Source of the DNA: Candidatus Micrarchaeota archaeon
Lineage (GTDB): Archaea; Micrarchaeota; Micrarchaeia; Norongarragalinales; SBBD01
Reading direction: 5' to 3'
NCBI GenBank assembly: GCA_018819225.1
Contig: JAHJQN010000007.1
Coordinates: forward strand, 1 to 64,000
DNA length: 64,000 bases
The notes under the pieces were generated by a model, which did no database searches, was not told where the DNA came from, and saw nothing but the letters and a program-made list of their open reading frames with translations. Both the position numbers and the translations under genes were made by a program. Of this stretch, positions 1 to 64,000 are shown piece by piece. Numbering within the stretch: the first letter of the stretch is position 1; each line of letters begins with the position of its first letter.

Positions 1-177
1 CCAAGAAAAGCTCGACCAAAAGAACCAACCAAACGACCTTTTCTTCACCAAGAAAAGCTCGACCAAAAGAACCAACCAAACGACCTTTTCTTCACCAAGA
101 AAAGCTCGACCAAAAGAACCAACCAAACGACCTTTTCTTCACCAAGAAAAGCTCGACCAAAAGAACTAACCAAACGA
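1..177. repeat. 47-bp tandem repeat (3 full copies plus a partial 4th; runs off window start), each unit containing a hairpin
   Basis: Unit CCAAGAAAAGCTCGACCAAAAGAACCAACCAAACGACCTTTTCTTCA starts at 1, 48, 95 and 142; CTTTTCTT-CACC-AAGAAAAG inverted repeat spans the unit junctions; last copy overlaps the pyrC stop. Confidence 0.95.
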
Positions 178-1467
178 AAGGGGTTTACCGAATGGCAAAC
201 GGGCGACAATGCTTCCCTCGTCGAATGCGAGTTGACCACGCACCCACGTTTTCTCGACCCGGCCCTTCAACTTCCAGCCTTCAAACGGACTCCACCCGCA
301 CTTCGTAAACAAATTCCCGTCCAACACTTCGTGCGATTTCGTCATGTCAACGAGCACGAGGTCCGCCCGACTTCCCTTCGCGATGGAACCCGCGCCGCTC
401 ACACCGAAAAGGCGAGCCGGATTGAAAGAATACAAGCGGACCACGTCCGGAAGCGAGAGCTTCTTTTCATTGACGGCATTCAACATGAGCGGAAGCGCCG
501 TATCCAATCCCGGGACGCCCGCGGGAGCCTCCGAAACGTCGCGCGCTTTCTCCGTCTTCAAATGAGGCGCGTGATCCGTGGCTAGCGTGTCAATGGCGCC
601 ACGATTCAGAAAATCCCAGAGCGCAAACCGGTTTTTTTTCGAGCGTAACGGCGGATTCACCTTCGAGAAAGCGCCCAACGATTTTTCATTCGTTTCGTCC
701 AGAAACAGGTGATGGGGCGTGACCTCGCAAGTCACCGACACACCGCGCTTCCTCGCTTCTTGGACCTGCAACACGTCTTCCCGAGTCGTCACATGACAGA
801 CGTGCAATTTCGTCCGCGTATTATGAGCAAGCGCCAACGCCTTTTTTACGGCCAGATCCGCGCACAACGGATCCCGTTGTTTTGAATGCGATTCACCCAA
901 CCGGTTAGCAAAGTACTCGAGACACTCGTGATCCTCCGCATGAACGGCAATCGGCTTGCCATATTTCGAGAAATGCGAGTACAAGTCGCCGAACGCGTGA
1001 ACCAGCAACCGTCCCGTGGAAGCGCCCATGAACACTTTCAGTCCCGCCACATCCGTTTCGTGCTGCGCCCGATGCGACGCGTCCTGGTTCGAAGGCGTCG
1101 CGCCAAAAAAGAAACCGTAATCGCACAATGCTTTCTTGGAGGCCACAAGCCGTTTCGCATTCAATGCGTCCTCAGAAACCGTAGGAAGCGAACTGTTCGG
1201 CATCTCGATCACCGAAGTAACCCCTCCGGCCAATGCCGCCGCCGAACCGGAAAACCAGTCTTCCTTCATCACGTCTTTGAAATCCCGAAAGTGCACGTGA
1301 GAATCCACCATTCCGGGAAGCACGAACAAGCCCTTGGCGTCAATAACCGTTTCTCCGGACTCCCGACGCAACGATCGCCTGACCTCCAATACCCGTTCCC
1401 CGCGAACGCGCACGTCCGCTACCGATAGCGAGTTGCTGGAAACGATTTTTCCGCCTTTGATGAGCAT
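166..1467 (-). CDS. pyrC: Dihydroorotase (amidohydrolase family)
   Basis: DSHVHFRD, GGVTSVIEMPN, CEVTPHHL, KVNPPLR, ATDHAPH motifs; next to pyrK/pyrD. Confidence 0.93.
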   Translation of the reverse strand: MLIKGGKIVSSNSLSVADVRVRGERVLEVRRSLRRESGETVIDAKGLFVLPGMVDSHVHFRDFKDVMKEDWFSGSAAALAGGVTSVIEMPNSSLPTVSEDALNAKRLVASKKALCDYGFFFGATPSNQDASHRAQHETDVAGLKVFMGASTGRLLVHAFGDLYSHFSKYGKPIAVHAEDHECLEYFANRLGESHSKQRDPLCADLAVKKALALAHNTRTKLHVCHVTTREDVLQVQEARKRGVSVTCEVTPHHLFLDETNEKSLGAFSKVNPPLRSKKNRFALWDFLNRGAIDTLATDHAPHLKTEKARDVSEAPAGVPGLDTALPLMLNAVNEKKLSLPDVVRLYSFNPARLFGVSGAGSIAKGSRADLVLVDMTKSHEVLDGNLFTKCGWSPFEGWKLKGRVEKTWVRGQLAFDEGSIVARLPFGKPLSFG

Positions 1468-1518
1468 GACGACCGCATCATCTCACAGAACGCCGAAATA
1501 ATAAGGTTTAGTTAAGGC

Positions 1519-2322
1519 TCAGTAGCGCTTGCGTTTTCCGCTCCAATCCAAGTACTGTTTGCCGAAGTCGGGATTCGACTTCAATTCCTCTCCCGTAAAA
1601 ATAGTGCCGTGCGCGCACACCAACCGATCACCGATGACGCACGCGCCACAGATTCCGAACCCGCATTTCATCGAACGTTCCACGCTGACGTACACGGGAA
1701 CGCGATGTGCGCGGGCCACATGCACTAACGCGGCCTCCATTTTCTCTGGACCACAGCCGTACACCGCGGAAAAGCGCTCTCCAGAGAGTAACTCGTTCGC
1801 GATTTGCGTTACCAAACCTTTTTTTCCGGCGGACCCGTCATTCGTGCAGACGAACACTCGACACCCTAATTTCTTGAACTCGTTTTCCAGTATGACATCC
1901 GCCGCCTTTCTGGCTCCGATAACCACGGTGCAACGAACGCGCTTTTTCCTGGCCTCGGTGACCAGGAAGCTGAGCGGTACCAGACCATACCCCCCTCCCA
2001 CCAAAAGAATGTTTTTTCCCTTTAATTCGAATGCGTTTCCGTAGGGCCCGCGAATTCCCACGCGATCCCCGTGCTTCAAGTGAAAGAGTTTCTCGGAAAA
2101 TTGCCCCACGCTCGCCACACTAACAGAGAGTGGGTGAGAACGGTACACGCTTAACGGACGCTCGTTGACCCCGGGAATCCAGAGCATGATGAATTGGCCT
2201 GGCTTGCAAGGAAGCGATCGATCGAAAACAAACGTCTTGATGCGATAATTTTCTTGACGCACTGACTGAATCGTGAACGCGTCCGGGATATCGAACGCGG
2301 ATGCGAGCGCGGGTTTACTCAT
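1519..2322 (-). CDS. pyrK: Dihydroorotate dehydrogenase electron transfer subunit
   Basis: PGQFIMLW, RGPYGN, GGGYG, CGPEKM and MKCGFGICGAC 2Fe-2S motif. Confidence 0.93.
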   Translation of the reverse strand: MSKPALASAFDIPDAFTIQSVRQENYRIKTFVFDRSLPCKPGQFIMLWIPGVNERPLSVYRSHPLSVSVASVGQFSEKLFHLKHGDRVGIRGPYGNAFELKGKNILLVGGGYGLVPLSFLVTEARKKRVRCTVVIGARKAADVILENEFKKLGCRVFVCTNDGSAGKKGLVTQIANELLSGERFSAVYGCGPEKMEAALVHVARAHRVPVYVSVERSMKCGFGICGACVIGDRLVCAHGTIFTGEELKSNPDFGKQYLDWSGKRKRY

Positions 2323-3238
2323 GCGCAGCGCCCACGAGTTGCCGTACCGACGTGAAATGGTTTTTCTTCATCCAGCCCTGCATTTCACGAGTGATGGATT
2401 TGAATACGTTGAATCCATTCCAATAAACCGCGCTGCCTACGCCTACCGCGCATGCACCGGCCATCATCATTTCAACGGCATCGCGACCGGTGGTCACACC
2501 CCCCGTCCCGATAATGGGGATATCGACGGCTTCATACACGTCGTAAACGCTCTTGATGGCAATCGGTTTCAACGCCGGCCCGGATACGCCGCCCGAACGA
2601 TTCGCCAGAACCGGTCTCCTGAGCTCGGGTTGAATCACCATACCCTTCGCCGTATTAATCGCCGTAATACCGTCCGCGCCCGCCTCTTCACACGCACGAG
2701 CGATCACGGCAATGTCCGAGCAATTAGGAGAGAGTTTAGCGAACACGGGAAGACGACATTGATCTTTAACCTCGGAAACGACTTTGAACGCCAGATCCGG
2801 ATTGGAAGCAAACTCCCCATAGCCTTTCATGCGCTGCTCACTTTCAACGTTCGGACACGACAAATCCAGTTCAATAAAATCAGGTTCCGCACGAGAAATC
2901 AAAGCCGCGACCTCCGCAAAATGAGCGGGAGAACGCTCGAAAACGCTTGCGATAACCGGGATCGCTGTTTTTCGCTTGAGTTCTTTCACGGTTTCCCGTT
3001 CTTCTTCAGCACCCGGATTCGATAACCCCACCGCATTTAACATGAAATGTTCAGTCGAAATCACGCTGGGGTTCGGATGACCCGTTCGGCCCTGCAAATT
3101 GCAGGATTTCGTGGTGACGGCGCCGGCCCCGCATTTCCCCACATACTGCATGAGCATGGCAGAGGTTCCGAGAATGCCGCTTGCAAGCACCGTCGGATTC
3201 GCGAGCTTTTTTTTGGCGAGTAAAATGGACATCATCAT
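2315..3238 (-). CDS. pyrD: Dihydroorotate dehydrogenase class 1B catalytic subunit
   Basis: NPTVLASG, GAVTTKS, NAVGLSNPG, LSCPN, KLSPN, GGVSG, IIGTGG motifs. Confidence 0.95.
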   Translation of the reverse strand: MMMSILLAKKKLANPTVLASGILGTSAMLMQYVGKCGAGAVTTKSCNLQGRTGHPNPSVISTEHFMLNAVGLSNPGAEEERETVKELKRKTAIPVIASVFERSPAHFAEVAALISRAEPDFIELDLSCPNVESEQRMKGYGEFASNPDLAFKVVSEVKDQCRLPVFAKLSPNCSDIAVIARACEEAGADGITAINTAKGMVIQPELRRPVLANRSGGVSGPALKPIAIKSVYDVYEAVDIPIIGTGGVTTGRDAVEMMMAGACAVGVGSAVYWNGFNVFKSITREMQGWMKKNHFTSVRQLVGAAHE

Positions 3239-3241
3239 GCA

Positions 3242-3484
3242 TCACTCGGAGAGGAATAAGAATACGGCGTAAACGAGAATTAAAAGGAGGCCGATCATCC
3301 ACAAACTCTGCATCATGCGCGGATTGTCCAACGATCCGACCGCAATAGGCAACGGACCCAACAAGAGAATGCCGCCCGTACGATTCTTCTTGCGCAAGAT
3401 CATGGCGGACAACACGAGAATGAAGAGGCCTACGAAGATGAGCGCTAGGCCAAGGAACATCATATTCTGGGTCGCGATCCACAT
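3242..3484 (-). CDS. Small membrane protein, DUF131/TIGR00304-like
   Basis: Two TM segments flanking GGILLLGPLPIAVGS; start trimmed to an internal ATG. Confidence 0.7.
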   Translation of the reverse strand: MWIATQNMMFLGLALIFVGLFILVLSAMILRKKNRTGGILLLGPLPIAVGSLDNPRMMQSLWMIGLLLILVYAVFLFLSE

Positions 3485-3533
3485 GTCTTGAAAGGATTGC
3501 GGAATCAGGGAATAAAAAGCGTTTCCTTGCCCG

Positions 3534-4232
3534 TCAATGCACGATCCACAGCGCAAACCACGCGATCACGAGACCCAAGAAAAAGAAGAGGGGCTCGCCC
3601 TTTTTTTTCTGCGGTAAAATGCCTCGGAGCACCGAGTACAGAATGACTCCAAGCAAGAAAGCGAACGTGAGATAAAAGTAGGAAGGTGTCCATTGCAAGT
3701 AGGATGCGGCCACGGCACCGGCCAACGGACCGGAAGAGAGAAGGGCATTGCCCAAAAAACCGAGCTTGAAGTGCGCATGGATGTGAGCGGTGGAAAGGCT
3801 GGCCGCCAACGTATGCAAGAGGAACGGAATCAATATGAAGTAGACTTCTCCCGGACGCAAACCGGCATCCAATACGACGACGATCGCGAACCCTATGATA
3901 AAGCTGTCGGCGAACGAGCCCAGAACGTGTAGTTCTCCAAGCTCTTTCAACAGCTCTTTGCGATTCGTCACGTGCTGGTACACATACTTTTCCACGAGGT
4001 GAATCGTTGCCAACCCCAGCAGCATGGCTGCAAACAGATCGCGTTGAATGGAGGCAGGTGCACGGAAAACCACTGGCAACAACGCCAGGAAAAAGTAGGC
4101 GATGAACAAGCCCGCTGAAAAACTGACGAGACGCATGTGGTGGCGTTCCAGTCTCCTCGCAATCGGCGTGCTGAAATACCTTGCGACCACTAACACCGCA
4201 GCCATCCATACCCCTAAAGAAGAAAGTGGCAT
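3534..4232 (-). CDS. ZIP-like multi-pass membrane protein (divergent)
   Basis: SFSAGLFIAYFFLALLP, ADSFIIGFAI, FLLHT, AFLLGVILY mirror ZIP TM motifs; start trimmed. Confidence 0.65.
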   Translation of the reverse strand: MPLSSLGVWMAAVLVVARYFSTPIARRLERHHMRLVSFSAGLFIAYFFLALLPVVFRAPASIQRDLFAAMLLGLATIHLVEKYVYQHVTNRKELLKELGELHVLGSFADSFIIGFAIVVVLDAGLRPGEVYFILIPFLLHTLAASLSTAHIHAHFKLGFLGNALLSSGPLAGAVAASYLQWTPSYFYLTFAFLLGVILYSVLRGILPQKKKGEPLFFFLGLVIAWFALWIVH

Positions 4233-4316
4233 GACGAGGAAAAGACGGGCACTATAAAAAAAGGTATCGGCCCCCAAAGACCCAAAGCGTTTTTATTGCA
4301 ATGACCTAACCTTCTC

Positions 4317-6551
4317 ATGGTTTCCGTCGAACAACTGCCCATCATTGAGATCGGGGTCGTCCTACTGACGGCCTTGCTTTCCGGAATCCTGTTTACGCGC
4401 GTGGGCCAGAGTGCCGCTCTCGGATACATTGCCGCCGGACTCGTCCTCGGCCCCCTCGGATTTCAAGTGCTCGCTGGCGAAGGCACTTCCATTACGACCT
4501 TACTCGGAGAAATCGGCGTGACCATGCTGCTGTTCTACTTGGGATTAGAGCTCAGCATCAAACGATTCAAGGAAACGGGTGCCGTCGCCACGATTCTGGC
4601 GGCCGTGGAAATGTTGTTCGCGTTCATCGCCGGATTCTTCATTGCCAAATTCTTCGGGTTCACGGACATTGAAGCGATGGTCATCGGCGCCATGCTCACC
4701 GCAACCAGCACCGTCATAACCGGAAAGTTTCTGATCGAGCGAAAGCTCATCGAAACTCCGGAGGCCCGCGTCACCATTTCCGTACTCATCCTCGAAGACT
4801 TCTTCGCGATCTTGGTGCTCGTATTCGTGGCCGCTCTCGCCTCTCAACAAACCTTGAACATCCTCGTCATCAACGCGCTCTTCTTCGTCATCGCCATGTT
4901 CTTTATCGTCAGTAAAATCTCAAAGCACGCGCTCAACCTGTTGAGTAGCATCGGCCGCGAAGACCAGATGTGGCTGTACGGTATGGGCGTCTTCCTCATC
5001 GTCTCCTTCTTCGGCTCCACGTACCTGGGTTTGACGCCTGCTATCGGCGCGTTCTTCGCGGGATTCGCACTCTCGGAAAGTGTTTTCGGGGACCGCATCA
5101 AGAAAGAGCTCGGGTTATTCCGGGAGTTCTTCGTCTTGTTCTTCTTCGTGAGCTTTGGTGCCACGGTGACGCTGCCTCAAAACCCGGAAATTTATTACAT
5201 GCTAGTGGCGCTCGCGATCGGGTACGTGCTCGCTAAACTCGTGGCGCACGGCATTACGGGAACGGCCATCGGAATGGAGTTGAAGAGCGCGGTCACCGGA
5301 GGCATTCTCATGGGCGCGCTCGGAGAATTCGCGATCATTATCGCCATAGCCGCCCAAAACATTTTACCGCAGGCATCCGACATTCTCGCCCTCGCCTTTC
5401 TGCTCACGATCGTCACCACGAGCATGCTCCCATTCTTGTACGATCGAAGAAATGCGATTGCCGCCGCATTCGAAAAAATATTCCCGATTCAACTTCAAAA
5501 CGACAGCCGGATCCTGCAACGTCAAATGAATGCGGTCGATCATTTGGCGAGAGACGTGGCGTTTCAGAACACGTACATTCGTTCCCTCGGCAAACTCTTC
5601 AAGAACCTTTTGATAGCGGTTTCCATCGTGTACTTGAGTTATTTGATGCAAGAAGAAATCGCGATTCCCTTGCTGGAGTTCATCCCCGCAGAATATTCGC
5701 CGAGTTTGCTGCTGCTGCCGTTGATCATCTGGCCCGTATACAAATTCATTGCCGAACTCAAGTTCATCACGCGCAAAGTCGCGGGCGGGCTCATCGAACG
5801 CACGTTCAAACCACCTAACGAAGACATCGAGCACTTTGAAGGACAGGCCGCCGATGTGTTCACGGGCATTATACTTACCCTCGTCGGATTGGCCGCCATG
5901 CTCTCCGTCTATTACGTATTTCCGGAGCTGTACCTCGGGCTCCTGATTCCCGGAACATACACGCTACTGGCCATCATGTACTTGAGCAAGAGCTTCTACG
6001 GACTCGTCGAAAAGTACGAAAGCATGGAAACCATGGTGGGAATCGAGCGGCTACCTGCCAAAGACCAACGTATTCTCATTTTGTCTCAAGAGTTCAACGA
6101 TCACGCAAAATACTTCCAGAAACTGAACGCGGATCGCATGGATGCGAAAGAACGCATTCAGGACGCGTTGCGTACGGAACGTTTGGACGAAGCGAAAGTG
6201 CACTTGGTTCGATTCAAGCGCAAGGAAACGAAGGCGCTCGTCAACCTATTTGATTTGAAGGCGATTCAGAAGTATCCCATGCTTAGGGAACGGGTGCGCG
6301 AGAGCTTAAAGCGGAACCGGGAATTTCATGAAAGCGTGCAAGGAGTGAAAACGCGGGCCGCTCTCACGAGATACCTGTCCGAGCACATGAAACCGCACGT
6401 GTTCGAGCCCTCGCCTAAAGCCAGCGTCGAGGAAGCCGCACGCCATCTCATCGAACGGGACTTGCAGGCGCAACATTCCGCCATAACGGAACAGGCGTCA
6501 ATACCCCATAAAACGCTCCGCGTGAAGAAACACGGAAAAAAGAAAAGATAG
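4317..6551 (+). CDS. Cation:proton antiporter (CPA2/Kef family) with long C-terminal extension
   Basis: GYIAAGLVLGP, LLFYLGLELS, TSTVI, LILEDFFA, GAFFAG, GEFAIIIA. Confidence 0.9.
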   Translation: MVSVEQLPIIEIGVVLLTALLSGILFTRVGQSAALGYIAAGLVLGPLGFQVLAGEGTSITTLLGEIGVTMLLFYLGLELSIKRFKETGAVATILAAVEMLFAFIAGFFIAKFFGFTDIEAMVIGAMLTATSTVITGKFLIERKLIETPEARVTISVLILEDFFAILVLVFVAALASQQTLNILVINALFFVIAMFFIVSKISKHALNLLSSIGREDQMWLYGMGVFLIVSFFGSTYLGLTPAIGAFFAGFALSESVFGDRIKKELGLFREFFVLFFFVSFGATVTLPQNPEIYYMLVALAIGYVLAKLVAHGITGTAIGMELKSAVTGGILMGALGEFAIIIAIAAQNILPQASDILALAFLLTIVTTSMLPFLYDRRNAIAAAFEKIFPIQLQNDSRILQRQMNAVDHLARDVAFQNTYIRSLGKLFKNLLIAVSIVYLSYLMQEEIAIPLLEFIPAEYSPSLLLLPLIIWPVYKFIAELKFITRKVAGGLIERTFKPPNEDIEHFEGQAADVFTGIILTLVGLAAMLSVYYVFPELYLGLLIPGTYTLLAIMYLSKSFYGLVEKYESMETMVGIERLPAKDQRILILSQEFNDHAKYFQKLNADRMDAKERIQDALRTERLDEAKVHLVRFKRKETKALVNLFDLKAIQKYPMLRERVRESLKRNREFHESVQGVKTRAALTRYLSEHMKPHVFEPSPKASVEEAARHLIERDLQAQHSAITEQASIPHKTLRVKKHGKKKR

Positions 6552-6636
6552 ACGCGAAAGACGTTTTCTAAGTGGAACCCCTCGGCCTCAAGGCATTAAA
6601 AAAGCGTAGGCTGACAGGTATTTCCATTGAACGGAC

Positions 6637-7569
6637 ATGCACCCCATTCTTTACCCATACACCTCCGAAGCGCGCAAGTACTTGGAAAGCCAGCAGACCG
6701 TCAGCGACGAGCAACTCGAACGCGCAAAAGCCAGGGTGGAAAATCGCTTGAAAGGCTCGGAATGGAAGGAAAATAGCGCTCACGAAGAAGCGATCGAGTT
6801 CGCACTGGCGCGCATGCTGCTGGCTGCTTCCGGGAATGCGTTCATGACACGGCAATACGCGAGAGCGGAAGCGAAACACGTGATTCGCGCACTACAAGAC
6901 GAGGACCCGCAAGCGTTTGCCGCATTCGCGAAAGACCAATACCCCTCTCTTTCCTTGGAAGAAAACCGTTTTTTGATTTCATTGAACGATTACTTGCGAT
7001 TCGGAACCGACTTGGTGAACGCCCCTCTCCGAAACGGAAAACTGCTGTTCGAAAAACCCGAGTTCCTGCAATTGTTGCGCGCGGCGATTGAAGCACGCAT
7101 TGCGACGACGACCGGAGACGCGAAGAAAATTCCCGCGAACGTGAAACGCGTTTCCCGCGAGCTGGAAGAACGGATTCGGAAGCAACAACCGCAGCTTCAA
7201 CGCACGTTTAAAGGCAAGTACTTGGAACTTCCGGCCATGCAACTCATTTTATTGGGAGTCGGGGAAGGCAAGCGGTATTACGGCTCGATGACCTTATCCA
7301 TAGCGTGTTTGAAAGACGGAATTCCCAAACTGGAAGCGGAACACGTGATGCGCATGTACGCGCGCAATTGTTCGACCGGAGGGAACACGTTTACGGAACG
7401 CGAAGCCCTTAACAGCCTGGAATGGGTGTATAAACATCCGACCATCCGCTTTTCATTGAAAACGCTCCGCGAACAAGGTCTCGTCGACGCGGAAACCATG
7501 CAGAAAACGGAAGAAGAATACCGGCGCATGCGTAAAGGAGAACGCGCGACAAGGAAGGGGGTTAAATAG
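6637..7569 (+). CDS. DNA primase large-subunit (PriL)-like protein with an atypical C-terminal domain
   Basis: N-terminal YPYTSEARKYL and LVNAPLRNGKL typical of archaeal PriL; C-terminal LP.M..IL.GV.EG.R helical domain. Confidence 0.65.
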   Translation: MHPILYPYTSEARKYLESQQTVSDEQLERAKARVENRLKGSEWKENSAHEEAIEFALARMLLAASGNAFMTRQYARAEAKHVIRALQDEDPQAFAAFAKDQYPSLSLEENRFLISLNDYLRFGTDLVNAPLRNGKLLFEKPEFLQLLRAAIEARIATTTGDAKKIPANVKRVSRELEERIRKQQPQLQRTFKGKYLELPAMQLILLGVGEGKRYYGSMTLSIACLKDGIPKLEAEHVMRMYARNCSTGGNTFTEREALNSLEWVYKHPTIRFSLKTLREQGLVDAETMQKTEEEYRRMRKGERATRKGVK

Positions 7570-7605
7570 TTTCCAGTCCACTAAGAAATTCGAGGTAATG
7601 CGTCT

Positions 7606-7971
7606 ATGGAAATGAACGATGAAATGAAGAGACAACTCGCCGACTTTCAGCAACTGCAGCAGCAATTGCAGATGGTATCGTACCAGAAGCAACAGATCGC
7701 TCTCCAAGTTCAGGAATTGGAAAAGGCCTCCGAAGAGCTCGGGAAATCCGCGGAAGGAAAAACAGTGTACCGTTTTGTAGGCACGTTATTTGTTCCTAAA
7801 AACAAACCGGAACTCGCGAAAAATTTGGCGGATGAAAAGGAATCGCTACAGCTTCGCTTGAAGTCCGTACAGAAGCAAGAGGAAAAACTAACAGAACGTT
7901 TAGAATCCATTAAAAAATGGTTCGACAAAGCCCAAAGATCAGGGGGAGAAAATGCGTCAATAGCCAAATAA
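7606..7971 (+). CDS. pfdB: Prefoldin beta subunit
   Basis: Coiled coil-VYRFVGTLFV hairpin-coiled coil, 121 aa; GAGGT RBS. Confidence 0.92.
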   Translation: MEMNDEMKRQLADFQQLQQQLQMVSYQKQQIALQVQELEKASEELGKSAEGKTVYRFVGTLFVPKNKPELAKNLADEKESLQLRLKSVQKQEEKLTERLESIKKWFDKAQRSGGENASIAK

Positions 7972-8059
7972 ATATCGGCGGAAGACGTATTTTTAAGTAT
8001 AAAGCCCTTGAAATGGAAAGGTATTTATAGGAGGTCGCGGCTTATAATAGTGCACTCGA

Positions 8060-8708
8060 ATTTAAGCGTTGGTGGTATTGGAGAGAAACAAGACAAAAAA
8101 CCAATCTCTTCTTCTCAAGGATTTGCCTCCTTTGGGTTGTTTGTCCTCTTCTCTCGCACCACCTTAATAGACTCCTAGTGAGCGTGTGAGCTAGGCGTTT
8201 TCTTCGCGAATACGGTTTAACGCTTTTTGATGAGAGGAACCGGTCTCACGACCGACTTCATTACAAGCCGGACGATTCGTCGGATTCGCTTTCGCAATAT
8301 TCCGTCCATTTTTCATGCACATACTTCAAGGTACTCGTCCACCGCATGGACAAACGTTCTTCTTCGATTTCAATCACCCGAATTCAAAGGGAAGAGAAAG
8401 CAGGATAACGCGAGAGACTTTCAAAACCATATGTCGGATTATGCCTCCTAGCGGTTCGGCTCTCCAATCGTCAGAGCCTGCTTTCACGCACTCAATTTCA
8501 GCACATCACCTCTGGGATATGGTTAATCAAAAAAAAACATAAAGGAGACTAACGGCTTCGCCAATCCAAAACCAGTCCACGTTTTCAAAGCCGAAAACGC
8601 ATCATCCTGTTACGCTCCCTTAATGGTAAAGCGCAACAGATGGAGGGGGCTCATGCTAAACCGCGTGCACGACAGATTCCAGCGGATGCTTGAGTCCATT
8701 ATTCCTCT
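8060..8708 (-). ncRNA. Putative large structured non-coding RNA (core ~8708-8233, possible 3' domain to ~8060)
   Basis: BRE/TATA at 8746-8732; 5' AGAGGAAU pairs with GUUCCUCU (8240-8233); at least 8 helices whose G-U pairs and GNRA loops favour the minus strand; no credible ORF. Confidence 0.6.
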
Positions 8709-8731
8709 AAGAAAAAGAAGAAGACTCATCC

Positions 8732-8746
8732 TATAAAAACGTTTCG
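8732..8746 (-). promoter_or_regulatory. BRE + TATA box for the putative ncRNA
   Basis: Minus strand reads CGAAACG-TTTTTATA, ~24 nt upstream of the predicted RNA 5' end. Confidence 0.6.
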
Positions 8747-8833
8747 TTGAAAGAGAAATCGAACACAAAAAAATATTCTGCGGAAAAAAACTACGTCACT
8801 TCCCGCCGGAAACGGAGGAACGCCCGTTCTGCA

Positions 8834-9604
8834 CTAAACTCGTTTTTTTCCTTCCTTTTTCATGGCCTCCCGCACGGAACGGATCTTCTTGCGAATATCC
8901 CCTCCTTCAAATGCCGTGCCGATTTGAATGCCGTCCGCACCCGCCGCAATCACTTCCGCGGCTTGCTTCGGCGAGCGTATACCCCCCGCACAGAAGTACA
9001 CGACATCGTCACTGCATGCTTTTGCAATCGAAGCAATCATCTCGTTTGGAACCGGCTCCGGCGCACCGCTTCCCACATCCGAAATCAATACGTGGCTCCC
9101 AGAGAATCTCGCGGATAACGCACACGCCGCAGCCAAATCCGCTCGCGCACGCGGCACCAGGTTCGCGTTTCCGATCCATCCGACCGCTTGACCCGGTTCA
9201 ACGACTAAATAACTGGTGGGAATCGCCTCGATTTTCGAGCGATATACGACGGGAGCCGCCTGAATCTGCGCCGTCGAAAGCCAGTACACGTCCCGCGAGT
9301 TCATCATCTGCATGAAGTACACGGCGTCGGCGTGATGCGTTAAACCCGAAATGTTTCCAGGAAATAACACGACGGGAATCTTGACTTCCTCCTTGATCAT
9401 GCGTACGGTTTCATCCAATTGCGAGCCTTGCGCACCCAAACTCCCGCCAATCAAGATCACGTCGCTTCCTTCCTCGTACGCGGCCTTCGCGATTTCGACT
9501 CCGCGTTCCAAGAAACTTTTATCCGGGTCGATAAGGGAACACAATAAGCAGCCTTCGCTCTCCAGCTTTTCTTTGTAATACCGTTCCGTCTTTCCGGGCT
9601 TCAT
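8834..9604 (-). CDS. Geranylgeranylglyceryl phosphate synthase (PcrB/GGGPS family)
   Basis: LIDPDK, ILIGGS, PVVLFPG, SYLVVEPG, GSGA, GGIRS motifs. Confidence 0.92.
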   Translation of the reverse strand: MKPGKTERYYKEKLESEGCLLCSLIDPDKSFLERGVEIAKAAYEEGSDVILIGGSLGAQGSQLDETVRMIKEEVKIPVVLFPGNISGLTHHADAVYFMQMMNSRDVYWLSTAQIQAAPVVYRSKIEAIPTSYLVVEPGQAVGWIGNANLVPRARADLAAACALSARFSGSHVLISDVGSGAPEPVPNEMIASIAKACSDDVVYFCAGGIRSPKQAAEVIAAGADGIQIGTAFEGGDIRKKIRSVREAMKKEGKKRV

Positions 9605-9663
9605 GAAAATGCACCGTTAGCGATAACGGAAAATCGATTTAAAAAGCGCTTCCCCTAATGCCG

Positions 9664-9783
9664 TTATGAAACGGGGACAAGGCGCATTCGAGTACGTTCT
9701 GCTGATGGCCGGCGTGCTGCTCATCGTCGTACTCTCCGTCGCCGTATTCCGCGGACTCTCCGGAAAAAGCCTGGTTCAAATCC
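9664..9783 (+). repeat. 120-bp exact direct repeat, copy 1 (pilin N-terminus cassette)
   Basis: Identical to 10559-10678. Confidence 0.95.
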
Positions 9784-10508
9784 AAGAAAGCACGGAGAAA
9801 ATCGAGGATCTTAATTGTCTTCCGCATTACTGGAAAAGCCAACACGAAACCATTCTAGCATACCGCATGAATGAAGGCAGTGGAAGCATCGTGCATGATC
9901 AAGGCCCGAAGCAAAACCACGGCGACGTAACGGGAGCGGAATGGGCGACCGACATTTGTAAGTTTGGCACGTGTTTGAAGTTCGATGATGACGATGACCA
10001 AGATCAAATCGTTCCCGAACAAATGGTGGCATTAGGCCCGGACGGAATCACCGTCATGTTATGGTATACTGCCGATGGCTATCAGACAGATGATCTGCAG
10101 CCCATTCTATTCCGAGGCAGTCCGTCTTTATCATTCATGTTTGACTTATCGGTTCCCGGAGGAGGGCCCGCGTCCAAACTGCAGGGAAACCTTCGATTCG
10201 TTGTGGCTACGGCTTCCGGAGCCGCAAGAGACGGTACGGACGAATTTCAGTTAAACCCCAACGAACCGGCCCACATTGCATTTACGTATGACGTAGCAAC
10301 GCAAGAAAAAGAGATTTACATCAACGGGGAACGTCAAGGAGTCAATCCAACAGGGAGTGGCGCCATATTGACGACTCCCGGCACCATCGTCATTGGAAAC
10401 CGTATGGATACCATGTTTCTAAACGGACGGGTCAGTGATCTAGCTGTATACAGCCGAGCGCTCACCCAACGAGAAATCCAGCAACAAATGTGGTGCTCGG
10501 TCCGTTGA
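9666..10508 (+). CDS. Class III signal peptide (pilin-like) protein with LamG domain
   Basis: MKRG|QGAFEYVLL; MNEGSGSIVHD, HIAFTYD, IYINGE, LAVYSRALT LamG motifs. Confidence 0.88.
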   Translation: MKRGQGAFEYVLLMAGVLLIVVLSVAVFRGLSGKSLVQIQESTEKIEDLNCLPHYWKSQHETILAYRMNEGSGSIVHDQGPKQNHGDVTGAEWATDICKFGTCLKFDDDDDQDQIVPEQMVALGPDGITVMLWYTADGYQTDDLQPILFRGSPSLSFMFDLSVPGGGPASKLQGNLRFVVATASGAARDGTDEFQLNPNEPAHIAFTYDVATQEKEIYINGERQGVNPTGSGAILTTPGTIVIGNRMDTMFLNGRVSDLAVYSRALTQREIQQQMWCSVR

Positions 10509-10558
10509 CATCTAACCCCATAACAGAAAACTATATCTACCGATGCGTCTTAGTGGTA

Positions 10559-10678
10559 TTATGAAACGGGGACAAGGCGCATTCGAGTACGTTCTGCTGA
10601 TGGCCGGCGTGCTGCTCATCGTCGTACTCTCCGTCGCCGTATTCCGCGGACTCTCCGGAAAAAGCCTGGTTCAAATCC
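10559..10678 (+). repeat. 120-bp exact direct repeat, copy 2
   Basis: Identical to 9664-9783. Confidence 0.95.
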
Positions 10679-11421
10679 GAGAAAACGTGGAAACCGTCGG
10701 GCGATTCGTTTGCTATCCTCTTTATTTGAAAGAGCCAAGCATTGGAGAAATCGTCTGGAAAATGAATGAAAATGGCGGCAACATATTGCACGATGAAACG
10801 ATTCCAAGAATCAACGGGTTATTGGGAGACGGGGAAGCGAGCAGGATGCCGACTTGGCGGAATACCGCTGAATGCAAGTACCCCCCGTGCCTTCGTTTTG
10901 ACGGATTGGACGATATTGTGGTTAGCGAATCCTCACCGAATGTGTCAGGGGCCAACGGATTCACGTATGAATTCTGGGTTTTGTTCGAGGATATGGGAAG
11001 CGGCCATACCGCGTATATCGCCAATAAAGTAAGCACGTTCAACATTTTCATACGACAAACCGACATCGCCATTACGCCTCAAGGAAGCGTTCCGGCAGGC
11101 GTTGAGTTCCACTTCTTTCCACAAGGAGAGGCGTTAACGGTGAGCGACCCGGAAACCGTTTACACGCTGACTCCCCACCATATTTTGGTCACGTACGATG
11201 CGGGTACGAAAACCGCTCGGCTCTATATTGACGGAAGGCTCATTGGGGAGGATACGGCAAGTGGAACCGGGGCGATCGTCGATACCGGAACCCGCCTCTA
11301 CGTCGGAGGATTTCCCGGACTGGATTTGTCCGTGCAGGGAATGATCGATGAAGTGCGATTGCTGACTCGCGGCGTTAATGAAGAAGAGGTCCAGGACCTG
11401 TTTCAATGCACGGTGACCTAA
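10561..11421 (+). CDS. Class III signal peptide (pilin-like) protein with LamG domain, paralog 2
   Basis: Same first 39 aa as paralog 1; LRFDGLDD, HHILVTYD, LYIDG, GMIDEVRL. Confidence 0.88.
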   Translation: MKRGQGAFEYVLLMAGVLLIVVLSVAVFRGLSGKSLVQIRENVETVGRFVCYPLYLKEPSIGEIVWKMNENGGNILHDETIPRINGLLGDGEASRMPTWRNTAECKYPPCLRFDGLDDIVVSESSPNVSGANGFTYEFWVLFEDMGSGHTAYIANKVSTFNIFIRQTDIAITPQGSVPAGVEFHFFPQGEALTVSDPETVYTLTPHHILVTYDAGTKTARLYIDGRLIGEDTASGTGAIVDTGTRLYVGGFPGLDLSVQGMIDEVRLLTRGVNEEEVQDLFQCTVT

Positions 11422-11908
11422 CCGAACCCCCCGAACGCGTTTTCAGCTTCTTCCATAAACGAAGGATGTGAGCCGTATGCGATCCGTTCCAGTATATTCG
11501 TCGACAGCACGAACACTTGAAAAAGCACGTCGCGTTTTTCCAGGACTTGAACGGCACGCGTCCACGGACCCGTTGCTTGCTCGCTTGTTTCAATACCCCG
11601 TTGCACATGGAACAAATCCGCGGACTCGGAATATCGCGTTCCTTCAAACGCTTAAACGAGAATCCCGAAGCGCGACTGAATTCGAGTAACTGTTTTTCAA
11701 TATCGTTGGAGCGAATGAGAGTGCATGGAACGTAATCCGTAGCGCGTTGCGCCAACCCGCGATCCTTGGTGATCAACGACGCTTTTTCTCGAATGCATTG
11801 CTTGATGAGCGCATCATCGTCCGTGGAATCCGGAACGGAAACGGATACGCCGAATAAGCGAAGCCAGCGCGACAAGCGGGCGAGCATCACGTCCGTCACG
11901 TAGTGCAT
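11375..11908 (-). CDS. Mut7-C RNase (PIN) domain protein with Zn ribbon
   Basis: DVMLARLSRWLRLFG, LITKD, CSMCN...CSCCRRIYWNGSH. Confidence 0.88.
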   Translation of the reverse strand: MHYVTDVMLARLSRWLRLFGVSVSVPDSTDDDALIKQCIREKASLITKDRGLAQRATDYVPCTLIRSNDIEKQLLEFSRASGFSFKRLKERDIPSPRICSMCNGVLKQASKQRVRGRVPFKSWKNATCFFKCSCCRRIYWNGSHTAHILRLWKKLKTRSGGSVRSPCIETGPGPLLH

Positions 11909-11970
11909 GAACGCGGTTGAAACCGCGGCCGGTTATAAAGGCTTTTATACCGCCTTCCGGTAATGCATGC

Positions 11971-14097
11971 ATGCCCGCTCCCCGTCGACGCCCCGAGCGC
12001 AGAGAACGTGCGAAAAAGGAACCGGACGTCAAATCCCTCTACACCGAAAAATTTGATGATACGGGGTTTGAGACCCCGCCAGTACCTAAAATATCGCTCT
12101 TTATTCGCGTGACAAAATATTTCGGCAGCAAGGCCCGCGGCATGAAAGGGCCGGCGTTTACTCCGGAGCAACGCGAGCTCTTCGATTTCTTGAACTGGGA
12201 TCTCACCGCGTCCGAGTTTTACGCGACCGCTCGAAGCATCATGGTCTTCGGACTTGGAATCGGAGTCGTGCTCGGAGCCATCTTCTTTCTCTTTCTCGCG
12301 CCGATCCTCAAATTGGGAACCGATATCGCGTCGTTGGTCTCCCTCGTATTCGTACTCATCCCGTTCATGGGCAGTTTGTACTACCAACAATACCCGAAAA
12401 TGTTTGCTGAACGAGAAAAAATGCGTTCATTGGCATACGTTCCGGAAATCATCAATTATTTGGTGATGAGTCTCCGCATCAACCCGAATCTCGAGAAGGC
12501 CGTCGAGTTTGCGTCGCAACACGGAAGGGGAAAAATTTCTGACGAATTAAAGGAACTGATCTGGGACGTGCAGATTGGCAAATTCTTGAGTATCGAGGAA
12601 GGATTGGACAAGCTGGCTTACCGATGGGGAAACTACAGCGACGATTTCAAACACTCGCTCATGATCATTCGTTCCTCGGTTCTGGAAACGGATAAGGAGC
12701 GGAGAGCGCAACTCCTCGAAAAAGCAACGGCGGACGTATTGGAAGGCAGCCGAGAGAAAATGGATTTGTACGCACGCGGACTGCATCAACCCTCCGTATT
12801 CCTGTACTATTTCGGGATTTTGCTGCCGCTCATGCTCGCCATTATTCTACCCATCGCAGCCGCTTTCGTGAAAGATGTCCCTATTGCCACTAAAACCAGC
12901 ATCTTTCTCATCTACGGAGTATTGATTCCAGCCGGCATTTACGTATACGGCAACAACATCCTGGGAGGGCGGCCACCGACCTACGTCGCGCCCGAGATTC
13001 CTCCGGATTACCCCGGGCTCCCCAAGAAAGGAAACATGCGGTGGATGGGCATGCAATTCTCGTATACGCTGCTGGCCATCCTCGTGTTCTTCGGCGTATT
13101 CATGATCGGCAACGCGATCGACGGCTGGACGATGTCTCACATTGCGGAATACGAACTGGAAGAACAGCTGCGCCTGATTCCATCCGCAGAATTCGCGGGC
13201 TTCACATTCTACATCTACTCCATTTTTTCCTTGATTATTGGGACGAGTCTCGCCATATCCGTGTACCTGCTCGGCAAATACGGTGAACGCAAGAAAGTAC
13301 AGGATGAACTCCGGGCCATGGAAGGCGAGTTCAAGGATTCCGTTTACGTATTGGCGTCGCGTCTCGCCGAAAACCGGCCCATGGAAGACGCGTTGGCACA
13401 TGCCATCGAATTCCTCCCAAAAAGCAAGGTATCCAACCGCGTATTCCGAAAAGTACTGGAAAACGTGGTTTTACTCGGATTAACCCTCGAAGCCGCCGTG
13501 TTTGATCGCGTTTACGGGGCGATGCGCAACCTCCCCTCGCAAACCATTCGAAGCGGCATGCGCGTCATGGTGGATTCCGTGGAATTAGGCGTGAACACGG
13601 CCGCGAAAGCATTGATCCAACTCTCCATGCAGATCCGCAACGCGCAAAAGATCGACGAGTCGCTCAAGAAGCTATTATCCGATATTACGATGTTGCTGAA
13701 TACGATGGCCACGTTCATCGCGCCCATCGTTCTCGCGGTCGTGAGCTCGCTGCAAACCATTATCATCAACTCGCTTTCGGGCCTCGGCGGAACCTCTCAA
13801 CTGGAAAGTGCGACGGGAGGCACGCGCATCGGGGGAATGAACTTCAAAGGATTGGGAAGCGTATTGGATACGTCCAGTATTCGTGATAACTCGGCGTCCC
13901 CCGGAGAATTCTTGCTGATCATGGGCATCTACGTCATCGAAGTCGTCATTTTGTTAACGTACTTCAACTCGCAGATCGAGGACTCGAATAACAAGCTGCA
14001 CACGTACGTCAGCATCGCGAAAGCGCTACCCGTTGCCAGCGTCATTTTTGCCGTCGTGGCCTATTTTGCGAGCAGCAGTCTCAGCGGATTAGGTTAA
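11971..14097 (+). CDS. Type IV pilus/Tad platform membrane protein with two T2SSF-like halves
   Basis: PEIINYLVMSLRINPNLEKA and LASRLAENRPMEDAL repeated cytoplasmic domains, each followed by TM segments; start trimmed. Confidence 0.75.
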   Translation: MPAPRRRPERRERAKKEPDVKSLYTEKFDDTGFETPPVPKISLFIRVTKYFGSKARGMKGPAFTPEQRELFDFLNWDLTASEFYATARSIMVFGLGIGVVLGAIFFLFLAPILKLGTDIASLVSLVFVLIPFMGSLYYQQYPKMFAEREKMRSLAYVPEIINYLVMSLRINPNLEKAVEFASQHGRGKISDELKELIWDVQIGKFLSIEEGLDKLAYRWGNYSDDFKHSLMIIRSSVLETDKERRAQLLEKATADVLEGSREKMDLYARGLHQPSVFLYYFGILLPLMLAIILPIAAAFVKDVPIATKTSIFLIYGVLIPAGIYVYGNNILGGRPPTYVAPEIPPDYPGLPKKGNMRWMGMQFSYTLLAILVFFGVFMIGNAIDGWTMSHIAEYELEEQLRLIPSAEFAGFTFYIYSIFSLIIGTSLAISVYLLGKYGERKKVQDELRAMEGEFKDSVYVLASRLAENRPMEDALAHAIEFLPKSKVSNRVFRKVLENVVLLGLTLEAAVFDRVYGAMRNLPSQTIRSGMRVMVDSVELGVNTAAKALIQLSMQIRNAQKIDESLKKLLSDITMLLNTMATFIAPIVLAVVSSLQTIIINSLSGLGGTSQLESATGGTRIGGMNFKGLGSVLDTSSIRDNSASPGEFLLIMGIYVIEVVILLTYFNSQIEDSNNKLHTYVSIAKALPVASVIFAVVAYFASSSLSGLG

Positions 14098-14616
14098 CTA
14101 AAATCGCGTCCTCGGATACGGTGCCTGCGGCGGCATCGTCGGATGATAAGTTAACAACGCGACGTAACCATACGCCAGACCAACGAGTAACGGCACGATG
14201 TTCAAATCCTGCGTCACAAACACGTGGATCATGAGAATGACAATGGCCGCCACGAACGCGGGAACCGGATAGACTTCCACTACCGCCAAATCCATCGGAC
14301 TCAACGCAACGGTTGCTCCAAGCAACGCCATAATCGAAGCCGACGCATCAAACGCGAATCCGGAGCCCGAGGCCTGCAAAGAACTCCCTATCAACGAAGG
14401 CAGAATCCACAACAGCAAAAAGTGTTGTGAACCCAAACGCGTTTCAACGCCGCGGCCCAAGAAAAACAGTCCGAGTGCCGCCGGAAACAACGCGAATAAA
14501 TTCGAAAAGAAGAAAAGCGAGGTAAACAAGGAAAGCGGCGACTCCATTAAAAATGGAAACATCGTGCCCGCTATCGATATCAGAAAAACCAAGGCGAGAA
14601 CGTAGTGGTAAAGCAT
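14098..14616 (-). CDS. Rhomboid-like membrane protein, probably lacking the catalytic His
   Basis: LFTSLFF, GRGVETRLGSQHFLLLW, DASASIMALLG. Confidence 0.7.
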   Translation of the reverse strand: MLYHYVLALVFLISIAGTMFPFLMESPLSLFTSLFFFSNLFALFPAALGLFFLGRGVETRLGSQHFLLLWILPSLIGSSLQASGSGFAFDASASIMALLGATVALSPMDLAVVEVYPVPAFVAAIVILMIHVFVTQDLNIVPLLVGLAYGYVALLTYHPTMPPQAPYPRTRF

Positions 14617-14867
14617 TACTTCTTGCCGCCTGCCTCGGGAGGAAGCTGGCCGACGGGAATTTCCACGAAGCGCACGTTATCATCCTTCAACGTGTAGATC
14701 ACGCGAATCACTCCGGAAACCATTTGGCTGTCGTTCAGCTTATCGAAATACGCGAGCGTCGTATCTTCTTTCACTCCAACCGCGCCTTCAAAAACGGCGT
14801 CAATGGGCGTAAACCCCGCTTTTTTGAGTAGATCAATTGTCTTAAGTACTTCATCCTTGATTTTCAT
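14616..14867 (-). CDS. Small hypothetical protein
   Basis: GGTGA RBS; TAATG coupling to the rhomboid-like gene. Confidence 0.7.
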   Translation of the reverse strand: MKIKDEVLKTIDLLKKAGFTPIDAVFEGAVGVKEDTTLAYFDKLNDSQMVSGVIRVIYTLKDDNVRFVEIPVGQLPPEAGGKK

Positions 14868-14963
14868 CCGTTTCACCCCGCAAAACCGCAGGTATTACGG
14901 GAATAGCTTTAAATAGGTTTGTTCCATCTTTTGCCTACCCACCCAAAAATCGAGGGATTCCGC

Positions 14964-15122
14964 ATGACAGTAAAAGGCGACGAACTCGTACACAATTGCC
15001 GAAACTGTTTTTCCCAGCACGGCTATGGCATCAACCTGCAGAAAAACGGGGAAGGATTCGAATGCCCGCACTGCCACTCGCACTACCTATGCGAGCACGG
15101 CTACATGAAGCGCGTGAATTGA
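14964..15122 (+). CDS. Small Zn-ribbon protein
   Basis: CRNC...CPHC; GAGG upstream; divergent TTTAAATA promoter region. Confidence 0.7.
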   Translation: MTVKGDELVHNCRNCFSQHGYGINLQKNGEGFECPHCHSHYLCEHGYMKRVN

Positions 15123-15169
15123 GCGAGCGTATCGAAACGCATTAAACGGGATTTGCAGAAAATACGGTT

Positions 15170-15742
15170 ATGCCTAAAGCCCGCGAGGAACGCGAACTCA
15201 TCCACCACGCGATCACGCAACATCACTTGCCGAACCCCCGATTCGCGATCGCGCGCAAGGAGTTAATGACCAAAATGCAGGAAGCGTCCGTGCAAGCCGC
15301 GATTGCAGGCGTTCTCGGATTGCGCTGGGAACGCCGCACTCCAACACCGGGCCGGACGACGCGTAAAGAAGAATTGCGGCACATGCAGTTATTAGACGCG
15401 CCCCACCCCCGACAACACTACATTGACGGACTGCAAGAGTTACTTGCACAAACGGGAAAGAATGCCCGCGATATGGACGAGAGAACGCGCAGAAAACACG
15501 CTCGCGTCATTGTCACGCGCGTCAGACGAATCGCCTTGCTGGGACGGCGTCAATTTGAGAAGTCGCTCGGGATCCAGCAAATGATTCGCCCAGACGAAGC
15601 GCTCCGGTTATTCCGAACAGCTGTTGCAGGCGTACACCAGAGGGCCCGGTCATTAAGAGCCGAACCGGAATTCACGTCCGTATTCCGATCCTACACCGGA
15701 ATGCGCTCATGGAAGGAACGGGAACGAAGAGGAAAAAAGTAA
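15170..15742 (+). CDS. Arg-rich hypothetical protein
   Basis: 190-aa ORF filling the gap, preceded by a promoter-like CGAAACGCATTAAA. Confidence 0.6.
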   Translation: MPKAREERELIHHAITQHHLPNPRFAIARKELMTKMQEASVQAAIAGVLGLRWERRTPTPGRTTRKEELRHMQLLDAPHPRQHYIDGLQELLAQTGKNARDMDERTRRKHARVIVTRVRRIALLGRRQFEKSLGIQQMIRPDEALRLFRTAVAGVHQRARSLRAEPEFTSVFRSYTGMRSWKERERRGKK

Positions 15743-15776
15743 CCCCCTTTTAATCCTTCAAGTCCTGAATGCCCTA

Positions 15777-16373
15777 ATGCCTGACGAAACGCCTAATAAA
15801 GAACCGCGCGTGGAACCGCAGAAGGATCCGGAAAAGCAGTACACGGAACGCGAAGTAGAAAACATGTTCAAGGAAGCGGGCAAGCGCGGCGCCATCCTCG
15901 TACTCCTACACTTCGATGCATACGGAACCGACAAGGAAATCATCAAGCAAGCACTCGTCGACCTCGTCGGCCGCGTCACGAATGAAGCCGGAGTCATTTA
16001 CTGCCGCGGCGAAATCGAAGAAGTCATTGAAAAGGAGAACGCAGGCAAAAAACAATACTCCACGTTCACGGAAATCAAAGTCTTGTTTGAAAGCATCAGT
16101 CGCGCCGTATCCTTGTGCATGAAATACGCGCCCATCGCCATCGAAGTGCTGGAACCCAAAGAGTTGAAACTCAAGGCCAACGAAATACAAAACCTCATGC
16201 TGGACGCCAGCGGGGTCTCGCAACAGTTTACCGCCTTCTATATGGAGAAGCTCTTGAAAGGAGAAGAAAAAGAAGAATTCCAGAAAAATTTGAAGGAACG
16301 CGCCGAGCACGGAAAGGCCGCATTGAAAAAAGCGGAGGAGAACGCGAAAACAGCGGACGAACCAAAACAATAA
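15777..16373 (+). CDS. Hypothetical protein
   Basis: 198-aa ORF with normal composition, upstream of scpA. Confidence 0.75.
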   Translation: MPDETPNKEPRVEPQKDPEKQYTEREVENMFKEAGKRGAILVLLHFDAYGTDKEIIKQALVDLVGRVTNEAGVIYCRGEIEEVIEKENAGKKQYSTFTEIKVLFESISRAVSLCMKYAPIAIEVLEPKELKLKANEIQNLMLDASGVSQQFTAFYMEKLLKGEEKEEFQKNLKERAEHGKAALKKAEENAKTADEPKQ

Positions 16374-16428
16374 ATAGGAGGGGCACGTCCTAATTACTTC
16401 CGAAACACCCCATCTTCGGAGATTCACT

Positions 16429-17088
16429 ATGGATATCCTGTCGCTCGTTCACGAGCCCAGTTGGAGAGAAATCATGCTCGAAGCCATTCAAAAAGAGCAG
16501 ATGGACCCGTGGGACGTGGACATCGCGAAAGTCGCGGACGCATACATGAAGCAAGTGCGCCGCATGAATGAAATGGACTTGCGCGTGCCCGCCAACGTCA
16601 TCCTGGCTTCCGCGCTCCTGTTACACTATAAGGCGCAGGCATTGAAGCTCGAGGAAGAACCGGAAGAAGAACCGGAAACGTTCATGCCGTTGATGGAGGA
16701 CGAGATTCCACAGCTTGCCTACAACCCGAACCGCGCGCGCGCCCGCATCGTCACCCTTCAAGAAATCATGGAGGCCGTAGAAGACGTATTAAAACAAGGT
16801 CCGCGACACCTTCCGCGACCCGAACGCCCCATGCCCATGAACGTGAACCTCCCGAAAGAAAGCATGCCGGACTTGATGAAAAAAGTGTACGATCGCTCCA
16901 AAAAACTACGCGACAAAGAAAATATTCTCCTATTTTCAGCGCTGGTTCAAAGCTTTAACGGCCACGGAACGCCCGCCGCCGAACTCGTTTCGCACAACCT
17001 CATTCCCGTCCTGCACTTGGTGCAAGATGATAAGATGCTCGCATGGCAAGACGCGCTGTTTGGCGAAATCTTTCTGAAAGTCAGCTAG
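16429..17088 (+). CDS. scpA: Segregation/condensation protein A (kleisin)
   Basis: MDPWDVDIAKVAD, ILASALLLHYKA, LHLVQD...QDALFGEIFL. Confidence 0.88.
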   Translation: MDILSLVHEPSWREIMLEAIQKEQMDPWDVDIAKVADAYMKQVRRMNEMDLRVPANVILASALLLHYKAQALKLEEEPEEEPETFMPLMEDEIPQLAYNPNRARARIVTLQEIMEAVEDVLKQGPRHLPRPERPMPMNVNLPKESMPDLMKKVYDRSKKLRDKENILLFSALVQSFNGHGTPAAELVSHNLIPVLHLVQDDKMLAWQDALFGEIFLKVS

Positions 17089-17797
17089 TGCAGTCTTGAG
17101 GACAGTTCTCCGCGTTTTCTACAGGGGGACAATCCGCGCCCGCACAACTCACTTCCTGACAATACCCGTCCCCGCAATGCTTGTTAAAGAAACGCAGTTG
17201 GTATTGAGGGAACGAGAGCGCCTTCACCAACGGGGAAAAGGAATAAGAACCCTTAACATACTGCAGTGACGCGAGATCGATATCGACCACGACCTGCGTG
17301 GTTTCGCCGGGAAGTACCTTGAACGAATAAGCGACCTCCACTTTTTTCGTCGGCGTAGAGACTTTCTGCTCCTGTAACTTGGACTCGCACGCCCGCCCCT
17401 GGTCCTGAAACGGCAAGCGCAAGCAATCCGTTGGAACGACCGAAAAAACTGCTTTCGCCGACTTCAACTTGAAACGGAGTTTCGGGTATTCGCCGGGATC
17501 CAAGCGCGCCGAAAACAAGAGTTCCGTCTGATTAGCCAACGCCACAAGATCCAACTCCTTCCGATTCCGGGAAACCATTTTCCAGCTGCCCTCCTGCAGG
17601 ATTTCCACCTCACCAATAGCGAGATACAAGCGAGCCAACCCGGCATACGGCGCATCCACAACGTAGACCTCCAATACCCCGGCGTCCGCTGAAGAGGGTT
17701 GAATGGTAGAGGCAAAGGGGTTGGAAAGGTAACGGGACGTGCAGCCCGCCAGTAATAAAAAGAGAAGCGGCATGATCCATAGGATACGGGAGTACAT
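17081..17797 (-). CDS. DUF4382-like lipoprotein with Cys-rich C-terminus
   Basis: LLAGC lipobox, VVDAP, LDPGEYPKLR, VVVDIDL; CGDGYC...ENCPQDC. Confidence 0.75.
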   Translation of the reverse strand: MYSRILWIMPLLFLLLAGCTSRYLSNPFASTIQPSSADAGVLEVYVVDAPYAGLARLYLAIGEVEILQEGSWKMVSRNRKELDLVALANQTELLFSARLDPGEYPKLRFKLKSAKAVFSVVPTDCLRLPFQDQGRACESKLQEQKVSTPTKKVEVAYSFKVLPGETTQVVVDIDLASLQYVKGSYSFSPLVKALSFPQYQLRFFNKHCGDGYCQEVSCAGADCPPVENAENCPQDCTS

Positions 17798-17861
17798 GAA
17801 AGGAGAAAACGCTGCAGGCTATAAAAAGCTGGCGGGTAGCAAAAAGGCCTAAAAACAAAAG

Positions 17862-17992
17862 TTTATAAAAATCAAACCCCGTATATACAACCGCTAATAA
17901 CGGTAAACGGTATCAAATGGCATACGCGTTATGCTGCGATTCCGTTTAAGGCCTTCCACGCGAAGGCCAAAAAAATTTTGTTTTAGAGGTGT
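17862..17992 (+). promoter_or_regulatory. Thermosome promoter and structured 5' leader
   Basis: TTTATAAAA at 17862; hairpins at 17904-17948 and 17950-17968; GAGGTG RBS. Confidence 0.55.
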
Positions 17993-18000
17993 AAAGATAT

Positions 18001-19662
18001 ATGGCACAAGAAAGCAGACTCAGTAACCAGCAAATGGTTATCCTACCGGAAGGCGCTCAACGCATCCTCGGCCGAGACGCCCAGCGCACGAACATCGCGG
18101 TCGGATACGCGGTCGCGCAAGCGATCAAGAGCACGTTGGGACCGCGCGGCATGGATAAAATGCTCGTGGACGAGATGGGCGACATCGTGATTACAAACGA
18201 TGGGGCGACCATTCTCGAAGAAATCAACATCGAGCACCCCGCCGGCAAGATGATGGTGGAGATCGCGAAGACGCAGGATGAAGAAGTCGGTGACGGAACC
18301 ACGACCAGCGTCGTCATAGCGGGCGAACTGCTCAAGAAAAGCCTGGAGTTGCTGGATCAGAGCATTCATGCGAACACGATCGCATCCGGCTACAAAAATG
18401 CGGCCGTTAAATCCATCGAGTATTTGCGCGAGCACAGCGAAAACGTGACGATCAAAGACATCGTTGTGCTTGAAAAGATTGCCGCCATCAGCATGGGTTC
18501 CAAAGCCACCGGCATCGGCAACTCGAAAGAACAGCTCGCGAAACTCGTCGTGCAAGCCGTCACGCAAGTCGCGGAAGAACGCGATGGAAAAATGACGGTC
18601 GACAAGGATTACGTCAAGCTGGAGAAAAAGCAAGGCGGAGACGTCACGCAAACGCAAATCATTAACGGCGTGCTCATCGACAAGGAAGTCGTGCACCCCG
18701 GCATGCCCAAGAAATTAGAGAACGCCAAAATCGCTTTATTGGATGCCGCACTCGAAATCGAGAAAACGGAAACCGATGCACGCATCAACATCACGTCCCC
18801 GGATCAAATGACCGCGTTCCTGGAACAAGAAGAGAAGATGTTGAAGGACATGGTGGAAAAAGTAGCGAAGAGCGGCTGCAATGCCTTGTTCTGCCAGAAA
18901 GGCATCGACGATGTCGCGCAGCATTACCTTTCGAAGAAAGGCATTATGGCCGTGCGCCGCGTCAAGAAAAGCGACATGGAGAAACTCGTTCGCGCATCCG
19001 GAGCCCGCATCGTCACCACCCTCGATGACTTAGGCGGAAAAGACCTCGGAAAAGCAGGCGTCATCGAGGAACGCCGCATCGCAGGAGAACAAATGGTGTT
19101 CGTCGAAAAATGCAAGGACCCGAAAAGCGTCACCTTGCTGGTACGCGGAGGCACGCAACACGTCGTGGATGAAGCCGAACGAGCCGTCGTGGATGCCATC
19201 GGATCCGTTTCCTCGGCCATTGAAGAAGGCAAGTACGTGGCCGGCGGAGGCAGCATTGAAATGGAATTAGCCATGCAATTACGCCGGTACGCCGTGGCAG
19301 TAGGCGGACGCGAACAACTCGCGATTCAAGCCTTTGCGGAAGCGTTGGAAGTCATTCCGCGCACGTTATCGGAAAGCTGCGGCATGGACGCCATTGATAC
19401 GCTCGTGGAACTGCGCTCCAAGCACGAAAAAGGCGAGAAGTATCTTGGAGTCGACGTGAACAACGCGAAGCTTGCGAACATGAAGCAAGCCAACGTCATC
19501 GAGCCCATGAAGATCAAAAAGCAGGCCATCCAAAGCGCTTCCGAAGTCACGGAAATGCTGTTGCGCATCGACGACATCATTGCCGGGAAAGGCAAACGCG
19601 GTGGCGGAGGAGGAGGAGGAGCCGGAATGGAGGGCATGCCTCCAGGCATGGGAATGGGTTAA
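18001..19662 (+). CDS. ths: Thermosome (group II chaperonin) subunit
   Basis: [25 protein letters not shown]-rich tail. Confidence 0.97.
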
Positions 19663-19744
19663 AAGTAACCCTTTTTTTGCGAAGTCCGGCGCGAGCCAGG
19701 AAAAACGTTTAAATGAATGCCGGTTTATTCTTTTGAGTGAGCCC

Positions 19745-20176
19745 ATGAAAAAAAAGCGCCTGCTCATCGATCCATTCAACGATTCTGCCGAAGATGCCGT
19801 TACGGCCATGGCCCCCATCCGAAAACAGCAGCGCCCCTTGCTTGCAGAACCCGTCATCGACGTATTTGAGCGAGACCACGAGATCGTCGTGACCGCGGAA
19901 CTTCCGGGAACCGAAAAAAAAGACATTGCATTAAAAGTAATGGAAAACGGATTGAAACTCCGCATCGAAAAACGCGCTCGCCGGAAACAAGAGAAATTCG
20001 AGCCGGAAAGTGCGACGTACGCGGAAGAAAATCGGTTCGAAGAACACGCCCAATTCATTCCCTTTTCAGCGAGCGCCATAGCGGAACAAGCGTCAGCCAC
20101 TTACAATAACGGCGTGTTGGAGGTCAGAGTACCGAAGCAAGAACGGAAGAAAGGGCACGAGATCAAAGTGGAATAG
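19745..20176 (+). CDS. Small heat-shock protein Hsp20
   Basis: DVFE...VTAELPG...ATYNNGVLEVRVPK; start trimmed. Confidence 0.88.
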   Translation: MKKKRLLIDPFNDSAEDAVTAMAPIRKQQRPLLAEPVIDVFERDHEIVVTAELPGTEKKDIALKVMENGLKLRIEKRARRKQEKFEPESATYAEENRFEEHAQFIPFSASAIAEQASATYNNGVLEVRVPKQERKKGHEIKVE

Positions 20177-20563
20177 TTGGAAGAAAACGAACTCGCCTTA
20201 CTCTGCATCGGCGTGGCCCTACTCGGCATGGCCGCACTCATTGTTCAAGCACGCAGCCTCGAACCCGGCGAAAAAGGCATTGATACGCTACAGTACGCTG
20301 ATTTGGGTTCACTCGTGGAAGTGTACGGCCGCGTATCTACAGCCAGCACGAAAAACGGGCACTGGTTCCTCACCGTATGCGACCGACAATGCATTCCCGT
20401 ATTCATTCCATCGAGTTTAGCCCAGCGCATCAATCGCTCCGTGAACTTGCATGAAATCAAGTCCGGACATTTTGTGCGCGTGAACGGTCTCTTGAAAGAG
20501 TATAACGGTGCGTTAGAGCTCGTTCCCATGCATGCAAGCAGCTTGGAGGTGTTAAAGCCTTGA
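20177..20563 (+). CDS. Membrane-anchored OB-fold protein
   Basis: N-terminal TM; VEVYGRV, GHWFLTV, VRVNGLLKEYNGALEL. Confidence 0.7.
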   Translation: MEENELALLCIGVALLGMAALIVQARSLEPGEKGIDTLQYADLGSLVEVYGRVSTASTKNGHWFLTVCDRQCIPVFIPSSLAQRINRSVNLHEIKSGHFVRVNGLLKEYNGALELVPMHASSLEVLKP

Positions 20564-21741
20564 AGGAATTGCTGCTCGGACAAGGATTGGGTGCGCTCGG
20601 CCTGCTTCCGTTCGTTCACACGAACCTCTTGCTGCAGTTGACGCGACATTTCATAGGAGAAGGGATACCGTTAGCGGTATTTGCAGTCGCGGTATCGTTT
20701 TCGCACCTCGTGTTCCAGACCGTTCCTTCGCTGTTCTTGTTTCTTCCATCGGAAGCGCACGGAATGAATATCGTCCCTTACCAAGAAATCGCTCGCGCAA
20801 AAAAAACCGCCGTCGCCCTACGAATCATACTCACCACGTTCCTGCTTGCCTTGCTGTTATCCATTGCACTACACCCCCTCATCCAACAACTCCTACCCAT
20901 CGCGTACGAAATGCTTAAACCGCACATGGTTTGGATGCTTCCCCTCCTGATTCTCCTATTTTTCGCGTCGGAAACCAGCATGAAATCGCTTGCGTGCGGA
21001 ATGCTCGTCTTCTTTCTGGCCGGTGCGCTGGGAAACGTCGCGTTCACCGTTCCGGGAATCCGCGAGCCCCTGTTTCCGTTGCTGACCGGACTTTTTGCCT
21101 TGCCCGCCGTACTCATGGAAACCCGAACCCCGCAATCGCAAGCCACTGAAACCCTTCAATTGAAATTGAAAAAGTCGCTCGTCGTAGGAGGCGTGCTGGC
21201 CGGAGCCTTTTCCGTCCTGTTTCCCGCGCTCTCCGTATCCGTCCTGGCGGGAATCCTGCTCTTGTTTCTGGAGAAGAAATCCGGGGAATTCATCGTGCTC
21301 GCGTCCAGCATAGCCTCATCCAAACTGTTCTACGAATTCGTGGCCGCGCTCACCATCGAAAAAGGAAGGAGCCTTGCAGCGGTCTGGATCGTTCCATTAG
21401 CTTCTTTACCGAACACGACGCCACTCGTTCCATTCATCGCACTCGTGGCGCTCACGGCAACTGGTTTCGCTTCAGCCACCGTATTACTCGCGCACGGAAA
21501 ACTGGCCTCGGTTCTGCAACGCATTCCCCGCACCGCGTTTCGAATCATTCTATTAACGGGATTGCTCTGCCTAGCGTATTTATTTGAAGGAACAACGGGC
21601 GTGATGATCTCTGTTTCAGCTGGAGCAGTGGGTGCGCTCCCCATTCTCCTGAACACGCGCCGAAGTCATGCGGCCGGCGCATTGCTCGTGCCGGCAGCCA
21701 TGCATTTTGCCGGGATATCTCTCGACGGGATACTGCTTTAA
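20560..21741 (+). CDS. TctA/DUF112-like membrane protein
   Basis: GLLPFVHTN, VPSLFLFLP, LFPLLTGLFALP. Confidence 0.75.
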   Translation: MKELLLGQGLGALGLLPFVHTNLLLQLTRHFIGEGIPLAVFAVAVSFSHLVFQTVPSLFLFLPSEAHGMNIVPYQEIARAKKTAVALRIILTTFLLALLLSIALHPLIQQLLPIAYEMLKPHMVWMLPLLILLFFASETSMKSLACGMLVFFLAGALGNVAFTVPGIREPLFPLLTGLFALPAVLMETRTPQSQATETLQLKLKKSLVVGGVLAGAFSVLFPALSVSVLAGILLLFLEKKSGEFIVLASSIASSKLFYEFVAALTIEKGRSLAAVWIVPLASLPNTTPLVPFIALVALTATGFASATVLLAHGKLASVLQRIPRTAFRIILLTGLLCLAYLFEGTTGVMISVSAGAVGALPILLNTRRSHAAGALLVPAAMHFAGISLDGILL

Positions 21742-21766
21742 AAGCCAGCCAACGTAAGAGCCAATT

Positions 21767-22213
21767 ATGCGAGGGCAAGTGGCCGTTGAAATGTTTCTAA
21801 CCATGAGCATCGGCCTACTCATTTTGTTCTGGTTCACGAACTACATGAGCACCTTTGAAGAAAGCGTGCGCATGACCGGCGTCGCCCAACAACAAAAATT
21901 GTTAACGAAAGACTTGGCGCGCAGTGTCAACGAGGTATGCGTACGCGATGTCAACCTGAGCATTAAGACGCCTTGCCTGATGTTCAAGGACCACAACATT
22001 TTATACAAAGTATCGAACGCGCTGGCACCCGACGATCAGAATTTGACCACGTATACCTCGTTCAGCGACACCACCATGCACCAAAAAACGTCGTGCATGT
22101 TGGATACGAGCGCACTACCGGAAAGCATTCAATGCGCGGAACTCGCGTACCTTTGCGTCAGCAAGAACCCGGTGAACAGAAAAGTCTACGTCAGCGAGGG
22201 GCGCTGCACATGA
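21767..22213 (+). CDS. Class III signal peptide (pilin-like) protein
   Basis: MRG|QVAVE followed by a hydrophobic helix. Confidence 0.85.
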   Translation: MRGQVAVEMFLTMSIGLLILFWFTNYMSTFEESVRMTGVAQQQKLLTKDLARSVNEVCVRDVNLSIKTPCLMFKDHNILYKVSNALAPDDQNLTTYTSFSDTTMHQKTSCMLDTSALPESIQCAELAYLCVSKNPVNRKVYVSEGRCT

Positions 22214-22548
22214 AAGGGCAAGTGTTCAGCATTGATTTCGTTCTCGCCATAGCCGTCCTCTCATTGAGTTTAGGCATCGCCCTGCAAATGGTGGACTTGT
22301 CGCAGAAAAGCGCGGACTCGTACGCGGAATTGCAGACCAACCAAGCGGAAATGATTGCCATGAACATCACGAATCCCACGAACGGATTCAATAGCGCGAC
22401 GCCGTACTGCAGACGATACTCGAACGGAACAGATGGCTGCCTTATTTTCCAGTGCGTGGAACGCACGTTTGTCGCGCAACGTCTCGTTGAATGCGGGCCT
22501 TCCGGAAGTCAAGGACCGTGTTTGTTAGAGGTAAGGACTTGTGAATAG
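22210..22548 (+). CDS. Class III signal peptide (pilin-like) protein
   Basis: MKG|QVFSID followed by a hydrophobic helix; ATGA overlap; start trimmed. Confidence 0.85.
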   Translation: MKGQVFSIDFVLAIAVLSLSLGIALQMVDLSQKSADSYAELQTNQAEMIAMNITNPTNGFNSATPYCRRYSNGTDGCLIFQCVERTFVAQRLVECGPSGSQGPCLLEVRTCE

Positions 22549-23524
22549 AAACGCATTCGTGTTTACAATGGATGCGCTGTTCGCGCTCTCCGCCATCGTA
22601 CTCTTGAGCGTGTCGTACGCGGCGTTGGCATCCGTAAACTTCGAGAGCCAGAAGTACGGGAACTTGGATCAGGAGGCGCGCGACTACCTTTACTTGGTGC
22701 ATCAGAGAGGGCACTTGTTTACCGATGCGCAATTTGAAGCGCTAACGGGTCACGAGCTCAAAGGCGGCCTCGTCGAAATCGTGCACACGTTCGATAACGA
22801 CTACGACGAAGAAGCGAATTGGTCGGTGCAAGGAACGCAATGGAGTTGGGACAACTCGGACGGCGAAATCTACCGACACGCATCCGGAGGAGCGAACGCG
22901 TACGAACAAGCCAACGCGAGCAACGAAAGCGGGTTTTATTGGGAGGATTATAATGTTTCCGCCCGTTTCAAGTACGACGCTATTGGAACCGATGTCGGGG
23001 GAATCAGCGCGCGCGTCAACGCATCCGGTGCGCGCTATTCATGCATTCTGGATGACATGAACACCGATTTGGAGCTCTGGGAAAGCAACGCGTATAGCCT
23101 ATTGGGACGGTATGCCCAACTGAATTCAACGGAATACGATCCCACTCCCGGATCGTGGTATCGTCTGACGCTAGGCGTTTCCAGCAACTTCATCAACTGC
23201 AGCCTGGACGACGGAGCAAGTACCACGAGCGTCCTGTTTACGGACATCGAGTACCCATTAATGCACGGACAAATCGCGCTGGAAGGAACGGATCAGGCCA
23301 TTCAATACTTCGATAACGTCTCGATTTCCTACGTGCCGGAACCGCACCCGATTCACGAGAACGTGACGTTGGCCATGCGCGGAAGCTTAATGCAATACCC
23401 GAGAATCTGCGGTTGCGATGTGTTGCATAACGATATATGTATGGTCGATAACGACGACCGCTGTCTCTTGTTCCAAGAACAGCTTGCCAAAGAGAATTAC
23501 ACGAAAGAGGCGTGGACATCATGA
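22541..23524 (+). CDS. Class III signal peptide protein with lectin-like beta-sandwich (DUF1080-like)
   Basis: RNA|FVFTMD; WEDYNVSARFK, GSWYRLTL, GQIAL, FDNVSI. Confidence 0.75.
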   Translation: MNRNAFVFTMDALFALSAIVLLSVSYAALASVNFESQKYGNLDQEARDYLYLVHQRGHLFTDAQFEALTGHELKGGLVEIVHTFDNDYDEEANWSVQGTQWSWDNSDGEIYRHASGGANAYEQANASNESGFYWEDYNVSARFKYDAIGTDVGGISARVNASGARYSCILDDMNTDLELWESNAYSLLGRYAQLNSTEYDPTPGSWYRLTLGVSSNFINCSLDDGASTTSVLFTDIEYPLMHGQIALEGTDQAIQYFDNVSISYVPEPHPIHENVTLAMRGSLMQYPRICGCDVLHNDICMVDNDDRCLLFQEQLAKENYTKEAWTS

Positions 23525-24111
23525 GGAAGGCGTTCTTCTCATTTGCCGTGATCGCGCTCGTCAGCATCGCGCTGTTCTTCTTCGCGGGCATGGCGTTCAG
23601 CGCCAAAGACTACCGCGATACGGCGGTATACGGGTTGGAGGCTCGAAAAATCCAACAACGCGTCACGGATGCCGAGAATTTCACGAGCGCCATAATTGAC
23701 GACATGATGGCGGATAGTGCCTACTTCGTATACAGTTGCAATGTGGGACCGGGTTCAACGGGCACGGAATTCTGCACGGAATTCACCTCCCAAGCCAGAC
23801 AGGATTACCTAACGACCATCGCCAACCTTTCAACTGAAGGGATCTATTTCCAGAATCTGAGCACGTTTACCGCAGGATGTGAAACATTGGTAACCGCCCA
23901 CCCATACAATTTCACCTCCCGCGCGTACATCACCATGAATTATTTCGTGAACTCCACGAATGGAAATTATTCCGGACAATTCCATTTCAACAAGCAAGCA
24001 CAAATGAACATGTCGGCGCATCCGCACGACAGCAGCATCAACCGAATCGAAGTTCTGATCAACGACACAAGTTATGGAAAGCCGTTCACGTGGTTCGCGA
24101 ATTGCACATAA
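23521..24111 (+). CDS. Class III signal peptide-like secreted protein with many N-glycosylation sequons
   Basis: MRKA|FFSF plus TM; NFT/NLS/NST/NYS/NMS/NDT/NCT sequons. Confidence 0.75.
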   Translation: MRKAFFSFAVIALVSIALFFFAGMAFSAKDYRDTAVYGLEARKIQQRVTDAENFTSAIIDDMMADSAYFVYSCNVGPGSTGTEFCTEFTSQARQDYLTTIANLSTEGIYFQNLSTFTAGCETLVTAHPYNFTSRAYITMNYFVNSTNGNYSGQFHFNKQAQMNMSAHPHDSSINRIEVLINDTSYGKPFTWFANCT

Positions 24112-24190
24112 GCAGTGAAAACAAAAAAAGAACGGGAAAACCAAGCGTTTTATAATTGCGGGGGCGCTTATTCACAAGAGGCGAGTTGAT

Positions 24191-24772
24191 TTGAGGCACG
24201 CGCTCGTTTTAGCGCTTATTCTCCTGGTTTTATTGGTAGCGTACACGCTCGTTCCCGCACCGATTTCACCGGAACTGGACGCCACGCAAGTGCAAACGTT
24301 CGTGCTCGAAGACGCGATGAAAGCGTTCGGGGACGATGCGAGCTACGCGGTACTCCGCACGGAAAAAGTCAACGACCGATGGGAAGTGGATTTGAAGATC
24401 GGGGTGCGGCCGCACGCCAAGTGTCCGACGCTCATCAAACGCGAGTACACGTTCCCGCCCGTATACTTTCGGGAAGAATTGTGGAACGATCGCTGCGCAG
24501 TCGGCAGCCTCATCTTATACGAAGAGGAAGCGATCATGGCCACCGTGCAACTCTCGAAGGTGCAGACGCTTCCGGAAGACGCGCGAGGCTATGCCACGAA
24601 ATATTCCGCGGGCGAGATCGCGTTGAGGCAGAGCTGCGAGGAATGCAGCGCCTTCGAACAATTCGTCAAGCGATTGGAAGCCAAACCCGTGTGGATCGTG
24701 CAATGGAAGAACGGCGAGACCGGGTTTTTTGTTGCCATCGACGAAAGCGGAGCCATTGTCGCGAACTCGTAA
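24191..24772 (+). CDS. Secreted/membrane-anchored hypothetical protein
   Basis: N-terminal hydrophobic segment; own TTTTATAA promoter. Confidence 0.7.
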   Translation: MRHALVLALILLVLLVAYTLVPAPISPELDATQVQTFVLEDAMKAFGDDASYAVLRTEKVNDRWEVDLKIGVRPHAKCPTLIKREYTFPPVYFREELWNDRCAVGSLILYEEEAIMATVQLSKVQTLPEDARGYATKYSAGEIALRQSCEECSAFEQFVKRLEAKPVWIVQWKNGETGFFVAIDESGAIVANS

Positions 24773-25288
24773 CTAGAGAAGGAAACGGCACTTGTTGCAG
24801 AAATTCGGGGTTTTTCGATCCAGGAATAACAGGTTCCTGGAAAAATTCATGACACAACTCCTGCGAGAACAATGCGATAGGCCTAACGCGTGCCCGACGT
24901 GGTGCGTGCTTTTCTTCAACAGCCGATCCAAAAACAATTCGTCGTTGGCTTCGCCATGAAACGCGGGATCCAAGTAGTGATAAGCGACCAACGCCACCTT
25001 TCCGTTGTTGTCCGCAATACCGAAAACGCGTTTGTAGTTGTGCGCGTAGGCGTCATACGGGAAATAGGCGAGTACGACGGAGTAGGGAGCTTCCGCGAAA
25101 CCGGAACGCATTTGCGCTAACACGTGTTCCGCGTTCCATTGCCCGCGATCGGTATTGAACGCCGCGTAATCCACGGAATACAGTTGGGGCGCCACATCCA
25201 CCTCAAACTGGAACTGATCGGCTAACGGTTTCTTTAATTTCGTGATGGGGCGGAAATGTTTTTCAAGTTCAAGGAGCAGGAGGCGCAT
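24773..25288 (-). CDS. Archaemetzincin-like Zn-binding protein (HExxH changed to HHxxH)
   Basis: RGQWNA, VFGIA, HHVGHALGLSHC..CVMNFS...DRK...FCNKC. Confidence 0.85.
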   Translation of the reverse strand: MRLLLLELEKHFRPITKLKKPLADQFQFEVDVAPQLYSVDYAAFNTDRGQWNAEHVLAQMRSGFAEAPYSVVLAYFPYDAYAHNYKRVFGIADNNGKVALVAYHYLDPAFHGEANDELFLDRLLKKSTHHVGHALGLSHCSRRSCVMNFSRNLLFLDRKTPNFCNKCRFLL

Positions 25289-25333
25289 GGTTACCAGTAA
25301 GTAGGAAGGGCATTAAAAAAGCAATTGGAACGT

Positions 25334-25519
25334 TCAAAGCAACAGCATGAGCAAGCCAATAAACATGAGGAATAATCCCAGTATCACTAAACCCCCTTCC
25401 ACGGCCACGAGAACAAACGCCCATACACTCACGTTCTGGAACGCGGCGAACCAGACGCCGACGACGATGAATAACCCGAGGATGAGTGACGCTATGCCTG
25501 TCTTGCTGACCATGCGCAT
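25334..25519 (-). CDS. Small 2-TM membrane protein
   Basis: GGGAG RBS, hydrophobic 61 aa. Confidence 0.7.
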   Translation of the reverse strand: MRMVSKTGIASLILGLFIVVGVWFAAFQNVSVWAFVLVAVEGGLVILGLFLMFIGLLMLLL

Positions 25520-25530
25520 ACTCCCCTATA

Positions 25531-25830
25531 TTATTCGATGAAATCGTCGAGCAGTTCAACGGCACGGCGGATGCTCATATCGATTTGTTTCTCGCTCTTC
25601 GCCCCGCTGCAGATCACTTTTCCGTTCTTGAAGAGCAGGAGCGTCGTCCCGATTTCCTTCAGGCGCATGATGGCTCCCGGAAACTGTTCGGGTTCGTATT
25701 CCACGTTGTCGACTTCCATGGCAATGTTGAACAAGTCCAGCTCCACGTTCAAATTCGCGGAGGCGACGATGTTTTCGACCTTGAAGGACATATTGATGTT
25801 TTTGTGCGTCTTCTTCTTCTTTTTAGGCAT
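25531..25830 (-). CDS. Single-repeat TATA-binding-protein domain protein (half-TBP)
   Basis: ENIVASANL..ELDL...EYEPEQFPGAIMRL...LLFKNGKVICSGAKS is exactly one TBP repeat, then stop; own promoter and RBS. Confidence 0.85.
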   Translation of the reverse strand: MPKKKKKTHKNINMSFKVENIVASANLNVELDLFNIAMEVDNVEYEPEQFPGAIMRLKEIGTTLLLFKNGKVICSGAKSEKQIDMSIRRAVELLDDFIE

Positions 25831-25889
25831 TCGGCCACCCAAAAGAACCTATTTAAAGGGGTTTTATAAAGGGGTGGGTTGAATCGTGG

Positions 25890-26171
25890 TTAGATCGGGA
25901 ACACAGTCAACAACCAGATGAGTCCGAATACCAAGAGGCCTAGAATAAGATTGCCGAAAGTGTGCCAATGGGACTCGAAGTAGAGAATCACCGCAGAAAT
26001 CAAGATCATGTTGTCAATACCCCACAAATCGACGCCAATTAATGAGCCGACGATGGATCGATTGAACGGGGCGAGCATGAACTCGTAGCTGACGCCAACG
26101 ACCATGTTGAAGACAACTAAGAGAATGAATCCGATGGACACGATTGTGACCTGATCGTCCAAGGTGACCAT
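25890..26171 (-). CDS. Small 3-TM membrane protein
   Basis: MVTLDDQ start coupled (TAATG) to the upstream gene. Confidence 0.65.
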   Translation of the reverse strand: MVTLDDQVTIVSIGFILLVVFNMVVGVSYEFMLAPFNRSIVGSLIGVDLWGIDNMILISAVILYFESHWHTFGNLILGLLVFGLIWLLTVFPI

Positions 26172-26443
26172 TAGGCAGCACCCGAGATGATGGCTAGACC
26201 AAGAATGGCTGCAGCAACGAACTGCCAAATCGAGGCCGGAAACCAGTTGATGAACCACAATATTCCTAGGCCAAAAATGAGCGCATAGACCAAAAAGGCC
26301 CTAGGATGGGCAAAGAAATCAATAACGGCGCTGGCAGGGGCCTCTCCGGAAGTATACCCTTGCACCGTAATTAAAATGAATGTGACGAACGTGACGAGGA
26401 TGATGGCATCGCTCGGGTTCGACAAATCCAATGGAGTAACCAT
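26171..26443 (-). CDS. Small 3-TM membrane protein
   Basis: AGGTG RBS, TTTAAATA promoter, hydrophobic. Confidence 0.7.
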   Translation of the reverse strand: MVTPLDLSNPSDAIILVTFVTFILITVQGYTSGEAPASAVIDFFAHPRAFLVYALIFGLGILWFINWFPASIWQFVAAAILGLAIISGAA

Positions 26444-26685
26444 TTAATGCACCTATAGCACTACTATTCAGTAGTAACAACTATTTAAAGGTTCTGATGC
26501 GCAAAGCTTGTTTATAAAGAATTAGAAGTAGCGGATAGTGTCGAAAGAGGCAAAAGAAAGGTTTTTAATGATCGGGGGGACTTAAAAGGCAAGGAAGAGC
26601 GGGGACGCGGTCAACCAGTGGGAATGCGGATTCGAATGCGAAGAAGCCGTTGATACGACACGCCTTCATTCTATGGTGTTACTTC

Positions 26686-26961
26686 ATGAAGCGAAGTCAC
26701 GGACAATACGTTGGAAGAAGCCGGAAACTGAAGAGCAAGGGAAGGGTATCGGTTACGCGCCAGCTCGCAGAGTTTAATGCCGGCGAAACCGCACGCATCT
26801 CCGTGAACCCCTCGTTCCCACGAGGCCGCGTGCACTTGCGGTTCAACCACAAAATCGTGCGCGTCATGGGAAAACAAGGCGCGTGCAGCCGAATCGAATT
26901 CCGAGACGGAAACAAGCGCAAGGAACTCGTCATCGGAAATATTCACTTAGAGCGGGTGTAA
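26686..26961 (+). CDS. rpl21e: 50S ribosomal protein L21e
   Basis: MKRSHG...SRKL, INPS..RGRVHLRF, KELVIGNIHL; precedes rpo4. Confidence 0.9.
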   Translation: MKRSHGQYVGRSRKLKSKGRVSVTRQLAEFNAGETARISVNPSFPRGRVHLRFNHKIVRVMGKQGACSRIEFRDGNKRKELVIGNIHLERV

Positions 26962-26967
26962 TCCCTC

Positions 26968-27297
26968 ATGGAACAACTGAACGAAAAATACATTACGCTA
27001 TCCGAAGCCAAGGATTTGTTAGAAAAACGCAAGAAGGATTCCGAGCTCAGCTACGAGCAACAAAACGCCTTGGATTACCTTGAAAAATTCGCGAAGCTTT
27101 CGAAAACGGAATCCGAGAAGATGAAGAAAGAACTCGAAGGCCTAGGGATTCTAACCGACAAGCAAATCGTATACTTGATCAACATCGTGCCGCAGAAAGA
27201 AGACACGGTGAAGGCCATCCTCAGCCAGGAAAAACTGGAGCTGAACGGAGAGCAAGTCAAAACCGTTCTGAAAGTCTGCAAGAAATACGTGAAATAA
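26968..27297 (+). CDS. rpo4: RNA polymerase subunit F (Rpo4)
   Basis: ITLSEAKDLL...ELSYEQQNALDYLEKF; conserved L21e-rpoF-DUF655 order. Confidence 0.9.
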   Translation: MEQLNEKYITLSEAKDLLEKRKKDSELSYEQQNALDYLEKFAKLSKTESEKMKKELEGLGILTDKQIVYLINIVPQKEDTVKAILSQEKLELNGEQVKTVLKVCKKYVK

Positions 27298-27305
27298 GAG
27301 GACGA

Positions 27306-27953
27306 GTGCCCATGTTCCGGAAGGAAGAAAATGCGTTCGTACTCGACTTCCTGCGCTCGGGAAAGAGCGGGGAAGCACGGCAAGAGCCAACGGCTCAAGT
27401 CTTAGGCGACCAATACTTTACGCTGCTGGAGCTCATTACCAAGCAGGGCATTGAACTCAAACCCAAAGAAAAAGTGTACATCGGGAAAGGCGTTCGCGAC
27501 AAAATCGAGCGCATCAAGTGCCGCATCATGTACGACCAGCTCACGAATGCCGCACAACAGGAGGTCGAGGAAATCATTCGCGACATTTTAACGACGCGCG
27601 AAACCGATTTCGTCAACTTCTTGAATAAAGCGGGGCCCATCAACATCCGCATTCACTCACTGGAACTGCTTCCGAACGTCGGTAAAAAGAATCTGGAGTC
27701 CCTCCTCGCGGAACGGGAGAAAGCCCTGTTCGAAAGCTTCGAAAATATTCGCCAGCGCGTCGCTCATCTCACGAACATCGAAGACATTCTGCTGCAACGC
27801 ATCATCCACGAACTGAAAGGCCAAGAAAAGTACTACTTGTTCGTGAAGATTCCTCCGAAACTGGAGGAGGATGGCGAGCAGCGACCGAGAAGGCACTCGC
27901 CCGGCCCTCGCTTCGAGCGTTACGGCGGATCCCGGCTCGGACCCCGGTTCTAA
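27306..27953 (+). CDS. DUF655 family nucleic-acid-binding protein
   Basis: VLDFL, GDQYFTLLEL, HSLELLPNVGKK, FESFENI, KYYLFV. Confidence 0.88.
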   Translation: MPMFRKEENAFVLDFLRSGKSGEARQEPTAQVLGDQYFTLLELITKQGIELKPKEKVYIGKGVRDKIERIKCRIMYDQLTNAAQQEVEEIIRDILTTRETDFVNFLNKAGPINIRIHSLELLPNVGKKNLESLLAEREKALFESFENIRQRVAHLTNIEDILLQRIIHELKGQEKYYLFVKIPPKLEEDGEQRPRRHSPGPRFERYGGSRLGPRF

Positions 27954-28023
27954 ATTCGGTACAAACCGCACCTTTAAATTTCCAGCAGCGGTAGCCATAT
28001 CAAAATCACTTCCACGATGCCAC

Positions 28024-29529
28024 ATGCCACAACCGTTTCGCGCCAAAATATTTGAAGTCGAACAAGGCCACAACGAAGTCGTACTCAATGAAGAACGCGC
28101 CGTGTCCCTGGGGCTCAGCCACTTCGACCGCGTCATGTTGAGAGGACGCGGAAAAAAAGTGGCGGCCATCGTGGATTTTTCCGCGAAGCTCATCAAATAC
28201 GACGAAGTCGGATTGTTTGAAGAAGTCGCGGAGCAATTGGGCGTGAAAAATGGGGAGATCGTCTCGCTCGAACCCATCCACCGGCCCAACAGCCTCGACT
28301 ACATCAAGAAAAAATTGGATAACCAAACATTGAAAACGCATGAAATCGATTTGATCATCCAAGACTTGATGCAGGAAAAACTCGCTGCAACGGATTTGGC
28401 CGCGTTCATCGCGGCGATTTACACGAACGGAATGAACACGGAAGAAACCGCAAGCCTCACGAACGCCATCTGTAAAAGCGGGGACGTGCTGGAGTTCGAG
28501 GATAAAAACGTGGTCAGTGCGCACAGCATCGGAGGCGTTTCCGGCGACCGCGTCACCATGGTCATCGTGCCCATCATGGCTTCGCTGGGCATCAAGATTC
28601 CGAAGACGGCGAGTCGCGCCATTTCATCCGCGAGCGGAACCGCCGACGCCATGGAAGTGCTGACGAACGTGACCCTGGACGTAAAACAAATTCGGAAGGT
28701 CGTGATGAAAACAAACGGATGCCTGGTTTGGGGCGGGGCCGTGCATTTGGCGTCAGCGGACGACAAGCTGATCCGCATCCGGAATCCGTTGCGCTTGGAT
28801 CCCAAACCCCTATTGCTCAGCAGTATTCTCGCGAAAAAGAAGGCGGAAGGCGCGCGGTTTGTCATCATCGATATTCCCGTGGGGCGCGGCGCGAAAATCC
28901 AGCACATTGACGAAGGCCGCGAACTCGCGAAAAGCTTTGAACAGCTCGGCTCGCATTTGGGCATGAAAGTGCAATGCATTATTAGCGATGGCAGCGAGCC
29001 GTTGATTCCCACGATTGGTCCGGCGCTGGAAGCGCGCGCGGTACTGGAAACCCTGGAGCAGAAGCACATGAATCTCTTGCTAGAAAAATCGTGTCTCATG
29101 TGCGGGGTGTTGTTGCACCTCGTCAAAAAAATACCGAAGGAAGAAGGGTACCGCATCGCATTGGAACAAGTCAAGAACGGGAAAGCCCTGGAAAAATTGC
29201 AGGAAATCATGGTCGCCCAAGGAGGGAAGCGAAAGAAATCCTCGGAAATCGTCATCGGACCGTTGCGGGCCACGATTCGAGCTACCGAACGCGGAAAAAT
29301 CGGGCACGTGGACAATAAAGCGGTCTCGAAACTATGTCGCATGCTGGGAGCACCGCAAAGCAAGGAAGCCGGAATGATCATCCTCGCCACCAAAGGACAG
29401 CACGTGGAAAAAGGCCAGCCCGTCGCCGAACTCGTCTCCAACAGCAAAGAAAAACTCGAGTACGCGTTGCGGCAAGTCCCCCAACTCAAATTGTTTGAAG
29501 TCGAACGCATCATTATTGATGTCGTATGA
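28024..29529 (+). CDS. deoA: AMP phosphorylase (thymidine phosphorylase family, archaeal)
   Basis: N-terminal barrel domain; HSIGGV, IPKTASRAISSASGTADAMEVL, DIPVG, IGPALEA. Confidence 0.9.
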   Translation: MPQPFRAKIFEVEQGHNEVVLNEERAVSLGLSHFDRVMLRGRGKKVAAIVDFSAKLIKYDEVGLFEEVAEQLGVKNGEIVSLEPIHRPNSLDYIKKKLDNQTLKTHEIDLIIQDLMQEKLAATDLAAFIAAIYTNGMNTEETASLTNAICKSGDVLEFEDKNVVSAHSIGGVSGDRVTMVIVPIMASLGIKIPKTASRAISSASGTADAMEVLTNVTLDVKQIRKVVMKTNGCLVWGGAVHLASADDKLIRIRNPLRLDPKPLLLSSILAKKKAEGARFVIIDIPVGRGAKIQHIDEGRELAKSFEQLGSHLGMKVQCIISDGSEPLIPTIGPALEARAVLETLEQKHMNLLLEKSCLMCGVLLHLVKKIPKEEGYRIALEQVKNGKALEKLQEIMVAQGGKRKKSSEIVIGPLRATIRATERGKIGHVDNKAVSKLCRMLGAPQSKEAGMIILATKGQHVEKGQPVAELVSNSKEKLEYALRQVPQLKLFEVERIIIDVV

Positions 29530-30164
29530 CCCGACTCGCAACCGAAGAAGAAATCGAAGCGCTCCTGAAACGCTACCGTATTCCGCACGTGAACGAGGTA
29601 TGCGCAAAGGACTTGCCTCGCTTGTTGAATGCCTCCAGAAAACTGCCGACCCCCTGGGTCTTGAAAATCATTTCAAGAGACGCGACGCACAAGACGGACA
29701 AGGGCCTCGTGAAACTGAACATTCACAACGAAAACGAGTTGAAAAAAGCGTTTGCCACCATACAAAAAAAGGCGAAAGGCATTCGCATCGAAGGATACGT
29801 GATTCAAGAACAGAAGAACGGCGTCGAATTCATTGTCGGCGGAAAAGTCGATCCCGTATTCGGAAACGTGTTAGTATTCGGACTCGGCGGATTGTTCGTG
29901 GAACTCATCAAGGAGCGCTCGCTCCGCATCCTACCCATTGACGAAAAAGAAGTCCGCACGATGTTGCGGGAAACCAAGGCTTCGGCGTTCTTTACCGGTT
30001 ACAGAAACCAGTGGGTGTCTGAAGACGCGCTCGCCGCCTTCGTCATGAAGGCCGCGCACATGCTGTATCACGAAGAGCGCATCATGGAACTGGACTTTAA
30101 TCCCGTAATCGCCCGAGAACGCGAGATCCTCGTGGCGGACGCACGCATCGTATGGAACGATTGA
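29526..30164 (+). CDS. acdB: ADP-forming acetate--CoA ligase beta subunit (ATP-grasp)
   Basis: VLKIIS...HKTDKGLVKL, DPVFG..VFGLGGLFVE, ELDFNPV, DARI. Confidence 0.88.
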   Translation: MTRLATEEEIEALLKRYRIPHVNEVCAKDLPRLLNASRKLPTPWVLKIISRDATHKTDKGLVKLNIHNENELKKAFATIQKKAKGIRIEGYVIQEQKNGVEFIVGGKVDPVFGNVLVFGLGGLFVELIKERSLRILPIDEKEVRTMLRETKASAFFTGYRNQWVSEDALAAFVMKAAHMLYHEERIMELDFNPVIAREREILVADARIVWND

Positions 30165-30165
30165 C

Positions 30166-31566
30166 ATGACCCCCGAACTAGCGGCCGTAATGAAGGCCTT
30201 GACGCAACCGAAAAGCATCGCCGTAGTGGGTGCGTCGCGCGACCCGCGATCCGTCGGCCACGGAGTGTTAAAGGGATTGGTGCACGGATGCGTATTCGAA
30301 AGCGGATCCTGCATACCGTACAACGGAATCGTATACGCAGTCAACCCCAAGGCCAAAGACGTTTTAGGCAAAAAATGTTTTGGGAGTCTAAAGGATATTC
30401 CCGGCAGCGTCGAAAGCATTGTGGTCGCGATACCCGCGAAATTCGTTCCCCAGATCATGGAAGAAGCAGCGATAAAAAAAGTGAAGGTCGCCATCATTGT
30501 TTCAGCGGGCTTTGCGGAACTTGGAGTGGAAGGAAAAAAGCTGCAGGAAGAAGTCGTCAAAAAAGCGAAAGCGGGCGGGATTCGCGTCTTGGGGCCGAAC
30601 GTGCTCGGCTTGCTCGTTCCTCCAAACAACTTCAACGCCAGTTTCGCGCTCACCACCCCGGAACCCGGAAATATTGCGTTCATCTCACAAAGCGGCGCGC
30701 TCGCCGACTCGGTTGTGGATTGGGCATTGCAGGCAAGATACGGATTTTCGTTTCTCGCGAGCCTCGGGAATACCGCGGACTTGGATGAAAGCGATTTCCT
30801 GGAGTACGGACTTGACGACCGCAAAACCAAGGCCATTGCCATGTACCTCGAAGGCGTGAAAAACGGGAAGAAGTTCTTGAAAACCGCGAAAAAAGTTTCG
30901 CAAACCAAACCTATTATTGTCTTAAAAGGCGGGAAAACCGAACGCGGAGGCCAAGCGATTGCATCGCATACCGGCTCGTTGGCAGGAAGTTACGCGGTAT
31001 ACCAAGCCGCTTTCAGGCAAGCCGGCGTGTTCTCGGCTGAAAGCGTCGAAGACTTGTTTGATTTAGCGAAAGCGTTGGCATCCCAACCCCGCACGCAAGG
31101 AAAAAACGTGGCGATTATAACCAACGGAGGAGGCGTCGGGGTATTGACTGCGGATTATTGCGCGGAAGCCGGCTTGAACGTGGTTCCATTGAAACAAAAA
31201 ACACTCGAGAAACTGGAGAAGAGTGGAAAAATGCATGCGGCTTACTCGCACAACAACCCGTTAGATCTCGTGGGGGATGCATTACCCGACCGGTACGAAG
31301 CCGCGGTGAACACCTTGCTTTCGGAACCGTATATTCACAGCATGATCGTCGTGCAAACACTGCAAACCATGACGGACAGCCAAAAAGATGCGGAAGTCGT
31401 GGTGAAGGCGCATCAAACGTATCCGAACAAGCCCGTCGTATGCGTGTTCATGGGAGGCAAGTACTCCGCTCCCGGAGTCGCCACGCTCAGAAAACACGAT
31501 ATACCCGACTACAATGACCCGTTAAAAGCCGTTAAAGTACTGAAGGTACTGAGCAGCATCATTTAA
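30166..31566 (+). CDS. acdA: ADP-forming acetate--CoA ligase alpha subunit
   Basis: PKSIAVVGAS, SAGFAE, GPNVLG, SQSGA, SHTGSLAG, NPLDLVGD. Confidence 0.9.
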   Translation: MTPELAAVMKALTQPKSIAVVGASRDPRSVGHGVLKGLVHGCVFESGSCIPYNGIVYAVNPKAKDVLGKKCFGSLKDIPGSVESIVVAIPAKFVPQIMEEAAIKKVKVAIIVSAGFAELGVEGKKLQEEVVKKAKAGGIRVLGPNVLGLLVPPNNFNASFALTTPEPGNIAFISQSGALADSVVDWALQARYGFSFLASLGNTADLDESDFLEYGLDDRKTKAIAMYLEGVKNGKKFLKTAKKVSQTKPIIVLKGGKTERGGQAIASHTGSLAGSYAVYQAAFRQAGVFSAESVEDLFDLAKALASQPRTQGKNVAIITNGGGVGVLTADYCAEAGLNVVPLKQKTLEKLEKSGKMHAAYSHNNPLDLVGDALPDRYEAAVNTLLSEPYIHSMIVVQTLQTMTDSQKDAEVVVKAHQTYPNKPVVCVFMGGKYSAPGVATLRKHDIPDYNDPLKAVKVLKVLSSII

Positions 31567-31614
31567 TTAAAAAAAAGATAAAAAGGAGCTTTCGCTCCTC
31601 TTTTCAATACTTTT
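31566..31614. terminator. Hairpin flanked by A/T runs between convergent genes
   Basis: AGGAGC-TTTC-GCTCCT (31584-31599), GAAA loop on minus strand, T runs on both strands. Confidence 0.65.
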
Positions 31615-32084
31615 TACGGTAGAGACAACGGCTTCGATGCGATGTTGTTGGTTTCATCGGATTCCAACACGTCATTGAAGATGTCGGCAATTCCCGTCAC
31701 CGTATAGTTTCCGTACTCCAACAAATAAGTCTGGCTATGCGAAACCGTGATTCCGGGAGCCAAGCTTCCGACGGCAAAGTTCGATGCGTGCATTTCGGGC
31801 CCGGTCACGTTAATCTGGTCCGTGAAGTTGTACGCAGTCGTATTGCCGACGTTCTTAACGGAGAACGTAACGGATACAACGCGTTCGCAGTTAACGGGCC
31901 CGCAAATCGTCTTGCCTTTCTTGACCGACAGGCTATACGCTAACAAATCAACCGTCGAATTACCGAACGCCATCCCGCTTTCCGGGTTCGCGACAGACGC
32001 GCCCCCGGTTTGAGCAAGAGCCGGCAACGCCAACACGGCCACAAACAAGGCCGCAACGAGACTCGATCTACTACTCCAATTCAT
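31614..32084 (-). CDS. Secreted CARDB (Ig-like) domain protein
   Basis: Signal peptide; VKNVG, LAPG, GNYTVTGIAD...ESDETNN. Confidence 0.8.
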   Translation of the reverse strand: MNWSSRSSLVAALFVAVLALPALAQTGGASVANPESGMAFGNSTVDLLAYSLSVKKGKTICGPVNCERVVSVTFSVKNVGNTTAYNFTDQINVTGPEMHASNFAVGSLAPGITVSHSQTYLLEYGNYTVTGIADIFNDVLESDETNNIASKPLSLP

Positions 32085-32212
32085 ATCGTCTTCACCTCTT
32101 AGATAATGTCACGCGGATACGTTCCGCAAGAACAAGAGAGAGCTACGCCTGGACCACGTAATATATCTTGGGCGGTCCGTTGTTCAGGAAAAACGTCCCA
32201 AAAGCGTTCCAA

Positions 32213-33595
32213 CTACTCCTTTCCCTTGAACCAATCCGTAAGAAACAATTCCGCGGTATTCAAGAAGCGTTCCACGCGAATAATCTTACGTTTCTCCAAT
32301 GAATCAATGACGCGGAAGAACGACGTCTTCGGAATCTTGGTTTCAAAACGCACTTTCGAGAAGCGTTTCTTGTCCCCATGCTCCAACAAATAATTGACGA
32401 CCTCTTTTTCGCGCTCGTTCAGGGTAGGCAGTATTTCGTCCGCGCGGTGTTTCGCGAGTGCCACATGTCCGTGAGGCTTCAAATCCTTCTTGAACGCGGC
32501 CTGTACCAACCGGAACCCGCCTACCAAGGCCGCTAGAATAAAGAACATCACGAACAGCACGAGCGCCCACCCGTAGACGTCCACGCCGCCCTCCATGTTC
32601 GGTTGCAGTTCCGCTTCGAGAATGATGCGAATCGGTCCGGAACCCTCCTGCAACACGCGAGCCGAAACCGTTTTGCGTCCTTGCGAGCTATTCGTGACGA
32701 TCAAGTAATCGCCGGGCGGAAGCTCCGCGAAAAACGCGCCGGAATCATCGGTAATCAACTGAACCGTCAACTCCAGTTCTTGGGTAAACACGTCCAGTTG
32801 TGCGTTCGCAACGGGTTCTCCGCTGGAATCCACTACGGTTCCGTGCAAAGAAGGGGGAACCGGCGTCAAAAATAATGTTGGAACGGGCGTGGGAGCTGGC
32901 GTCGGCGTAATCGTTGGCGGACGCATCGGAACAACGGGAGTAGGCGTCGGAGTTTCAGCAGGAGGAAGCAACGGTTCTGAAGGCGTCCGCGGAGAAACCA
33001 TAATGTCCGTGGGAGTCGGCGTGTACGTAGCATTCGGAGTCGTGGTCGGAGTTCCGGTGGGAATCGGTGTGGGCGTGGGAGTCGGAGACCAGCAGGCAAC
33101 GGCACAACAGAACCCCGTGTCCGAAGCGTTCATCCATTGACCTCCTGGACACGTTTGATTCTCGCTGCAAACAAAGCCTCCTTGCTGCGAGCACGTTGGA
33201 ACCGGGGTCGGCGTAGGAGTCGGCGTGGGAGTAGGGGTGGAAACGGGAGTGAAGTTCACATTAACGTATTTCACTAAACCAAACGCAGACGCATTCGCGT
33301 TGACAACCGCTATCCCTGCAGAAGAAGATGTGAGGTTAGAGGTCACGTATCCGTTTGCATTCGTCGTTCCGCTCGATGGATTCAATAATCCGCGTGTCGA
33401 TTGGAAATAAATCCATTGGCCTTGAAGCGGAGTACCGTTTCCATCCGTTAATCGAGCCGTTAACAAGGAAAAGGAAGATCCATCCGCAGGAACCGTTACG
33501 GGATTCGCATTAAACGTTAAATTCGCTGCGAAAGCCTGGGAAATAAACAAGAGTAACAGAAGCCCTACGATTTTTTGCACGAATCCTGCACCCAT
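32213..33595 (-). CDS. Surface protein: Big_1-like Ig domain, PT linker, Cys-rich module, prealbumin-like fold, TM, cytoplasmic winged HTH
   Basis: VPADGSSFSLLTARLTDGNG..GTTNANG; TPTP repeats; LHGTVVDSSGEPVANA; TM; LNEREKEVV...IPKTSFFRVIDSLEKRKII. Confidence 0.8.
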   Translation of the reverse strand: MGAGFVQKIVGLLLLLFISQAFAANLTFNANPVTVPADGSSFSLLTARLTDGNGTPLQGQWIYFQSTRGLLNPSSGTTNANGYVTSNLTSSSAGIAVVNANASAFGLVKYVNVNFTPVSTPTPTPTPTPTPVPTCSQQGGFVCSENQTCPGGQWMNASDTGFCCAVACWSPTPTPTPIPTGTPTTTPNATYTPTPTDIMVSPRTPSEPLLPPAETPTPTPVVPMRPPTITPTPAPTPVPTLFLTPVPPSLHGTVVDSSGEPVANAQLDVFTQELELTVQLITDDSGAFFAELPPGDYLIVTNSSQGRKTVSARVLQEGSGPIRIILEAELQPNMEGGVDVYGWALVLFVMFFILAALVGGFRLVQAAFKKDLKPHGHVALAKHRADEILPTLNEREKEVVNYLLEHGDKKRFSKVRFETKIPKTSFFRVIDSLEKRKIIRVERFLNTAELFLTDWFKGKE

Positions 33596-33882
33596 TTCGC
33601 GTACGCCTTCTCGCTTTTCACATCGCTCCACGCTACGATGCAGGGCACTTCATACGAATGAAGCTTTTTAATACGCGCCTCCAATGCCGCGTAATGTTTA
33701 CGGGTGGTCTTGATCAACAAGGCCCATTCCTTCGCAGTATGAAACGTGTTATTCCATTCATAAAACGAGCGGACCGGAAACGCGTTCACGCACGCCGCCA
33801 GTCTTTCTTTCACAACCGCTTCCGAAATGCGTTCCGCTTCCTTCTCGGAAGCGCACGTCACGTAGACCGTGATCAACGACAT
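33565..33882 (-). CDS. cutA: Divalent-cation tolerance protein CutA
   Basis: ERLAACVN, SFYEW, LIKT, HSYEVPCI. Confidence 0.93.
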   Translation of the reverse strand: MSLITVYVTCASEKEAERISEAVVKERLAACVNAFPVRSFYEWNNTFHTAKEWALLIKTTRKHYAALEARIKKLHSYEVPCIVAWSDVKSEKAYAKWVQDSCKKS

Positions 33883-33883
33883 G

Positions 33884-34765
33884 CTACATCGCTTTCAAAC
33901 GCTGGATGCGTTCTTGAATGGGGGGATGCGTGCTGAACCACTTGCTGATGTTGTCGCGCTTCAACGGATTGGAAATGAACAGATGGGACGTGGCATTCGA
34001 AGCGTTCTTCATTTGAACCGAGTCCTTTTCAATCTTCTCGAGTGCGCCAGCCAGTCCTGCCGGATACCTCGTGAGCTGCGCAGCGCTCGCGTCCGCCATG
34101 AACTCGCGTTTCCGGGACACTGCCATCTTAATCAATTGCGCGAAAATGGGGGCGAGGATCGCGAGTGCAATACCGAGAATGACGACGTAGACGCTTCCGC
34201 GTCCTTCCCGGCGGTTGCCGCCGCCCCAAATCGTGGAGCGCAGGAGAATGTCGCTTAAAATGATGATGCTGCCCGCGAACACGGTTGCCAGCATCATGAC
34301 CTTGATATCATAATTACGGATGTGCGAGAGCTCATGCGACAACACGCCCTCCAGTTCCAAGCGGTTCATGCGCTTCAATAACCCGGTGGTGACGACCACG
34401 ATGGCGTGTTGCGGATCCCTACCCGTCGCGAACGCGTTCATCGCGTCCTCATCCATCACGTACAAGCGCGGTTGCGGGATTCCGGCGCCTAATGAAAGCG
34501 CTTCAATGGAATGGTAGAGGTACGGGAACTCTTCCTTCGTTACGGGACGGGCTTTCGTAACCGAGAGCACGATTTTGTCGCTCTGGTGGTACATGACGAG
34601 CGTGAGAATGACGGCGATGACGACCGCGAACACGAACCCGAAGTTGCCGAGTCCGAGAACGAACCCGAACGCGTACGCGATGAGGAATAGCAGGAGCAGG
34701 AAGGAAGCAAACAAAAAGTAGGTGCGGCGTTGGTTGCTTTGAATCTCGTCGTAGAAAGAGGCCAT
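33884..34765 (-). CDS. htpX: HtpX-like M48 zinc metalloprotease
   Basis: NAFATGR, HELSH, SRKREFMADA, FSTHPP..ERI. Confidence 0.93.
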   Translation of the reverse strand: MASFYDEIQSNQRRTYFLFASFLLLLFLIAYAFGFVLGLGNFGFVFAVVIAVILTLVMYHQSDKIVLSVTKARPVTKEEFPYLYHSIEALSLGAGIPQPRLYVMDEDAMNAFATGRDPQHAIVVVTTGLLKRMNRLELEGVLSHELSHIRNYDIKVMMLATVFAGSIIILSDILLRSTIWGGGNRREGRGSVYVVILGIALAILAPIFAQLIKMAVSRKREFMADASAAQLTRYPAGLAGALEKIEKDSVQMKNASNATSHLFISNPLKRDNISKWFSTHPPIQERIQRLKAM

Positions 34766-34866
34766 GGAGTAGGTAGATGGAAAAGCTTAATTAAATATCT
34801 CGTGGTCTGCCCCACAACGCGGGAGAAAAAGGGTTATTAAACGGTTTTGTTAGTACTCCTATCTCT

Positions 34867-34985
34867 GCTCCCTTCGTCTAGCTCGGTCAAGGACTCTGGC
34901 CTTTCGACTTTCCTGCTCCAAACATGCGCATGGGAATGGGAAAAAAAGAAAGCCAAAAACACGGGTTCAAATCCCGTAGGGAGCA
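34867..34985 (+). tRNA. tRNA-Glu(TTC) with a 44-nt intron at canonical position 37/38 (34907-34950)
   Basis: GCTCCCT/AGGGAGC acceptor stem, D arm, anticodon TTC at 34903-05, T arm ACGGG-TTCAAAT-CCCGT; BHB-like motif with CTTT/AAAG central helix; TTATTAAA promoter. Confidence 0.9.
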
Positions 34986-35018
34986 TGTTCAAATCCTAAA
35001 CGAAGCATTGCCCGTAGA

Positions 35019-36071
35019 TTATTTACTTGATATGATTCGCTCGAACATTGCAGATGCCTCTTTATCGGACATGTGCTTTGGCGAAGACTTCATTAAAAAT
35101 GGGCACACGTCTTTAGCGTTACTTTGTTTACTATTATCTACAAGAAATTGAGCGACTCGAATGGCATCGATAATGGTGCCAGCTCCATTGATGCTGATTT
35201 CATCTTCAATTACTGAATGGATTGAAATCGGAGTTTTCCCGAACAATTCTCCTTCAATTAACAAATCAACTCGTTTGTGACCAGAAGGTTTTCCAGTATA
35301 TTGAAACGTTACGGATGGTCTTGCGTCTTTTTCGTCCAAATATTTTGAGAGTGCCTCTCGTTTCGAGCTCTCTTTTGTTTTCGACCTATGTAGTAAATTA
35401 TAATGGTCTGCATTCCCCCCTTGATTTTTTTGCTCCGATTTTGTGATCCGAATACCTCGCAGTTTTAAAAATTCTAAAAGAAGACGGTTCAACATCGTTG
35501 CACCCATTTGACTTTTTGTATCGTCACCTAATAAGACGAGATCACGTTCTTCGAATCGTTTTCTCCATTTAGAATCAGTAACTAAAGGGGTAGGAATGCA
35601 ATTGATATAGCTGCATCCTGCATTCAGCGCAGCTTCTGCATACCAACGGGTTGCCACATCACTTCCCGAGGGCACAAGATTAACAACCACTTGCGTATTC
35701 GTATCTTTGAGAATTTTAACAACATTCTCAACAGGAGCATTGCTTTCAGAAATGAAACTGTCGCGCATCTTCTCATGAATACCGTCAAGGGTAGGACCTC
35801 GATGAACTACCGCAGGGTGTTCCGTTGGAGATGTTATTTCACGAGTGACATTCTTTCCTAACGAAATGGCGTCCTGTAACTTTTTCCCCACCTTTCGTCG
35901 GTCTACATCAAAAGCCGCCACAAATTTAAGGTCGTTGACACGATAATTACCAATCAAGGGATGCATTAAGCCAATTTTTTCGTCGGGATTTTTCGCGTAG
36001 TACGAGACTCCTTCAACTAATGCTTTTGCTAGACTCCCTACTCCAACTATCGCCACCCGAAGGTTATCCAT
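35019..36071 (-). CDS. Myo-inositol-1-phosphate synthase family protein
   Basis: RVAIVGVG, FVAAFDVD..KVGK, VHRGPTLDG, INCIP, GDDTKSQMGAT, GGNADHYNL; visibly AT-richer than core genes. Confidence 0.85.
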   Translation of the reverse strand: MDNLRVAIVGVGSLAKALVEGVSYYAKNPDEKIGLMHPLIGNYRVNDLKFVAAFDVDRRKVGKKLQDAISLGKNVTREITSPTEHPAVVHRGPTLDGIHEKMRDSFISESNAPVENVVKILKDTNTQVVVNLVPSGSDVATRWYAEAALNAGCSYINCIPTPLVTDSKWRKRFEERDLVLLGDDTKSQMGATMLNRLLLEFLKLRGIRITKSEQKNQGGNADHYNLLHRSKTKESSKREALSKYLDEKDARPSVTFQYTGKPSGHKRVDLLIEGELFGKTPISIHSVIEDEISINGAGTIIDAIRVAQFLVDNSKQSNAKDVCPFLMKSSPKHMSDKEASAMFERIISSK

Positions 36072-36177
36072 AGTGATTAACCAAACGACAATTACTATTA
36101 ATAAAAGTTGAGATGCTAGTCTTTCTCAACGGGGGTATTGTAACTTGATGTTTAAGACGCGTCGGGAGCGCTTAAGC

Positions 36178-36477
36178 CTAGTTCCGTAAGGCGATGGCAA
36201 GCATTTTCTCGAGGTCTCGGTAGTCGTTCTTGCGCTCGAGAAGGCAGGCAATAATGATGTTGGGCTTGATGACCGCGTAGATTAAGCGGGTTTCCTTCCC
36301 TTCCAGGCTTAAACGGACGCGGAATGCCCGCAAAAACCGCTTGGAATGGATGCGCTTGAAGCGATAAGGGTTCTCTTTGACCAAGTCGATTTTGCTGCCG
36401 ATGAGCTTCCGAGACTCCTTCCCGAGCTTTTTTACCTGATCCAAAAATAGCCGAGTGGTCCTGATTTGGAAGCTCAT
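36178..36477 (-). CDS. RelE/ParE-like toxin
   Basis: F..QVKKL...I..KI..V..NPYRFK...FRVR...RLIY; ATGA-coupled to the upstream gene. Confidence 0.75.
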   Translation of the reverse strand: MSFQIRTTRLFLDQVKKLGKESRKLIGSKIDLVKENPYRFKRIHSKRFLRAFRVRLSLEGKETRLIYAVIKPNIIIACLLERKNDYRDLEKMLAIALRN

Positions 36478-36728
36478 GCGGAAAGCGCCGCCTTCAGCTC
36501 TTCTTCACTTGCAAGCTGCTTACGTGCGATGCTGGTTTCCAAGATGTGGTCGATCAACGCAATCTCTATATCAGAAAGGGTTTCGTCAAATTGGCTTTTC
36601 TCGAAAACCTTTTCGCGCACGCTATCGTAAATCAAATCCTGGAGGTTTCGGTAGCCGAAGGTGTTCGCGTAGCTCCTTGCAGCCTTAAAGAGCTTCCTCG
36701 GGAATTTCAAGTTCACTTGGATAGCCAT
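36474..36728 (-). CDS. Putative RHH antitoxin
   Basis: MAIQVNLKFP..L..AA...GYRNLQDLI.D.VREK ribbon-helix-helix pattern, acidic tail; start trimmed. Confidence 0.7.
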   Translation of the reverse strand: MAIQVNLKFPRKLFKAARSYANTFGYRNLQDLIYDSVREKVFEKSQFDETLSDIEIALIDHILETSIARKQLASEEELKAALSA

Positions 36729-36865
36729 AGATAGCTTGGGATACCGTAGTATTAAAAGGATTGCGGAGGGCTTGTTCCCGTGAACGGAAGATTTGAAGTG
36801 CTCCTTGTTTCCCGTAGGGAGCATCCTTCTTGAAGCGAAGTTGGCGCAACGTTTTCTTAAGATGC

Positions 36866-37618
36866 TCACTTCTTTATCGCAACGTGTTGAATAAAGTCCG
36901 CTCCGTATTTCGCAAAAGGCCGCTCGAAATCCCCGAACGTTTCGATCTTTGAAAACCCCGCGTTGGCGAGCAATTCAAGCATTTCATTTGTGCGAATCGG
37001 ATAGATGTCGAGAAACCAGTGGTGTTTTTTCCCGAAATAGCTGAACCGAATCAAGTCGTCTCGCCGAACCACCGGTATGACCTCGAAGTTCTCCCCGCAA
37101 TAAACGAATTTGTGCTTGCTCTTGTAACCCGTGTCGAGAATCATATCGTAGTTTCGGTGGTCAATGATGAGCATTCCGCGCGTTTTCAGCAAACGGTGAA
37201 TGCTAGAGAGTACGGATTCCCTATCCGGTCGGTCGAATAAGTGAGTAAACGAATTCCCGAGAAAAATGACGGCGTGGAAGCTGGCGGGTTTGAAACACGA
37301 ATCAAGTTTTTTCCAGTCCGCACGGACACAACGGAGTATCACGCGTTCCTTGGCTGCGTTATATTTTGCTCGCTCAAGCATGTGAGGACTCGCGTCTAAA
37401 CTCGTGACTTCAAACCCTTCCTTCGCCAAACGGATGCTATCGTAACCGGTTCCGCAGGCGACATCCAAAACATTCACGGCGTTCATACGACGCAAATGCT
37501 GAATGAAGAACGATCGCTCACCTCGCTTTCTTCGCCTCCAATCAATAAAGGAATCCCAAGCGTTGGCAACGTGTCGCGGGTACTGTTTCCAACCATGAGA
37601 CTTGCCCATATCGCCCAT
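36866..37618 (-). CDS. Class I SAM methyltransferase, glycine/sarcosine N-methyltransferase-like
   Basis: WDSFIDW..R...E, LDVACGTG, LGNSFTHLF, IDHRNYD.IL..GY..KH...YCG, DFIQHVA. Confidence 0.8.
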   Translation of the reverse strand: MGDMGKSHGWKQYPRHVANAWDSFIDWRRRKRGERSFFIQHLRRMNAVNVLDVACGTGYDSIRLAKEGFEVTSLDASPHMLERAKYNAAKERVILRCVRADWKKLDSCFKPASFHAVIFLGNSFTHLFDRPDRESVLSSIHRLLKTRGMLIIDHRNYDMILDTGYKSKHKFVYCGENFEVIPVVRRDDLIRFSYFGKKHHWFLDIYPIRTNEMLELLANAGFSKIETFGDFERPFAKYGADFIQHVAIKK

Positions 37619-37722
37619 AACGATCTAAACAGATAGTAGGTATTGGAAGAATATCAAGTTATTTGGAAGAAAAATAGGCAAAAGGATAAATAGGCTTAAT
37701 GATTTCATTATTCTGACCACAC

Positions 37723-38709
37723 ATGCAGGAAAAGGCCATTCAAACCGTGCGTCCCGATTTGAGGGACAAGAAATTACTGAGGGAAATCGATTTTCATGCC
37801 CGTTTACCCTATTCCGAGCTGGCGCGAAGAATTGGAACAAGCAAGCAGGGCGCCGAATACAAGTTCAAGAACTTACTAAAGCAGGGGGTCATAAGGGGCT
37901 CCTACCCCGTCGTTAATGTTCCAAAGCTAGGATACCTGTATTGCAGATTGCTCGTGACGTTGCAGGGAGTCTCTGAAATACAAATCGAACGCATCGTGGA
38001 GGATTTGAAAAAGGATCCAAACGTATTCTGGCTGTTCACGATGGAAGGACGATACGACCTATTGGTGGTGTTTTGGGCTAAAAACGTATCCGATTTCAAG
38101 AGAATGGTCACGTCATTTCTTGAAAAACACGGCAAACATGTGAAAAGGAAGGTCGAAACGGTAACGACTGACGTATGCCACTTGTCCCATCGATACTTAT
38201 TGGAAGAAGGAGACAAACAGGAAGTAAGCATTCGCGAAACGGACGAGCGAATTAAAATCGATGAATTGGATAAGCGAATCCTGACCGTATTGGCTTCGGA
38301 TGCCCGAATTCCGTTAATTCAGCTGGCTTCGGCAGTTGATGCATTACCAAAAACGGTCGCGTATCGAATGAAACGCATGGAAAAAGAAAAACTTATTTTA
38401 TGCTATCGACCAATCATTGACCATTCCGTTCTTGGGTTGACGTATTACAAACTATTTGTCAACTTGAACTCGTACTCGCTGGTACAAATGCAGACCATCA
38501 AAAACTGGGTGAAGCAGAACAAATACGTGACGTACATCGTCGAAGGCTCGGGACTACCCACGGACTTGGATCTGGAGCTCATTGTTCCTTCGAATAAAGC
38601 CCTTTTCGAATTTATCCGCCAATTGAGGTTTAAATTCCCGAGGATCATCGGCGACTATTCGACTGTAGTATTCAAAGAAACAAGGAAAGTGCGGTATCTG
38701 CCGTTCTGA
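37723..38709 (+). CDS. Tandem Lrp/AsnC-family transcriptional regulator
   Basis: Two HTH-RAM units (DLRDKKLL..ARLPYSELA; DELDKRIL..DARIPL); GRYDL. Confidence 0.85.
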   Translation: MQEKAIQTVRPDLRDKKLLREIDFHARLPYSELARRIGTSKQGAEYKFKNLLKQGVIRGSYPVVNVPKLGYLYCRLLVTLQGVSEIQIERIVEDLKKDPNVFWLFTMEGRYDLLVVFWAKNVSDFKRMVTSFLEKHGKHVKRKVETVTTDVCHLSHRYLLEEGDKQEVSIRETDERIKIDELDKRILTVLASDARIPLIQLASAVDALPKTVAYRMKRMEKEKLILCYRPIIDHSVLGLTYYKLFVNLNSYSLVQMQTIKNWVKQNKYVTYIVEGSGLPTDLDLELIVPSNKALFEFIRQLRFKFPRIIGDYSTVVFKETRKVRYLPF

Positions 38710-38945
38710 TGACATCGTTAGCAACGCTCGGATTCGGATATTTCTTCGATTACCGCACGGATGAGGGCGCGATTTGCACTTTTTTCACTTGAGTTGCAAG
38801 TTCCGTAGGGAGCGGGATCCATTTTTTCAATAGCGTAGAAGTCGAATTCCGCAGAGCAATAGGCGGTATTCAACCCAATGTATAAATACCAAAATCCGAT
38901 TCGGGTTATGAAAGTGAAGTAAGTATACGGAGGAGGGGATAACAT

Positions 38946-39284
38946 ATGAAGAAATTTATGGTAGTATACAAGGCACCCGCGTCCGCAATGGAAAAAATGC
39001 ACGATTCGAGCCCGGAAGAAATGAAAAAGGGAATGGAGGCTTGGATGGTTTGGGCGGAAAAATGCGGTAGTGGCTTAGTCGATATGGGAACCCCGCTTGG
39101 AAACGCACAAAAACTAACCGAAACAGGGAGTTCGCCTAGTGTCAATAATGTGATGGGGTATTCCGTTTTGCAAGCAGAATCAATGGAGGGCGCAAAGAAG
39201 TTATTGAAAGGCCATCCTCATCTTGGCTGGGGTAAAGGGTGCGAAATAGAAGTGCTCGAGTCCCTTCCGAAGCCCGGAAAATAA
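38946..39284 (+). CDS. YciI-like protein
   Basis: MEAWMVW...LVDMGTPLG...GYSVLQAES...LLKGHPH; GGAGG RBS. Confidence 0.75.
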   Translation: MKKFMVVYKAPASAMEKMHDSSPEEMKKGMEAWMVWAEKCGSGLVDMGTPLGNAQKLTETGSSPSVNNVMGYSVLQAESMEGAKKLLKGHPHLGWGKGCEIEVLESLPKPGK

Positions 39285-39319
39285 ATAGTAGTTCGCATTG
39301 AGTAAAAACGGCATTTCAA

Positions 39320-39715
39320 CTACTTGAAATAGGTTTTCAGCGGTTCCCAGTAGTGATCGTGCCAACCTTGCGAGATGGAGGCGTGACATTCGGAAGGTAC
39401 TCCGGACTGCGTAAATGTAAGTTTCGTTCCGCCGGTCACTTTTTTTAAGGAAAACACGGCTCGCGAGTAATGGTCTTCCGGCCAATGATCCATCACGCAC
39501 ATCCAAGACTGCACGATTTTTTTGTCTGGAATCAACTCCAAGTTGGTGCCGACGAGGCCGTCCTCATAAGCGGAAAAGGGCCCGCCTACCTTGCGAGTCA
39601 TTTTTGCCGGCGATCCCGTAAATTTGGCGTGCTGGCGGGAATCCACGAGGGCCTCATAGACCGCATGCGGAGAAGCGTTGATAAGTACCGTTTGGCGAAT
39701 CGACTTGGTTTTCAT
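39320..39715 (-). CDS. SRPBCC/AHSA1 domain protein
   Basis: ASPHAVYEAL, GGPFS, KKIVQSW, TKLTFTQSGVP, GWHDHYW. Confidence 0.88.
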   Translation of the reverse strand: MKTKSIRQTVLINASPHAVYEALVDSRQHAKFTGSPAKMTRKVGGPFSAYEDGLVGTNLELIPDKKIVQSWMCVMDHWPEDHYSRAVFSLKKVTGGTKLTFTQSGVPSECHASISQGWHDHYWEPLKTYFK

Positions 39716-39875
39716 AAACTAAACACCCCCGATCATTCGAAACGTCGTAAGGACGCTAATACCGTTGAGGTTTGAGTATATAATGAATCAGTTTAGAATG
39801 ACTTACGATTGATAATGTCCAAGACAAGTGCGCATTCAAAACCCTTAAGTAGGGGAGGTAAAATACGTACTCGTT

Positions 39876-41138
39876 ATGCGAATGAAAGCTGGGCGTTGGA
39901 TGATCATCAGCTTGTTTTTACTGGGATGCATTCAAGGAGATCCGGCTGCAACGACGTCCTCCATTCAAGAAACGGGCACGCCGTTACCCACGGAGGAAGT
40001 GACGGTTCAGGCCACGAGCACCATGCAAACAACGCCCGCGGTTTCGGCGACTCCGGAAATCACTCCTACAATAAAAGAAACGCCTTCACCGGAACCCGCA
40101 CGCGATCCGGACGCCGAGTACTATTACTGGATTCAAGAAGAGTATGCGGATGTGGATTTGCCGAGTTGCGAGGGAAAGGCGTTTACGCACCCGCCCTCCG
40201 GTTGGAACGACTTCGTGAAACTGATTCCGCTCGGAAATCTTTTCCCGCCGGAGCACACGATTCCCACGCACCATATGTACATTCGCTTGGAGTACGCGAA
40301 GCAGGTCGATTTTCAAGCCATTGGGGATATCCGAATCCTTGAAATCGTCCGCTACCGTTACCCCGAGCAAAACGATGAAGATTACATGTTTACGTTTGCG
40401 CTCTGCGATCAGGTATACGGGTATTTCATTCACATCCGCCAACTATCGGACAAGGTCATGAAAGCGTTTGATGAAGGAGCATGCGAAGAAGACAGTTACG
40501 GCGACGGAAAATACCAGACGTGCACGAGAAAAGTGGATGTGGAAGTAAAAGGTGGGGAGTATTTGGGCCGGGTCGGAAAGAAGGACACTGGAGGATACGA
40601 TCTCGGGGTGTACGACTTGAGGAAGCCATTGAAATGGGCGAACCCCGCGAGAAATCAGGGACGCGCGATGTTGTTGGTTTGCCCACTGGATTATTACGCG
40701 GACGGGGTTCGGAAACAAATGTATGAAAAGATCGAGAGGGAAGAAGAGCCGCGTTGCGGGAAAGTGAATCAAGACGTAAACGGAACGTTGAAAGGCAATT
40801 GGTACCATGAGAGCGCGAACCCGGAAGGCCATGGCGAGTGGAACACGGAATTGGCGTTTGCCGAAGACAATAACGAGCCCACCACGTACGCGGTATCCAT
40901 AGGAGGAATATTTACGGACGCGGGGCGGGTTGATTTCAAACCAAAGCATTCGGGAACCATTAATCGGGCGTTTGAGGAAGTAAAACCAGATGGAAAAGCG
41001 TATTGCTATGAAGGCGAAGGGAAGAACGGAAGCGTTATCATCGAAATGGAGAGCGAGACCACGTTGAAGATCGAGAAGAAGATGGGATCGTGCGGTTCAA
41101 GTCCCTCGTTCAATGCGCCGTACACGTATCATCGGTAG
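39876..41138 (+). CDS. Lipoprotein with Thr/Pro linker and a degenerate M23-like domain
   Basis: LLGC lipobox; HTIPTHHMY, FIHI, VEVKGGEYLGRVG, DLGVYD, VCPLDYY. Confidence 0.6.
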   Translation: MRMKAGRWMIISLFLLGCIQGDPAATTSSIQETGTPLPTEEVTVQATSTMQTTPAVSATPEITPTIKETPSPEPARDPDAEYYYWIQEEYADVDLPSCEGKAFTHPPSGWNDFVKLIPLGNLFPPEHTIPTHHMYIRLEYAKQVDFQAIGDIRILEIVRYRYPEQNDEDYMFTFALCDQVYGYFIHIRQLSDKVMKAFDEGACEEDSYGDGKYQTCTRKVDVEVKGGEYLGRVGKKDTGGYDLGVYDLRKPLKWANPARNQGRAMLLVCPLDYYADGVRKQMYEKIEREEEPRCGKVNQDVNGTLKGNWYHESANPEGHGEWNTELAFAEDNNEPTTYAVSIGGIFTDAGRVDFKPKHSGTINRAFEEVKPDGKAYCYEGEGKNGSVIIEMESETTLKIEKKMGSCGSSPSFNAPYTYHR

Positions 41139-41139
41139 A

Positions 41140-42591
41140 CTATCCCGGCAGCTTATCCACGTTTAAAAGATTGGTCCATGTCTTTCCGCCATCCGCGGAC
41201 TTCCAAACGTACGCATAATTCGCTATCATGAATACGGTTTTCGAATCGTCGGGATGCCATACGATGTGGGACACGTAGACCTTCGCGTCCCGCACGCCAG
41301 GAGGAAGGGGGCTGAGTTCCTGCCAGGTCAGGCCGCCATCCGCACTTTCCATTAAACTATTGCGCACTAAGGTATAGCCAAGAAGGTGGTTACCGGACGC
41401 GTCGTGCGGGTCGTATCGCGCCACATCCAAATAGAACGGGGTTTCATGGAACGTGCTGCCGCCATCCAACGTCACGAAACTTTTCTGATCGTCGTACGTC
41501 GAGCCTTCATCAAAACGCAATGGTTTCACAAAAAAGTGATTGAATTGATTAAAGGAAACATCTCCCCCGAAAATCGATCGGTATTTCTCGGGAAGGTTTT
41601 TGGCGAGCGCAGACCACGACGCGCCTCCGTCACGGGAAACCACGGGACCGAATTGCACGGGAAGCATCACTTCCAAATGAGAGCCGTCTGGAGAAACGGC
41701 GTGGTCGTGGGAATTCGTCAATGCCAGCACGTGCCGTGAATTTTCCGGGTTCACGAAAATGGCGATTCCTTGAAGACCAACCAACAGACCGGTGGGAAGT
41801 TCATCCCACGTCTCGCCGCCGTTTACGGTTTTGTAAAAAACCCCGTCATAGACTGTTTTCCAGTTGGGATCAGGATCCGAAATGGTGGGAGCGGTACTGT
41901 CCACGCCATAGTAAATGATCTGCGGATTCGTTGGATCGAATGCCAGTGCGCCCGTTCCGCCGGCGTTCATGCGATCTTTAAGGAGTTGGTGCCATGATTC
42001 GCCGACATCCAAGGACTCCCACACCCCCGCGGTTTCGGAATAGGGATCGTAAATGGTTCCGGTAGACGTATCCGCGCGGGCAAACAATATGCGATCGGAA
42101 TCCGTGGGATCGATGATCATTTGGCCGACGTCTCCATAACAGTATTTGCCCGGGTTTTCGGAATCGGGATACGCGCGCAAACCGTTGTTGATCGATTTCC
42201 ACGAAATACCGCCGTTGGTGGTTTTCAAAATGCCGGCGCCCTCCATTCCGATATACATTATTTGCGGATTCTTGGAATCAATCACCAAGGACTTCCCGGG
42301 ATGGAACGACTGGCGTTCTTGAGAGCAAGGCAAGCCGTTCTCCATCAAATGCTGGGAGCTGGGGCTGTACGTGGGAGACGACGCTCCCGACGGTGAAGGG
42401 GCTAACGAAGGGGAAGGGGTTTCGGAAGCACGTAGGGTGGGTTCGGGAGAAGGAGTTAATGAAGGCGGGAGTACCGTAGGAGTTTGAGTCGGTGAGGAAG
42501 AAGGGGAATCGACGGGAGGCGATTGAACGCAACCAAATGCAAGAAACGCGATGAGAAGAATCAGCCAAGAACGACGATGCATGAAAATCAT
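41140..42591 (-). CDS. Lipoprotein with BNR/Asp-box beta-propeller
   Basis: AFGC lipobox, Ser/Pro linker, repeated (S/T)xDGGxTW boxes. Confidence 0.8.
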   Translation of the reverse strand: MIFMHRRSWLILLIAFLAFGCVQSPPVDSPSSSPTQTPTVLPPSLTPSPEPTLRASETPSPSLAPSPSGASSPTYSPSSQHLMENGLPCSQERQSFHPGKSLVIDSKNPQIMYIGMEGAGILKTTNGGISWKSINNGLRAYPDSENPGKYCYGDVGQMIIDPTDSDRILFARADTSTGTIYDPYSETAGVWESLDVGESWHQLLKDRMNAGGTGALAFDPTNPQIIYYGVDSTAPTISDPDPNWKTVYDGVFYKTVNGGETWDELPTGLLVGLQGIAIFVNPENSRHVLALTNSHDHAVSPDGSHLEVMLPVQFGPVVSRDGGASWSALAKNLPEKYRSIFGGDVSFNQFNHFFVKPLRFDEGSTYDDQKSFVTLDGGSTFHETPFYLDVARYDPHDASGNHLLGYTLVRNSLMESADGGLTWQELSPLPPGVRDAKVYVSHIVWHPDDSKTVFMIANYAYVWKSADGGKTWTNLLNVDKLPG

Positions 42592-42677
42592 CCAAATGAA
42601 AGACTTCGCCGGAACTTAAAAACGTGCGGAGGTCTTGGAAAAGAGATGTTTTTATTCCATGAAAGAGAAGTGAACGT

Positions 42678-43778
42678 ATGCGGCAGGTAAAGAAAAGAAA
42701 AATCGCGAAAGTGGAAAGAAAGGAGTCGCGATGGCCAAACCCTCAAACGGTTCCCATTATCGCGATTATTTTCCTGTTGTTGCCGTTTCTCGCCATGGCG
42801 ATGGCGTGGTATGGGCAAACGGGAGCGCCGTGGGGATCCGATCTCGCCGTGCAGATCGCCAAGTTTCAGGGATTAACCTACGAAGAGCTCGTGGCGTTGC
42901 CGTACGCGCACAATTACGAGGCCTTTGAAGTCAACGGCGAGTTGCTGGTCAGCGACGAAAGCCGGGCGGCGTGGAAATCGTATTATGAAGGGTATCCGAG
43001 CGGGTTGACGTTCATTCTCCTGTTTCCGCTGTCCCTGCTATTTCCGTTGGAGTTGGCCGCGAGTCTCGCGGTGTTTATTGCGTTATTCATTGTGGCATTA
43101 TTGGTTTACGAGGCGAGCGGACGCGAATGGATGGCGCCGTTGTTGTTGGTATGGGGAAGCAAGTACGTGCTCTCGAATTCCATTGGAGGGGGGTTGCCGC
43201 TGGTTCTGATCAGCGCGTTTGTGCTGGCGTTTCTGATGGTGAAGAATACTGGTTTTCGATTGCTTCTCGTGCTGCTCGGTGCGTTTACGCACCAATGGGG
43301 CGTGTTCTTCATGGGCGCATTGATGGGCGTATCGTTGCTCATGCGATGGATGGGAACAGGAGCCGCACTGGCGTTGCCGACACCGTTGCAGGCGCCCTTT
43401 GAACGCCTTCAATTCTTTTCGAATACGCATGCGGGATCCGCATTGCTCATGTTTCCGGCCGGGGCACTCGCACTGTTCGAGCTGAGAACGTTGTTTAAGG
43501 AAAATAAGGAAGCGGAATTGTGGATTTTTGCGGTTGGAATGGGAACCATTGCGGCGTTGTGGAACGAAAGAACGTTTTTGATGGTGATTCCCGTGCTGGC
43601 GGTATTGGCGGGAAAGGCGTTTCGTAAACTACCGGTTTGGGGAAAGCGCGCGGTCTGGATATACTTGCTGGCGTTCTCCATTTACAACATCGTGAGTTTG
43701 ACGGATTTCTTTACGGGCATGCTATCCGCTTTCCGGAATGAAGAATTCCTGTGCCGAGTGCTCGAGCAGTGCAAATGA
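42678..43778 (+). CDS. Multi-pass membrane protein, GT-C glycosyltransferase-like
   Basis: GSD after TM1, YPSGL, AFTHQ, ERT and ~9 TM segments. Confidence 0.55.
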   Translation: MRQVKKRKIAKVERKESRWPNPQTVPIIAIIFLLLPFLAMAMAWYGQTGAPWGSDLAVQIAKFQGLTYEELVALPYAHNYEAFEVNGELLVSDESRAAWKSYYEGYPSGLTFILLFPLSLLFPLELAASLAVFIALFIVALLVYEASGREWMAPLLLVWGSKYVLSNSIGGGLPLVLISAFVLAFLMVKNTGFRLLLVLLGAFTHQWGVFFMGALMGVSLLMRWMGTGAALALPTPLQAPFERLQFFSNTHAGSALLMFPAGALALFELRTLFKENKEAELWIFAVGMGTIAALWNERTFLMVIPVLAVLAGKAFRKLPVWGKRAVWIYLLAFSIYNIVSLTDFFTGMLSAFRNEEFLCRVLEQCK

Positions 43779-43784
43779 AAATCG

Positions 43785-44201
43785 TCAGCGTCTCCGGGCG
43801 CCTTTCCTGCGCCTCCAATTATGGAACTCGTGAAACTCGACTTCCACTTTCTCCGCAGTATCCGAACGCTTCTTGAACGCGTAAATGAAGATCACGAGCG
43901 AGATGAGGAGAAGCGAATCCGTCCATGCCCCTGCACACGTTCCGCCAAAACATATTTGGGCTTCACGCAAAAACAATGCGAGGGCCATGATGCCGATCCC
44001 CAAATAGAACACGAGGGAAATGCGCCAGTCCCAACGCACTTTTCCGCGGCGTTTCTGGGAATAGACGACGAAAACGTAAATTAAAAGATACAACAATACG
44101 AGTAGGGAAACGACGAGCGTCAACGCGCCGACCAAATCAAACCCCGAGGCCACGGAAACCATAGACATCTCTCGACCAACCCGGGAAGCGATTCCCGGCA
44201 T
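43785..44201 (-). CDS. 3-TM membrane protein
   Basis: Hydrophobic ORF with own TTTTTATA promoter. Confidence 0.65.
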   Translation of the reverse strand: MPGIASRVGREMSMVSVASGFDLVGALTLVVSLLVLLYLLIYVFVVYSQKRRGKVRWDWRISLVFYLGIGIMALALFLREAQICFGGTCAGAWTDSLLLISLVIFIYAFKKRSDTAEKVEVEFHEFHNWRRRKGARRR

Positions 44202-44236
44202 ACAAGCAAACTCTGAAACGGTATAAAAAGGGTGCG

Positions 44237-44857
44237 TTAAGGCCGCGAGAGAAGCACGCGCGCTGGAGAGGCTTCTGCACCCGCTACGAGCAGCGGCAAC
44301 CCCATGAACGTGTACGGACCCGGGGAAATACGGCGGAGGTTCAAGCCCTCAAATACGGCAATGCCCGCCTTCAAAAGCGTCTCGTGCACGCGTTGATTCC
44401 CGGAATGAAATCGTTGAACGGACAAGGAATCAACGCCTAACGTGCGCACTCCCTTCATTTTCAGAAAACGCGCGGCATCCAACGACACGTGAACGTAATC
44501 GGCGTGGAAGCGATTGAAACCGCGAAGCGAATTCCGAGTTTTAAACAGGACAATCTCGTTTTTTTTAATGCGGAAGTTTTGTAAATCACTCGCGGTAATA
44601 CCGGACGTCACGTGCGTCAAATCCAGGACGCGGCACGCGCCATGAAAATGCGCCAACGCCAATTGGTCAACGCTTTTTTTACTCCAGAGCACGTGCTTGG
44701 GCGCGTCCACATGCGTCCCCGTATGGCTGCCGATACGCAACTCGGACAGATTCGTGGAAGCGCGAGGACGGCGGCTGTAAAACCGGAGGGAAGGACGCGG
44801 GTTTCCGGGATAAATAGGCATGCGCGAAGAAATGGGAAGCGACACATCGTAAAGCAT
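44237..44857 (-). CDS. Cyclase-family (kynurenine formamidase-like) metallohydrolase
   Basis: YPGNP, HTGTHVDAPKH, GVDSLS, HETLL, EGLNL, SPARVLL. Confidence 0.9.
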   Translation of the reverse strand: MLYDVSLPISSRMPIYPGNPRPSLRFYSRRPRASTNLSELRIGSHTGTHVDAPKHVLWSKKSVDQLALAHFHGACRVLDLTHVTSGITASDLQNFRIKKNEIVLFKTRNSLRGFNRFHADYVHVSLDAARFLKMKGVRTLGVDSLSVQRFHSGNQRVHETLLKAGIAVFEGLNLRRISPGPYTFMGLPLLVAGAEASPARVLLSRP

Positions 44858-44862
44858 GAAAA

Positions 44863-45768
44863 TCACCGGCGTTTTTTTACTACGGGATGCCCCCCGAACT
44901 CATTGCGGATCGCGGCAATCACTTTGCCGCTAAAGCGACCGGTTTTCTTGGAACGTCTGCGCTCTCGAAGCGCCCATTCCACTGAACGCATGCGCGCCCC
45001 GTATTTCCGGGCCGTGCGCGATGCCCACCCGCCGGTTTCGCCGCCGCCCACGACCCCGGAAAGGGCATTCAAATGAGGATCTTTACGAAACGCGGATTCC
45101 GCGAGCTCCAATAACCACGAACGGATGACCCCGCCATGATTCCAAACGCGCGCAACGTCTGCATGCGATAAGGAATACGGCCCTTTTTCCAGCACCTCAA
45201 ACCCTTCTCCGTAGGCTTGAAGCAATGAATACTCGATGCCGTTGTGAATCATTTTAACGTAATGACCGGCGCCGGCTGGCCCCATATAACCAAAGCCGTT
45301 CGGAGCCGCTAGATCGCGGAAAAGTGGTTTCAGGCCATTGAAAACCGAGCGGTCGCCGCCGATAGTCAGCGAAGCGCCAGACGACGCGCCCTCTAAACCG
45401 CCGGACGTTCCCACGTCCAGAAAATGAATGCGTTTTTTCTTCAGGCTCGTATAGCGACGCCGGGAATCTTCGTAAAACGAGTTGCCTCCATCGATCACGA
45501 CATCGCCGCGATCGAGTAAGGGAGTCAGTGAAGCAAGAACGTGGTCGACGGGTGCGCCGGCAGGAATCATGATCCAGAACACGCGCGGAGATGGAAGCAA
45601 TGAAACGATGTGCTCAAGTGAATGAGCAGCCCGTGCGCGGGAATGCTTGGAAAACGATCGCGTAACCGAAGGCGAGCGATCGAATGCGACGACGCGGTGA
45701 CCGCGTTTAAGCAAACGCGTGGCCATGTTGCGGCCCATGCGACCTAAACCGATAAAACCGATTTTCAT
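44863..45768 (-). CDS. gnd: 6-phosphogluconate dehydrogenase, decarboxylating, short type
   Basis: IGLGRMG, IDGGNS, DVGTSGG, GAGHYVKMIHNGIEY, IRSWLL, RNEFGGH. Confidence 0.92.
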   Translation of the reverse strand: MKIGFIGLGRMGRNMATRLLKRGHRVVAFDRSPSVTRSFSKHSRARAAHSLEHIVSLLPSPRVFWIMIPAGAPVDHVLASLTPLLDRGDVVIDGGNSFYEDSRRRYTSLKKKRIHFLDVGTSGGLEGASSGASLTIGGDRSVFNGLKPLFRDLAAPNGFGYMGPAGAGHYVKMIHNGIEYSLLQAYGEGFEVLEKGPYSLSHADVARVWNHGGVIRSWLLELAESAFRKDPHLNALSGVVGGGETGGWASRTARKYGARMRSVEWALRERRRSKKTGRFSGKVIAAIRNEFGGHPVVKKRR

Positions 45769-45773
45769 ATGCG

Positions 45774-46925
45774 TCACCGTTTATGCGATTCCAGCGGATG
45801 CACTTCCACGACGATCTTAAGCTGCTTCTCGTCCTGAACTTCAAACGCTTTTTCCGCTTTAGCTAAGGGGAAGCGGTGCGTGATCGCCTCGTTCAGAATG
45901 CCTTTAAATCGGGCATTGATGCGCGGAATGTCGTGCAATGCTTGCTGGAAATGCCGGAGATTGGAATTCACGGAGCCCACGATCACGATGTTATGGCGCA
46001 CGATCTGGCGCAAAATGCTATGGGAATCCAACTCTTCCATTTTTATTCCGCGGGGAATGCCGGTCATCAAGTAAATGCTGCTACGCGACATCAACGGAAT
46101 CAAACTCAACGCCAATTTGGATGCGCCTGAGGCCTCGAAAATGATATCCAGCGTACTTAACGAACAGCACAAGTGCACGATTTCTTCAGGCGTCTTGCCG
46201 CGAGCGTCAATGTATTTAGCGCCCAATTTCTTGATCATCTCCACCTTATAGTGATCCTCGGGAACGATTTCCACCACGTATACATCCACATCCTCCAAGC
46301 GAAGCAACGCCGTGGCAAGAAATCCTAACGGACCCGCGCCGATCACTAACGCGGTCTTGCAATGACCCCAGCCGGGCTGATCGAACCCGTGCTTTTTGTG
46401 TCCGCACGCCCAAGGCAAGCGACTTTGAATGTGTCGAATTTGTTCCACGGCCTTTTCCGCGATGCTTAAAGGCTCAACGAACACGCCGAACTGCGCGAGC
46501 TCGCGAGGGATTTTGAGCAGGTACTGCGATTCATCCACGAAATATTCGGTGAGGAATCCGTCGGTTTTGTGAATGCCGCGTTCCGTGTAAAGACCGGTCA
46601 GGCACATGTCGCTTTGGTTGTGCAAGCACGGTGCGCAGATTCCGCACCCGCGACGCACGGTCGCCGTAACGAAATCCCCTTTCCGAAACCCTTGGACCTC
46701 CTTCCCGTGTGCTTCGACCATGCCCAGGACTTCATGACCGAGAATCAAGCGATCGCGATCTTTCGCGATGTCGGGAATGTTGCTCTTGAGAATGCCGAAA
46801 TCGGTTCCGTCCACGCCGGTTTCCAGAATGCGTACTAGAACATGGTTTGGAGAGGTAATCGAAGGCTTGGGAGCAGTAAAAGCATGGATGCCTTTCCTTA
46901 CTCGAAACATTCCTACGGCGCGCAT
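45774..46925 (-). CDS. Zn-dependent glucose 1-dehydrogenase (MDR family)
   Basis: GVDGTD, LGHE, TVRRGCGIC..C...SDMC..G.YTERGI, VEPLSI.EK, GAGPLG, GSVN. Confidence 0.88.
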   Translation of the reverse strand: MRAVGMFRVRKGIHAFTAPKPSITSPNHVLVRILETGVDGTDFGILKSNIPDIAKDRDRLILGHEVLGMVEAHGKEVQGFRKGDFVTATVRRGCGICAPCLHNQSDMCLTGLYTERGIHKTDGFLTEYFVDESQYLLKIPRELAQFGVFVEPLSIAEKAVEQIRHIQSRLPWACGHKKHGFDQPGWGHCKTALVIGAGPLGFLATALLRLEDVDVYVVEIVPEDHYKVEMIKKLGAKYIDARGKTPEEIVHLCCSLSTLDIIFEASGASKLALSLIPLMSRSSIYLMTGIPRGIKMEELDSHSILRQIVRHNIVIVGSVNSNLRHFQQALHDIPRINARFKGILNEAITHRFPLAKAEKAFEVQDEKQLKIVVEVHPLESHKR

Positions 46926-47050
46926 GAAAAACCCCTTTCAGTAGCAATAAAGGATCGCGAACCGAAGTATAAATGGCTTTGGTTAAACGGAACCGGCCGC
47001 CAAACGCTTTTTATACGAGAACCCGCATGCACGTTTTGGGTGAGGGCCGC

Positions 47051-47305
47051 ATGACCGAAAAAGAAGTCGGAAAAGTATTGCATGTTTTCGGAAAGCTCGG
47101 CGTAGCCATCATCGAACTCTCGGGCACGCTCCGCATCGGGGACTCGATAGTCATCCGGGGCCCGCATACGGACATGCAACAAACCGTTGAAAGCATGCAG
47201 ATCGAACACAAGGTCGTCACGGAAGCCAAGGCAGGGGAAAGCATTGGATTGAAAGTCAACGAACCCGTGCACGATCACAATATCGTCTACAAACTGGAAG
47301 ACTAA
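47051..47305 (+). CDS. Translation elongation factor domain II-like small beta-barrel protein
   Basis: VGKV.HVF.KLGVA...GD.I.I.G..TD..Q.VESMQI.H..V.EA..G..IGLK. Confidence 0.8.
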   Translation: MTEKEVGKVLHVFGKLGVAIIELSGTLRIGDSIVIRGPHTDMQQTVESMQIEHKVVTEAKAGESIGLKVNEPVHDHNIVYKLED

Positions 47306-48048
47306 AGCGTTTTGAGAAAGGAGTGAATGGCGCGTAATGCGGGTTCGGCATGCGTTTCCAGGGTATGGGAACCGTTGTCAATTAACGCGAGTTGCTTGGG
47401 ATCGCGCGCGAGCTGAAACGCGTGCTCGCTTTCCGAGAATGGAACGAGCGCATCGCGTTTTCCGTGAATGAAAAGAGCAGGGCAAGTCATGTCACGAACG
47501 GCTTTCTCGATATCGAAGCGGCACTGATCTTCTTTAAACGAATAATTCAAATCAAACTCGCTTCCGAGACCTCGGATGCGTAAAATGCCCGTTGCAGGCC
47601 ACGCATCCACCTCTTTTTTGGAATAGAATGCGTCCGGATAACGCGAGAAATGAAGGGGGGTGGCTACCAGGATTAACGCATCCACATCGTTTTGGTAAGC
47701 GGCTCGCAGCAACGCAACCACTCCACCCATCGAATGCCCGATCAGAAACAGTTTCTTAAACGAATAATGCGTTCGGAGAAAGCGGATCGCGGCATCGAGA
47801 TCCGAAAGCTCTTGCGACGTGGAGATTTCGCGTGGGTCGCCATCGCTTTCGCCGTGCCCGAAAAAATCAAATGCGAGCACCAACAAGCCTGATTTCTCGA
47901 GGGATTCCATCCAGACGCGTTTGCGGGAAGAGAAACGATTTCCCGCAAATCCATGCAATAAAATCACGGCGTGTGAAAAGCGTTCGGGAACGAAGAGTGT
48001 TCCGTGCAACGAACCGCGCGAACCCTTGAAAGAAACAGGGGATTCCAT
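47302..48048 (-). CDS. Alpha/beta hydrolase
   Basis: LLHGF, FDFFGHGES, GHSMGG, IHGKRD, H near C-terminus. Confidence 0.9.
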   Translation of the reverse strand: MESPVSFKGSRGSLHGTLFVPERFSHAVILLHGFAGNRFSSRKRVWMESLEKSGLLVLAFDFFGHGESDGDPREISTSQELSDLDAAIRFLRTHYSFKKLFLIGHSMGGVVALLRAAYQNDVDALILVATPLHFSRYPDAFYSKKEVDAWPATGILRIRGLGSEFDLNYSFKEDQCRFDIEKAVRDMTCPALFIHGKRDALVPFSESEHAFQLARDPKQLALIDNGSHTLETHAEPALRAIHSFLKTL

Positions 48049-48056
48049 GTTAAAAC

Positions 48057-48752
48057 CTAACGGATCCGGATCACGTTTTCCTTGGAAAAATCAGGGGGTT
48101 TCAAGCCCGCGCGGGCGTAAGCGCGTAAAGGAACCGTCATATAGGAAACGTAGAGATCTCCTACGAATGGTGCAGCAGAAGGTGCGAGCAAGCCTGTCTT
48201 GAGGCCGCTGAGTGCAATCGTTGCGCGTGCGCGAATGCATGGCTTCGCCGGCAACCCGGAATCGGCATCCAACCCCGACGGAAGGTCGATGGAAAGAATA
48301 GGGATTTCGGAGGCGTTCGCTTGATCAATGAGTTCTGAAAACGGGGGCCGGGGAGAGCCTTTCAAGTTATAGCCAAACAATCCGTCCACCAGCAATCCGA
48401 ACGCCTTCCAGTTTGGAGGAGACGACGGATCGAACACGGAGAGGGGAACGCGCATTTTCATTAAAATATCGTATTGCGCGCGGGATTCCGGAACTAATTT
48501 ATGCGGAGGAAGAGCCAGAAGTGCTTCCGCGTCAACGCCTTTATTGCACGAGTGGCGTACTGCAGAAAGCGCATCGCCGCCGTTATGCCCGGGACCGACC
48601 AGGGCGAGCATGCGTTTTCCCTTCATGTATTTTAAGGCGAGTTCTGCTGAAAATAGGCCGGCGAGTTCCATCATGCGCGGAACCGTAATGCCGTACTCTT
48701 CAACCAGCAAGCGGTCCAGTTCAGCCATCGCATCGCGGGACAATGCGTTCAC
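48057..48752 (-). CDS. nnrE: NAD(P)HX epimerase (stand-alone YjeF_N)
   Basis: MMELAG, GPGHNGGDA, VDGLFG, SIDLPSG. Confidence 0.88.
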   Translation of the reverse strand: MNALSRDAMAELDRLLVEEYGITVPRMMELAGLFSAELALKYMKGKRMLALVGPGHNGGDALSAVRHSCNKGVDAEALLALPPHKLVPESRAQYDILMKMRVPLSVFDPSSPPNWKAFGLLVDGLFGYNLKGSPRPPFSELIDQANASEIPILSIDLPSGLDADSGLPAKPCIRARATIALSGLKTGLLAPSAAPFVGDLYVSYMTVPLRAYARAGLKPPDFSKENVIRIR

Positions 48753-49480
48753 GCAGTCACCAACAAAGAAATGAAGTAGATGAGCACGACGCCAGAAAGC
48801 AGGACGACCGCGTTCAGCTTATTGGGGCGCAAATGCGTTTCCGGAATCAAATCCGCGGAAGCGATGTAAAGAAAACTGCCTGCGGAAAATGCGATGAGCA
48901 TGCCCAGAAAATCCGTGCCGATTCCTTTCAAGAAAAAGAAGGTGAGGACCGCTCCAACGGGAGTCGCCACCGCGACAATCATCGTGTACAGAATGGCCTT
49001 GCCGCGCTCCATCTTCGAGTTAAACAGAACCGACAACGTGGAAATACCTTCCGGAAATTCGTGAAGAATGACGGCCAGCGTCGTAATGAAACCGATGGAG
49101 GGACTGATCTCGAACCCGGCACCGATTGCGACTCCATCCAAAAGCGAGTGGAAGCCCAAGCCCGTTGTTGCGATGGAACCCTTGACTTGAGCGCGCGTAT
49201 CCTCTTCATGACCCGCGTGGATGAGAAAAACGTGTTCCAGCAAATAAAAGACGAGGAATCCGGCGAGAACGAACTGGTACGCGAACGGATAGAGTTCTGC
49301 GCTTTCGGGAATCAAGTGAAAGAACGCAGTCGCCATGAGTACGCCGGCTGCAAAGCTCACGAAATACGAAGAGTTTTGGCGCGCGAAGGACTCGCGGTAG
49401 AGTAAAAGGGCCATGCCGGCGACCGTTGCCAAGCCCGCAATCGTGCTGTAAAATAGGATGGGATAAAGTAACGAGGCCAT
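48749..49480 (-). CDS. ZIP family metal transporter
   Basis: SFAAGVL, HSLLDGVAIG, LHEFPEG, AGSFLYIASADLIPE. Confidence 0.92.
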   Translation of the reverse strand: MASLLYPILFYSTIAGLATVAGMALLLYRESFARQNSSYFVSFAAGVLMATAFFHLIPESAELYPFAYQFVLAGFLVFYLLEHVFLIHAGHEEDTRAQVKGSIATTGLGFHSLLDGVAIGAGFEISPSIGFITTLAVILHEFPEGISTLSVLFNSKMERGKAILYTMIVAVATPVGAVLTFFFLKGIGTDFLGMLIAFSAGSFLYIASADLIPETHLRPNKLNAVVLLSGVVLIYFISLLVTA

Positions 49481-49724
49481 GCCAAAATGAGGAAAAGGAG
49501 ATTAATAATCGTTTTTGTTTACGCGACCCAAAGAAAGTAAACCGCGAGAACAATGAGCGTCGTCCACACAACCCAAGATTCTTCGTCAGCCACGAGTAGG
49601 AGTCATGAAAGTAAATGAATAAAAACAAGCGGAATAAACCAACGATTTAATATATAAACAATGTTTTATAGTTAAACCGTATTTTTATATGAGGTTAAGG
49701 AGTTTAAAGAGTAGGTGAAGAGGT

Positions 49725-50423
49725 ATGGAATCCGTTTCAGTAGCGGTTATCGGAGGAGACGACGACGCAGCAGACGTGCTCTACTCGGGCTTGCGCGAGT
49801 TCCCGGCATCGAAAGTCGTCTTGATCGCCGAAGAGAAAGGCAAGCGGCAAGCGGAACAAATCAAGAAGGATTTGGAGAAGTTCAAGATCCCTTCCGTGAT
49901 CGAAGTCATTCAGAACAAGGCGAGCATGGAAGACGTGTTTGCGCACGTGGCCCGAATCCGGGAACGCGAAGTCAACAAACGCATCACCATGAACGTTGAC
50001 ACGGACTACCGAAGCTCGTGCATTGCGTTATCCGCTGCGTTTGTGAACGGCATTCAGGCCATCGGCGTATTGGATGAAAAGATCATCGCGTACCCCATCA
50101 TGAAATTTAGTTACTACACGGCGCTCTCCGAACGAAAAATCTCGTTGCTGAAAACGCTGTTTGATCAGAACGGCGTGGACTCGCTGGAGATGTTGAGTCG
50201 GCTGACGGGCATGAGCCTGCCCCTTGCAACTTACCATGTCCGCGGAAGCCGAAACAAGCCCGGATTGGAAGAGCTGGGTCTCGTGAAAACGAACCGGCAT
50301 GGAGGAAGACTGGCAGTCGGGCTCACGCCGCTAGGCAGACTGATCAGCAAGGGCTACGTGGACGTGCAAGAAAGCGGCCGCGAACGCAAGAAAGACAAGA
50401 GACGAGGGAAATTCGTTGCTTAA
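49725..50423 (+). CDS. CARF-like + winged-HTH regulator (Csa3/DUF6293-like)
   Basis: Rossmann-like N domain (KVVLI, ITMNV, ALSAAF), then LSERKISLL..wHTH..LEELGLV...LTPLG. Confidence 0.65.
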   Translation: MESVSVAVIGGDDDAADVLYSGLREFPASKVVLIAEEKGKRQAEQIKKDLEKFKIPSVIEVIQNKASMEDVFAHVARIREREVNKRITMNVDTDYRSSCIALSAAFVNGIQAIGVLDEKIIAYPIMKFSYYTALSERKISLLKTLFDQNGVDSLEMLSRLTGMSLPLATYHVRGSRNKPGLEELGLVKTNRHGGRLAVGLTPLGRLISKGYVDVQESGRERKKDKRRGKFVA

Positions 50424-50476
50424 ACCATAGTTTCTTAAAGCAATAGTGCGCGTTAATTGAGAGGAGGTGTGGAGTC

Positions 50477-51262
50477 ATGGAATCGAATAGCGCTTACGCG
50501 ATCGCCGGCAGCTTCTTGATATCCAGTATCATTTTAGCGGCGAGCTTGCTTTACGCAACTGGAAACGTGAACCATAGCTTGCAGCAGATTTCGACGAATC
50601 TCAACGGCATGGAAAGCATGGCTGCACTTGCGCCACTGGCTGCGGATACCGTTCCCATTCAACCAACGATTCAACAAACCGCTCCCGCGGTACCGCCCGC
50701 GCAAGCACCCGCTGCTCCCGCGCAACCCGGAGACCTTCCATCCAGCATCAAACTGGAAGGCAGGCCGTCTTGGGGAAATGAAAACGCACCCGTCACTATC
50801 GTCGAATATTCCGACTTCCAATGCCCGTTCTGCTCGCGCTTCTTTACTCAAACCGAAGCCCCTCTAGGAGAAGAGTACGTAAATACCGGCAAGGTACGCT
50901 TCGTGTACAAGCACTTCCCGTTGAGAAGCATCCATCCGAACGCCCAGAAAGCATCGGAAGCAACGGAATGCGCCTTTGACCAAGGCAAGTTCTGGGAGAT
51001 GCACGACATTATTTTCAACAACCAAAACGCCATCGGAGTCGATGCGTTGAAAGGATACGCCGAAGAATTGGGGCTCGACATCCAACGCTTTAACGAGTGC
51101 CTGGATTCCGGGGAGAAAGAAGCGATTGTCGAGGCGGATTTGCAGGAAGGGTTGGCGCATGGCGTGCAAGGAACCCCTGCGTTCTTCGTGAACAACCAGT
51201 TCGTGTCAGGAGCGCAACCGTATACCGTGTTCCAGCAGATCCTGGCGTCGCAAGGCGTTTAA
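50477..51262 (+). CDS. Membrane-anchored DsbA-like thioredoxin-fold protein
   Basis: APVTIVEYSDFQCPFC, YKHFPL, GVQGTPAFF. Confidence 0.92.
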   Translation: MESNSAYAIAGSFLISSIILAASLLYATGNVNHSLQQISTNLNGMESMAALAPLAADTVPIQPTIQQTAPAVPPAQAPAAPAQPGDLPSSIKLEGRPSWGNENAPVTIVEYSDFQCPFCSRFFTQTEAPLGEEYVNTGKVRFVYKHFPLRSIHPNAQKASEATECAFDQGKFWEMHDIIFNNQNAIGVDALKGYAEELGLDIQRFNECLDSGEKEAIVEADLQEGLAHGVQGTPAFFVNNQFVSGAQPYTVFQQILASQGV

Positions 51263-51335
51263 GCCTTCAAAAGGCGGAAAGAGTTATTAAGCAGAACCGC
51301 TAGTAATAGTTTCTTTTGTTATGGGGGTATAGCAC

Positions 51336-52943
51336 TTGACTAAATTTATTTTTGTAACCGGGGGCGTTCTGAGTTCCCTGGGAAAAGGCGTGCTAACGGC
51401 TTCCATCGCCCACCTCCTCAAACTGAACGGAATACGCGCCAGCCTCATGAAAATCGATCCGTACTTGAATTGCGATGCGGGAACGTTAAATCCTTACGAA
51501 CACGGGGAAGTATTCGTCACGCAAGACGGATTCGAGTGCGACTTGGATGTCGGCAATTATGAACGCTTCCTCGATATTTTCGCGGTCAAGCAACAGAACC
51601 TGATGATGGGAAGCGTATACAAATCCGTTGTGGAGAGGGAACGCAAAGGCGAATTTCTGGGAAACACGATTCAACTGATACCGCATGCGACCAACGAGAT
51701 CAAGAAACGCATCCGAAGGTGCGCGCAAGTTACTGGAGCCGACGTGTTACTCGTGGAAATCGGGGGAACGGTTGGAGATATTGAAAGCGAAGTGGTTTTG
51801 GAAGCGGCCAGACAGATGCGATTCGAAAACGGGAAAGATCCTTCCGTACTGTTCATTCACTTGGCCCTCGTACCGCTGATCATCACGAATGAACAGAAAA
51901 CCAAGCCCATGCAACACAGCGTGAAGGCGATTCTGGCGAGAGGCATTACGCCCGACGTGCTCGTCGCGCGTTGTTCGCAACCATTACTGGAAAGCACCAA
52001 AAAGAAGATCGCACTCATGTGCAACGTACTGCCGGAAGCCGTGTTTTCTTCACCAGATCAAAAAGACATTTACAACCTGCCTGCGGAATTGCGCAGGCAA
52101 GGCATTGAACCCGTGCTCGAAGAAAAGCTGGCGTTAACGTTCAAACCCAAGAAAAAGGATGAGTGGGAAGTCCTGCTGGAAAAGCACCAGAGCGTCAAAA
52201 CGCACCGGAAAATCGCGGTGATTGGCAAATACGCGCAGACCACGAAGGACACGTACATGAGCGTCTTTGAAGCCATACGGCATGCGTGCGTGCACGCGGG
52301 AGTCAAAGGCGAAATCGTGCTCGTGAATTCCGAAAATATCGAGAAAGAGAAGGAGGATTTGAGTCAATACCACGCATTCATTATCCCGGGAGGATTCGGA
52401 AGCCGGGGAACGGAAGGAAAAATCAAGGCCATTCAGTACGCGCGGGAAAACAAGGTCCCGCTGTTAGGCATTTGTTACGGATTGCAATTATCCGTAATTG
52501 AGTTCGCGCGCAACGTGTTGGGTTTCAAGGACGCGAACTCGACAGAAATCAATCCGGAAACCAAGCATCCCGTCATTGACTTGCTGCCAGAGCAAAAGAA
52601 GATTGAGGATAAGGGGGGAACGATGCGATTGGGCGCGTATCACGTCCTCGTGAAGGAGAATACGCTGGCCGCCTCCCTCTATGCGAAAGAAATGAAGAAT
52701 AAACACATATTCAAACGATTCCGGCATCGTTACGAAGTCAACCCGGAATTCGTCTCGCGGCTTGAGGAGAAGGGAATGGTGTTTTCGGGTCGCGACCCCA
52801 AGCGGGAGATCATGAAAAACGCGGAGCTTCCGCAAGACGTGCACCCGTATTTTATTGGAAGTCAATATCATCCAGAGTTTGACTCGCGTTTAGAGCAACC
52901 CGAGCCCTTGTTCTACGGGCTCGTAAAGGCGACGTTAAAATAA
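51336..52943 (+). CDS. pyrG: CTP synthase
   Basis: TGGVLSSLGKG, KIDPYLN, GGTVGDIE, GICYG, RHRYEVN, QYHPEF. Confidence 0.97.
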   Translation: MTKFIFVTGGVLSSLGKGVLTASIAHLLKLNGIRASLMKIDPYLNCDAGTLNPYEHGEVFVTQDGFECDLDVGNYERFLDIFAVKQQNLMMGSVYKSVVERERKGEFLGNTIQLIPHATNEIKKRIRRCAQVTGADVLLVEIGGTVGDIESEVVLEAARQMRFENGKDPSVLFIHLALVPLIITNEQKTKPMQHSVKAILARGITPDVLVARCSQPLLESTKKKIALMCNVLPEAVFSSPDQKDIYNLPAELRRQGIEPVLEEKLALTFKPKKKDEWEVLLEKHQSVKTHRKIAVIGKYAQTTKDTYMSVFEAIRHACVHAGVKGEIVLVNSENIEKEKEDLSQYHAFIIPGGFGSRGTEGKIKAIQYARENKVPLLGICYGLQLSVIEFARNVLGFKDANSTEINPETKHPVIDLLPEQKKIEDKGGTMRLGAYHVLVKENTLAASLYAKEMKNKHIFKRFRHRYEVNPEFVSRLEEKGMVFSGRDPKREIMKNAELPQDVHPYFIGSQYHPEFDSRLEQPEPLFYGLVKATLK

Positions 52944-53077
52944 TCACTGGAAATGGGCTCCGAAAGCGCGTTAAAAGGAGTGATTCACTGCAAGCATAGG
53001 GTGCAGCACGCGTTGCAAGAAGTGAAAAGGAATTTGAAACTGGAGATAAGTTTATTAAGCGGTCAACGAGCCGATTT

Positions 53078-53156
53078 GAAATACGAAAGTGGGTTGAACC
53101 AACGGATTGACTTGGACGGTGGCCGGTTTCGCCAACGGGACCGGCACCTCCTTTTT
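53078..53156 (+). ncRNA. Putative small RNA or leader hairpin upstream of mcm
   Basis: TTTATTAA at 53051; ~13-bp hairpin at 53118-53148 with G-U pairs, followed by TTTTT. Confidence 0.35.
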
Positions 53157-53233
53157 ACGGGATTCGCATGATGTTCCGCACGCGAGAGCTCGTCATCTTC
53201 GTCGAAGAAGCCGGTCGGATGCGTGAGATATAG

Positions 53234-55309
53234 ATGGCAGAAACCCTTCAGAAAATGGCGGAAGAAACCCCGAAAAGCGACGAGGGACGTCGGTTCGAAG
53301 AATTTTTCCAAGAAGTCATGCGGCACGAGCTCGCAGAACTCGCGGAACAATACCCCCAACAACGCTCGCTATCCATTGACTTTCAGAAACTCGTGTTGTT
53401 TGACCACAAACTCGCGGACGGACTGCTGGAACGACCGGACCACTTCCTGAAGGTGGCGGAAGAGGCGTTGGAAGGACTTCAATTTCCAACGGCAGTAGGG
53501 TCCTTGAAAGCGCACGTGCGTTTCCGGAATCTGGATGAAGATCGGGTCATCATGGTGCAGAATCTGGGCGCGCAACATTTGGACAAGTTCATTGCCGTGG
53601 AAGGCATCATTTCTCTTGCAACGGAAATCAAGCCCGTTATCAAGCGAGCGCATTTCGAGTGCCTGCACTGCGGACTGAAAAGCTACACGTTCCCGGAAAA
53701 AAACATTTTGAAAACGCCGGACTACTGCCGTTGCGGACGAAAAGACTTCAAGCACTTGGACAAGGAAGACGAGTTCGTGAACATGCAGAACGCGCAAATG
53801 CAGGACCTCGTTGAAAAACTGAAGGGGAATTCCCCGACCTCGCACATTTCGCTTTGGGTGGAAGACGATCTCGTGAACCAAGTGGCTCCCGGAGAAAAAT
53901 TCCTGGTCACGGGCATCTTGAGAAAACGGCCGGTGACGAAAGACCGAAAGCAAACCAGCGTGTACGAAAAATTGCTGGAAATCTGGCACTTGGAACGAAG
54001 CGAAAAAGAATTCGAAGAGTTAGAAGTGACGGCCGAAGAGGAAGCGGAACTCGTGGCGTTGAGCAAGCGAACGGACTTGTTCGAAACCATCGTGAAAAGC
54101 ATCGCGCCCAGCATTTACGGTTACCCGGAAATGAAGCTCGCCATCGCGCTGCAGATGTTCGGAGGCAACACGGACAAAATCTTGCCGGACGGAAAACGCG
54201 TGCGAGGTGAAATTCACGCGTTACTCATTGGAGATCCGGGTACCGCGAAAACGGCCACGCTGCAATACGCCTCGCGCCTTGCCCCCAAATGCATCTACGT
54301 GTCCGGAAAAGGGACTTCCGGAGTCGGATTGACGGCATCCGCGGAAAAAGACGAGTTCGGGGAAGGATGGGTGCTGAAAGCAGGAGCGTTAGTGCTCGCA
54401 TCCGGAGGGCAAGTGGCCGTGGATGAATTGGATAAGATGACGGAAGACGATCGCAGCGCAATGCATGAAGCGCTTGAAAGCGGAACCATCAGCATTGCGA
54501 AAGCCGGAATTGTCACGCGGTTCAATGCGCGAACGTCCGTGCTGGCCGCAGCGAACCCGAAACTAGGGCGGTTTAATCCCGCGGAGCCGCCGGCCAACCA
54601 ATTCGAGATTCCGCCCACGCTATTATCCCGTTTCGACCTCGTGTTCCCCATCAAAGACGTGTTGGATGAAGTGCAGGATAGCAAGGTGGCGGAACACATC
54701 CTGAAAGGGCATCGCGCATCGTTAGGGAGCGATCAAGAAAAAATGGATATCTCACCCGAAATCTCGATTGAAAAACTGAGAAAATACATTGCGTACGCGA
54801 GAAGAAACTTTTCCCCCGTATTAACATTGGAGGCCAGCGCAAAAATCAAGGAGTATTACTTGCGCTTGAGGAAAATGGGGATGAAGCAAAACTATTACCC
54901 GGTTACGGCGAGACAGATTGAAGGATTGATTCGCTTGGCGGAGGCGAGCGCGAAAGCCCGTTTCAGTAAACACGTCATGATGATTGACGCGGACCGGGCG
55001 ATTACGTTAACGGAATACGTGTTGCGAACCGTCTTCATGGACCGGGAAACCGGGAGAATAGATAGCGACATCATCAACATCGGACAACCGAAAAGCAAGA
55101 TCGACCGCGCGCGAACCGTGCTAGAAATCATTGAAGACAAGGAGCGCGACGTGGATATGGTGTCCGTGGAAGAGGTCGTGAAGGAAGCGGAATCATTGGG
55201 TATTGAAGAGAAAAAGGCGCGCGAAATTTTGGATCAACTGCACAAGCAGGCGGAAATCTTCCGACCGAAAAGCGGTTTCGTGCGAACCTCCAGAAAAAGG
55301 CGGGATTAA
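53234..55309 (+). CDS. mcm: MCM replicative helicase
   Basis: C4 Zn finger, SIAPSIYG, GDPGTAK, VDELDKM, SRFD, TARQIEGL, C-terminal wHTH; no intein. Confidence 0.96.
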   Translation: MAETLQKMAEETPKSDEGRRFEEFFQEVMRHELAELAEQYPQQRSLSIDFQKLVLFDHKLADGLLERPDHFLKVAEEALEGLQFPTAVGSLKAHVRFRNLDEDRVIMVQNLGAQHLDKFIAVEGIISLATEIKPVIKRAHFECLHCGLKSYTFPEKNILKTPDYCRCGRKDFKHLDKEDEFVNMQNAQMQDLVEKLKGNSPTSHISLWVEDDLVNQVAPGEKFLVTGILRKRPVTKDRKQTSVYEKLLEIWHLERSEKEFEELEVTAEEEAELVALSKRTDLFETIVKSIAPSIYGYPEMKLAIALQMFGGNTDKILPDGKRVRGEIHALLIGDPGTAKTATLQYASRLAPKCIYVSGKGTSGVGLTASAEKDEFGEGWVLKAGALVLASGGQVAVDELDKMTEDDRSAMHEALESGTISIAKAGIVTRFNARTSVLAAANPKLGRFNPAEPPANQFEIPPTLLSRFDLVFPIKDVLDEVQDSKVAEHILKGHRASLGSDQEKMDISPEISIEKLRKYIAYARRNFSPVLTLEASAKIKEYYLRLRKMGMKQNYYPVTARQIEGLIRLAEASAKARFSKHVMMIDADRAITLTEYVLRTVFMDRETGRIDSDIINIGQPKSKIDRARTVLEIIEDKERDVDMVSVEEVVKEAESLGIEEKKAREILDQLHKQAEIFRPKSGFVRTSRKRRD

Positions 55310-55349
55310 AAGCGCTGGACGCCCTAGATGAGTCGAGGGAGCGAAGAAC

Positions 55350-55910
55350 GTGAAACACCGCATTAGAAAACGAGTGCTCGAAAAACGATCGGCCCACTAC
55401 GCCCACTCCGCACTCGTAAAAGACCGGCGGATTGCAGAGCGATTGGCGGCGCATGCATCGTTCCGTCAAGCCCAAACAATTTTATTGTATGCGGCAAAAC
55501 CAGGAGAAGTCGGCACGGCTGCCTTGTTTGAAAAAGCAATGAAAGAAGGAAAACGGGTCGCGTTGCCAAAAGTTAAGGGCCGTCTCATGGAAGCACGGGA
55601 AGTGAAACGGTGGAGCGAGTTGAAGAGAGGTGCATTCGGAATACCGGAACCCGCTGCAAGAAACCGGTGCGTTAAACCTGGCGAAATCGATCTCGTCGTC
55701 GTGCCGGGCATCGCGTTCGATCGAAACGGGCACCGGATCGGTTTCGGGATGGGGTATTATGACCGATTTCTCAAACGAGTCGGAAAAAAGGCGGTGCGCG
55801 TGGGCATCGCTTACGCGTTTCAAATCGTCAAGGAATTACCGTTTGAAGAGCACGATGTAAGAATGCATTTCCTGGTAACGGAAAAAAGAGCGGTGAACAC
55901 GCGTGCCTGA
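55350..55910 (+). CDS. 5-formyltetrahydrofolate cyclo-ligase
   Basis: ALPKV, FGIPEP, DLVVVPGIAFD..G.RIGFGMGYYDRFL. Confidence 0.92.
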   Translation: MKHRIRKRVLEKRSAHYAHSALVKDRRIAERLAAHASFRQAQTILLYAAKPGEVGTAALFEKAMKEGKRVALPKVKGRLMEAREVKRWSELKRGAFGIPEPAARNRCVKPGEIDLVVVPGIAFDRNGHRIGFGMGYYDRFLKRVGKKAVRVGIAYAFQIVKELPFEEHDVRMHFLVTEKRAVNTRA

Positions 55911-56181
55911 AAGCGCAACCGAGGTATTGCGAAACGAGGATTCGCGCTTAAAACGCCAGATTATGAACGGGAAAAAGGCGGGTGGATTGAGGTCGAGCAC
56001 ACGCGACGGTTTCCACGCGGAAGAAATGATTGGGGTGTGGGCGCGAACATTGGGAAAAATCATTGAAACGCATGCGGACGTGTTTGGCCCCGTACACCCG
56101 CACAGAGTCCAACTCGAACATCTTGAAAACGCTCGAGTTAGATTGCTACACCGGATCCTGCTTCGATATCGAAACGATTAG
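55903..56181 (+). CDS. Hypothetical protein
   Basis: 92-aa ORF overlapping the previous stop and filling the gap. Confidence 0.45.
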   Translation: MPESATEVLRNEDSRLKRQIMNGKKAGGLRSSTRDGFHAEEMIGVWARTLGKIIETHADVFGPVHPHRVQLEHLENARVRLLHRILLRYRND

Positions 56182-57005
56182 AAAAAAAGCCCGCCTTGGC
56201 CGGCAATCTTTTTTCCGATCAAACGATTGATTTCCAGCACGCGAATCGACCGGCTTTGCTCGAGAAAGAGGAGCGAGCCCTTGTTTCCAACGACCGTGCC
56301 CTGAAGCGCTTCCGTGACCAAGGGAATCTCTTTGAAAGAAGGATAACGGGAAGAGAAATCAAAGAATTCGAGAACCGCGGAAGCGCGAGGAAACAGGGAA
56401 AAATCAGGGTCCTCCAAGATTTGCTCGGCTTTCAAGCGAAACGCAGGAAACGTTTTTTCCTTGGAAAACACGAGGCGCTTGATTTTTTGTTTACCGTACA
56501 AGGCATTGCGCAACCCTTTCCGGTGCAGCAACGTTTCAATGCGCCGGGCCTCCTTGCCATCCGTCATGCGGAATAGAGCTGTCGCGAAATCCGCGCCTTG
56601 CTCAAACCAACGCAACGGAACGCGGTGCGCTCCGGTCACCCCGGCCTTGATATCGGAAGCGAAACCCGCCAAATAAACCACGAGTACCTGTTCCCTGCAG
56701 TCTGCACGAATCGAGGCATCCGCCAAGCACACGCTGCCGTCGCACTTAAGGCAAGGCAGGCGCGCGTCGTCTTGCTGGCAATAACGACACTGCGAACCCG
56801 AACGTAATGACGTGGAGAACGGACAGGGATGAGGCTCGCCATCGATCTCCGTGTAACCAACACAGTAGCGTTCGGGGGTGAGTTGGTAGGCGAGCGGCAT
56901 GCCCTTGGAAAGAGGGAGCACGGAAAATTCGCGGGAATCTTTGGCGTAGAGCTGGAGCTCCGGCGAACCGTCCTCGGAATAGCGCACGCCTATCAGATGC
57001 TTCAT
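56178..57005 (-). CDS. DUF2797-family Zn-binding protein
   Basis: RYCVG..HPCP...QCRYC..C..C..C; VYLA, KAGVT, RWFEQGA. Confidence 0.8.
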   Translation of the reverse strand: MKHLIGVRYSEDGSPELQLYAKDSREFSVLPLSKGMPLAYQLTPERYCVGYTEIDGEPHPCPFSTSLRSGSQCRYCQQDDARLPCLKCDGSVCLADASIRADCREQVLVVYLAGFASDIKAGVTGAHRVPLRWFEQGADFATALFRMTDGKEARRIETLLHRKGLRNALYGKQKIKRLVFSKEKTFPAFRLKAEQILEDPDFSLFPRASAVLEFFDFSSRYPSFKEIPLVTEALQGTVVGNKGSLLFLEQSRSIRVLEINRLIGKKIAGQGGLFF

Positions 57006-57100
57006 GAGTGCATACCCTCGAAGAAGAACAGAAATAAAAGCGGGTGGGTAGCGCGCTTCCCCTGAAAACCTATTTAAACAACGGAGGAATAGGAACGGTC

Positions 57101-57628
57101 ATGGACCTCAAACAAATGATCCGCGACATGATTCAAAGCGGAATGAGCAACGAAGAAATCGTCGAAAATTTGAAAGAACTGGGAATCGAGAATGTGAATG
57201 ACGTGTTGGACGAAACGTTGCGCGACGAGGCAGAAAAAGCCAAGAAAAAAGTCGCCCATATTGTGAAAAAAGAGCCGGGGCCCGACGACGAAATAGGGGA
57301 CGCGGAACCCGAGGAAGGCAAACCGTTGTTTGAAGAACCGCCCGCTATGCAGCCGCATGAAAAAGAAGCGGCAAAAAAAGCCACGGAAGAGATTCCCGAA
57401 TTGGAGATCACGAGTGTCAGCGGAAACCAGGAAAAACAAACGAATATCGAGGAAATGCTGGGAAAGGCGGAAATGAAGAGGATGCCGCACACCGCGCTCT
57501 CGAACGTCGAAGACGTGGAAAACAAGCTGGATGAAGCGATCGCGTTGCTGAAAAGCGTGCAAGACATTAATCAGAAAATATTGGAAGCCAACCGCGACGT
57601 GCTGTTGCGCTTGAAGATGCAGAAATAA
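57101..57628 (+). CDS. Hypothetical protein: small helical N domain, acidic linker, C-terminal coiled coil
   Basis: ORF with own TTTAAA promoter; start trimmed. Confidence 0.75.
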   Translation: MDLKQMIRDMIQSGMSNEEIVENLKELGIENVNDVLDETLRDEAEKAKKKVAHIVKKEPGPDDEIGDAEPEEGKPLFEEPPAMQPHEKEAAKKATEEIPELEITSVSGNQEKQTNIEEMLGKAEMKRMPHTALSNVEDVENKLDEAIALLKSVQDINQKILEANRDVLLRLKMQK

Positions 57629-57629
57629 C

Positions 57630-58121
57630 TCAATACCGTTTCAGCGATTTTTCGATCCGGTCCAAGCGTTTGTTGATGGATTTCACGCGACCCGACGTGA
57701 CGTCGCGGCGCATGGCCTGGTGCTTCGTACCCACTTCACCACGATGACCAAACATGTTCTGGCGCATCTGCGAACCCCGCGAAAGAAACTGGTGCCACGG
57801 GGCCTGCGTGCGTTTCTCGTAGGCGTCCAACGCTGAAAACATGCCCATCGTCGTCGCCAAATAGGCGTCGCCAATCCCGAAATTTCCGCCGCTCATTACG
57901 ATAATGGGTTGTTGAACCGGTGGTTGAGAAGGGAGTTGGCCAGGGTCTTGCGGAGGAACGAGTGCGGGAGGAGCTGCGCGGTTAGATACCGCGGAATAGG
58001 CGCGCGAAAACATGAGGGCGAAGAACATGAAGAGTACGGCCAAGAAAATCCATTCGACTTGCAGGAAGAACGCTATGGCAGCGAGCACAATGAGAACATA
58101 GTAGACGGTGTTCTGTTCCAT
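57630..58121 (-). CDS. TM-hairpin membrane protein
   Basis: N-terminal TM hairpin, Pro/Gln linker, PIIVMSGG motif. Confidence 0.75.
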   Translation of the reverse strand: MEQNTVYYVLIVLAAIAFFLQVEWIFLAVLFMFFALMFSRAYSAVSNRAAPPALVPPQDPGQLPSQPPVQQPIIVMSGGNFGIGDAYLATTMGMFSALDAYEKRTQAPWHQFLSRGSQMRQNMFGHRGEVGTKHQAMRRDVTSGRVKSINKRLDRIEKSLKRY

Positions 58122-58508
58122 TTAATCGTGCTCGTCGTGTTCCCGGCGACGCGGCTGCCCCAAGCTGAAAAGGCTTTGAATAATACGGACAATGAGCACG
58201 ATCCACGCGCCCAATTTGCCGGAAATCCATTCGTCCCCGTCCGGATCGCCTGGAAAGTTGGGACGGAATTCGAATTTGCGGGGAAGGGCGCTACCTCCGC
58301 CTCCCGCTTGAACCACGATCGGCATTTGACCCCCCGGAGCCATGACGGCGCCTTGCATGGCCGCCGGCGCCTTTTGTTGGGTGGAGCCGAGCGCCATGAT
58401 GAGCGCGACGATGAATACGAGGAACGCGAGAAAAGTAGCGCCTGCAGACCAGAAGTAAAAAGCGATGCCGGCCATCACGATGAGCGTCAATGGATTCAAA
58501 TCATTCAC
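58122..58508 (-). CDS. TM-hairpin membrane protein
   Basis: N-terminal TM hairpin, linker, PIVVQAGG motif; abuts the next gene. Confidence 0.75.
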   Translation of the reverse strand: MNDLNPLTLIVMAGIAFYFWSAGATFLAFLVFIVALIMALGSTQQKAPAAMQGAVMAPGGQMPIVVQAGGGGSALPRKFEFRPNFPGDPDGDEWISGKLGAWIVLIVRIIQSLFSLGQPRRREHDEHD

Positions 58509-58802
58509 CTACATATACGGGCCATACCCCATGCCTTGCGGCTGGGGCTGGTCCGAATCCTTTTTCACGATGAGCAAGAGGATGAGGAAGAGCCCGCCTA
58601 ATAAAACAGGACCTTGCGACCCGCCCAAAAACTCCGAATTCCATAGAAAAGCCAGTACACCTCCGATCACCGCAGCCAAAAGCAAATACTTGCTTTTTGC
58701 CGTGATGAGCAACAACGCGAACAACGCCACCACGAGCATGGTGTTATTGCTTTGCGCCGCCAGTATCATCAAAATGACGATGAAAAGAAACGTAAAATCC
58801 AT
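58509..58802 (-). CDS. Small 4-TM membrane protein
   Basis: Hydrophobic, Gln/Gly tail; abuts the next gene. Confidence 0.75.
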   Translation of the reverse strand: MDFTFLFIVILMILAAQSNNTMLVVALFALLLITAKSKYLLLAAVIGGVLAFLWNSEFLGGSQGPVLLGGLFLILLLIVKKDSDQPQPQGMGYGPYM

Positions 58803-58812
58803 AATCTAACCG

Positions 58813-59061
58813 TTAATGTTCCGGGAATAGCCCTTCCAACATCACGTTGGGGAATTCCAACATGAACGTAATCGCGAAAACGAACCACGTAAACCACGTG
58901 ACGGGAATTAACACCAAGTACGTGATGACGATGGCGACGAGCAGCGAAATCATTTTATTGGGGATGTAGTGCAAGTTGAAGTGTTTGTACAAGGAGAAGA
59001 AAGTGAGGATTAGGATGACGATGTTCAAGCCGTCCATCAGACCGAGTAAAGGAAGGGTCAT
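58813..59061 (-). CDS. Small membrane protein
   Basis: Probable leaderless start after CGAAAACCTTTATA. Confidence 0.65.
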   Translation of the reverse strand: MTLPLLGLMDGLNIVILILTFFSLYKHFNLHYIPNKMISLLVAIVITYLVLIPVTWFTWFVFAITFMLEFPNVMLEGLFPEH

Positions 59062-59113
59062 AGGGGTTTTGGGACTTGCGAGCAATATAAAGGTTTTCGT
59101 GAGGGAAACCGCG

Positions 59114-60964
59114 CTAGGATGGCAAGCGTTTTTTCGCCTCCGCGGCATCCACATTCAAGCGAAAGCGGCGCATGAATTCCCCGAAACGGCGTTTTTCAGG
59201 CACGTTCGCGGGAATCGTTTTGAGGGCCGCTTCCAGTTGGGTCGGAGAAAACTTGTGCAAGCGGTGTTTCTTGAGCAAGGCAGTGAAGGAGTCTGAACCT
59301 GCGCCGCATTTGTGTTTTAAAAGCTCCGGAACCGCAGCGCGCACCACCTCGTTTTTAGAGAAAAGAGTGAAAAGTTCGCGCCAATCCGCTTCAGATAATG
59401 CGTCGCATGCGTAACCTTCGCGCTTCAACGCCCTCGAGGTTTCAAGGAGAGTCACGGCAATAAAGGAAGGCTCGGCCCGAGTATCCAACAGTTTCTCGAA
59501 CGCGATAAACTGTGAAGAACGCACCATTTTGGAAGCGAGTTCTTCATTCAACCCCCACTTCAAATAACGCGCCTTCTTTTCATCCAACGACTCCGTGCGT
59601 TCGGCATGAGAAGACGCCAGGCGCTGAGAGGAAATGGGAATCGGGGGAACATCCGTTTCAGGATACATGCGGGCCGCGCCCGGCAACGGACGCATGAAGA
59701 GAGAAAGGGAGCCTTGCGCTTTACGGGTTTCGTTAACGACGCCAGAAAGCGCTTGCTTACAACGAAGAAAAACCATTTCGAGCGCCTTGCGGCCGACCGC
59801 CGGCGTTCCAAGGCAAATAACGAAAAGGTCGGAAGGGGACGCGTCCAGTTCCGTGCGAATCGCTTGAATCTCGCTTTCCGAAAACCCGTACTTGGATTCG
59901 AGATCTTCATCGGAATGGATGATGCCTTTGGCGCGGGATCCTTGCTTGACGTGAGAAGCGATTTCGCGGCCAAACGTGTGTTGGGGCATGAGGTCTTTCT
60001 TGAAATAGCCGGCAAACCCCTTCAGTTTGAGGGCGAACGCTTTACCGCGTTCTTGTAAAACGCGCTGAACAAGAGGGGATGGAGTGTGAGAAAGCAATGA
60101 AGTGATGTCAACGGGAACGAAATCGCGCGTACTCAAGGAAACGCGTCGGGATTGCAGCTCATCCCGAACCTCAATCAAACGCGTTTGACGGAGCACCTCG
60201 TTCTCAACGAGCAGGGGGAGTAGTTTGAGATCCTGAGCGCCCTTGATTTCCACTCGAGCCCCGTTCGCAATGCTGATGTTAAGGTCTTGGCGAATCGTGC
60301 CGAGCCCACGCTGGACTTTTCCAGTAGCGCGCAAAAGTTTTCCTATGGATTCTGCGGCTTCTCGAACGTGGGTCGGGTCTTGAAGCGAGGGATCCGTGGT
60401 AATTTCAAGTAGAGGGATCCCTTGGCGGTCCAAACGAAAAACCGTTTCAGAAGGAGTGATTTCCATGATGCCAGCGCTCTCCTCCTCCAAGCAAAGCAAC
60501 GGAATGCGGACCGAACCTTTTGAGGTGGAGATCTGGCCGTTCAACGCAATGCATGCGGTACGTTGAAAACCGGAAACCGAAGAACCGTCGATCACTTGCT
60601 TGCGCATGACATGCACTTCATCCACGACGCGCATGCCCAGCATACGCGCGACTTGAAGTGCGGCATCGAGTGCGCTAGAATTTATTGCGTGCGGAGGTTC
60701 TTCGTCTGCTTCCACCGCGCATGAAGAGCGCGCGTCCAGCAAATAACGAAACTGCTTTCGTTTCGCGGCCTCGAAGCGAGCCGTGGGGTCGAGCTCGCCC
60801 AACTCACTGGATACGGCAAATAACTTTCGATGAATTTCCACGTCGGATGAAAGCGTTTGGGTGTTGGGATCGGAATAGCAGTCGCAGAAGAGCTTGCGGG
60901 TATCCAAACGCTGGTGGACCTCAATGCCGGCCTTGAAGCCCAGTTGAGAGTAATCGAGCGTCAT
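59114..60964 (-). CDS. gatE: Glu-tRNA(Gln) amidotransferase subunit E
   Basis: GIEVHQRL..KLFC, DEEPPH, DGSSVSGFQRT, GLGTIRQD, RPLPGAARMYPETD; ATGA overlap with gatD. Confidence 0.95.
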   Translation of the reverse strand: MTLDYSQLGFKAGIEVHQRLDTRKLFCDCYSDPNTQTLSSDVEIHRKLFAVSSELGELDPTARFEAAKRKQFRYLLDARSSCAVEADEEPPHAINSSALDAALQVARMLGMRVVDEVHVMRKQVIDGSSVSGFQRTACIALNGQISTSKGSVRIPLLCLEEESAGIMEITPSETVFRLDRQGIPLLEITTDPSLQDPTHVREAAESIGKLLRATGKVQRGLGTIRQDLNISIANGARVEIKGAQDLKLLPLLVENEVLRQTRLIEVRDELQSRRVSLSTRDFVPVDITSLLSHTPSPLVQRVLQERGKAFALKLKGFAGYFKKDLMPQHTFGREIASHVKQGSRAKGIIHSDEDLESKYGFSESEIQAIRTELDASPSDLFVICLGTPAVGRKALEMVFLRCKQALSGVVNETRKAQGSLSLFMRPLPGAARMYPETDVPPIPISSQRLASSHAERTESLDEKKARYLKWGLNEELASKMVRSSQFIAFEKLLDTRAEPSFIAVTLLETSRALKREGYACDALSEADWRELFTLFSKNEVVRAAVPELLKHKCGAGSDSFTALLKKHRLHKFSPTQLEAALKTIPANVPEKRRFGEFMRRFRLNVDAAEAKKRLPS

Positions 60965-62331
60965 TTCAGTTCCACCGACGTGAGACGCGGATTGTATTCG
61001 GACGCCCAATTCTGTAAGAGCATGTTTTGCACTTCCCGGGAATCGGACGAACGGCCCAGGGCACAACCGAGTTTCACATAAGCGGTTTCAGGAAGCAAGT
61101 CGCTGCAGAACGTAGCGCCTGCTGAAGACAACAAGCGCAAATTACGGTAGACGTTGGGATGCACGCGGCCGTTCAGGCATTGGGACGTAACGGCTAATAC
61201 GACTCCGTTTTTCACGGCGCGTTTGACTGCGGGAATCCAAGCGCGTTTTTTATCGTAGCCCGTCATGACCGTGCCGCTTTGGCCCGTGGGAACGTGACCT
61301 AACGCAAACGCCTCGAGAACCACGCCACGGTACTGGTTATCCACCAGATAATCAAGCAATGCCGGATCGGAACCCGGATAGAGTTTGAGTAAAGCCGTCT
61401 TGTTTTCAAAACGCGTGTCCGCCTTCACCTCGTTATCGGAACGTTTTCGTACGTGCGTCGCCAGCGCCTGGATCTCGCCTTGAGAAGAAATGCGGGCGAG
61501 CGGACGATCGTTAATGCTTTGAAACGCGTCGCGCTCCGACGTATGCATTTTTCGAACCTTGGTTCCACGGTGCGCATAACAAAAATCGTCGGAAGAAGAG
61601 CCGTGCATGACCACCGCGACTTCGGCAAAAGGAGAATGGCCGGCATAATGCGCTGCGCACAACAGATTCAAGCGGCCGTCAAAACTCCCGCGATCCGGAG
61701 AGCGTTGCGCTCCCACCAACGCCACGGGCTTGTTCAGGCCTGGAAGCATGAACGCCAGCGCCGCAGAAGAATAATGAAGCGTGTCCGTACCATGCGTAAT
61801 GATAACGCCCTTGAGCTCCAGATCGTTTAATGCGTGTTCCGCTTCTTCCGCGAGTTTCTGCCAGTGCCAAGGCTGCAAATCCTCGGACGCCATCGTGAAC
61901 GGAGAACGAACCGAACGAATAGTAACGACGTCCCGTAGCTCCGGCGTCGTGCCCAAAATTTCTTCGGGGGTACGGCACATGAATACGGCGCCCGTGGAAT
62001 AGTCGACGTGCGTGCCAATGGTCCCGCCCGTCGCGATCACGGATACCCCGGGAAGATTCTTGCCGGAAAAAGAGGATGCGGGAATGGAGGAGAGAACGCG
62101 TTTTTCAGAAGAGCGTTTTTCGACGCGAGCGGACGCGTCGGGCCGGAGCCCGATGTTGTAGCCGCTGGGAAGCTTAAGGACGAGAATATCGCGATCTTCC
62201 GCGGAAGCGGGCAACAATACTCCATCGTACTGCGCGGAACCGAACGAGATGCGAATGACGTCTCCTTCCTCAGCCTGCACGGTTTTTAAGAGCTGACGAA
62301 TCGCTTGAGAGTACATGGAAGCATCCACCAT
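60961..62331 (-). CDS. gatD: Glu-tRNA(Gln) amidotransferase subunit D
   Basis: KLPSGYNIG, TGGTI, HGTDT, GAQRSPDR, KMHTS, PETAYVKL. Confidence 0.95.
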   Translation of the reverse strand: MVDASMYSQAIRQLLKTVQAEEGDVIRISFGSAQYDGVLLPASAEDRDILVLKLPSGYNIGLRPDASARVEKRSSEKRVLSSIPASSFSGKNLPGVSVIATGGTIGTHVDYSTGAVFMCRTPEEILGTTPELRDVVTIRSVRSPFTMASEDLQPWHWQKLAEEAEHALNDLELKGVIITHGTDTLHYSSAALAFMLPGLNKPVALVGAQRSPDRGSFDGRLNLLCAAHYAGHSPFAEVAVVMHGSSSDDFCYAHRGTKVRKMHTSERDAFQSINDRPLARISSQGEIQALATHVRKRSDNEVKADTRFENKTALLKLYPGSDPALLDYLVDNQYRGVVLEAFALGHVPTGQSGTVMTGYDKKRAWIPAVKRAVKNGVVLAVTSQCLNGRVHPNVYRNLRLLSSAGATFCSDLLPETAYVKLGCALGRSSDSREVQNMLLQNWASEYNPRLTSVELK

Positions 62332-62361
62332 TCACTTGACCCGATGGAAGTTATTAAGGCT

Positions 62362-63603
62362 TTATTTTTGGGTTTTGCGGAACGCTTGTTTCAAGGCTTC
62401 GACGCCAGGCAATTTCTTTCCTTGCAAATAACTGACCACGGCACCGCCCGCCAGAGATAAATGAGAAATCTTGGAAGAGGGGATACTGAATTTCTCCATG
62501 GCCGCTAGGGAGTGCCCTCCACCCATCAATGAAAACGCTTTCGAAGAGGACACGGCTTTCAGGATTTCGCGCGTGCCTTGCTCGAATAACGGATCCTCAA
62601 ATTTTCCAACAGGACCCTTGAAATAAATCGTTTTCGCCGTGGATAAAATAGATTGGTATCGGGCAATGGTCTTCGCCCCGATATCGTACGTGGGACCGTT
62701 GGCTTGAGCGAGGTCCGTCACGCGAAACTCCTTGCGCGCTCCGTTCTCCCCGATGGCAACGTCTTGCGGGAACTCGATTTTAGAAGAATGCTTTTCCATC
62801 AGGGACTGGAGTTCGGGGAGAAGCGCGTCGTACCCGGCATCGCGAATCCACTGGCGTTTGGTGGGACCGATGTCGTAACCCTTGGCGAGCAAACATAATT
62901 CCCCTAAAACGCCGGAGGTGAGTATTTTGTCAACGGCTTTAGAAGAACATGCGAACTGGAGGAGAGTGAAGACGTCGTCGGGCTTGGCACCACCTAACAC
63001 GTAAACGTTGGGGTGTTCAGCAGTCTCCAACGCCTTGGATAGTCCAGCGAGTTCCCGTTCCATCACCCGGCCTGCAGCGGATGGAAGAAGGAACGCGGGA
63101 CCGACGAGCGAGGCCTGCATACGGTGAGAAGCCGAAAACGCATCGTTGACATAAAAATCGGCAATGGAACACAACCGCTTGACCATCAAGGCCTTCAAAA
63201 ACTGGTCTTCTCGCGGCACCTTCTCCGTTTCCTCCGAGTAAAACCGCGTGTTCTCCAACAGAACGATATCCCCGTCATTCATTTGACGAATCTCGTTCAA
63301 CACCGTATTTGAGAATAAGCCGTCCAGGAACCGAACCGGCCTGTTGACGTGTTTTTCGAGGTAAGAGGCATGGGTTTTCAAGGAAATAAAGTCGGTTGAG
63401 AATGGCCGGCCTTGATGCGCCAACACCACCACGCGGGCACCCTTCTTGGAAAGTTCTTTAAGCGTTATGGCGTGTTCGGCGAATCGCTTGGAGTCCTGCA
63501 AACCGGTTTTCGCATCAAACGGTGCGTTAATGTCCACTCGGACCAACGTCGTTTTTCCTTTGAAGTTGAAATCGTCCAGAGTAAAAAATTGCTTTTTTTC
63601 CAT
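62362..63603 (-). CDS. pgk: Phosphoglycerate kinase
   Basis: VRVDIN, AHQGRP, LLENTRF, NDAFSASHR, LGGAK, GGGH; GAGGTG RBS. Confidence 0.95.
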   Translation of the reverse strand: MEKKQFFTLDDFNFKGKTTLVRVDINAPFDAKTGLQDSKRFAEHAITLKELSKKGARVVVLAHQGRPFSTDFISLKTHASYLEKHVNRPVRFLDGLFSNTVLNEIRQMNDGDIVLLENTRFYSEETEKVPREDQFLKALMVKRLCSIADFYVNDAFSASHRMQASLVGPAFLLPSAAGRVMERELAGLSKALETAEHPNVYVLGGAKPDDVFTLLQFACSSKAVDKILTSGVLGELCLLAKGYDIGPTKRQWIRDAGYDALLPELQSLMEKHSSKIEFPQDVAIGENGARKEFRVTDLAQANGPTYDIGAKTIARYQSILSTAKTIYFKGPVGKFEDPLFEQGTREILKAVSSSKAFSLMGGGHSLAAMEKFSIPSSKISHLSLAGGAVVSYLQGKKLPGVEALKQAFRKTQK

Positions 63604-63733
63604 CACAAACACCTCGGGTATGGCCGACGAATGCGATTGGAATGGCGCGCTTGCGTGGTCCGTTCCATTCCGCTAACCGGATGCGCCCGTCCGCGTCGAA
63701 AAACGCGTTCACGGGAAGAGAGGTTTAATGCAT

Positions 63734-64000
63734 TCAAGACGTATCCACCTCGTACGGATGGGAAGCCAGGCGCCGGATTTCTTTCGCCCGCTCCTTTCCG
63801 ATTCCTTCCGCGGATTGCAGTGTTTTTTCATCCGCCGTAAAAATACGTTGAATGGTGCCCAGTTTTCTTAAAAGCGATTTCGCGTTATGCGGGCCAATCG
63901 TAGGAATGGATTCGATCACGAATTGCTGCTGTTCGGAAACGGAAAAGGATTTCTTTTCGTAACGAAGCGCCAGCTCTTTTTTCCCGTTCGTTTTTTGAAG
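63734..64000 (-). CDS. C-terminal (HhH)2 domain of an XPF/Hef-type nuclease (partial)
   Basis: QQFVIESIPTIGPHNAKSLL...GIGKERA; ORF open at the window edge. Confidence 0.8.
   Translation of the reverse strand, partial: LQKTNGKKELALRYEKKSFSVSEQQQFVIESIPTIGPHNAKSLLRKLGTIQRIFTADEKTLQSAEGIGKERAKEIRRLASHPYEVDTS

Follow-up and report, generated by a model that had tools for sequence, protein, structure and literature searches.

A putative antisense RNA pair, with a kink-turn RNA and a small-protein family, between the prefoldin beta and GGGP synthase genes of Micrarchaeota

The window analysed in this work is a stretch of 64,000 nucleotides from a Candidatus Micrarchaeota archaeon. Based upon genome comparison within one order of Micrarchaeota (probably the Norongarragalinales; 68 genomes), the gap between its genes for the prefoldin beta subunit and geranylgeranylglyceryl phosphate synthase (GGGP synthase) holds two convergent transcripts, a plus-strand hairpin RNA (RNA-H) and a minus-strand RNA with a kink-turn in its 5' domain (RNA-K). 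Computational comparison established the two RNA families and how they are linked and oriented, together with the kink-turn, the sites of complementarity between the two RNAs and, in the window's family, a family of small open reading frames (ORFs) within RNA-K. We regard both RNA families and the small-protein family as new, and as most likely acting like known antisense pairs, and we lean towards the reading that the gap encodes a sense/antisense pair in which RNA-H is the antisense regulator and RNA-K its target or sponge. The literature that was searched contains no description of regulatory RNAs in Micrarchaeota. The features of the locus are as follows.

7606 to 7971, plus strand: prefoldin beta subunit gene (PF01920), the synteny anchor in 10/10 family genomes
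8016 to 8029, plus strand: BRE and TATA box of RNA-H, with conserved TATA spacing
8052 to 8165, plus strand: RNA-H, a hairpin RNA of about 110 nt, recognised by model matches, an exact motif and G.U bias
8261 to 8368, minus strand: small ORF of 35 codons, most likely with an AUC start, led by a Shine-Dalgarno (SD) sequence and with homologues in relatives
8374 to 8389, minus strand: site A2, overlapping the SD sequence GGGUGA (8379-8374); predicted 14-bp duplex with the RNA-H 5' tail, -16.8 kcal/mol
8436 to 8449, minus strand: site B (AGGAGGCAUAAUCC), complementary to the invariant RNA-H loop; duplex -26.0 versus -16.6 +/- 2.2 for shuffles
8488 to 8503, minus strand: site A1, complementary to the RNA-H 5' tail; duplex -17.0 kcal/mol; adjoins a conserved GAGGUGRUG box (8512-8504)
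8529 to 8567, minus strand: hairpin followed by U9, a terminator-like match and possible attenuator
8573 to 8609, minus strand: kink-turn, with C-stem CAG/CUG, GAU bulge, tandem G.A pairs and NC stem with loop
8603 to 8642, minus strand: hairpin P2 (a CAUC...GAUG helix in the first-pass annotation), judged by its upstream partner against the shuffled mean
8643 to 8707, minus strand: 5' hairpin P1 of RNA-K, the local partner of its 5' end, a local fold in most homologues
8731 to 8746, minus strand: BRE and TATA box of RNA-K, seen in the sequence, with a distance to the kink-turn conserved in family loci and other families
8834 to 9604, minus strand: GGGP synthase gene (PF01884, TIGR01769)

As a BLAST-type DNA search of 60 relatives yielded chance fragments only, homologues were sought through the flanking genes, whose linkage holds in the family genomes, and through synteny and motifs. 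The family gaps have two short motifs, A and B, in common, each found near 8050-8135 and again within the minus-strand RNA. Pattern matches at L062 and L069 proved to be chance matches in a kinase gene, the motif AAGTCGTAA was too short a query to be informative, and the L141 locus was left out of the scoring of pairing sites and lengths. In the genus g4 (L051-L057), genes for an oligopeptide transporter-like protein and a protein of sugar-kinase fold (pantothenate kinase-like), both seen by their N-termini only, are inserted back-to-back with the RNA-K promoter. Elsewhere in the window, positions 9666-11421 encode two tandem proteins with class III signal peptides and Laminin G domains, whose near-identical 5' ends indicate a recent duplication, and a tRNA gene at 34867-34985 is 119 nt long and hence probably contains an intron.

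A model of RNA-H built from 13 family-level copies found matches in 52/68 genomes of the order. The genes around these matches vary; a TATA box precedes them on their own strand at a constant spacing, which is 22-23 nt from the conserved start within the family and 33-36 nt from a GAAU motif throughout the order. Exact copies of the loop motif are present in 55/68 genomes, compared with 3 matches for the reversed control, and a broader model matched 15 of 18 genomes of the same order and gave two weak partial matches among 132 genomes of other orders. The conserved parts of the RNA are its 5' tail (8052-8068) and the invariant segment GGAUU(U)GCCUCCUU (8119-8132). U-tracts lie 3' of RNA-H in 16 of 27 copies, and in the window RNA-H may extend to those at 8197-8203 or 8224-8228. 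RNAalifold found no consensus stem in the RNA-H alignments because the stems are out of register, and RNA-H is thus without a formal covariation count; G.U pairs in 47 TATA-bearing copies favour the plus (RNA-H) strand by 131:76. For the hairpin of this genome the better fold is that of the minus strand (z -5.0 versus -2.6), as it is in G001. RNA-H occurs without a detectable RNA-K in G001 (97% complete) and G004, as would fit a regulator with other targets.

Paralogues of RNA-H carry their own TATA box on the CCUCC strand. One of these, in this genome at L215:259-338 (G000 C7 50959-51038, minus strand; E 0.006), has its own TATA box and lacks the conserved 5' tail; others, in L168, L173 and L177 (G011, G016 and G017), lie back-to-back with genes that by their N-termini are Lrp/AsnC-like, and G011 has five copies of the motif. 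Such arrangements, together with the presence of the box in both orientations downstream of TATA boxes, could suggest that a transcription factor binds the repeated box (palindrome AAGGA-N6-TCCTT) as a DNA operator, the flanking stems being incidental. We consider this explanation extremely improbable, as each copy lies in a long stem whose arms change in sequence while their pairing is kept and whose G.U bias is strand-specific, the motif lacks symmetry, and the distance between the TATA box and the conserved 5' tail is fixed.

The minus-strand BRE and TATA box lie where the first-pass annotation had placed them, and in most of 22 loci the TATA box is kept about 120-150 nt before the conserved kink-turn; RNA-K would start near 8708. 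Its 5' part, of about 140 nt, is conserved across several families. The kink-turn geometry was observed in 11/11 loci, with the tandem G.A pairs intact in 10, and it covaries: in an alignment of 14 sequences 94.5% of the cells are paired and 10 double changes are seen, which none of 500 shuffles reach, although kinship among the sequences inflates these counts. L7Ae-family genes are present in the genome and the kink-turn is expected to be an L7Ae site. When a model of the kink-turn module was applied to genomes outside the set from which it was built, ten matches were obtained. Seven of them, in three other families, converge with an RNA-H gene on the opposite strand, at a distance of 109-309 nt. 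After the eighth come two B-like boxes, and the remaining two are probably chance matches. The seven new matches beside RNA-H indicate that at least four families have RNA-H and RNA-K side by side as a convergent pair.

Upstream of the kink-turn, P1 is variable in sequence, has no formal covariation count and is energetically one of three options in this genome. For P2, the upstream partner beats the shuffled mean in 18/22 loci, a modest effect. Since the 3' strand of P2 overlaps a strand of the kink-turn, the two folds compete, and the recurrence of this competing partner is a modest signal of a switch. It could be argued that the 5' region of about 180 nt is an attenuator or riboswitch-like switch, in which P2 would compete with the kink-turn ahead of the hairpin and U9 run (8567-8529) in order to control read-through into the ORF, with RNA-H pairing being secondary. 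The recurrence of two mutually exclusive partners and the terminator-like hairpin are in keeping with this proposal, and L7Ae switches a leader in a like manner in other archaea (PMC6298567). However, the kink-turn lies about 200 nt or more from the SD sequence, the terminator is not conserved in other families, the 5' domain persists where no ORF follows, and no invariant ligand-like core was seen besides the kink-turn. This explanation is therefore given little credence. The U9 run is predicted to pair with 8382-8351, at the start of the ORF.

Beyond the 5' domain, RNA-K becomes variable. The length from its promoter to the RNA-H gene ranges from about 210 to 960 nt (211-958 nt), the variable part has no structure shared among homologues, and outside the window's family the RNA is short and without an SD-led conserved ORF. 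No clear minus-strand terminator was found in the window. There is no minus-strand U-tract between the ORF and about 8100, which suggests that RNA-K probably runs past 8233.

These results bear upon the first-pass annotation, which read 8233-8746 as a single non-coding RNA of about 480 nt, closed by a helix between 8708-8701 and 8240-8233 and comparable to OLE or ROOL. Its observations are partly confirmed and its interpretation is partly supported. The arms of all of the helices that it quoted are present in the sequence, no Rfam family comes near threshold (best E 4-10), and the RNA is neither RNase P nor SRP RNA, the genome's own copies of both being encoded elsewhere. Its preference for the minus strand is likewise borne out, with z-scores for 8233-8708 against dinucleotide shuffles of -3.79 (minus) and -2.45 (plus). 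An undescribed, promoter-driven, structured minus-strand RNA is thus upheld, but not one closed non-coding molecule. The 5' end in the window has three partners within 5 kcal/mol of each other, namely 8233-8240, 8166-8175 and the local hairpin, of which the local hairpin recurs in homologues, unlike the long-range helices, which differ in every homologue. Given these near-equal partners, the variation of the long-range helices and the varying length between promoter and RNA-H gene, the closing helix does not count as a conserved feature.

Additionally, where no credible ORF had been noted, an SD-led ORF of 35 codons is present at 8368-8261, and relatives have homologues in the corresponding position. 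The three 3' helices of the first-pass annotation fall within or just beyond it; those at 8353-8335 and 8307-8270, while real in the sequence, lie inside the ORF, in a segment with a z-score of -0.2 versus shuffles. The feature also does not end at 8233, as the convergent RNA-H gene (8052-8165) lies beyond the coordinates then given. The folding score for exactly 8233-8708 (z -3.8), the thermodynamic feasibility of the closing helix and the lack of an AUG at the expected place in the window's ORF are what a single closed RNA would have in its favour; set against a more than fourfold variation in length, differences among homologues in the closing and all long-range helices, and a conserved SD-led ORF in the 3' third, they leave that reading very unlikely. 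Although RNA-K resembles OLE, ROOL and GOLLD (10.1101/2024.12.08.627333) in being long, folded, promoter-driven and from uncultured microbes, it differs from them in having no Rfam match, no conserved global fold, a variable length and a coding region inside it, and in being one half of a pair. The OLE, ROOL and GOLLD covariance models gave no match at E<=10 in the window region and none of relevance in 12 homologous loci.

For the small ORF, an in-frame AUN or NUG codon is present in 10/10 loci 6-8 nt after a GGUG Shine-Dalgarno box, and as the organism's own 16S rRNA tail is GAUCACCUC, GGUGA represents the native SD sequence. The codons at this position are AUG in three loci, AUC in three (including the window, at 8368), UUG in two, and AUA and GUG in one each; GUG at 8377 and AUG at 8347 are alternative starts of the window ORF. 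A contig that is probably the source of the window has an agreeing sequence, the AUC included. Mismatches by codon position (499/422/598) are highest at the third position, and eight peptides align on a short T-x-x-Y-L core. A profile of the peptides found two proteins outside it (E 9e-7 and 4e-6). The gene for one of them is tail-to-tail with that for prefoldin beta; the other shows the gene order of the window, and its DNA contains the promoter, kink-turn, A, B, SD sequence, ORF and RNA-H. Both resemble the main group. The window's peptide is more distant, about 21% identical to the main group, and its membership rests on its likeness to those of G002 and L071. In G005 and G010 (L052:902-1063 and L057:907-1068) the slot is occupied by a different, Arg-rich ORF of about 53 codons.

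The small proteins are soluble and belong to no known family. The maximal hydropathy over 19 residues is -0.49 for the window's peptide and ranges from -0.59 to 0.51 among the eight peptides; searches of Pfam, NCBIfam and PDB gave no match, Atlas searches gave no usable or only weak matches, and AlphaFold predicted one low-confidence helix (pLDDT 65). No such ORF was found outside the window's family, and in other families the peptide profile gave nothing convincing.

This restriction of the ORF is in accord with an alternative, which we judge unlikely, that RNA-K is primarily a non-coding RNA of a ribonucleoprotein with a role of its own, composed of the 5' hairpins and kink-turn and perhaps with the hairpin's reverse complement as its end, with the ORF as a family-specific passenger and the plus-strand promoter making only a regulatory antisense copy. 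The shortness of RNA-K in other families, the lack of a minus-strand U-tract before about 8100 and the better folding of the hairpin on the minus strand in G000 and G001 all point in this direction. Other observations run counter to it: RNA-H is found without RNA-K in G001 and G004, its paralogues have their own TATA boxes on the CCUCC strand, which the overall G.U bias also favours, and the variable part of RNA-K lacks a shared structure.

The sense/antisense reading, which we prefer, is based upon the complementarity of the two RNAs. A site B internal to RNA-K is present in 12/12 family-level loci with RNA-K and in 3/9 loci of other families, far above shuffles. Sites equivalent to A1 are found in most family members, and a duplex of the A2 type is also predicted in G002 (-20.8 kcal/mol); site A scores only 1.5-4 SD above shuffles and is absent in some loci. 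The SD sequence is predicted to be paired in cis in every fold tested for the window and for G002, with mixed results in other genomes. TATA-bearing hairpins favour the CCUCC strand and leader copies mostly the GGAGG strand.

Unlinked loci also contain the box that complements the loop of RNA-H. A gene for a 63-residue, probably membrane, protein is located at L213:113-450 (G000 C6 131313-131650, minus strand) and at L236:1360-1690 (G002). In both genomes its leader has two or three GGAGGCA boxes complementary to the loop, and in G000 the last of these is at the SD position. TATA-led hairpins with a loop-complementary box and no clear ORF, at L214:190-280 (G000 C2 96090-96180, plus strand) and L099:310-430 (G002), are candidates for further sponges or targets of RNA-H. 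The box in the leader of this gene and in these two promoter-led RNAs suggests that RNA-H has targets in trans. Additional matches of a 12-nt motif in family genomes were rejected as targets, almost all of them being coding (KEAI), and a search for double boxes was uninformative.

Based upon these results, the following mode of action is proposed. RNA-H would be an independently transcribed, base-pairing regulator of about 110 nt. RNA-K would open with a structured kink-turn domain, expected to bind L7Ae, followed in the window's family by direct-repeat copies of the two conserved segments of RNA-H, read in the opposite direction, and then by the small ORF. The RNA-H loop would pair first with site B, after which its single-stranded 5' tail could pair with A1, or with A2 over the SD sequence, keeping the small protein off, and RNA-K would in return titrate RNA-H. 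Translation of the ORF may already be weak by design, with its SD sequence paired in cis and a putative AUC start. In families without the ORF, RNA-K would meet RNA-H through an internal copy of B or by reading into the RNA-H gene, and as no ORF is present it would act there only as an antagonist; in the 6/9 other-family loci that lack an internal B site, pairing would need such putative read-through.

The occurrence of convergent promoters at fixed spacing, the covariation of the kink-turn and the presence of the whole predicted layout in a locus found only through its peptide all argue for an antisense pair. Against it, complementarity is also expected from plain duplication of a hairpin gene, A and B do not follow each other in the leader in the antiparallel order that a simple duplex would have, the hairpin of the window folds better on the minus strand, the window's peptide is divergent, and two genomes carry a different ORF. 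The features computed for RNA-H, namely an independent promoter, a conserved seed and complementary sites near a ribosome-binding site, are those of archaeal base-pairing sRNAs with a small-protein target.

Of the known systems, the par locus of Enterococcus faecalis (Fst / RNA I - RNA II), a type I toxin-antitoxin locus (PMC7472228), shares with this gap convergent promoters, two direct repeats that become complementary by being transcribed in opposite directions, sequestration of the SD sequence of a small ORF in cis (predicted here) and a non-AUG start. It is this likeness, as well as the occurrence of orphan RNA-H genes but of no orphan ORF (none was seen without RNA-H), that might suggest a toxin-antitoxin module of the par kind, with the small protein as toxin and RNA-H as antitoxin. 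Such a role appears improbable. The par toxin is hydrophobic, with a PXXXG motif and a conserved Trp, whereas the peptide here is soluble, without a transmembrane helix or PXXXG motif, and no hydrophobic segment was found in the eight peptides. Further, the RNA pair is kept in families without the ORF, its chromosomal position among housekeeping genes is fixed, and the exact loop motifs were absent from the viral contigs searched. Unlike in par, the target RNA has a kink-turn 5' domain and the locus is archaeal. As for the bidirectional terminator shared by the two RNAs of par, none was recognised here, where U-tracts follow RNA-H in some copies and the window shows no clear terminator on the minus strand.

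Within the archaea, Methanosarcina mazei has small-protein RNAs with a neighbouring antisense RNA (spRNA/asRNA pairs; 10.1101/2025.10.28.685009), and its sRNA162 has two domains, masks an SD sequence or ribosome-binding site and acts upon cis and trans targets (PMC3510493). The present pair can be set beside these by description, without an Rfam link, as an archaeal small-protein RNA with an adjacent antisense RNA; it differs in pairing through repeated boxes, in the long kink-turn leader of its target and in spanning a DPANN order. The kink-turns to which L7Ae binds in the leaders of archaeal mRNAs occlude the ribosome-binding site directly (PMC5539422, PMC6298567). The kink-turn described here is similarly a standard one, in a 5' leader with a competing fold, but it lies upstream by some 200 nt or more, and loci in which no ORF follows retain it too.

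Other candidate identities were considered and set aside. The kink-turn is of the kind that terminates box C/D guide sRNAs, but here it is internal to a longer RNA; there is no RUGAUGA, its two strands enclose a paired stem, and complements to the rRNA operon occur at chance level. An HDV-like ribozyme was suggested by CGAAU and GCC-UCC motifs, but CGAAU is located 5' of the loop, a GG junction does not follow, the L3-like G can be replaced by U, and Rfam gave no match for it. Resemblances to SAM-I, fluoride, glycine, cobalamin and lysine riboswitches, T-box, tmRNA and H/ACA RNA are likewise unsupported by Rfam. A split 16S rRNA, suggested by a 16S match that ended early, was rejected, since a group I intron interrupts the gene and its 3' end resumes. 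In this 16S gene of G000 (L130:3008-3776, C3), the intron has group I-like ends, encloses an ORF and lies immediately 5' of helix 45; a further short insertion is found near L130:2150-2210, and the anti-SD tail is shortened (GAUCACCUCA). The RNA-H loop resembles the canonical 16S tail, but the organism's own tail is GAUCACCUCA and pairing of the loop with its own SD sequences is weak (-5 to -9 kcal/mol), so that its acting as an anti-SD mimic is only remotely conceivable.

The results of this work provide two RNA families with models, predicted pairing at named sites and an unannotated small-protein family that often has AUC, AUA, UUG or GUG starts. The RNA pair marks an order for which a lower dependence on hosts than in most DPANN archaea has been suggested (PMC12892359). 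In a broader and decidedly tentative view, an order-wide network may exist in which a shared GGAGGCAAAUCC box allows the hairpin RNA to silence several messages for small proteins and the L7Ae-bound kink-turn RNA serves as its sponge, the sponge of the window's family having become an AUC- or AUA-started message for a soluble peptide, possibly within a par-like toxin-antitoxin. If true, a par-like layout that includes a kink-turn and a soluble peptide would represent a new design of archaeal antisense control.

Follow-up and report, generated by a model that had tools for sequence, protein, structure and literature searches.

How do single genes and two-gene modules come to lie between partial copies of a tRNA, with no integrase beside them? 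This question is raised by the tRNA-Glu locus of a small groundwater archaeon of the Micrarchaeota (genome 1.37 Mb; assembly completeness 90 %), which we analysed in a window of 64,000 nt, i.e. the whole stretch of DNA under study. The original prediction read the locus as an integron-like array of three, possibly four, gene cassettes, separated by repeats of the tRNA 3′ end and mobilised in trans.

Junctions and cargo at tRNA-Glu

The tRNA gene matches Rfam RF00005 with 45.8 bits and carries a 44 nt intron after position 37 (34907–34950). The ARAGORN label Arg is a miscall; orthologues that lack the intron and occupy the equivalent site are annotated as tRNA-Glu(TTC). A degenerate tandem copy of the T-arm and 3′ end directly behind the tRNA had been overlooked; a similar copy is also found behind the tRNA in a relative (G004).

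Three downstream copies of the tRNA end were accepted, all of them intergenic. The 3′ 11-mer of tRNA-Glu occurs three times in the genome (2.7 Mb, both strands), every time within the locus, to which the core is unique; the 15-mer at 36810–36824 (15/15) has two occurrences, even when two mismatches are allowed. The junctions at 36810 and 38802 are certain. The copy at 36151–36169 matches the tRNA end at 14/19, with a local score of 10 that is reached by 0.36 % of random 50-nt windows; it is probably genuine though degenerate, because the single best genome-wide match of its upstream arm (19/26, in the same register) lies at a tRNA-Met array junction. A search for this arm in 68 genomes returned no further att site. 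Junctions 1 and 3 share a motif (15/26 in register; p 0.001–0.003 before 30 tests), which had been described as non-tRNA and turns out to mimic the T-loop in part.

The proposed fourth junction at 39736–39756 is attributable to chance (score 7, reached by 17 % of random windows), and the supposed fourth unit, i.e. yciI with SRPBCC, falls with it. A match at 39836 (13/19) lies inside the chance range as well, a 131-aa ORF spanning 36810 is over-extended, as shown by RHH homologues, which begin at 36728, and single 12-mer matches in other genomes lack tRNA context and look like chance. The variable region extends to about 43784, which had also been overlooked; its distal block encodes a YCII protein (weak match), an AHSA1/SRPBCC protein, a 420-aa lipoprotein-like protein, a BNR-repeat protein and a 366-aa membrane protein.

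Table 1. Features of the tRNA-Glu locus (positions in the window)
Feature	Position	Strand	Remarks
htpX (M48 peptidase)	33884..34765	-	Conserved left flank; adjoins tRNA-Glu throughout the family
tRNA-Glu(TTC)	34867..34985	+	Rfam RF00005; putative attL core = 3′ 11–12 nt
Degenerate tandem copy of tRNA T-arm and 3′ end	34987..35008	+	17/22, score 12
Unit 1: inositol-phosphate synthase (ino1)	35019..36071	-	PF01658; 41 % GC
Junction 1	36131..36170	+	Arm 36131–36158, homologous to tRNA-Met unit arm; degenerate core 36159–36170
Unit 2: RelE/ParE-like toxin	36178..36477	-	Weak profile matches, RelE E 0.015
Unit 2: ribbon-helix-helix (RHH) antitoxin candidate	36474..36728	-	Weak profile match, E 0.004
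Junction 2	36783..36824	+	Exact 15-nt core 36810–36824; arm weakly like G004 junction 1 (14/26)
Unit 3: SAM methyltransferase	36866..37618	-	Glycine/sarcosine N-methyltransferase-like
Unit 3: tandem Lrp/AsnC regulator	37723..38709	+	Double Lrp
Junction 3	38762..38814	+	Conserved arm; core 38802–38813; dyad with 36829–36848 (11/20)
Distal accessory block	38946..43778		Last junction to ancestral neighbour; no significant tRNA copy
Small membrane-protein gene	43785..44201	-	Right boundary; in G001, where the site is empty, it lies directly 3′ of tRNA-Glu

The three remaining units are minimal and integrase-less, as predicted. The labels of ino1, Lrp, the methyltransferase and SRPBCC were confirmed, those of RelE, RHH and YCII corresponding to weak profile matches only. 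The best profile of the methyltransferase is glycine/sarcosine N-methyltransferase (256 bits, below the cut-off of 350), and it forms a divergent pair with the Lrp/AsnC regulator in other genomes too. All unit ORFs are intact and end 9–42 nt from the core, with a unit GC content of 0.41–0.50 vs 0.52. TATA-like AT runs lie upstream of ino1 and RHH, in line with the prediction, the divergent pair being unclear in this respect. Among 68 genomes of the order the cargo is patchy (ino1 3/68, methyltransferase 9/68, RelE 16/68). As previously stated, no recombinase, transposase or replication gene was found inside the region, and neither integrase remnants nor pseudogenes were found inside the units.

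The site and its arms in other genomes

Differences between related species break at the repeats: in a sister genus, G001 has an empty tRNA-Glu site, while G004 harbours, exactly at the repeat, two different units (1.04 and 0.57 kb) between the tRNA end and the neighbour gene that follows tRNA-Glu in G001, the comparison being one between species. Searching with the junction-3 arm further located, with a match in exact register with the core, an array in another family (G047), where five integrase-less units of 0.47–2.4 kb stand at tRNA-Glu(CTC), one of them with mismatched arms. The junction-3 arm (38762–38801) agrees at 21/26 positions with G004 and at 23/28 with G047, the cargo being unrelated. 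The tRNA-end pattern is also present at other tRNAs, as had been anticipated, with 19 matches downstream vs 4 upstream.

Exact arm scans found no match in metagenome and viral contigs, and G004 only in GTDB; no array was seen among 20 tRNA-Glu loci from metagenomes, most of which are short and only distantly related, and neighbour-gene homologue searches and htpX look-ups gave no further downstream loci. A second assembly is identical across 10 kb. Two runs were searched as contig data, which drop rare forms: X1, the likely source, and X2, with a depth of about 2, an identical sequence and a contig across junction 2. Neither the joints and circles nor the empty sites expected from the prediction were seen, and there was no sign of excision or reordering.

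Nine integrase-bearing elements of the order, which use the same short core, have a dyad on one fixed diagonal (11.6/20 vs 5.8 for non-cognate pairs, p 4e-5); the diagonal had been defined on these elements themselves. This core and dyad geometry is shared by unit 3 (11/20, shuffle p 0.002), while units 1 and 2 score 5 and 7 of 20, i.e. background. As a class, integrase-less units lie weakly over background (6.8 vs 5.6, p 0.027), and they could not be told apart from it by a test for inverted repeats at free positions. In G040, tRNA-Glu(TTC) is occupied by an element of 4.6 kb that encodes an integrase of 406 aa and uses the same short core. In G022 and G002, integrase-bearing and integrase-less units have arms in common and not interiors; the 400-aa integrase of G022 is located in the proximal unit, and the arms of the integrase-bearing unit match those of an NYN unit of 954 bp at 23/23 and 23/24, the two units having hardly anything else in common. 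An autonomous element is adjacent in the G022 and G011 arrays and none in the window array, nor was an integrase-bearing element with the junction-3 (Glu) arm found. The search for a trans-acting recombinase yielded a candidate integrase family in the order, but neither a resident XerA nor an intact integrase. The one tyrosine recombinase found in the host is N-truncated and reaches 56 bits against the XerA cut-off of 220, with no PF02899 match. A 29-aa match of a G001 integrase tail at tRNA-Thr stems from tRNA overlap and is not a remnant.

Origin of the stack

With a probability of roughly 0.7, the locus arose by tandem accretion of three minimal integrative units at tRNA-Glu, non-autonomous and CIME-like. 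In effect it resembles an integron, without being one: its units have no integrase of their own and would be carried along by a tRNA-targeting integrase family. Each would have been a small DNA circle of one or two genes with a short attP, i.e. the last 11–12 nt of tRNA-Glu flanked by a dyad of roughly 20 bp. Recombination of each unit with the tRNA, at its T-stem/acceptor junction, may have been the work of a tyrosine integrase from the ~400-aa family of Micrarchaeota elements, provided in trans by an element that was visiting or has since been lost; each insertion would restore the tRNA and push earlier units outward. Degeneracy is greatest at the most proximal junction, which speaks against a simple order of newest first. 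Homologues of the cargo in other places are mostly without tRNA copies, which also counts against accretion of such units. With an N-truncated protein as the sole recombinase found and no dyad in units 1 and 2, the array is probably dormant in this genome.

The process behind such a stack, in which tRNA ends are targeted serially, is already known. CIMEs keep attL and attR without integration genes and accrete in tandem with ICEs and IMEs, e.g. in Streptococcus (PMC5704250). The units resemble them in being integrase-less, with attL/attR retained and integration and transfer genes absent (cores for all three units, the dyad in unit 3 only), and in being stacked at a tRNA 3′ end. Unlike CIMEs, they are archaeal, measure 0.3–2.4 kb and hold one or two intact genes without conjugation context; the autonomous element is often absent from array or assembly, and arms are common across families while the cargo is unrelated. 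The displaced 3′ tRNA fragment as boundary, the short core, the dyad centred on the T-stem/acceptor junction (J) site and the re-use of the site recall islands of tRNA-targeting tyrosine integrases (PMC4383910, PMC8371274, PMC6563490), and class II integrases and tandem integration are known from archaea (PMC8371274, PMC6563490). The locus has an intact tRNA with direct 3′ fragments and, at species level, an empty site, and lacks an integrase of its own. Islander demands an integrase and at least 2 kb (PMC4383910), and the smallest described thaumarchaeal cryptic element measures 2.6 kb with its integrase present (PMC8371274, PMC6563490), whereas units here fall below both limits. Tycheposons of Prochlorococcus (10.1101/2020.12.28.424599) likewise show serial tRNA integration, partial tRNA copies between elements and older material outward, but they encode their own integrase, often replication genes, and are far larger.

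A different history, which we consider unlikely, is that the units are worn remnants of a larger integrase-bearing plasmid or provirus, deleted in place and never mobile as they now stand; the sole difference from accretion is whether the small units move as such. The tRNA-Ser element of the same genome is visibly decaying, its integrase lacking about 120–135 N-terminal residues, units 1 and 2 have lost their dyads, and the mismatched arms of the G047 unit are as expected from deletion across a junction. CIMEs are described as arising by this route in three steps (PMC5704250), and archaeal elements have been noted to lose their integrase once integrated (PMC8371274). However, no pseudogene or integrase debris accompanies the units, which match functional modules (a TA pair, a methyltransferase-Lrp divergon), three cargos unrelated to one another end in the same arm in two families, and near-identical arms enclose unrelated interiors in G022.

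Far less probable is a true integron-like platform, in which a resident IntI or XerA would shuffle cassettes via folded single-stranded attC-like sites. Archaeal integrons and CALINs do exist (10.1101/2022.02.06.479319), and the arrays of one- or two-gene units with toxin-antitoxin cargo and no recombinase nearby, their cassette size and the proximal integrase of G022 are reminiscent of them. Unlike integrons, the locus has no attC, IntI, attI or common promoter and is anchored at a tRNA end: attC R boxes are absent at every junction on both strands, hairpin folds have z-scores of −1.9 to +0.5, all weaker than −2, and the integrases reach 17–48 bits on TIGR02249 (IntI cut-off 265) and 56–108 bits against the XerA cut-off of 220. 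Genes face both ways with their own promoter-like regions, and arms vary between units and tRNAs, so that membership of the integrons is largely refuted. Least credible of all are target duplications that the small hairpin element family of the genome, or else repair or homologous recombination, would have made, unrelated genes having entered between the copies. Hairpin inserts of 50–110 bp that duplicate the tRNA 3′ end are indeed present at a minimum of nine tRNAs here, and the TA pair stands alone in many intergenic sites, but this hairpin motif is missing from the arms of the Glu junctions, which match tRNA-Glu arms elsewhere and the dyad geometry of integrase elements, and neither a Y1 transposase, a resolvase nor a reverse transcriptase was found in the assembly.

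Implications for small archaeal genomes

A search of the literature, of incomplete coverage, found no such arrays in DPANN archaea or Micrarchaeota. It is tempting to speculate, albeit with more doubt than conviction, that Micrarchaeota possess a dedicated tRNA-anchored cassette system, in which visiting integrase elements would mobilise, in trans, genes captured between minimal (~60-bp) attP arms, and these genes would travel from lineage to lineage on circles that lack an integrase. If true, this system would be a functional analogue of integrons operating via double-stranded att recombination, and would escape island finders that demand an integrase. Since standard island finders discard integrase-less units under 2 kb, the share of such units in archaeal accessory genes is probably undercounted. 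The short att sites and candidate integrases defined here lend themselves to direct tests, and accretion of such units would offer small-genome DPANN archaea, often without an intact recombinase in the assembly, a concrete route to gain single genes or two-gene modules.

Junctions and units behind tRNA-Glu(TTC)

The window, contig C6 of the host genome G000 (1.37 Mb, 90 % complete), is contained in a groundwater metagenome sequencing run and carries a genuine, intron-containing tRNA-Glu(TTC) gene, orthologues of which in relatives are intron-less and adjoin htpX. The originally noted recurrence of its 3′ end was borne out at junctions 2 and 3, where both matches are specific to the locus, i.e. 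the 15-mer occurs only at junction 2 and in tRNA-Glu itself, and all three genome-wide occurrences of the 11-mer lie in this locus. The core (the last 11–12 nt of the tRNA) at junction 1 is degenerate, an equal score being found in 0.36 % of random windows, but this copy is probably an integration junction as well, because the top genome-wide match of its arm (the flanking sequence) is a tRNA-Met array junction in the same register (19/26). A further weak copy proposed at 39736 was rejected as chance, its score being attained by 17 % of random windows.

Coordinates of the tRNA-Glu array and associated features (window positions unless a contig or locus is given)
Feature	Position	Length	Content
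tRNA-Glu(TTC)	34867-34985		
Degenerate second T-arm and acceptor end directly 3′ of tRNA-Glu (G000; G004)	34987-35008; L035:2174-2195		
Unit 1 (position of its closing junction 1)	36151-36169	1185 bp	ino1
Unit 2 (position of its closing junction 2)	36810	653 bp	RHH-RelE pair
Unit 3 (position of its closing junction 3)	38803	1991 bp	methyltransferase, divergent double Lrp
Region between last junction and ancestral neighbour	38946-43778		five accessory genes; distal GC host-like
Counterpart of small membrane gene	43785-44201		
Hairpin tandem array	1-180; end of C1	47 bp (repeat)	
Hairpin inserts, G000	C1:168090, C1:145601, C2:202369, C2:202602, C2:102805, C3:87832, C5:71408, C7:91821, C7:14811	50-110 bp	
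Single-gene unit bounded by tRNA-Thr-like cores	C7 ~35.5-37.5 kb (minus strand)	1.9 kb	425-aa membrane protein
Doubled attR of two integrase-bearing elements	L224 +9457/+9535; L107 +8246/+8315	cores 69-78 bp apart	

Every cargo ORF is intact, and the units contain no detectable trace of an integrase. Roles in inositol phosphate metabolism and glycine methylation are suggested only by profile similarity below curated cut-offs. The cargo modules are also present in other genomes without tRNA copies and are therefore not confined to the tRNA-unit route; the toxin–antitoxin pair lies directly behind tRNA-Thr in two other genomes.

Filled and empty sites in related genomes

Breaks at the repeats were indeed seen at the species level in the sister genus, where G001 and G004 differ exactly at the tRNA-Glu copies: a small membrane gene immediately follows tRNA-Glu in G001, two units separate them in G004, and beyond its last tRNA copy G004 is alignable to the stretch that follows tRNA-Glu in G001. 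Since the window has a counterpart of this gene, its variable region spans 8.8 kb, the distal 5 kb of which shows no recognisable junction. The accessory genes there, among which no clear tRNA copy was found and a 366-aa gene was not found in 10 family genomes, are possibly older, ameliorated units. The G000 and G004 inserts carry different cargo, and the junction-3 arm is their sole DNA similarity (78 % over 51 nt).

When this arm was used to search 68 genomes, under a stringency that gave about as many chance hits as a reversed control, one further match proved to be followed, at exactly the right spacing, by the end of a tRNA-Glu; it lies in G047, from another family. Here, tRNA-Glu(CTC) is followed by five integrase-less units (L285, contig C21), whose cargo comprises a beta-helix protein, an ArsR/permease block and small unknown genes. 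Four junctions have one arm in common and one has the junction-3 arm of the window; the apparently mismatched arms of unit 4 suggest rearrangement. A tyrosine recombinase (PF00589) search gave no match in either G047 (82 % complete) or G046, its congener; together with the host's, these assemblies range from 82 to 90 % complete.

Other tRNA loci and candidate recombinases

The same pattern was found at other host tRNAs, with 19 3′-end copies downstream versus 4 upstream of their own tRNAs and arrays of three units each at tRNA-Thr, -Leu and -Met and of two at tRNA-Ser(CGA). Eight of the 19 bound mini-duplications of 50–110 bp; a hairpin insert family of this size duplicates the 3′ ends of at least nine different tRNAs, and the identical hairpin forms tandem arrays at two contig ends. 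Other hairpin families do likewise in G001, G002, G004, G010 and G025; no Y1 transposase for these inserts was found. The C7 single-gene unit shares its arm with the tRNA-Thr array, and no intact tRNA was detected beside it. Contigs C3 (end) and C5 (start) probably join, because both terminate in the same intron-containing tRNA, and the break may reflect variation there.

The sole tyrosine recombinase found in the host, overlapping a tRNA-Ser end, aligns to full-length homologues only from residue 115–136 and therefore lacks the N-terminal domain; no Xer N-domain, XerA-like dimer resolvase, other resolvase, Y1 transposase or reverse transcriptase was found in this assembly. Integrase-bearing elements of the order share the 11–12-nt core, and a dyad is formed between the distal and the proximal arm of these elements along a single fixed diagonal (11.6/20 versus 5.8; neighbouring diagonals at background) centred on the T-stem/acceptor junction, in agreement with the J sublocation known for tRNA islands (PMC4383910). 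The dyad is retained in window unit 3 (11/20) and absent from units 1 and 2. G040 has a dyad-type element with a 406-aa integrase at tRNA-Glu(TTC). In G022, a 954-bp NYN unit is flanked by arms almost identical to those of a segment encoding a 400-aa integrase, and the two have unrelated interiors. The tRNA-Leu locus of this genome (L221, contig C14), where an integrase plus DsbA-like unit precedes a 250-bp unit and the NYN unit, with related or near-identical arms, is the most complete integron-like example among the loci examined.

Proposed accretion of gene units at tRNA-Glu

The tRNA-Glu array is a real feature. It works like CIME accretion (PMC5704250) and tandem integration in archaea (PMC8371274, PMC6563490). 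The original proposal of minimal integron-like cassettes mobilised in trans is partly supported; the array resembles an integron in effect, but tests for IntI and attC were negative. It departs from the published cases compared in its minimal size, the lack of debris and the conservation of arms across families on unrelated cargo. Small attP-bearing units, putatively circular, would be inserted in trans by these candidate integrases of the order, and each new unit would displace older ones outward. A literature search yielded no description of such arrays in DPANN archaea, which is weak evidence. We put the probability of a dedicated tRNA-anchored gene-cassette system in Micrarchaeota at about one in three.
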